Assembly: GCA_964452125.1 (NCBI GenBank)
Contig: CAYVLO010000003.1
Coordinates: 1 to 32,692, forward strand
DNA length: 32,692 nt
Origin: an uncultured Anaerolineaceae bacterium
GTDB lineage: Bacteria; Chloroflexota; Anaerolineae; JAAYZQ01
Reading direction: 5' to 3'
Part shown: positions 1-32,692 of the stretch, in pieces
Layout: the number at the start of each line of letters is the position of its first letter
How positions within the stretch are numbered: the stretch's first letter is position 1
The notes under the pieces: generated by a model
Database searches by the model: none
What the model was told of the DNA's origin: nothing
The model's input: only the letters and a program-made list of their open reading frames with translations
Position numbers and translations under genes: made by a program

Positions 1-37
1 GGCCTCCTGCCAGACGCAACACTCGGCAGGCAGGAAC

Positions 38-1677
38 TCAAAATTCGGAGGAATGAGGGGCGCCCCAGCCGCCACCCCCTGGCGTGCGCACACTCAGGAT
101 ATCTCCAGGTTTGAGGTCGATCTCAACCTTCCCCGGCAGCTCGCGCTCCTCGCCATTGCGGATGAGCACATTTTGCCCGCGTTGGCCCGGCTCTCCCCCC
201 TGGAGGCCATAGGGCGCCAGCCGTCTCCGCTCCGAAAGAATGGTCACCTGCGCCGGATCCAGAAACTCGATCTCACGCACCAGGCCGTCGCCGCCGCAAT
301 GCTTGCCGCGGCCCCCGGAACCGCTGCGGAGCGAGTAGCGCCTCACCCGCAAGGGATAGGCGTACTCCAGGGCTTCTACGGGAGTATTCAGGGTGTTGGT
401 CATGTGAACGTGTACGCCCGACAATCCGTCCCCTGCCGGCCCGGCCCCGGCCCCGCCGCCCACCGTTTCATAGTAGGCAAAAGGTGCATTGCGCTGGATG
501 TCGGCGCCGCCAATCGTCACATTGTTCATCGTCCCCAAGCTGGCTGCTGGAATCAACTCGGGCATGGCCTGGGCCAGAGCACCCATCACCACATCCACAA
601 TTCGTTGCGACGTTTCCACATTGCCGCCCGCGACGGCATGAGGCGGCGAGGCGTCCAGGACGCTGCCCTGGGGCACCACCACTTTTACCGGGACAAAGGT
701 CCCACTGTTTACCGGGACGTCGGCGCCGGCCACACAACGCAGGACATACCAGGTGGCCGATTCGGTGATGGCCCGCACGGCATTGAGAGGACCCGACACT
801 GCCGCGCTGGACCCACGGAAATCAACCACCATTTCGTCGCCTGTCACTTGTACCGTTACGCAGATCGGAGGGCCAGAGGACCGAGAGGCGCTACCCAGCA
901 GTTCCCGCTCTTCTTTGGATCCCCCATCGTCCAGTTCATCACAAAAGGTATAGGTCCCGTCGGGGATGCGGCCGATGGCCACCCGCATGAGCCGCTCGGC
1001 ATACTGGAGCAATCCCTGGGCATAGCCCAAGGCAGCCTCTCGGCCATAGCGCCCGACGATCCCTTGCAGGCTCCGTTCCCCCACCCGATGGGCCGCCATC
1101 TGGGCCGCCAGATCACCGCGACGCTCGATGGGTGTGCGCACGTTTCGCAGGATGATGCGCAGGATCGCCTCCTGCATCTGCCCGCCCTCGGCCAGCTTGA
1201 CCGGGGGGATAATCAGCCCTTCCTGATAGATCTCGTGGGCCAGGGGCATCGAACCAGGCGACATGCCGCCCACATCGGCGTGATGGGCCCGGCTGGCCAC
1301 AAAGAACGAGGGGAATTCGTCACCCTCTACAAAGACAGGGGAGACCATCGTGATATCGGGCAAATGGGTGCCGCCCAGATAGGGATCGTTGAGGACCACC
1401 AAATCGCCCGGCTGCCAGCCGTCAAAAGCCTGCAATGCGGCCTGAACCGAAGCAGGCATGGACCCCAGATGGACGGGAATGTGGGCAGCTTGCGCGATCA
1501 TGCGCCCATCGGCCAGAAAGCAGGCACAGGAGAAATCGCGACGCTCCTTGATGTTGGGGCTATAGGCCGTGCGCCCCAGCGTGACGCCCATCTCGTCAGC
1601 CGCCGAGATGAACAGGTTTTTGATGATCTCCAGGGTAATGGCATCGAGTTGGATCGCGTCTACCGGCGCAGGGTCCA

Positions 1678-1681
<4 letters not shown>
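38..1681 (-). CDS. Hydantoinase B / 5-oxoprolinase subunit B family protein
   Basis: Motifs [41 protein letters not shown] and C-terminal TPGGGGWG. Start placed at ATG 1681, which overlaps the upstream stop (ATGA). Confidence 0.9.
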
Positions 1682-3701
<2,020 letters not shown>

Positions 3702-3702
<1 letters not shown>

Positions 3703-4643
3703 CAGGCGGTCTCTGCCTCCACTTCTACCTTGGCAGCCATGCCCGTCATCTCACGAAAAGCCAGCGTCCATGTGGCAGACGTAAAGGTCTGAACGATGGC
3801 GCCGACGAGCGCGCCGACGATCAGCGCCAGGATTCCACCAAAGCAGATCGGTACCAGGACCCATGCCCCCGGATCGACTTGAGAAAAGATGCCCACCAAG
3901 GGCAGCGATAGGCCCAACATCGCCCCAAATATCAGGCCAAACAGGATCATGCCGATGACCAAAAAGAGCAGCCACAGGATGATCGTCGTTCCCAGGTTCG
4001 CCTTCAGGACCTCCCAACCGCGCTTGAAGGCATCGATCCAACCCAGCCCTTCAAGCATGGCGGCCCGCTCTCCATAGACGCGGATCTGCTCAAACACGAT
4101 GCCCACAGGGATCGCCACACAGCAGAGAGATCCAAAGCACACCAACGACAACACCACCCATGCAGGCGCGCCAGAATCAAACGATTGACCCAAGACGATG
4201 CCGCCTGCCACCATGATGACCGCCGCGATCACGACGGCCAGGATCAGGATAAAAATCGGCAGGCCCGCCAGAACGCTCAGGCCAAACAGCGTCCAGAACC
4301 GGCTGACCCCAGCCCGCCAGGCCTGGCCCAGCGTCATATTCTCCTCCTGTTCCACCTGTTCGACGCCAGCGATCAGCCCACCCCGGCCGATGAGGGACAG
4401 AACCCAGAAAACGATGCCGACGATCAAGGCAAGGCAGCCAACCCCGATCAAAACGCCAACCAATTCGGGTGAAATCTGCATGCCATGACGGCCGGCCCAC
4501 TCACCGGCGTCGCCGCTGAAATTGACGTTCGAGCTACCGCCGCCACCACCGCTCCCCAGGGCTGCCAGAAAACCCAGCACCCACAAAGCTTTCCAGCGCC
4601 AGGTGATCTGCCAGGCACGACTAAGAACTCGACCGAAATCCAT
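3702..4643 (-). CDS. Multi-pass membrane protein of unknown function
   Basis: About 6 hydrophobic segments, a Gly-rich loop and a GGAGG RBS upstream. Its stop overlaps the hydantoinase A start (TGATG). Confidence 0.8.
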
Positions 4644-4717
4644 TTTGCACCTCCTCGTGTGTGCACACTACCATACGGACCGACCCAACTGCCCGATAAC
4701 CGATCTATGACAAAATT

Positions 4718-4726
4718 ATTATACCA
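4718..4726 (-). promoter_or_regulatory. Extended -10 promoter (TGGTATAAT) for the membrane protein/oxoprolinase operon
   Basis: Perfect TGnTATAAT in an AT-rich patch ~75 bp upstream of the 4643 start. Confidence 0.55.
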
Positions 4727-4863
4727 CAGGCGTCCCAATCGATCGTGACCGCGGGCTGACACCCTACTGACCTCAGTTCCCCCAACCACCTGGCTGGGCG
4801 CTCGCTATCCCTCGTCCGCGCGGCGCTTCCAACACAGGCGGCCTACACTCCCGACACGGTCAT

Positions 4864-6438
4864 CTATTCCCATTCGATGGTTGCTGGGGGTTTGCTGGAC
4901 ACATCGTACACCACCCGGTTGACACCCGGAACTTCGTTGACAATCCGGTTGCTGACCTGGACCAAGAGATCGTAGGGCAGGCGCGCCCAATCGGCGGTCA
5001 TAAAGTCGTCGGTCGTCACTGCCCTCAGAGCGATCACGTGGGCGTAGGTCCGGCTATCACCCATCACGCCCACCGAGCGGACGGGCAACAGCACGGCAAA
5101 GGACTGAGCCGTACCCACACCCTCCTGCTGGCGCAAAAGGCCCGCTGCCGCCAATTCTTCGCGAAAGATGGCGTCGGCAGCCCGTAGCGTCTCCAGTCGC
5201 TCCCAGGTTACCTCGCCCAGAATGCGCACGGCAAGGCCCGGACCCGGAAACGGTTGGCGGTGGACGAGAGCATCGGGCAGGCCCAGTTCCCGGCCTGCTG
5301 CCCGCACTTCATCTTTGAAAAGGTGCCGAAGGGGCTCGACCAACTCCAACTGCATATTTTCGGGCAGGCCACCCACGTTATGGTGGGTCTTGATCCGCTG
5401 CGCGCCGGGCCGGCCCGTGCATGCGCTTTCGATTACATCGGGGTAGATCGTCCCCTGGGCCAGAAAATCAAAGTGCCCCAACCGGGCCGACTCGCGCTCA
5501 AAGATGCGCACGAATTTCTCGCCGATGATCCGCCTCTTCTGTTCAGGATCGGTGACGCCCGCCAGCGCTTCCAGGTACTCCTGCACAGCGTCGACCGCGA
5601 TCAGGCGCATGCCCATCTCTTGTTCAAAGGTGCGGATCACCTGCTCCGGTTCATCCTGTCGCAACATGCCATGGTCGACAAAGACGCACACCAATTGATC
5701 GCTCACCGCGCGATGCACCAAGGTCGCCACGACTGCCGAATCCACACCACCCGACAGGGCGCAGAGGACCCGACCGTTGCCCACCTGGGCGCGAATGGCA
5801 TCCACGGCCTCGTCGACGAGCCGCGCCGGTGTCCACGTTCCCCTCACCCCACAGACATTGAACAGAAAATTACGGATCAGATCGGCGCCACAAGGGGTAT
5901 GCACCACTTCGGGGTGGAACTGCAAGCCAAACAGGCGCCGGCCGGGATGGGCCATGACGGCGACGGGTGAGTTGTCGGTCTGACCGACCACAGCAAAACC
6001 GGGGGGGAGCTTTTCAATTCGATCGCCGTGGCTCATCCACACGGACAGAGAAAACCCAAGTCCCTCAAACAAAGGGCATCCCAGATCGGTCACTTCCAAG
6101 AGGGCCGGGCCATACTCCCGTCGCTGCGAAGGCGCTACCCTGCCCCCCAGATTGTGAGCCAAGAGTTGCATTCCGTAGCAAATGCCGAGAACCGGGAGCC
6201 CGCTCTGCAAGACATAGTCGGGCAATTGGGGGGCGCCAAGGTCGTACACACTATTCGGCCCGCCGCTGAGGATAAAGCCCCTTGGGTGGAGAGCAAGCAC
6301 TTCTTCGGCAGGGGCATCGAAACGAAACAGCTCACAGTAGACGTGGGCCTCACGAACACGCCGGGCGATAAGCTGGCTATATTGGGAGCCAAAGTCAAGG
6401 ATAACGATCGCTTCACGGTCAGGCTGTGAATAGGACAT
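4864..6438 (-). CDS. guaA: GMP synthase (glutamine-hydrolysing)
   Basis: LDFGSQY, GICYGMQ (catalytic Cys), [23 protein letters not shown] and KPPATIEWE. Start placed at ATG 6438 rather than TTG 6510. Confidence 0.97.
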
Positions 6439-6546
6439 GGCAAGACCTTTCCCCCAGCAGAACGGGCGGGTGTGTTCCCAACCGCGTTCGGATTCTCTAT
6501 CGGTTTGCAAGCAACGAGGCTTGCTCGTCAGGTGTTCCTACTGAGC

Positions 6547-7119
6547 CTAGTCGGCAAAGACAATGCGACCGTTGGCCATCTCGGTGATAACGACCAGGGC
6601 GTGGAGAGGCACATTCAGGGACGCCAGCTCGCTGCGCCCACCCTCAAAGGCCTTTTCGATCAACGCGCCAACACCCGCCAGCTCGGCCTCGGCGTGACGA
6701 ACAAGGCGCACCAAGGCCCGGATCGTCTGACCGCTGGCCAAAAAATCGTCGATGATCAAAATACGGTCCTCGGGTCTCAGAAACTCGGGAGAGGTCATCA
6801 AAAAAACAGAGACGCCCTTGGTGTGAGAAGGCGCCGCCTCCACATAGACGGGGTCGGTCATGGTTACGGGTTTCGTCTTGCGGGCGTACAAAAGGGGCAC
6901 GCCCAGAGCCAGGGCCGTAGTTAATGCTGGAGCAATGCCCGAAATCTCGGCGGTAAGCACTTTGGTAGCGCCGACGTCGGCGAAATGGGCCGCCAACTCT
7001 TTGCCTGCTTCCATCATCAATGCCGGATCGACCTGATGGTTGATGAATCCATCGACCTTGAGAATGCCGCCGCCGAGGTTCTCCCCCTCGGCCAGAATCC
7101 GCTCCTTGAGCGCCTTCAT
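6547..7119 (-). CDS. xpt: Xanthine phosphoribosyltransferase
   Basis: ILKVDGFINHQVDP, PRPP-binding IIDDFLASG and IEKAFEGGR; AGGAGAG RBS; adjacent to guaA. Confidence 0.93.
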   Translation of the reverse strand: MKALKERILAEGENLGGGILKVDGFINHQVDPALMMEAGKELAAHFADVGATKVLTAEISGIAPALTTALALGVPLLYARKTKPVTMTDPVYVEAAPSHTKGVSVFLMTSPEFLRPEDRILIIDDFLASGQTIRALVRLVRHAEAELAGVGALIEKAFEGGRSELASLNVPLHALVVITEMANGRIVFAD

Positions 7120-7151
7120 ATCCTCTCTCCTCCTTGGCTGGGGTCCCTTCT

Positions 7152-7180
7152 AGTCTACCACATCCGGCCCCGGCTGGCAA
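7152..7180 (-). promoter_or_regulatory. Sigma70-type promoter for xpt-guaA
   Basis: TTGCCA-17 bp-TAGACT with extended TG. Confidence 0.55.
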
Positions 7181-7213
7181 AGAAAACGCAGGCCAAAGAG
7201 CACACTCTGCGCT

Positions 7214-7242
7214 TTGCCATTCATCCCCGCCTGCGGTATAAT
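7214..7242 (+). promoter_or_regulatory. Sigma70-type promoter for the nurA operon
   Basis: TTGCCA-17 bp-TATAAT, followed by a GAGGT RBS and ATG 7262. Confidence 0.65.
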
Positions 7243-7261
7243 AGCCGCTGAGGTAACCGAA

Positions 7262-8428
7262 ATGTTAGAGTTCTCCCAGGTGGTAGACCAAATCGACGGC
7301 ATGGGCAAAACGCTGGCCGAACGGGCAGCGCGGAACCGTAAGGCCCTGCCCGCAGCGCGGGAATTATTGCGGCTCTATGCCCACGACCAGGACGAGCTGG
7401 TCCGCGTGGCCGAATCGGAGGCCGGTCAGCGCCTGCGCTGCGCCAGCCCCACCGTCGAGCCACTAGACCTCGCCGCGCCGGCGCCGGCGGCGCCCTCTCA
7501 GGCCACCCTGGTTGCCGCCGATGGTTCGCAGATCTATCCCGACAGCCACGGCGCCATGCTCTATTATGTCATCAACACGGGCACCATCGTCTTTCGACAG
7601 GGCAGCGGCCAGGCTCCCCAGGCCGGCACCCATCCTCAACTCTACTATGCCGAGGATCGAGTGTACCCCGATGGGCGGCTGATCAGCACGGACCTGATCA
7701 GCGCCGAGCGCGACCTGGCCGAAATGCAGGCCCTGGCCCACCTTGCCAGCCAGCAACCCTTGGACGGTCCTCCCCTGTTGGCCCTTGGCGATGGCTCGCT
7801 GCTCATCTGGCTGCAGCGAGCGGCCATTCCTGAGGGCCACCAAGCCCGGCTGTTGGATGCCTACCTGGCCTGCCTCGACCAACTGCGCGCCGGGCAGGTG
7901 CCGGTGGCTGCGTTTGTCAGCCGCCCCCAGAGCGCCGAGGTTGTGGCCCTCCTCTACCTTCGCCAGTTGGAGCCCGAGGAGCGCCAAAATCTCAAGAGCC
8001 TGGCCGAAACTCCATTTCGGGGACTGACCGATCGGGCACTGTTCGGTTTTCTGAAACCTGGCGACCGTTCGGCCCTGTTCGTGCGCGGCACCGCCGCCAA
8101 TCAGGGATTTCGGGCGCGGGGACACGAGGTCCGCTTCTTTTACCTGAACACGGGCACCGACGTTGCTCGCGTCGAGGTCCCCGAGTGGGTTGCGCGCGAC
8201 CCGCAACAGACCGATCGGGTCCACGCATTGGTCTATGAACAGTGCCGCTATAACAACGGTTACCCCTACGTACTGACCCGCGCCGACGAACAGGCTGTGA
8301 TCCTGGCGCCCGAGCGAGAGACCCTGCAGAACATGATCGTCCAGGCCATGGCACGGCACGGGCTGGCCCTGCCCGAACTTTCGCCCAAGGCGCAACAAAA
8401 GCAAGTGGCCCGTTGGCGCAAACGATAA
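7262..8428 (+). CDS. nurA: NurA-family nuclease
   Basis: Acidic motifs VAADGSQIYP and LGDGSL, FFYL, RVEVPEW and C-terminal GYPYVLTRADEQA; located upstream of herA. Confidence 0.88.
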   Translation: MLEFSQVVDQIDGMGKTLAERAARNRKALPAARELLRLYAHDQDELVRVAESEAGQRLRCASPTVEPLDLAAPAPAAPSQATLVAADGSQIYPDSHGAMLYYVINTGTIVFRQGSGQAPQAGTHPQLYYAEDRVYPDGRLISTDLISAERDLAEMQALAHLASQQPLDGPPLLALGDGSLLIWLQRAAIPEGHQARLLDAYLACLDQLRAGQVPVAAFVSRPQSAEVVALLYLRQLEPEERQNLKSLAETPFRGLTDRALFGFLKPGDRSALFVRGTAANQGFRARGHEVRFFYLNTGTDVARVEVPEWVARDPQQTDRVHALVYEQCRYNNGYPYVLTRADEQAVILAPERETLQNMIVQAMARHGLALPELSPKAQQKQVARWRKR

Positions 8429-8445
8429 AAGCCGGAGAAGTGAAC

Positions 8446-9033
8446 ATGGAATACCCGGTCGGGCGTGTAACACGCTCAAGCACCACCCGTTTTTCTGTCG
8501 GCTGTCACGTCTTGAAATCCGATCCCCAAGTTCCTGTCTTTGGGGCACTGGTCAAGGTGCCGGCGGGCAGCGCTGAGGTTCTGGGTCTGATCTACGATGT
8601 GCGCATGGACGACGACCCCTTTGTTCGCCAGATGGCGACGACCGATGGGCTCCCGCCCGAATACATTGAGGATCAGCGGCGCAACCGCCAGGTGCCCATC
8701 GAAGTCAGTGTGCTGGCAGTGGGATACCAGGTGGATGGCGCGATCTATCATCGGTTGCCCCCCCAACCGCCCTTGAGTCTGGACGTATTGACCACCTGCA
8801 GCGACGAGGAATTGATCGCCTTCACCGGACGGCTGGACTATTTCCGGCTGATCCTCGACGCCCGCGATCTGCCGGCCGACGAGCTGCTGGCGGCCAACCT
8901 CCGGTATGCAACCAAAGCCCGCAGTCAGGACGCAGGCCCTGCCTTTTTGCTGGACGCCGGGCGAGAACTGGCGCGCCTGCTGTCCCTGGACCTGGCTCGC
9001 CTGGATTCCATTTTGCGGAGGATACAGCCATGA
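8446..9033 (+). CDS. Stand-alone HAS-barrel domain protein
   Basis: N-terminal VGRVTRSSTTRFSVGC...PVFGALVKV...VLGLIYDV resembles a HerA N-terminal barrel, followed by LPPQPP and a helical C-terminus. Lies between nurA and herA, with an ATGA overlap to herA. Confidence 0.7.
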   Translation: MEYPVGRVTRSSTTRFSVGCHVLKSDPQVPVFGALVKVPAGSAEVLGLIYDVRMDDDPFVRQMATTDGLPPEYIEDQRRNRQVPIEVSVLAVGYQVDGAIYHRLPPQPPLSLDVLTTCSDEELIAFTGRLDYFRLILDARDLPADELLAANLRYATKARSQDAGPAFLLDAGRELARLLSLDLARLDSILRRIQP

Positions 9034-10745
9034 GCGATGGCTTAGTCGATTTGGACGGATTCTTCTCTCCGAGGCTCCCGCGGGCTGGGACCCCTCCTGA
9101 GGCCCACAAGTTGGGCATGGTCGTCGGCGGCAGCCTGAGCAAAGGACTGAACATCAAGCTGGATCGCAGCACCGTCGTCGAAGGGATGGCTGTGGGCCGC
9201 TACGTGGTCATCCACGGGCAAACGGACCGACGCTTCTTTAGCATCATTACCGACGTGGCCTTGGACAACACCAACCCGGCCATCGAAAAGACGCCGCCCG
9301 ATCCCTCCAACCGCCTTCTGGCCCAAGTGTACCAGGGCACCAGCACGTATGGCCGTCTGGAGGTCTCGCCCATGCTCGTCCTGGATCGGGAAGCGGCGGA
9401 ACCCCGCCCTGTCAAAACCGTGCCCGCCCACTTTTCCGCCGTCTATGAGGCTACTGAGGACGACGTCAACCAGATCTTTGGTGCAGCCGACGACCAGCAT
9501 TTCTACGTGGGCGCCCCCCTCGACATGGAGAGCGTGCGGGTACACCTCAATTTGGAGCGATTGGTCGAACGCTCCAGCGGCGTCTTTGGCAAGAGCGGCA
9601 CCGGCAAGACCTTTCTGACGCGCACCCTGCTAGCTGGCATCGTCAAACGAAAAGTCGCCGTCAACCTGATTTTCGACATGCACAACGAATACGGCTGGGA
9701 AAGCGACGCCGAAGGAAAGAAAATGGTCAAAGGCCTGCGCCAGTTGTTCTCCGAGGGCCAGGTCAGCGTCATGACTCTCGATCCCGAATCGTCGCAGCGC
9801 CGGGGCAGCAAAACCGACTATACCATCCAGATCGGCTACGATCAGATCGAGCCCGAGGATGTGGACATGCTCAGCGGCATCATGGGTCTGAGCGAAACCC
9901 AGGTAGGCGCGCTCTACTACCTGCGGCGCAAGTTGGGTCCCCGTTGGATCGAAACGCTGTTGGCCGAAAAGGAGGGGGATGAGGAAGGGCAATCGGAACT
10001 CGATGCCCTGATCGAAGAGGGCCGGTTGCACGGCGGCACCCTGGGCGCCATCCAGCGCAAATTGGGTCTTTTCCGCCGCTTTGACTTTTTGGTGCCCCGC
10101 GCCCACGACGACGTAGTCGCCAAGATCATGGAATACCTGGACAAGGATATCCACGTGATCCTCGAGTTCGGGCGCTATGGCAGCACGTTGGAAGCCTACA
10201 TCCTGGTGGCTAATTATCTCACACGTCGTATCCATCGACGCTATGTGGAAAGGAAAGAAGCGGCCATCGGCAGAAAGGCTGATGAACCCAAGCCCCTGGT
10301 CATCACCATCGAGGAAGCACACAAATTCCTCGACCCCGCCATTGCCCGGCACACAATCTTTGGCACCATCGCCCGGGAACTGCGCAAATACAACGTTACC
10401 CTGCTTATCGTCGACCAACGACCCAGCGGCATTGACGAAGAGGTGATGAGCCAGATTGGTACGCGGGTCACCGCCCTGCTCGATAACGAGGCCGACATCC
10501 GCGCCGTGTTCATGGGCGTTTCCGGCGCCAACGAGCTGCGCCAGGTGCTGGCCCGGCTCGACACCAAACAACAAGCCCTCATCCTGGGCCATGCGGTCCC
10601 CATGCCCGTGGTCGTCCAGACGCGCACCTACGGTCCCGAGCTGTACGCCGAGGTGGGCAGCCGGGAAGGCGAGGACCTGCAAGAGCAACTAAGCCGCAAC
10701 GCCGCCCTGCTACGCGGGGAGGGTGATTTTGAGGGATTTGACTAG
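9030..10745 (+). CDS. herA: HerA-family DNA helicase/translocase ATPase
   Basis: N-terminal HAS barrel, Walker A GKSGTGKT, FDMHNEY, Walker B ITIEEAHKF, IARELRKY and DQRPS. Confidence 0.9.
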   Translation: MSDGLVDLDGFFSPRLPRAGTPPEAHKLGMVVGGSLSKGLNIKLDRSTVVEGMAVGRYVVIHGQTDRRFFSIITDVALDNTNPAIEKTPPDPSNRLLAQVYQGTSTYGRLEVSPMLVLDREAAEPRPVKTVPAHFSAVYEATEDDVNQIFGAADDQHFYVGAPLDMESVRVHLNLERLVERSSGVFGKSGTGKTFLTRTLLAGIVKRKVAVNLIFDMHNEYGWESDAEGKKMVKGLRQLFSEGQVSVMTLDPESSQRRGSKTDYTIQIGYDQIEPEDVDMLSGIMGLSETQVGALYYLRRKLGPRWIETLLAEKEGDEEGQSELDALIEEGRLHGGTLGAIQRKLGLFRRFDFLVPRAHDDVVAKIMEYLDKDIHVILEFGRYGSTLEAYILVANYLTRRIHRRYVERKEAAIGRKADEPKPLVITIEEAHKFLDPAIARHTIFGTIARELRKYNVTLLIVDQRPSGIDEEVMSQIGTRVTALLDNEADIRAVFMGVSGANELRQVLARLDTKQQALILGHAVPMPVVVQTRTYGPELYAEVGSREGEDLQEQLSRNAALLRGEGDFEGFD

Positions 10746-10796
10746 ACCTGAGCACATCTAAAGATTCACATGCAATTCAGAGCGGAGGAGAAAGAA

Positions 10797-13316
10797 ATGG
10801 TCAAAAAAGCGCATCTTGTGCTGCTGGCGATGGCTTTCCTGACGACGCTCATCGCCTGTGGCGGCACAACGCAGCAGGGCGATGCCCAAGCGACAGCCAT
10901 TGCCGCTGGCGTTGAGGCAACGCTTCAAGCCCAAGCCCAAGCCCCAGTTCCAACAGTGGTGGTAACCGGCTTTCAGCCCGAATTGCCGACCGTCATCGTC
11001 ACGTCTCCTCCCGCCGAGGCAGGGCAGGGTGAACCAACCCAGGTCATCCAACTTGAGGCCGATGGCAGCGGTGACCTTCCCAATTTTCAAGAAGCCCTGG
11101 CGGCCCCCGGCACCACCCACATCAAGCTCGGACGCGGCACGTACCGACTGGATTCGGCTGTGACGGTGGCTGAAGCAATACGACTGGAAGGCGCAGGCCG
11201 AGATCAGACGGAGATCATCTCGAATGCTCCCGATTGGGTGCTCAGGTTCGAAGGGCAAGGCCCTTTCACCGTCGATGGAATCACCTTTCGTCACGATGGA
11301 ACCGACCCTGCAGATGTCGTTGTGGTAGCCGGCAGTGAGGTGCACATTTCCGGGTGCCGATTCAGCGGTGGCGTACAAGGCAACGACACGGACATGGGCA
11401 GCGGCCTGTATTTGTTCGGCACAGGCAATGGCGAAATTCGTGATAGCGAGTTTTCCGGAAATGAGCTCCACGGATTGCTCCTGATGGAGAATGCTCAGCC
11501 CTTGCTAGCAGGCAACTCGGCCAGTGGTAATGGCGACTCGGGCTTTGCCTACTTTGATCAAGCGGCAGGCACCGCTCAAGGCAACATGGTTTCCAACAAC
11601 GCGCAATACGGCGTCTATTTGGACGGCGAGACCAATCCCACCCTGGACGGGAACACCATCACGGGCAACGGCGCGTCAGGCATCGGCTATTGGGGACGTA
11701 GCAGCGGCGTAGCACGCAACAACCAGTGTACCCAGAACGGCCAAAACGGCATCTATCTAAACGAAGAATCCTCGCCTATATTGGAAGGGAATACCTGCCA
11801 GGAGAACAGTGATTCGGGAATCACCTACTGGGGGCGTTCGGGAGGCACAGCACGTCAGAATCTGTGTGCCACAAATGTCAAACATGGCATCTATATCGGA
11901 GACGACGCGGCGCCCAACGTCGAGGGCAACACTTGCCGCGACAATGGCGACTCGGGCATCGCCTACTTTGGAAACTCGGCAGGACTGGCCCAGGGCAACA
12001 TCTGTTCGGGCAACGCTTACAACGACATCTATATCTCCGCCGACGCTAACCCAGCCGTGATGGAGAATCAGTGTCAGGTGAGTGGCAAGTCGACGGGTTC
12101 TGCTCCCCAGCCAGGCGAGAGCCAGGGCAAAATCGCCTTTGCCTCCGACCGCGATGGCAATCTCGAAATCTATGCCATGAATGCCGATGGCAGCGACCTG
12201 GTACGCCTGACGAACAACGAGGCCTCCGATTTCCTGCCGGTGTGGTCTCCCGATGGCTCACGCATCGCCTTTCTGTCGACCCGCGACGGCAATGCCCAGG
12301 TCTATGTCATGGACGCAGACGGCAGCAACCAGGTCCGACTGACCGAGGCCCTGATCGCCGAAAGCATGCTGTCCTGGTCGCCAGATGGAACTCGGTTGGC
12401 CTTTTCCAGCTATTCCGGCGGGGGAGGCAACGACATTTATTTCATGAACATCTCCGATCGAATGGATGCCTTTGGTCAAGGAGCGACCCGTTTGACGACC
12501 GATATGGCATCCGACCGCGATCCTGCCTGGTCTCCCGATGGCGCACGTATCGCCTTTATCTCTGATCGAACTGGCGAAGATGACCTCCACTTGATGGGCG
12601 CCGACGGAAGCAGCCAAAACCCCATCACCATGATCTCCGGCTGGAAATATGGGCTGGCCTACTCGCCGGATGGCGCCCGAATGCTGTTTGTCCTGGACGA
12701 AGCCATCCACGTCATCCGGGCCGATGGCACCGGATTGGCTCGTGTGTCGGGATTGGTGGACTATGCCAGCCGTGCCGCATGGGCGCCCGACGGGAGGCGG
12801 ATCATCTATCAATCGGAGGACGATCTTTTTGTCGTCAATCTCAATGGCAATGGGATCGTGCGGCTGACTGACCACCCAGCAAGCGACCGCGATCCGTCCT
12901 GGTGGGGCCCCTCAATGGCAAAGGCCGGCCCACCGCGTCCCCGCTGGAACGCGGGCGGCGACCCCTGGTGTCTCAATACACCCGACCAAGTGCTCGCCGG
13001 CGACTGGCAAGTGTCCGCACCCCGTGAGGTGGTCTTTCCCGGCGATCCTGCCGAAATTGGTCTGCGCAACAAGGCCGCCTCAGGTTCCGCGGCCTTGATC
13101 CATCCCATCACCGCCCAGATAATTGCCCCCGATGGCTCGGAAGCTACAGCAAACGCTACCTTGATGGGAGATGAGTGGGTAACCCTCGTGTTCCCGCAGG
13201 ATTTCGACAGCGGAGATACCTTGCAGCGGGGCGATTATACAATTCTTTGGTCGAGTCAGGGGACATTCATCGCCTGTGATGGCTTCTTTGTGGGTGGGGG
13301 CGCCAGCGACGGCTGA
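10797..13316 (+). CDS. Lipoprotein with right-handed beta-helix repeats and TolB-like (PD40) beta-propeller
   Basis: Lipobox LIAC after a hydrophobic signal, 23-aa Asn/Gly repeats and several WSPDG.RIAF-type repeats. GGAGG RBS before ATG 10797. Confidence 0.85.
11450..12075 (+). repeat. Intragenic ~69-bp (23-aa) beta-helix repeats
   Basis: Alternating GxYl..P.leGN and DSGi.Y..s.G.a..N units. AATGGCGACTCGGGC is identical at 11529 and 11943, 414 bp apart (6 x 23 codons). Boundaries are approximate. Confidence 0.75.
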
Positions 13317-13418
13317 TCCTGGGGCACGTGCAACCACACGCGACCTTGCCGCGTATAGGACTTAAGGAGATAGGGGCCGTGAGATTTCGCTTGCCTGGAC
13401 GAACCGAGGAGGAAGGCC

Positions 13419-14351
13419 ATGACCAACCTGGAAATGGATAACCACGAACCCAGCGCCCCCACAGAATCGGAGCTGGAGATGTGGATGGCGCAGGGACCAG
13501 AGTCTACTGATTTGCAAACACAACTTAGCCGGCGCAAGTTTCTGACTGGCGCGGTTGCCGGTGGAGCCGCCGGTTTGGCCGTGGCTGCCGGAACGGGCGT
13601 CTCTGTCTGGCAGGTCAGCGACGCCCAGAAACAGGTCGCGTTGGCCGATGCCGATGCCGAAATCGCCCGACTCCGCGGCCTGCTGGATCTGTACGTAAAC
13701 CTGGAAAAGATCGGGCTGGATGCCATCCTGGCTACCGGTATCAAGGCATTGGCGCTGCCCCTGGCTGCCATCGAAGCCGGGGCTAAAGCCCTCAAGGCAG
13801 GGCTGGATTGGGTCGAAGGCGCCCTACTCTCGCTGCAAACTTCCCTGCCCACTGCCGAAGAGTCTCTCCTCTGGTTGGAGGATCAGGTCCTGGCTCTGGC
13901 CAAGGGCATCCAGAAATTGGAGGAAGCGATCGGCAATGCGTTGGGCCGGGCCACCAACAACCGCGTCGCCGAGTTGCTTTCCGATTTTGCCGCGATGGTG
14001 CTGGATCACCTGCCTTTCGGCATGGGCGACAAGATCCGTCACGTACTGGACGAGATTGTGCGGCTGGTGGCCGGTATCGATGACCTCATCGCCAATACAA
14101 ACACCACAGTGCTGACCCCTTTACGCCAGAACTGGTTCTCCTCCAAGGAAGGAGAGGGCCTTGGCTCTGCCATCATCACTCCCCTGGTGCAAAAGGTGAT
14201 GGACCCTCTCGAATCGCACCTCGGAGAGCTGGCAGACCTGGCCAATGCATGGCAGCAGGATTTCCTGGCGCCGACCAATCAGGCCCTCGCCGAGCGAGAG
14301 ACCATCCGCCAACAGATTAGCCAATACAAGAGAGAACACGACCTTATCTAG
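13419..14351 (+). CDS. Hypothetical helical protein with twin-arginine (Tat) motif
   Basis: SRRKFL followed by a Gly/Ala-rich hydrophobic segment; the remainder is amphipathic and Leu-rich. GGAGG RBS. Confidence 0.75.
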   Translation: MTNLEMDNHEPSAPTESELEMWMAQGPESTDLQTQLSRRKFLTGAVAGGAAGLAVAAGTGVSVWQVSDAQKQVALADADAEIARLRGLLDLYVNLEKIGLDAILATGIKALALPLAAIEAGAKALKAGLDWVEGALLSLQTSLPTAEESLLWLEDQVLALAKGIQKLEEAIGNALGRATNNRVAELLSDFAAMVLDHLPFGMGDKIRHVLDEIVRLVAGIDDLIANTNTTVLTPLRQNWFSSKEGEGLGSAIITPLVQKVMDPLESHLGELADLANAWQQDFLAPTNQALAERETIRQQISQYKREHDLI

Positions 14352-14354
14352 TTG

Positions 14355-14397
14355 GTGATGGCAATCGTGGATCCGTTGGCTCCACGATTGTCATTGC
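14355..14397. other. Strong intergenic inverted repeat
   Basis: ATGGCAATCGTGGA (14358-14371) pairs with TCCACGATTGTCAT (14381-14394) with one G-U and a 9-nt loop; there is no U tract. Confidence 0.7.
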
Positions 14398-14418
14398 ACA
14401 CAGGAGGGAGACTGGAAC

Positions 14419-15042
14419 ATGCACGTCGAAATCATTGGATACACCCACTATGACCGCGCGAAAGGCCTCCCAGAGGCTTTGATCGAACATGCCGGACGGG
14501 CCTGTTATCGCAGCGCAGCGACCGGAGATCCCGGCAGATTTCTCCAGGCCCGGGTGCGAGAGGGACACGAATCGATCATCGAACATGCCAGCGTCACGTT
14601 CGAGATCTCGGGCATCTCGCGCGCCTGCTCCCACCAACTGGTGCGCCATCGTATCGCCAGCTACAGCCAGGAATCTCAACGTTATGTCGATATGTCCGAC
14701 CCCGAGTTCGTCGTGCCCCCCTCTGTCGCCGCCAACCCTGAGGCCGTCGAGGTATGGGACCGCTTCATGGAGCAGGTGACCGGCGCGTATCAACAACTGC
14801 GCGCCCTGGGCGTTCGTAAAGAGGACGCTCGGTTCGTACTGCCCAACGCCACGTCGACCCGTATCATCGTGACGATGAATTTCCGCTCCCTCCGACACCT
14901 GTTCCGCGTGCGCTGCGAGCGAGGCGCCCAGTGGGAGATCCGCTCCCTTGCCCTGGAAATGCTACGCCAGGTGCACTCCCTGGCGCCGGCCGTATTTGAA
15001 GATCTGTACAAAGAGTTCTTGGACCATCCCGAAACCATGTAG
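14419..15042 (+). CDS. thyX: FAD-dependent thymidylate synthase
   Basis: GHESIIEH, ThyX signature RHRIASYSQESQRY, EDARFVLP and AQWEIR. Confidence 0.97.
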   Translation: MHVEIIGYTHYDRAKGLPEALIEHAGRACYRSAATGDPGRFLQARVREGHESIIEHASVTFEISGISRACSHQLVRHRIASYSQESQRYVDMSDPEFVVPPSVAANPEAVEVWDRFMEQVTGAYQQLRALGVRKEDARFVLPNATSTRIIVTMNFRSLRHLFRVRCERGAQWEIRSLALEMLRQVHSLAPAVFEDLYKEFLDHPETM

Positions 15043-15136
15043 CGCCTTTGTTCTCCCCAAAATTTAACGGGGCCAGAGCGTCAACGGATAAACCATCTCC
15101 AAAAGCCAGAATCCATCCAATTCAACGGGATGGCCT

Positions 15137-15165
15137 TTGGCGATCTCGGTCATTTGTGGTACAAT
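15137..15165 (+). promoter_or_regulatory. Distal sigma70-type promoter upstream of the TPR gene
   Basis: TTGGCG-17 bp-TACAAT with extended TG. Confidence 0.5.
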
Positions 15166-15290
15166 GTTGCCAGGTGAACCTAACCCCTCCGAACGGCAAG
15201 GGTCCTGTTCAGCCTGTAAGCCATTGCCTTGTCCTGGGGAAAATCCACCTTCGGCGCCTGATACTTCTTGCACGTTTTCTCGCCGAATAC

Positions 15291-15319
15291 TGGCAGCGCA
15301 GAACCATCTGTGCTATAAT
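15291..15319 (+). promoter_or_regulatory. Proximal promoter of the TPR gene
   Basis: Extended -10 TGCTATAAT (15311-15319) with a weak -35 TGGCAG at 17-bp spacing. Confidence 0.55.
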
Positions 15320-15363
15320 CAGATCTTGGACCTAGAACCTTTTTGGGGTGGAGAGTGGACATC

Positions 15364-17607
15364 GTGGCTGGCGATAGAAAAACCTATGAAGCGGCGATGC
15401 AAGCGGGTCTCAATCTGGCATGGGAAGGCAAATGGGCCCAAGCTCTCGAGTCGTACAAAAGAGCCCTGGCAGAGCTCCCTGACGACCCGACAGCCCACAG
15501 TCAACTGGGCCTGGCCTATATGGAGCTGGGTCAGTTTGACCAAGCGCTCGAAGCCTATCATCGCGCCAGCCAACTGGCCCCCAACGATCCGGCTCCTTTA
15601 CTTCGGTTGGTAGACATTCATGAGCGGTTGAAACACCCTCACGCTGCAGCCGATATGCTGGTTGCCATTGCCGAGATCAGAAGCCAGCATAAAGCATGGA
15701 CAGAGGCCATCCAGAGCCTTCAAAAAGCCATCAAGTTCAATCCCGAACAGATCCACGCGCACAAGATGTTGGCCGAAATCTATACGCAACTCGACCAGAA
15801 ACAGCGGGCATCCAAGCAATACGTGCAGTTGGCCCGCGTACTGCAAGGCCAGAATCAGATTGACGAAGCGATGGAGCAGTGCGCCCAGGCCATGGCTTTG
15901 GACGGGCACAACGCAGAGGCAAGGGCTCTGGCCGAGGCGCTGCACCTGGGTATCAGCCCTCAGCGCGTAACGCCAAGTCGCCGATGTGAAGACGGAGGCA
16001 GCCCGGTAGATATCGCACGAGATCAGGCGTTGGAGGAATTGGCCGGCATCCCCTTTGAAGATCAGCCAGTCGAATTTCGCCTCGAATCAGATGTGACACC
16101 ACCAGACCAGACTCTACCTCCCGCCTCCCCCACCCCTTTAAGCCGAGCGCAGATCGACGCCCTTATCGCCCAGGCCATTGAGTTTCAGACCCGAGGCTTG
16201 CTCGACGAAGCGATTTCGTGCTACACCAAAGTGATCGACGCGGGAGTAGACCGGCCGGCAGCCCGCTTTAACCTGGGTCTGCTCTTCCAACAGCGATTGC
16301 GCTTTGAGGCGGCCATCGTCGAGCTCTCCAAATCGGTCCAGCATCCGACGTACGCCCTGGGCAGCCATTTCGCCTTGGGCGAATGTTATCGCGCACTGGG
16401 CCGCATCGACGACGCCCTCGAACATTTCATTGAAGCACTCAAAATCGTGGATCTGGGTACCGTAGCCCGCGACCAAGCCGACGACCTGATGCAACTGTAC
16501 GATGCCCTGGCCGATAGCTACATTGCCAAGGGAGATCGGGACAAAGCCCTGGAATTCACCAATTCTCTCATCGAGTTCCTGTCATCCAAAGGGTGGGAAG
16601 ACAAGGCGCGCGAGGCTCGACGGCGAATCGACAGCCTTTCGCTGGAAGGAGCTCTCTCTAGCCTTGCCGAACTCCTTACAGCGCCCGATGCGGAGGTACT
16701 TCTCTCGGCTGTCTCCCTTGCTCAGGAATATGTCAAGCGTGGGGCCCTGGCTGCCGCCACGGAGGTCTGTTTCAAAGGGATTTTGGCAGCACCCACCTAC
16801 CTGCCCCTGCACCTACGACTTGCCGAAATCCTTGTGCAGGCTGGGCAAGTTGACGACGCGGTGACCAAATTCCAGACCGTAGCCAACCTGTACCTTGTTC
16901 GCAAGGAAACGCGCCAGGCCATCAACGTGTACAAACGACTGCTGCAATTGATGCCCTTGGATGTGGCTGCCCATTCCCGCCTGATTAACCTGTTAATGAG
17001 CAGCGGCGAAATCGACGAAGCGGTCGAGCAGTACATGCAGTTGGCCGATACCTACTTTCAACTGGCCCAGCCTGACAAAGCCATAGAGAAATACGCAGAG
17101 GCGCTGAGGCTTACCCCACGGACTATGGACGAAAAGGGCTGGAAGACGCGTGTCCTGCGCCAGATGGCAGATGTTCAGGCACGCAGAGCAAACTGGAGAG
17201 AAGCGCGCCAACTCTATTTGCAGCTTTTGGCGCTCGATCCTGACGATGACCGGTCTCACCTCCACACAATCGATCTGAGCTTTAAACTGGATCAGGCCCA
17301 ACAAGCCGATCAGCATGTGGTGGCCCTGATCAATCGCTACGAAGCACAAGGGAAACGGCAAGAGATCATCGCCCTTTTGCAGGAGGCCACACGCCTCCAG
17401 CCTCAACAGATGTCGCTGCGTGCTCGTCTGGCCCAGGTCTATCTAAGTGCTGGATTGCGCGACCAAGCCATCGAGGAGCTGGATACATTGGGCGAGCTGC
17501 AACTTGATGCAGGGTTGAAACAGCAGGCCCTCACCACCATCAAGTTCATCATCTCCCTCAAACCCAGGAATGTGGAGGACTATCAGCAACTGCTGTCGCA
17601 GATATAA
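15364..17607 (+). CDS. Large tetratricopeptide repeat protein
   Basis: Many TPR-like units (e.g. AHSQLGLAYMELGQFDQALEAYHRASQLAP, ARFNLGLLFQQ, SHFALGECYRALG) with a Pro-rich linker. Start GTG 15364 chosen from the GGAG RBS; the start is uncertain. Confidence 0.88.
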   Translation: MAGDRKTYEAAMQAGLNLAWEGKWAQALESYKRALAELPDDPTAHSQLGLAYMELGQFDQALEAYHRASQLAPNDPAPLLRLVDIHERLKHPHAAADMLVAIAEIRSQHKAWTEAIQSLQKAIKFNPEQIHAHKMLAEIYTQLDQKQRASKQYVQLARVLQGQNQIDEAMEQCAQAMALDGHNAEARALAEALHLGISPQRVTPSRRCEDGGSPVDIARDQALEELAGIPFEDQPVEFRLESDVTPPDQTLPPASPTPLSRAQIDALIAQAIEFQTRGLLDEAISCYTKVIDAGVDRPAARFNLGLLFQQRLRFEAAIVELSKSVQHPTYALGSHFALGECYRALGRIDDALEHFIEALKIVDLGTVARDQADDLMQLYDALADSYIAKGDRDKALEFTNSLIEFLSSKGWEDKAREARRRIDSLSLEGALSSLAELLTAPDAEVLLSAVSLAQEYVKRGALAAATEVCFKGILAAPTYLPLHLRLAEILVQAGQVDDAVTKFQTVANLYLVRKETRQAINVYKRLLQLMPLDVAAHSRLINLLMSSGEIDEAVEQYMQLADTYFQLAQPDKAIEKYAEALRLTPRTMDEKGWKTRVLRQMADVQARRANWREARQLYLQLLALDPDDDRSHLHTIDLSFKLDQAQQADQHVVALINRYEAQGKRQEIIALLQEATRLQPQQMSLRARLAQVYLSAGLRDQAIEELDTLGELQLDAGLKQQALTTIKFIISLKPRNVEDYQQLLSQI

Positions 17608-17734
17608 TGGCGCACGGGCGCGATGTCACGCACCAGCCATATGCAAGGCAAACCGCCCCCATGCCTGTTCATGAGCCCGCAGAAAGCAGGAACCCCTTCC
17701 TCATGGGCTCGTCATCTTTCGGTGGAGTAGATTC

Positions 17735-18568
17735 GTGACAGATGTATTGTGGGTGTTATCCCAGATCGATTGGATAGATATCGTTGACATCTTGCTTGTA
17801 TCAACGGTTTTCTACCTATTGTTCTCCATGGCCCAGGGGACACAAGCCGTGCAATTGCTGCGCGGCATGATGCTCGTCACCCTGGTCGCCTTTGTTCTGA
17901 GTCAGATCCTGCCCTTCAAAGGGTTTAGCTGGTTGATCAGGAATGCGTTGCCCGCCCTGTTGATCGCCATTCCGGTGATCTTTCAGCCCGAATTGCGGCG
18001 AGCGCTAGAACGGTTGGGACGCACCGGCAACTTGTTGACTCGCAAGCAGCAGACCGAAGAGGTGGAAAAGACCATCACTGAAGTAGCCCGTGCTGCGCAT
18101 CGTATGTCTGCCGTGCGCCATGGTGCACTGATCGTCTTTGAGCGAGAAACCGGCCTGCAAGAGTTTATCGAGACGGGCATCCTCATCGACGCCGACGTAC
18201 AGGCAGAACTACTGCGCACGATCTTTCATCCCAACACTGCCCTGCACGACCAAGCTGTGATCGTTCGCGATAACCGCATTGTGGCGGCCAAGTGCACACT
18301 GCCTGCCACGCAGAACATCCAATACAGTGGGCTGGGAACCCGCCATCGGGCGGCCATCGGAGTGACAGAAGAGAGCGACGCTCTAGTGGTCGTCGTGTCA
18401 GAAGAGACCGGGATCATCTCTGTGGCGTACAACGGTCGTATTGTACGCCGCCTGGACATCCATCAGTTGCAGGGGATACTCCTGGCTTTCTTCCAGCACC
18501 GGTTGGGGGGATGGGATTGGACCAGACAGGTAGAACAGGAACAAGCTAGCGAGACAGCAAAGGGATAA
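17735..18568 (+). CDS. cdaA: Diadenylate cyclase (CdaA/DacA type)
   Basis: Three N-terminal TM helices, IFQPELRRALERLG, GALIVFER, LHDQAV (normally DGA), GTRHRAAIG and VSEETG. Confidence 0.9.
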   Translation: MTDVLWVLSQIDWIDIVDILLVSTVFYLLFSMAQGTQAVQLLRGMMLVTLVAFVLSQILPFKGFSWLIRNALPALLIAIPVIFQPELRRALERLGRTGNLLTRKQQTEEVEKTITEVARAAHRMSAVRHGALIVFERETGLQEFIETGILIDADVQAELLRTIFHPNTALHDQAVIVRDNRIVAAKCTLPATQNIQYSGLGTRHRAAIGVTEESDALVVVVSEETGIISVAYNGRIVRRLDIHQLQGILLAFFQHRLGGWDWTRQVEQEQASETAKG

Positions 18569-19100
18569 TGACCTGAGCGAGTTCAGCCTGGGTCACTGCT
18601 CCGACGAAATGGTGAACCAGATTGCCCTTCTGGTCCACGACAAAGGTCTCGGGAACGCCTGTCACACCATAGAGTCGCGACGTGCGGTTACCCGGCTCGA
18701 TGGCAGTGGGATAACTGACACCAAACTCGGTCATAAAGGCCTTGGCTGCCGATTCCACATCTTTGTAGGCAATGCCAAAGAATTGGACACCCTGCCCCTG
18801 GTAGGCTCGCCAAGTCGCTTCCAGGGCAGCCGCTTCGTGGCGACAGGGATCGCACCAACTGGCGAAAAAGTTCACCACCACTACGTTCCCCCGCTGAGCG
18901 GCAAGGGCCATGGGAGTGCCGTCAAGAGCCGAAAGTTGAAAGTCGGGAGCCGGACTCCCTACCTCCAGCCGGGAACCGGGTTGTGCCAGGAGGCCATACA
19001 CCAAAGCAGCCGCCACAAGCGCAATGGCCACGCCAGCGGCCACCAAGGTGGGCGACACCCGGCGGCGACTTGGTTCTTGAGACATCGGTGATGGGTCCAT
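18546..19100 (-). CDS. TlpA/ResA-family membrane-anchored thiol-disulfide oxidoreductase
   Basis: N-terminal TM, APDFQL, NFFASWCDPC and GVPETFVVD; AGGAG RBS before ATG 19100. Its 3' end overlaps cdaA convergently by 23 bp. Confidence 0.9.
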   Translation of the reverse strand: MDPSPMSQEPSRRRVSPTLVAAGVAIALVAAALVYGLLAQPGSRLEVGSPAPDFQLSALDGTPMALAAQRGNVVVVNFFASWCDPCRHEAAALEATWRAYQGQGVQFFGIAYKDVESAAKAFMTEFGVSYPTAIEPGNRTSRLYGVTGVPETFVVDQKGNLVHHFVGAVTQAELAQVIIPLLSR

Positions 19101-19215
19101 TCTCGCACTCCTGAGCAATTTATCGGACATTGTACCCGAAATTGGGGCCACTGTCCAATGCAGCCGAGGTACAGGGCCTGGGGTGACCAAACAGAACAAG
19201 AGAGTGTACTAGACT

Positions 19216-19887
19216 GTGAGAACAAAGAGCAACACCCTGTTCCGCATTTTGCCGATAGTGACCCTGGCGCTCGGCGGCATGCTTCTTCTCTGGATCGCAT
19301 TAGCCCCTGCCGAGGCCCGACTGGGGAACCTGATCAAACTCGTGTACGTCCACGGAGCGCTCGTGATGGTGGGCCTTGTCACGTTTTCGGTGGCTGGCCT
19401 TCTAGGTCTGGTGGCTCTGGGTACCCGCCGTCCCATCTGGTATCGCGGCACTGGCGCGGCAGGCACAGCGGCCCTGATCATCTGGGTGCTCTACGTCGTC
19501 TCGGCCGTGGTCGTGACCGGCCTGGCTTGGGGTCAGTGGGTCGCATGGAACGAGCCCAGGGTACGGGCTACCCTCATGATTCTTGTCGCAGCGCTCACCC
19601 TGGCCCTGGTGACACGACTGGTCGCCCACCCGAACTTTACCGCTCTGGTCAATCTGGTCATGGGCATAGTCCCCTGGATCGTGACCCGGCAAGCCGAGGT
19701 CATCCGCCATCCCGTGGATCCCATTGGCGGATCTGAATCTGCCGCCATCCAAATCTTTTACCTCCTCATTGTTCTCACGGTGGCCGGCCTGGCGGCCACG
19801 CTGATCGCCGGACTCTGGCTCAGGCCAGAGAAAAGCACCCCGGTAGAATTCACACCGTCGCCATCCACAGATGGAAAGTCGACCTAG
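19216..19887 (+). CDS. CcmC-like heme-handling membrane protein (cytochrome c assembly family)
   Basis: About 6 TMs, YVH, a Trp-rich WWD-like motif AWGQWVAWNEPR and a downstream RHP. Confidence 0.7.
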   Translation: MRTKSNTLFRILPIVTLALGGMLLLWIALAPAEARLGNLIKLVYVHGALVMVGLVTFSVAGLLGLVALGTRRPIWYRGTGAAGTAALIIWVLYVVSAVVVTGLAWGQWVAWNEPRVRATLMILVAALTLALVTRLVAHPNFTALVNLVMGIVPWIVTRQAEVIRHPVDPIGGSESAAIQIFYLLIVLTVAGLAATLIAGLWLRPEKSTPVEFTPSPSTDGKST

Positions 19888-19909
19888 CTATCGAGAGGGA
19901 ATTGTACTA

Positions 19910-21610
19910 ATGGATGCCACCAAGATCATCACTGTTCAACAAATGCAAGAACTGGAACAAAAGGCCGATGAGGGTGGATTGAGCTACGCCACCATGATGG
20001 AGAATGCAGGTCGGTGTACGGCCCAGGCCGTCTTGCAGCGCCGTTCGGCCAAGAACCGCTGCGTCGTTTTGCTCATTGGGCCGGGCAACAACGGCGGCGA
20101 CGGGCTGGTTGCCGCCCATTACCTGCACGAGGCAGGTGTACCCGTCTGCTGCTACATCTGGAAGCGGGAGGCAAAGGAGGATGCGAACCTGCAGCGCATC
20201 GAACAGGACGGCGCTTCGATCATCTGGTGCGAGGATGACACCAACCTGGAGGCGCTGCGAGGGCTGTTGTCGGGCGCGGAGGTGGTCGTCGATGCCCTTC
20301 TGGGCATAGGTGTGTCGCGCCCCATCGGCGGCACCCTGGGCGACATTCTCGACGTAACCCGCCAGGCATTGGCCGACCGAGTCGCCCCCGGCGAACTTGC
20401 CGAGATCCTGCCCGCCGCTCTCCATGCGGGTACTCCCCTGGTCGTCGCCGTCGACTGCCCCACGGGCCTGGATTGCGACAGCGGCGAGTTGGACCCAGCC
20501 GCCCTGCATGCCGATCTGACGATCACCTTCGCCCACCCCAAAACCGGACTGCTGCGATTCCCGGGCGCCGATGCCGTCGGCGAACTGGTCGTGGCGAACA
20601 TTGGCATCCCCGCCGAACTCACCGCCGATGCCCCTCTGGAGATGGCCACGCCGCATCGCGTCGCCTCCTGGTTACCCGACAGGCCTCGGTCGGCCCACAA
20701 GGGCACCTGTGGGTCGGCTCTGATCGTGGCCGGATCGGTGAACTATGTCGGCGCTGCGGCCCTGTCTGGGGCGGGGGCCTATCGCGTGGGAACGGGGCTG
20801 GTGACTCTGGCTCTGCCCACTCCCATCCAATCGGCCGTCGCCGCCACCCTCACCGAGGCCACCTATCTGCTCCTGCCCCATGATATGGGTGTGATTACTC
20901 CCGCAGCCGTTGGAGTATTGGAGGAAAGACTAGCCAATTATGACGCCCTTTTGGTAGGACCGGGCCTGACCGACGAAAAGGAAGCGGTGGCTTTTGTCCA
21001 CGCCCTGCTGGGCCTGGAGTCCGACCGCCGCAAGGGGCACATTGGGTTCCTGGCCAACCAGGAGAACGAACGGTCGAGACCTGCTCTCCCTCCCCTCGTC
21101 ATCGACGCCGACGGCCTCAATGCCCTGGCCCGCCACGATCAATGGTGGCATGCCCTGCCTTCCGAGACGATCTTGACGCCGCATCCCGGCGAGATGGTCC
21201 GTCTCATGGGCGGGGAGATCACGACCCGGAAGATCCAGGCCGACCGCGAGGGGATCGCCCGCCGCATGGCCCAGGAATGGGACGCGGTCCTCGTCCTGAA
21301 AGGGGCCTTTACCGTGATCGCGGCGCCCGACGGGCGGGTTGCCGTCTTGCCCTTTGCCAACCCCGGACTCGCCACGGCGGGGAGCGGAGATGTGTTGGCC
21401 GGCGCCATTGTCGGGCTGCGCGCCCAAGGTGTGGGAGCCTATGAGGCCGCTGTGGCAGGGGCCTACCTGCACGCGGCTGCCGGCGAGATTGCCCGAAGCG
21501 AGATGGGTTGCATGGGCACGATGGCCAGCGATCTGTTGCCCCGCCTGCCCCGAGCCCTTCAACGCATTCGGCCTCTGGCCCTCGGGAACCTAACCCCGAT
21601 TAGGAGATAG
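19910..21610 (+). CDS. nnr: Bifunctional NAD(P)H-hydrate epimerase/dehydratase
   Basis: MENAG, GPGNNGGDG, VDCPTG, AHKG, IDADGLN, LTPHPGEM and LATAGSGDVLAG. Confidence 0.95.
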   Translation: MDATKIITVQQMQELEQKADEGGLSYATMMENAGRCTAQAVLQRRSAKNRCVVLLIGPGNNGGDGLVAAHYLHEAGVPVCCYIWKREAKEDANLQRIEQDGASIIWCEDDTNLEALRGLLSGAEVVVDALLGIGVSRPIGGTLGDILDVTRQALADRVAPGELAEILPAALHAGTPLVVAVDCPTGLDCDSGELDPAALHADLTITFAHPKTGLLRFPGADAVGELVVANIGIPAELTADAPLEMATPHRVASWLPDRPRSAHKGTCGSALIVAGSVNYVGAAALSGAGAYRVGTGLVTLALPTPIQSAVAATLTEATYLLLPHDMGVITPAAVGVLEERLANYDALLVGPGLTDEKEAVAFVHALLGLESDRRKGHIGFLANQENERSRPALPPLVIDADGLNALARHDQWWHALPSETILTPHPGEMVRLMGGEITTRKIQADREGIARRMAQEWDAVLVLKGAFTVIAAPDGRVAVLPFANPGLATAGSGDVLAGAIVGLRAQGVGAYEAAVAGAYLHAAAGEIARSEMGCMGTMASDLLPRLPRALQRIRPLALGNLTPIRR

Positions 21611-21614
21611 ACAG

Positions 21615-22511
21615 ATGATTACCAGCCTGCAGCAGATCGTCGAATTGGCCCAGCAGAATCCACCGGTACGTGTGGCAGTAGCCGCTGCCGCCCACAAGCT
21701 CGTGCTCGAATCGGTGCACCGGGCCGTCCAACAAGGGCTCATTATCCCCTTGCTGATCGGCCGCGAGGAGGATATCCGCGCCCAGGCATGTGAGATCGGC
21801 TGGGAGCTATGTGAGGAGCAGATTGTACCCACCGAGACCAACAAAGCATCGGCCACCGCGGCAGTCGAACTTGTCCGTGAGGGCAAAGCCGACGTTGTGA
21901 TGAAAGGCTACCTGCACACCGATGAGATGCTTCGCGCCGTGCTCCAGGCTGACCGCGGGCTGCGCACCGATCGATTGCTCACCCACGTCTTTGTCCTGGA
22001 GGTACCCACCTACCACAAACTGCTGCTGATCACCGATGCGGCCATCAACATCCAGCCAACGATTACAGACAAGGCCGCCATCACCCAAAACGCCATCGAT
22101 CTGGCCCGCAAATTAGGTGTCGAAAGGCCCAAAGTGGCCGCCCTGTCATCGGTGGAAACCATCAATCCCAACATTCCTTCGACCGTGCACGCCGCCTGCC
22201 TGAGCAAGATGGCCGAACGGGGCCAGATTAGGGGAGCCATCGTCGATGGGCCGTTGGCGTTCGACAACGCCATTTCGGCGGAAGCCGCCCGCGACAAGGG
22301 GATCGTCAGCCCCGTTTCTGGGGATGTAGATATCGTTGTCGTGCCCGATCTGGATTCGGGCAATATCCTGGCGAAAAACCTGGAATACCTGGCCTCGGCC
22401 AAAATGGCGGGCATTGTCATAGGGGCGACGGCGCCGGTGGTGCTCACTTCGCGCTCTGACCCGCCCCGCGCGCGGGTCTATTCCCTCGCCCTGGCAAGCC
22501 TGCTGTGCTAA
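21615..22511 (+). CDS. Phosphate butyryl/acetyltransferase
   Basis: MKGYLHT, ITDAAINI, VDGPLAFDNAIS, PDLDSGNILAK and PVVLTSRSD; AGGAG RBS. Confidence 0.9.
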   Translation: MITSLQQIVELAQQNPPVRVAVAAAAHKLVLESVHRAVQQGLIIPLLIGREEDIRAQACEIGWELCEEQIVPTETNKASATAAVELVREGKADVVMKGYLHTDEMLRAVLQADRGLRTDRLLTHVFVLEVPTYHKLLLITDAAINIQPTITDKAAITQNAIDLARKLGVERPKVAALSSVETINPNIPSTVHAACLSKMAERGQIRGAIVDGPLAFDNAISAEAARDKGIVSPVSGDVDIVVVPDLDSGNILAKNLEYLASAKMAGIVIGATAPVVLTSRSDPPRARVYSLALASLLC

Positions 22512-22737
22512 CTCATCGACGAACCAAGAGTGCGCGCCACGCTGTTTTCTGCTACCTGTCAGGTGGATGCCATTGGTCAGATCAGTGGCGGCCCGACAGT
22601 CGGCGCCATCGGCAATCTATCCATCCGGGCCGCGTTGGTCGCCTCTTCCCTCATCCTGTCACCAGTATTGCCTCTCTACGCAGCCGCCATCCGACGCATT
22701 CGGGGTTCGAGAGAGGGCTGAGCCGGATTCCAGAAAG

Positions 22738-23169
22738 CTATCGGGAGGACCGCTTGGGCGCAGTGGGCACCTGAGAAAGCTCGACAACCAACCCACCGGT
22801 CGCCGAGGCCAGGAGATTGTACACCAGTCCCACCAATCCAACGATCAGGGCCAGCAACGCGCCGCTGAGCAGGGCGAGAGACATCACTCCCAGAAAGAGC
22901 ACCGCGCCAGAAACCGTGGTGGCGGTCTGCAGTCCACTCAGGACTCGCTCCAACCCCAGAGACTGGATCAGGTCAATGCGTGCGATCTCTTGGCCCCACA
23001 AGGGGAGGGCCAGATCCTGCCAACTATCCAGCCAGCGCGCCCCCGCATGCAACGCTGCGATGGCTGCCAGGCCACACAGCAGACTTGGCAGAAAAGCCGC
23101 CGCCACCCCCAGCAGGCAGCCGACTTTTGCCAGAGATCGCAGGCTCACACGACGTATGGCGACCTTCAT
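22738..23169 (-). CDS. Small two-TM membrane protein (DUF3566-like)
   Basis: N-terminal IRRVSLRSLAKVG, two long hydrophobic stretches and YNLLASATGGLVVEL; AGGAGG RBS. The family assignment is from recall. Confidence 0.65.
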   Translation of the reverse strand: MKVAIRRVSLRSLAKVGCLLGVAAAFLPSLLCGLAAIAALHAGARWLDSWQDLALPLWGQEIARIDLIQSLGLERVLSGLQTATTVSGAVLFLGVMSLALLSGALLALIVGLVGLVYNLLASATGGLVVELSQVPTAPKRSSR

Positions 23170-23187
23170 GACCGCCTCCTTATCGTT

Positions 23188-24276
23188 TCAGTCCCCAAAA
23201 GCGGAAACAACCCGATAGGGATCGGTGGCAATGATGCTTTGGGCAAAAATCTCCATCGACCCCACATCGGACGTGGTGCCCTGCAGATTTCCTCTGTCAA
23301 CAATTCGAAAAAGGAAGGGAAAACCCTCCCAATCCTCATCGACCGGAACCAGCGGCGGCTGATAAAGCCCGAGGTTAAAGCTCTGCACGCCCAACCGATC
23401 GACAAAGCACCGGAGCACCCGATACAGCGCCGACGTCAGATCGGAATCCAACCGAGGACCCAGGATAAGGGTTTCCTTTTCCTTGAAAGGTGTCAAAGAA
23501 GGCAAGATCCAAGCCGCGCCATGGGGCTCGGCCAAACCCAGCGACCGGTGCACAGCAACCAGATCATCGAAATAGCTCACGCCGTGGGAAGCGCGGTAGG
23601 CAAGGGCAGATCGTCGCCAGGCCTCCACCTTGGCATAGTGCATGCCCCGCGTCAAGGTCATCTGAGCATGTCCGTGCAGGATCGATGCACCGCTGCGCCA
23701 CAAGCAGTTCCACAGGAAAAACGGATAGCAAGCCTCGGGGTCGAGGCGCTGAGCCGTGCGAGCCCAGACCTGGGCCGTTTCCACATAGTCGGCCACCTGG
23801 TCCTGGGAAAACCGCAGAGGGTGATGCTCGTCAAAGACGATGACCGAATGCCAGCCATCGTACTTGGCGACGTTGGAAGCCGTGCGGCAGAACGTGCCCC
23901 GCACGCGCCCAAAAAGGTCGGAGGGGGTGCCTTCCTCAGCGCGGCAAAAGGGACCGCCCGTGCTGGCGGCGATGATCGCCTCCGGATCCTTGCCGTCCGT
24001 GGGCATCTCAATGGGCCGCCTGGCCCGCAGCTCGTTGAACAGAGATCCTTCAAAAGTGACCCGGTTGGTGACCTTGACGATGCGCTGCTCCTCCACCGCC
24101 TCCAGGGAGCCAAACCGCTCGGTGATCCAACCCCGCATAGGCTTGGGCGGCACGACCACCCCCGCGCTCACACTCACGTGGAAAATCCGCTCAAAGCGCT
24201 GTCGCTCTTCCAAGGGAAGGGCCGCTATCCGCCGGTCGAGGCAGGTGATCGTTTGCTCGCTGGACAAAGGGGTCAC
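23188..24276 (-). CDS. GalT-like (HIT superfamily) nucleotidyltransferase
   Basis: RARRP, PFC and GASILHGHAQ (HxHxQ). Start GTG 24276 overlaps the glgA stop (GTGA). Confidence 0.72.
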   Translation of the reverse strand: MTPLSSEQTITCLDRRIAALPLEERQRFERIFHVSVSAGVVVPPKPMRGWITERFGSLEAVEEQRIVKVTNRVTFEGSLFNELRARRPIEMPTDGKDPEAIIAASTGGPFCRAEEGTPSDLFGRVRGTFCRTASNVAKYDGWHSVIVFDEHHPLRFSQDQVADYVETAQVWARTAQRLDPEACYPFFLWNCLWRSGASILHGHAQMTLTRGMHYAKVEAWRRSALAYRASHGVSYFDDLVAVHRSLGLAEPHGAAWILPSLTPFKEKETLILGPRLDSDLTSALYRVLRCFVDRLGVQSFNLGLYQPPLVPVDEDWEGFPFLFRIVDRGNLQGTTSDVGSMEIFAQSIIATDPYRVVSAFGD

Positions 24277-25775
24277 GGCGTCTTCCAGTGATAGGCACTG
24301 AATTCCGTCCGAGGAAGGCGGCTCGCGCGAGCCCGATGGTACAACTCGATATAGCTGCGCGCCGACCGATCCCAAGAAAAGTCGGCCTTCATTCCCCGCA
24401 GTTGAAGCTGGCGCCAGGCGTCCTGGTGTCGATAGGTTTCGACAGCGCGAACCACGGCAGCAAATAGCGCCCAGCGATCGTACACCTCGAACACGAACCC
24501 TGTGCCCAGTCCAGTCCGTGGGTCATAATCTTGCACCGTATCCGCCAACCCGCCGACCGCACGCACAATCGGCACGGAACCATAGTGCATGGCGATCATC
24601 TGCCCCGTGCCACAGGGTTCCGTGCGGCTCGGCATCAGGAACATGTCGCTTCCTGCATAGATGCGCTGTGCCAGTGGAGCATTAAAGGTGAAAAAGACCG
24701 CCATCTGCCCAGGATACTGCCCCACCATGCGGCTCAAAAGCTCATGGTAGTGCTGCTCGCCGGTACCCATCACCACCAACTGAATTCCCAGGTCGAGGAG
24801 ATGGTCCACAACGTCGGTCAGGATGTCCAGTCCCTTCAAGTCGGTCAGCCTGGAGATAATACCGATGAGGGGCGTCTCCACCGCCTCGACCAGCTTGGCC
24901 TCGCGTTGCAGCGCCGCCTTGTTTTCCACCCGCCGATCCAGCGAAGACATGTCGAACCTCGTGGCGATGTGGGGATCGGTGGCGGGATTCGCCGTCTCAT
25001 AGTCTACGCCGTTCAAGACGCCAAACAGGCGATCCCGCCGGTCTCGAAGCATCGGATCCAGCCGTTCGCCAAATTCAGGGCGCAGGATCTCGCGGGCATA
25101 ACTTTCGCTCACGGTGTTCAGTAGATCCGCCGAATAGATGCCGCGGGCCATCAGGTCGACCACCTCGTTCAAGTCGGCCATCTCTGGGTGATAGATGAAA
25201 CCCCACTGATCGAGCCCGGCGACTTCGAGCACTCGATAGCCAAAGATGCCCTGATAGGCCAGATTGTGAATCGTATACACAGTAGCCACTTGGGCGAAAA
25301 AGGGATCGTCCCTGTAGATCGTGTTTAGCCAGTTGGGCACAATGGCCGTGTGCCAATCGTGGCAGTGGATCACATCAGGCACCCACTCCAAGAGCTTGAT
25401 CCCTTCCAGGATCGCGCGACAGAAGAAAATGAATCGGTCGGCATCGTCCGGGTACATGTAGATGCCCTGGCGATCAAAATAGCGCTCATTGTCCACCATA
25501 TAGACCGGCACATCGGAGCCGATAGTGGCCTGCAGCAGCCGGGCTTTTTCAACAGTGCGGTGCACCGGCACGTCAAAAGGGGCCAATGCTTCCTTCAGTT
25601 GAAATTGCTGGGGATCAATGCGCCCGTAGCGGGGCATAGCCACCCGTATATCGTGGCCCAGGGCGCGGATGGCTTTGGGCAACTCGCCGACCACATCGGC
25701 GAGTCCTCCCGTCTTGGCAAAAGGCGTCGCCTCAGCGGCGAGCATCAGGATCTTGAGCGATCCGTTTTCGGTCAA
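24273..25775 (-). CDS. glgA: Glycogen synthase (GT5)
   Basis: KTGGLADV, HCHDWHT, TIHNLAYQG, MPSRTEPCG and VGGLADTV; TTG start with GGAGGA RBS. Confidence 0.95.
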   Translation of the reverse strand: MTENGSLKILMLAAEATPFAKTGGLADVVGELPKAIRALGHDIRVAMPRYGRIDPQQFQLKEALAPFDVPVHRTVEKARLLQATIGSDVPVYMVDNERYFDRQGIYMYPDDADRFIFFCRAILEGIKLLEWVPDVIHCHDWHTAIVPNWLNTIYRDDPFFAQVATVYTIHNLAYQGIFGYRVLEVAGLDQWGFIYHPEMADLNEVVDLMARGIYSADLLNTVSESYAREILRPEFGERLDPMLRDRRDRLFGVLNGVDYETANPATDPHIATRFDMSSLDRRVENKAALQREAKLVEAVETPLIGIISRLTDLKGLDILTDVVDHLLDLGIQLVVMGTGEQHYHELLSRMVGQYPGQMAVFFTFNAPLAQRIYAGSDMFLMPSRTEPCGTGQMIAMHYGSVPIVRAVGGLADTVQDYDPRTGLGTGFVFEVYDRWALFAAVVRAVETYRHQDAWRQLQLRGMKADFSWDRSARSYIELYHRARASRLPRTEFSAYHWKTP

Positions 25776-25845
25776 TGGTCATCCTCCAATCGTACACTCT
25801 CAGCCTCGGTGATCTCTCCACTTGGAATCCATCCGAGCGGCCCAG

Positions 25846-25874
25846 AGTCTAACACACCTTGGAGGTTTTGGCAA
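25846..25874 (-). promoter_or_regulatory. Sigma70-type promoter for the glgA operon
   Basis: TTGCCA-17 bp-TAGACT with extended TG, the same pattern as the xpt promoter. Confidence 0.55.
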
Positions 25875-26047
25875 TCCACCGTTGGGTCTGGCTCACGGTT
25901 GCTCAAGTCGGTCGTTCAATCTGATGGTACCCTCGCCGCCCTCGAGACGGGGGCGGCCTACACGTCCAGCGGTCTTCCGCACCCCGCCTCTGGGCTCATA
26001 GCCTAATGAGGCTTGGCCGATGCAACTCCACTCGTCGCTGTGCCTGG

Positions 26048-27025
26048 CTAGTCGCCCCGGGGCGCCTGCATGTCCAACTCGGTTCGCACTGTACGATACA
26101 GCTCGGATGCCCGCAGATCGGCCAGGCAGTAGCAAGGTCCTCCCAGGGCATTGGCCAACTTTTGGGCCAGACCCCGGTCATAGGCTTGATGCTCCACGTT
26201 CACCACCACCGAGTGGACTCCCGCCCTTTGGATCAGATCGGCGATCCGAGCAGCCTCTTCCTGGGGAGGCGCATCGGTCAGCGAAACGTTGCCCGCGCCG
26301 TCGGTCAGGAGGATCATCAGGGGCATCGCCTGAGGATGAAGCCGTAGCTCGCGGCAAATGACACGATAGGCCAACATCAACCCCGCTGACAGGGGGGTCT
26401 TGCCTCCCACGGGCAGGTGCCGCAGGGCCGATTCAGCCAGGTCTACACTGGAGGTAAAGGGCAACGCCAGCCTGGCCTCCTCTTTTTGAAATACGATGAG
26501 GCCCACCTGGTCCCTCTTTTGATACGCATCGACCAACAACGACATGATGGCGCCTTTGGTGGCCTCCATGCGCTGGGTGCCCGCCATACTCCAACTGGCG
26601 TCCACCACAAACAGGACCAGGTTCGAGGCGCGCCGGACGCGGATCTTTTTCTGGACATCCTCCGGCAAGATGCTCAAACGGCCCAACTCGGTCTGTCGCT
26701 TGGTCTGCTGCAACGCCGCCTGGCGGATGGTCGCATCCAGGGCAATGTCACTCAGATCGCCGCAAGCTGGTTGAGATTGGATGTACCGCCCTCGCTTGCG
26801 GCTGGTTCGCGTCGTCGAACGCTTGCCCGCCGTGCGGCGCGTAATCCGGTCCATGGGGGATTCGAGCCGACGAGATCGGAACAAATCCCCCACGTCATGG
26901 ATTACGAGCGCTTCTTCGGCGTCCCCGATTCCCAGGGGTTCTGCGACATGACCTTGAAGGGTTGCCCCAGCACTTCCCGCGCCTGCGTCAATGGGACGAG
27001 GTGCTCGATTGCTTTCGAGGTCTTT
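26048..27025 (-). CDS. C-terminal (-1 frame) part of a chelatase subunit D: linker + VWA domain
   Basis: [33 protein letters not shown] and LTDG.GNV. The frame stays open upstream of the called GTG 26893 as far as TAA at 27098-27100, and there is no SD before 26893. Confidence 0.8.
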
Positions 27026-28146
27026 TTTTTTTCGTCCGTCGGTTCCGTCATCGACGAATCGGACTTGTCTTCCGGTTTCTTGGATTCCTCGTTCTTTTTA
27101 CGGGCCTCTTCCAATTTCTTGGACAGGTCTGCCATCCGATCTTCCGTATCCTGGAACGGCTGACGCTTGAGCCTGTGGGGCAGGGCCAGCTCGGCTGCCG
27201 CCAGAATATCCAACTGGGAAAGGGCCGGCTCTTTCCCCCCCCCGCCGTTGCGGGCAAACCGGTACGCGGCATGGGCCAGGGCCGCCTTGAGGATTACAAT
27301 GTCCGCCCGGTGTCCATCCACCTCAAAGCTGGTGGTCAATTGAGCGATGGAGTACAGATCGGCGGGTTGGTAGCTCACAGAGGGCAGGATCTGGCGAGCC
27401 CGGGCGATTTCGTGGGACAGCTGGATCTCGTAGGGCTCCCATTCGGCCCGAAAGCCCTCTGGATCGCTCTCAAACTGCACAGTCCGCTCAAGAATGTCCA
27501 CGCGCGCCTCGTGCGAGGCAATGCTCCGGATCTCCACACAGAGGGCAAAACGATCCAACAACTGAGGACGTAGCTCACCCTCTTCGGGGTTCATGGTACC
27601 CACCAAGATGAAGCGGGCCGGATGACTGAAGGAAATGCCCTCTCGCTCCACGACGTTGCGGCCCATGGCTGCCGAGTCGAGGAGAAGATCGACGACGTGG
27701 TCGTCGAGCAGATTCACCTCATCGACATAGAGCAATCCGCGGTTGGCCGCTGCCAGTACACCTGGTTCGAACTTTTTCTTGCCGGTTTTGAGCGCCAATT
27801 CGATATCGAGGGTGCCCACCACCCGATCCTCGGTCGCGCTGACCGGGAGATCCACAAAGCGAGTTCGGTGAGTGGCCACCGGCAAGACCTCGCCATTGCT
27901 CACTCGCTCCTGGCAGAGATCGCACAGGTGATCGGGGCGGTGTGGATCGCACTGAAACGGGCAATCGGCCACCACTTTGATCTCGGGCAGCAACGCTGCC
28001 AAAGCCCGAGCCGCGGTCGATTTGGCCGTGCCGCGCTCTCCCCGGATCAGCACACCGCCGATCCTGGGGCTAATGGCGTTGAGGACCAACGCCGTTTTCA
28101 TCGACTCTTGTCCAACGATAGCTGTGAAGGGAAAAATTACCTGCAT
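26902..28146 (-). CDS. Mg/Co chelatase subunit I-like AAA+ ATPase (N-terminal frame of a frameshifted chlD-type gene)
   Basis: [61 protein letters not shown] and LPHRL. Confidence 0.93.
27022..27032 (-). other. Putative programmed -1 frameshift / slippage site (A10G, containing A_AAA_AAG)
   Basis: The minus strand reads GAC GAA AAA AAA AAG ACC in the ChlI frame; the -1 frame continues into the VWA domain. Confidence 0.75.
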
Positions 28147-28227
28147 GAACTCCTACCTGACTCTCCTGAGATAACACCACCCGCAGAACATCATCACATC
28201 AGGCCTCAGCCAACGCGCCTGCAGGCC

Positions 28228-28731
28228 CTAAAAGACCTTGAAATTTTCCTTTTTCACCTTGCACACGGGGCAGTGATCGGGTGGCTCGCCAATGTGCGTA
28301 AATCCGCATGTCGGGCAGATATAGACCTCGGCGATCTCGATGTCCTGGCCTTTTTCGGCAGTCTTACGAGCATCGCCATACATCTCCGCGTGGATCTTTT
28401 CCGCCTCGATGGCATAGCCCATACTGCGCTTGGCGCCCTTTTCCCCTTGAAGCTCGGCGACAGCAAGGTACGCTGCGTACATCTCGTCAACCTCAAAATT
28501 CTCACCCGCAATGGCCGTTCCAAGGTTAGCGACGACGTCGCCAACACCGCCCAACTCGCGCAGATGGTTGGTGGCATGGACCCGTTCCGCATAGGCAATC
28601 GCCTCAAATAGGCGGGCAATATTGGATTTGCCCTCCTTGGCCGCCTGGTCGGCAAAAGCCAAGTACTTGACACAAGCCTGGCTTTCGCCGGCAAATGCCG
28701 CCTTTAGATTTTCCTTTGTCATGTCTTTCAT
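28228..28731 (-). CDS. rbr: Rubrerythrin
   Basis: AFAGESQA, ERVH, GENFE and EKIH diiron ligands, plus C-terminal CPTC...CPVC; AAGGAG RBS. Confidence 0.93.
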   Translation of the reverse strand: MKDMTKENLKAAFAGESQACVKYLAFADQAAKEGKSNIARLFEAIAYAERVHATNHLRELGGVGDVVANLGTAIAGENFEVDEMYAAYLAVAELQGEKGAKRSMGYAIEAEKIHAEMYGDARKTAEKGQDIEIAEVYICPTCGFTHIGEPPDHCPVCKVKKENFKVF

Positions 28732-28768
28732 TTGATTGTCTCCTTTCAGACTGATTATTCAAGATCCC

Positions 28769-28789
28769 AAAAAACTCGGAGCATCCGAA
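28769..28789 (-). terminator. Possible intrinsic terminator between the receiver gene and rubrerythrin
   Basis: Minus strand TTCGGA-TGC-TCCGAG followed by T6; the stem is short. Confidence 0.45.
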
Positions 28790-28805
28790 AAGCTCACGAG
28801 GCAAA

Positions 28806-29204
28806 TCACGACGCACCCCCCGGGAGGGAACCGCCTGTCTCCGCTTGGGACAACGCCCTTTGTATATGCTGCAAAAGCACGGGAACAGAGAAAGGCTTTT
28901 GCACATAGCCAAAAGGAAAACGATGCCCACTGTGGGTGCGGCTGGGTGGTTCGGCCGATAGAAACACGATAGGAACCCTTGCTCCTGTCCACGAGTCCAG
29001 CATCTCCAAAGAAGCCAACCCCTCTCCATCTGGAAGATCCAGATCAAGGACAACGAGATCAACCTGGGCTTGGCCCAAAAGGGTCAACCCATGCTCTACA
29101 CTCACCGCCTCGCGAACAACCATGCCCAAGGATTCCAGGTTGACCCGGACCAGCTTGCGCATCCTCCAATCGTGCTCAACCACCAACACAGTACACGAGA
29201 TCAT
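28806..29204 (-). CDS. Single-domain response regulator (receiver)
   Basis: VLVVEHD, DLVVLDLDLPD (phospho-Asp), IVFLSA and QKPF. Confidence 0.82.
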   Translation of the reverse strand: MISCTVLVVEHDWRMRKLVRVNLESLGMVVREAVSVEHGLTLLGQAQVDLVVLDLDLPDGEGLASLEMLDSWTGARVPIVFLSAEPPSRTHSGHRFPFGYVQKPFSVPVLLQHIQRALSQAETGGSLPGGAS

Positions 29205-29210
29205 GGCACC

Positions 29211-29219
29211 ATTATACCA
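29211..29219 (-). promoter_or_regulatory. Extended -10 (TGGTATAAT) 6 nt before the ATG; probable leaderless transcript
   Basis: Minus strand TGGTATAATGGTGCCATG with no SD. Confidence 0.6.
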
Positions 29220-29310
29220 TGCAGGCTGTTAGAGTCGTGTTAGATTACCTCTGGCGGCCATAAAAAACGTATAAGAAGTGATAAGGTACGATCGGATGTC
29301 CAGCAAACCG

Positions 29311-29339
29311 ATCTTATCACAGACGAACCTCCCTGTCAA
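29311..29339 (-). promoter_or_regulatory. Near-consensus sigma70 promoter upstream of the receiver gene
   Basis: TTGACA-17 bp-TAAGAT with extended TG. Confidence 0.55.
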
Positions 29340-29404
29340 ACACCTCACCCGCACATGGAATCCAAAGCACGCGTCTGCAGGAGATCGCTGCCAGCGTAGC
29401 GTCG

Positions 29405-30103
29405 CTACTCGGGCCGATTGAACAGATAGCCTGCCCCTGGCTGAGTGAGAATGTAATAGGGGTTCGAGGGATCTGCCTCCAGCTTTTGCCGCAAGTACCG
29501 GATGTATACCCTGAGGTATTCGATCTCTTCGCCATACTCAGGTCCCCATACCCCGCGCAACAACTCGCGATGCAGAATCACCCGATTGGGATTCGAGGCC
29601 AGGTAGGCCAAAAGACGGTACTCGGTCGGCGTCAGCTTTACCGGCTCGCCGTCACGGGTGACCCGATATTGAGCAAAATCAATGGCGATCGGCCCAACCT
29701 CCAGGATCTGGCGCGACATGACCTGTTCAGGCCACTTGCTGCGGCGCAACACGGCCTGAACGCGCATGAGTAACTCGCTCACAGCAAATGGTTTGGTCAA
29801 ATAGTCATCGGCGCCCACCTCAAAACCACGCACGAGATCCACCTCGGTACTGCGGGCCGTGACCATGATCACCGGTACCGTGGAAAAATCGCGTAGGCGG
29901 CTGCAGACCGCATAGCCATCCAACTTGGGCAGCATCAGATCGAGCAAGACCAGATCGGGCGTCTCGCGTTCCACCATCGCCAGGGCCTCTTTGCCATCCA
30001 CGGCGGTCACCACCTGGTAGCCCGATGATTCCAGATTGGCCTTCACCAACTTGCGAACGTGCGGTTCATCGTCTACGACGAGGATCGTGGCCTTTTTACT
30101 CAT
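29405..30103 (-). CDS. OmpR/PhoB-family (KdpE-like) response regulator
   Basis: ILVVDDE, LLDLMLP, GADDYLTKPF, LTPTEYRLL, YLRVYIRYLRQKLE.DPSNP and PGAGY. The real start is ATG 30103, overlapping the kinase end by 8 bp. Confidence 0.93.
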   Translation of the reverse strand: MSKKATILVVDDEPHVRKLVKANLESSGYQVVTAVDGKEALAMVERETPDLVLLDLMLPKLDGYAVCSRLRDFSTVPVIMVTARSTEVDLVRGFEVGADDYLTKPFAVSELLMRVQAVLRRSKWPEQVMSRQILEVGPIAIDFAQYRVTRDGEPVKLTPTEYRLLAYLASNPNRVILHRELLRGVWGPEYGEEIEYLRVYIRYLRQKLEADPSNPYYILTQPGAGYLFNRPE

Positions 30104-31700
30104 TCTGTTTCCCTTTCTCCCCGCCTGGCAAGGCGATCGGCACAGTGAAATGAAACGTGCTGCCCACCCCGAGCTGGCTTTCAGCCCAGATACGGCCTCC
30201 TTGGGCCTCCACAATGGCTTTGCAGATGGCCAATCCCAACCCCGCTCCCCCCACCTGGCGCGTCGAAGCGCTATCGACCTGGTAAAACCGGGCAAAGATC
30301 TGATCCAGATACTGCTCATCGATGCCCAGACCCTGATCGGCGACACTGACTTGGGCAAGCGGCCCATCGACAGTGGCCTGAACCCCCACCTCGCCACCCT
30401 GAGGGGAATACTTGACCGCATTTTCCAGGAGATTGCGGAGCACCTGACGGGTGCGCCGCGGGTCGGCAAACACCAGCGGTAACTGGGCCGGCAGATCTGC
30501 TGCAAAACGATGTAGATGGGTCATGACCTGGAACTCGGCCAATGTATCTTGAACGACGGTGCGCAGATCCATGGTTTCTGGCTCAACGCGCAGGGTGCCT
30601 GCCTCGATACGAGACATATCCAGCAAATTGCCAATCAGCTCCGAGAGGCGGTCGCTCTCATTGTCGATGATGGATAGGAACTCGCGACGGCTAGCTTCAT
30701 CCCACTCGATATCCTGCCGCAACAGCGTGGTGGCAAAGCCCTTGATGCTCGCCAGCGGCGTCCGCAGCTCGTGGCTGACGGTTGCCAGGAGCTGCGATTT
30801 CATCTGATCCAGCTCCCTCTCCCGGGTGACATCACGCAGCAGAACACCCAATCCCTGATAATCCCGGCTCTCGTCATAGATCCGAAAAGGGCGCGATTGG
30901 AGTACGCGGGGTTCCGGGCCGTCAAAGTTTAGTTCCATGAGAGGTGCATCCTGCCGAGCCTCTGCCTCAGGTTGTAGTTCGGCCGTCTCTTGCCGCGAAA
31001 CCATCCCTGAGAGGATCAATTCCGAAAGCACCTCGCTCCAGAGTTTTCCCACAAGGGATTGCCGGGAAAAGCCCAGCATCGTTTCGGCGCAAGGGTTGCT
31101 GTACACGATCCGTCCCTGTGGATCGAGCAAAAGGAGGCCATCCACCATGCTGCGCATGACGCTCTCCAGGGTAGCCCGGCGGTGCTCCGCATCTTCGATC
31201 AACCGGGCATTGGCGATGGCAATCCCGATCTGATGGCCAATGGCTGTCAGAAGGTCCTCATCTTCCTTGGTAAACGTCCGCCCGGTCCGGCTTTGGATAT
31301 TCAACAATCCAATGACCTCACCCCGAGCGCGCAGCGGCAAGCGGATGCACGACTTGAAGCCATCCAACAGGCAAGCCCCCCGCTCGCGTGCCGGGTGAGA
31401 TTCGATGTCCTGAATCCGGAGGGGCTCCCCGCGCTTGATCGCCAGGCCACACAGGCACTGGCCTGAGCCGATGACCGCCTCTTGAGCCACGAATTGCTCC
31501 GACAGTCCCCGATGGACAAAGAGAATGAGGTCCTCGGTATCCTCATCGATCAAAAAGATGGCACCCGAACTCTCGCCCACCACGTCCAATGTGGTATCCA
31601 GGGCGCCCCTCAGGATCTCGTCCAGGTCCTGGGTGCAGTTCACCTGGGCTGCAATACTGGTCAAGGCCGCCAATTCGTCTGTTCGGCTACGTTCGCTCAC
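30096..31700 (-). CDS. Cytoplasmic sensor histidine kinase (GAF-PAS-HisKA-HATPase)
   Basis: N-terminal GAF, PAS (DGLLLLDPQGRIVYSNP), H-box SHELRTPL, N-box NLLENAVKY, DQGLG and GAGLGL; no TM. Start is GTG 31700 or TTG 31712. Confidence 0.92.
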   Translation of the reverse strand: MSERSRTDELAALTSIAAQVNCTQDLDEILRGALDTTLDVVGESSGAIFLIDEDTEDLILFVHRGLSEQFVAQEAVIGSGQCLCGLAIKRGEPLRIQDIESHPARERGACLLDGFKSCIRLPLRARGEVIGLLNIQSRTGRTFTKEDEDLLTAIGHQIGIAIANARLIEDAEHRRATLESVMRSMVDGLLLLDPQGRIVYSNPCAETMLGFSRQSLVGKLWSEVLSELILSGMVSRQETAELQPEAEARQDAPLMELNFDGPEPRVLQSRPFRIYDESRDYQGLGVLLRDVTRERELDQMKSQLLATVSHELRTPLASIKGFATTLLRQDIEWDEASRREFLSIIDNESDRLSELIGNLLDMSRIEAGTLRVEPETMDLRTVVQDTLAEFQVMTHLHRFAADLPAQLPLVFADPRRTRQVLRNLLENAVKYSPQGGEVGVQATVDGPLAQVSVADQGLGIDEQYLDQIFARFYQVDSASTRQVGGAGLGLAICKAIVEAQGGRIWAESQLGVGSTFHFTVPIALPGGEKGKQNE

Positions 31701-31733
31701 AATCGCCCCCAATTTCGGCTGGTACCCATTGAG

Positions 31734-31761
31734 AGTATAACATGGATACCCTGCCTGTCAA
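31734..31761 (-). promoter_or_regulatory. Sigma70 promoter for the kinase-regulator operon
   Basis: TTGACA-16 bp-TATACT with extended TG; a second TTGACA lies at 31763-31768. Confidence 0.6.
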
Positions 31762-31893
31762 ATGTCAAACCAAGGATCTCGGGTGGCGGCCTGCCGCCAG
31801 CAACGCAGGCCACCCCTGAAGACCGGGGCGACGGGCGTCCGATCGGAGGATAGGACCGGCTTGGCAACAACCCGAAATTGGAACGGCACATGC

Positions 31894-31922
31894 TTGCCGG
31901 TTGCCCTCACTGATGGTACAAT
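31894..31922 (+). promoter_or_regulatory. Sigma70 promoter for mutS
   Basis: TTGCCG-17 bp-TACAAT with extended TG. Confidence 0.55.
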
Positions 31923-31961
31923 AGCGGCACCACGGTTCCCGCGTGACAAGGAGTGGCCTGC

Positions 31962-32692
31962 ATGACGACGCCAATGCGCCAACAGTATCTGCGCATAAAA
32001 AAGCAGTACCCCGATACAATCGTTCTTTTTCGCCTGGGCGACTTTTATGAGACCTTTGACGACGATGCCCGGATCGTCGCCCGGGTCTGCGACATCGTCC
32101 TCACCTCCCGTCCGGTGGGCAAGGACCAGCGCGTGCCTCTGGCAGGCGTCCCCTATCACTCGGTAGAGGGCTACATCGCCAAACTCCTCCAGGCCGGACA
32201 CAAAGTGGCCATTGTCGAACAGATCGGCGAGGTCCCGGATCGAGGCCTGGTGGAACGCGACGTCGTGCGTGTGGTCACCCCCGGCACTGTGGTGGAATCC
32301 TCTCTTTTGGATGAGCGCCGCAACAATTACCTGGCCTCCCTGGTATTCGACGGAAACCGGGCAGGCCTGGCCTATACCGATATCACCACGGGTGAATTTG
32401 CCGCCACCCAGCTTTCGGGGGAGGGCGCCCACCAACTGGTCGAAGAACTGGATCGCCTGCAACCGGCAGAACTGGTCACACCCCACCCCGAAGCAATCGG
32501 CCCCCACCGCGGCCCCGGCGGCCCCCTGGCAGAGCTGTCTGTGACCGAATATGAAAAGTGGCCCTTTGAACTGGAAACAGCCCGGCAGGCCCTGCTCGAT
32601 CATTTCGAGGTAGCCAGCCTGGACGGATTTGGGCTGGCAGGGTTGCCCCTGGCGGTGCGCGCCGCGGGGGGACTCTTGCATTACGTGCGGGA
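31962..32692 (+). CDS. mutS: DNA mismatch repair protein MutS (5' partial, runs off the window; absent from the ORF track)
   Basis: Manual translation from ATG 31962 (AGGAG RBS): MTTPMRQQYLRIKKQYPDTIVLFRLGDFYETF...AGVPYH...KVAIVEQ...RVVTPGTV. Confidence 0.97.
   Translation, partial: MTTPMRQQYLRIKKQYPDTIVLFRLGDFYETFDDDARIVARVCDIVLTSRPVGKDQRVPLAGVPYHSVEGYIAKLLQAGHKVAIVEQIGEVPDRGLVERDVVRVVTPGTVVESSLLDERRNNYLASLVFDGNRAGLAYTDITTGEFAATQLSGEGAHQLVEELDRLQPAELVTPHPEAIGPHRGPGGPLAELSVTEYEKWPFELETARQALLDHFEVASLDGFGLAGLPLAVRAAGGLLHYVR

Follow-up and report, generated by a model that had tools for sequence, protein, structure and literature searches.

How many genes, and how many proteins, are encoded between positions 28146 and 26048 on the minus strand of the window, by which we mean the whole stretch of 32,692 bases analyzed here? 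Read conventionally, this region holds a ChlI-like ATPase of 414 amino acids and, in another frame, a VWA ORF of 281 amino acids called from a GTG codon. The original prediction was that the two ORFs are a single recoded gene, in which a one-base slip on a run of ten adenines (A10) joins the ATPase to the VWA domain. We found that this programmed recoding is real and conserved, and that it belongs to the class of frameshifted chlD genes (fs-chlD) published since 2013. It is highly probable that the locus is one transcription unit for two proteins that share a ChlI-type AAA+ module.

The 0-frame ORF extends on the minus strand from the ATG at 28146, with the sequence GGAG 5 nt upstream of it, to the stop codon TAA at 26904-26902. 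Its 414-amino acid translation, the short product (28146-26902), is composed of the ChlI-type AAA+ module, a charged linker and a tail of 39 amino acids. Codons 371-375, in phase with the ATG, read GAC GAA AAA AAA AAG (27036-27022) and contain the A10 run (27032-27023, minus strand), which together with the next G forms the heptamer A_AAA_AAG in the 0-frame (27028-27022). No other run of eight or more A or T is present in the window, which has a GC content of 60%. The -1 frame (27097-26048, minus strand) is bounded at its 5' side by the TAA at 27100-27098 and has 349 open codons before the closing stop at 26050-26048; from 27022 on, it encodes a ChlD-type linker and a VWA/MIDAS domain. The overlap between the two frames spans positions 27097 to 26902. 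A -1 shift at AAA AAG would join 375 residues of the first frame to 324 of the second, which gives a computed product of 699 amino acids. Re-reading the sequence confirmed the coordinates, the 414-amino acid ORF, the A10 run, the extent of the -1 frame and the fusion of about 699 amino acids from which the prediction had started.

We characterized the proteins encoded in the two frames by comparison with domain models and known structures. The 0-frame product matches the Pfam families PF01078, PF07728 and PF17863 (Mg_chelatase, AAA_5 and AAA_lid_2), with GERGTAKS as Walker A and LLYVDEVN as Walker B. Its N module aligns with Mg-chelatase ChlI over residues 2-335 (E 5e-100), and the matches to the ChlI/BchI structures 8osf, 6l8d and 1g8p have E values from 5e-100 to 1e-90. 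Two differences from the Mg-chelatase subunit are the Walker A motif, which reads GDRGTGKS in 8osf, and the score against the BchI-ChlI model TIGR02030 (E 2.1e-123, 411.8 bits), which lies below the curated cut-off of 466.95. The -1 frame matches Pfam VWA_2 and VWA, carries the MIDAS motif DASWS...T...D and aligns with the integrin-I domain of Mg-chelatase BchD (2x31_A, E 3.3e-17). Both frames match the same model, TIGR02442 ('putative cobaltochelatase'): the 0-frame product covers model positions 1-360 (E 1.5e-148, 496.1 bits) and the -1 frame positions 380-640 (E 6.1e-79, 266.1 bits), where the two halves were scored separately and the curated cut-off of 779.45 bits refers to the whole protein. 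Since these matches fall on consecutive parts of one model of 641 positions, the two frames are halves of a single family model. The locus therefore shows the layout of an fs-chlD gene, with an N-terminal AAA+ module of the ChlI type that ends in a charged linker, and a start-less VWA/MIDAS half in the -1 frame that overlaps the end of the first ORF.

To place the locus in an evolutionary context, we searched for the gene in 61 genomes of the same class (Anaerolineae) and found a match in 52 of them. We analyzed 49 orthologous loci, one per genome (30 from the search and 19 fetched), plus one paralog, by locating the N and C parts with tblastn and then keeping account of the reading frames. 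The tree and all tallies exclude the paralog (L051), and a stand-alone chlI paralog (L002) entered none of the frame analyses. A run of seven to ten adenines (A7-A10) is present at the homologous linker position in 47 of the 49 orthologous loci, and it is A9 or longer in 42. The gene is split by a -1 frame break in 34 loci (A9 in 29, A10 in 3, A8 in 1 and A7 in 1), the three with A10 being the window, its congener and one further locus (L030). Another 13 loci are in-frame fused genes of approximately 680-740 amino acids (A9 in 8, A10 in 1, A7 in 3 and no run in 1), so that the run is kept in 12 of 13 of them, with L037 as the exception. The two remaining loci are odd: L050 has no run, is 56% identical and sits on a long branch, and L018 has A9 with an inconsistent ('+1') frame. 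The latter was not counted because the neighbouring rubrerythrin gene is also broken, which makes its assembly unreliable. Conservation of the A run and of the frame break in homologous loci was one of the points on which the original prediction depended, and it is borne out by the 34 loci split at A7-A10.

Without exception, the 34 split loci have the run within the stretch where the two frames overlap, a stretch that is just 19 nt long in three of them; these loci thus carry the conserved A-rich slippery site within the overlap (A7-A10 in 34/34) that is characteristic of fs-chlD genes. In the split loci the 0-frame stops at a median of 4 nt after the run, typically in the sequence GGA AAA AAA AAG ANN TGA. 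In the in-frame genes, the -1 frame meets a stop 0-34 nt past the run and the +1 frame 2-145 nt past it. Outside the slip site, the 183,454 bases examined in 50 related loci hold only two other A or T runs of at least eight bases. The A10 run of the window is far from what chance would produce. We also collected a second set of 80 further loci, some of whose records are genomes of the first set, and 53 of these loci have both halves. A -1 split occurs in 24 of the 53, all with A7-A10 (24/24). The 29 in-frame loci of this set comprise 17 without the run and 12 with A6-A10: judging by record titles, those without the run are mostly from archaea and Deltaproteobacteria/Thermodesulfobacteriota, with two from Chloroflexota, and those with A6-A10 include Chloroflexus and Chloroflexaceae records.

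The same loci allowed us to ask whether the region could instead host two genes, namely one for the ChlI-like ATPase and one for a VWA protein with its own start at GTG 26893, translated perhaps through coupling to the stop at 26902. In favour of this reading, 9 nt separate the GTG from the 0-frame stop codon, and two genes would be returned by an ORF caller. In each of the 34 split loci, however, the -1 frame can be followed upstream as far as the run without a stop, and the protein is conserved upstream of the GTG, where it matches the in-frame fused relatives: a ..G-A-P-L/I-K/Q-G-H-V-A-D/E-P-L-G.. stretch precedes the GTG in the same frame in both split and in-frame genes. The alignment of the VWA half with TIGR02442 begins 8 residues upstream of the GTG. 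The codon itself falls on the I/V position of the conserved motif P-I/V-G-x-x-F-R-x-R-R, again in split and in-frame relatives alike, and we saw no SD in the sequence upstream of it, as had been noted originally. Moreover, in most relatives around 100 nt lie between the end of the 0-frame and the equivalent codon, and coupling at this place would therefore not be general. Two independently initiated genes are thus very improbable. GTG 26893 (26893-26891, minus strand), the called start of the 281-amino acid ORF, encodes a Val within the long product and is not a start. The -1 split in 34 of 49 loci, the match of the two halves to one model and the coding conservation upstream of the GTG all agree with the proposed single recoded gene.

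An apparent frame break at a homopolymer could also result from an assembly error, in which case the true run would be A11 (or A8) and the gene a plain in-frame chlD. The source of the window is a fragmented metagenome-assembled genome of 691 contigs and in-frame relatives do exist (13 of 49), both of which speak for such an error. Against it, the A10 run is bridged without indels by Logan contigs, which are assembled contigs, from three DNA runs of three studies (X1, 26423-27234; X2, 26946-28146; X3, 26720-27247; no gaps); the source sample may be among these runs. The identical split is present in the congener and in all 18 clean loci of the window's family, which indicates that the state is inherited and not assembly noise. 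In addition, the 0-frame of split genes stops directly after the run, and in-frame and split genes mostly share A9, so the frame is not decided by run length. The error is extremely improbable in the light of these data, and we conclude that A10, confirmed here at the level of assembled contigs, is not an assembly artifact. One metatranscriptomic RNA run also gave contigs at the locus, at positions 26645-26978 only. Since they end 45 nt short of the A run, they carry no information on slippage.

Within its family, the window stands out at the slip site. It has reached A10 through a G-to-A change, reading GAA AAA AAA AAG where the family reads GGA AAA AAA AAG. Its 0-frame stops 118 nt after the run versus the median of 4 nt, the longest such distance among the 34 split loci and one that is otherwise seen only in its congener. 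The loss of the usual stop after the run leaves the short product with a tail of 39 amino acids that is read out of frame from the linker. Over the 118-nt overlap, the window and its congener show just two differences, one synonymous in each frame.

These observations fit a simple scheme for the expression of the locus. Standard decoding of A10 would produce the 414-amino acid ATPase, an I-type product, and a one-base slip on the run would produce the D-type product of 699 amino acids, with its AAA+ module, linker and VWA/MIDAS domain. The slip could consist of one extra A inserted by RNA polymerase or of a ribosomal -1 slip of tRNA-Lys on A_AAA_AAG, and it may set the ratio of the two products, as proposed originally. 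In the in-frame genes, slippage at the run would yield a short product instead. A slip at the run would thus replace the default product, be it short or long, by the other one, following the logic of dnaX. By homology, the two products would assemble into a two-ring AAA+ motor similar to ChlI/ChlD.

We then weighed the two possible origins of the slip. The original prediction allowed for either and named the hairpins at 27019-27004 and 27004-26979 as candidate 3' stimulators. One explanation is a dnaX-type -1 shift of the ribosome on A_AAA_AAG, stimulated by these hairpins; in its strict form, it does without any contribution of RNA polymerase. The window has the heptamer in the right phase (27028-27022), the same A_AAA_AAG in that phase is found in 25 of the 34 split loci (phase 2, then G), and a review calls A_AAA_AAR the conserved shift site of chelatase genes in its available text (PMC5009743). 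In the remaining 9 split loci, the run is in another phase or is followed by a C, and of the accessory signals that accompany the heptamer in dnaX-type -1 PRF, neither a conserved 3' stem-loop nor an SD-like stimulator was found. The CTCGA-N6-TCGAG sequence is indeed present at 27019-27004 (minus strand), where RNAfold returns a small hairpin with a stem of 4 bp, and the sequence of the relatives at this place is unrelated. When we compared the 50 nt after the run with stretches of the same gene in 48 loci, the median percentile of the MFE was 0.49, with 5 of 48 loci below 0.1. The corresponding 50 nt of the window (-13.9 kcal/mol) are at the 48th percentile. Downstream structure is therefore not enriched, and the two proposed stimulators, although present, are unremarkable and not conserved. 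This part of the original prediction was not supported.

Signals upstream of the run gave a similar picture. Structure in general was rejected as a candidate (median percentile 0.38, 9 of 48 loci below 0.1), and hairpins ending 0-3 nt 5' of the run had a median percentile of 0.44, with 5 of 48 loci below 0.1 and the window at 0.24. An SD-like element 6-17 nt upstream of the heptamer occurs in 9 of 47 loci versus 12% of control positions, which is no enrichment overall, and none is present in the window. The run is hence the only conserved signal that we detected, and this pattern, drawn from sequence comparison, favours slippage on the run itself, by RNA polymerase and/or by the ribosome in the -1 direction.

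The features of the run add to this conclusion. Its length is held at 9 +/- 1, where 6-7 adenines would be enough for the heptamer, and loci differ in the codon phase of the run and in the base that comes next (G or C). AAA accounts for just 36.5% (396 out of 1,086) of the Lys codons elsewhere in these genes. A run of about nine or more A or T is what programmed transcriptional slippage of the Thermus dnaX and IS-element type calls for, and the window has A10. Chelatase poly-A cassettes in an E. coli reporter showed shifting that climbs with run length, from 10% with A7 to 40% with A9 and 63% with A11, according to the portions of the report available to us (Antonov et al. 2013 NAR, PMC3711429). 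The missing accessory signals, the run kept at 9-10 and not at 6-7, the variation in phase and next base, the low use of AAA and the reporter data together favour RNA-polymerase slippage, and we lean slightly towards it as the main contributor, with ribosomal -1 slippage accounting for the rest. The same evidence makes an exclusively ribosomal shift unlikely. Every phase of an A9 run, however, holds an A_AAA_AAA/G heptamer, so the comparative data are also compatible with purely ribosomal slippage; both processes may act, and our data cannot separate them.

The coexistence of split and in-frame genes raises the question of how often the frame has changed between lineages. On a maximum-likelihood tree of the N modules the two states are scattered, and 12 changes are needed to explain them, which is no fewer than with shuffled labels (mean 11.5 changes). 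Strongly supported branches force at least two frame flips, as estimated by a quick method on a tree with a weak backbone. These data suggest repeated frame flips with retention of the run, on a tree that is too weak to count them. They also invite a broader reading, which we put forward tentatively and as somewhat less than an even proposition. The run may be a frame-agnostic slippage site of RNA polymerase, held at 9 +/- 1 adenines, across which Anaerolineae lineages flip repeatedly between split and in-frame states. The default product would then differ between lineages, slippage would buffer one-base indels in a loose linker, and the I/D motor would serve a client other than CobN/ChlH. The reason for this last element is that no large subunit was found in these genomes, nor a corrin pathway in the present one.

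To gain insight into the client of the putative motor, we looked for partner genes. CobN/ChlH (PF02514), CbiD and CbiC were not found in this genome (91.8% complete, 6.3% contamination). The large subunit expected of a Class I chelatase (ChlIDH / CobNST) was thus not found in it, which is a further difference from Mg-chelatase. Throughout the class, CobN/ChlH is above cut-off in 1 of 61 genomes, where it sits in a separate chlI-chlD-cobN cluster. A stand-alone ChlI-like paralog, 42% identical, is present on a short contig of this genome, and the stand-alone chlI paralog of five relatives is an ORF of 386-514 amino acids with no run and no VWA match downstream. The search suggested at the outset, for cobN/bchH and a separate chlI, thus returned only the latter. 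The genomic neighbourhood did not point to a client either: neighbours such as rubrerythrin, a receiver-domain gene and glgA are shared only within the window's family, and clustering of 1,198 flanking ORFs gave no cluster spanning several families. The client in this lineage would not be the classical CobN/ChlH large subunit, and 'chelatase' is consequently a family name here and not a demonstrated function.

The absence of the large subunit and of the corrin pathway from our search results for this genome could also be expected if the locus were a decaying pseudogene, that is, a chlD that lost its frame and fell out of use. Both halves are nevertheless intact, with catalytic and MIDAS motifs and no further stops, they are 70-99% identical across the family, and the split is conserved across many families. 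Decay is scarcely credible against this background. By homology with the known subunits, the two products should form a ChlI/ChlD-type AAA+/VWA motor.

The locus can be compared with several systems described previously. In the sections of PMC3711429 that we consulted, Antonov et al. 2013 listed 23 -1 frameshifted 'magnesium chelatase' genes with poly-A sites, one Chloroflexi genus among them, and experimental tests of both products were published for only three cassettes, all taken from other organisms. In their review, Atkins et al. 2016 (PMC5009743) describe A_AAA_AAR in chelatase genes as being under purifying selection. Kuznetsov, Milenkin and Antonov 2022 (PMC9227772) named fs-chlD carriers in the Anaerolineaceae group of Chloroflexi (Anaerolinea, Ornatilinea, Longilinea, Levilinea and Brevefilum) that have no large subunit and neither the B12 nor the chlorophyll pathway, some of them with an extra chlI, and stated that the function of the I and D pair alone is unknown. 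The three sources, as far as their accessible parts go, support the initial claim that frameshifted chlD genes giving I and D subunits had been reported in other prokaryotes. Our locus shares with these genes the ChlI-type AAA+ ORF, the poly-A site (A_AAA_AAR, 7-11 adenines) and the -1 frame leading into the VWA half, and the genotype of the carriers, without large subunit and with extra chlI, matches this genome. It differs in the A10 of the window versus the A9 of its family and in a 0-frame that continues past the run, and this genome does not appear among the carriers named in the accessible part of PMC9227772. In the portions of the fs-chlD literature available to us we found no statement on in-frame orthologs that keep the run, which Antonov 2020 or the supplements may cover, and we found no literature on transcriptional slippage in chlD-type genes beyond Antonov 2013, Atkins 2016 and Kuznetsov 2022.

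The closest parallel outside the family is dnaX, where a long and a short AAA+ subunit of the clamp-loader type are made from one gene through a slip on an A run. According to the consulted part of PMC3711429, the gamma and tau products derive from a ribosomal -1 shift on A_AAA_AAG in E. coli and from transcriptional slippage on A9 in Thermus thermophilus. The in-frame relatives of our locus have the same polarity as dnaX, with the long product by default and the short one by a slip into a nearby stop. In the window, in contrast, the polarity is reversed, with the short product as the default, no SD-like or hairpin stimulator was found and the protein family is another one.

For the annotation of these genomes, our results mean that the two ORFs are one recoded gene, as in the relatives, and that ORF calling has created an artifact in the 'VWA domain protein' with its start at GTG 26893. 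On the basis of its sequence and of its relatives, it is very probable that two proteins are made from this gene, a short ATPase and a long one composed of the ATPase plus the VWA domain. Nothing in this is new in principle. What the analysis adds is a dense comparative picture for Anaerolineae, in which the poly-A run is the only conserved signal and in-frame genes retain it as well. The gene also persists in genomes in which the large chelatase subunit is not found (above cut-off in 1 of the 61 genomes, with corrin genes sought in this genome only). The picture sharpens two questions already posed in the literature: whether the slip is transcriptional or ribosomal, and which role a ChlI/ChlD pair may have without the large subunit.

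An A7-A10 run occupies the same linker position in 12 of 13 chlD-like genes in which the AAA+ and VWA modules are fused in frame (loci L021-L024, L027-L029, L031, L032, L035, L036 and L041). Both alternative frames of these in-frame genes soon close beyond the run: the -1 frame has stops at 0-34 nt, the +1 frame at 2-145 nt. A slip at the run would release the short ATPase, with a polarity opposite to that predicted for the window gene. Besides its own ortholog of the window gene, one relative (G010) carries a divergent paralog (L051, G010:C4:298200-301700; 58% identity in the N part and 32% in the C part) that is likewise split by -1 and has a run of A9.

The genome of the window hosts a second, stand-alone ChlI-like gene (L002, G000:C448 1-852, minus strand), whose top match is TIGR02442 (E-value 4.6e-76) and which shares 42% identity with the window ChlI-like gene. 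The contig end truncates this gene, and a gene for a large membrane protein adjoins it. The counterparts of this paralog in five relatives are ORFs of 386-514 aa, and a search of these five loci for a poly-A run and a downstream VWA match found neither. A CobN/ChlH large subunit scored above the cut-off in only 1 of the 61 genomes, G025, where it lies in a chlI-chlD-cobN cluster (G025:C16:7864-14507). This cluster is separate from that genome's ortholog of the window gene (L042), which has an A7 run and a -1 split.

In the window, the genes named from sequence reading as a putative rubrerythrin (28228-28731), receiver-domain protein (28806-29204) and glycogen synthase (24273-25775), all on the minus strand, flank the chlD-like gene in an order common only to loci within the window's family. 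Rubrerythrin adjoins the chlD-like gene in 17 of the 19 loci of this family and in none of the 30 loci of other families. At locus L018 (G019:C44) both genes have frame breaks, the rubrerythrin appearing as two tblastn pieces in different frames; this assembly is probably error-laden.

In the AAA+ module of the window gene, the Walker A motif (28041-28018, minus strand) is GERGTAKS, with Ala before Lys, whereas the solved ChlI (8osf) has GDRGTGKS. Motif comparison recovered GERGTAKS in 48 of the 49 orthologous loci (L003-L050 and the window), and the stand-alone ChlI-like paralog on C448 reads GPRGTGKT. This GERGTAKS form of Walker A may be characteristic of the lineage of D-type or fs-chlD genes.
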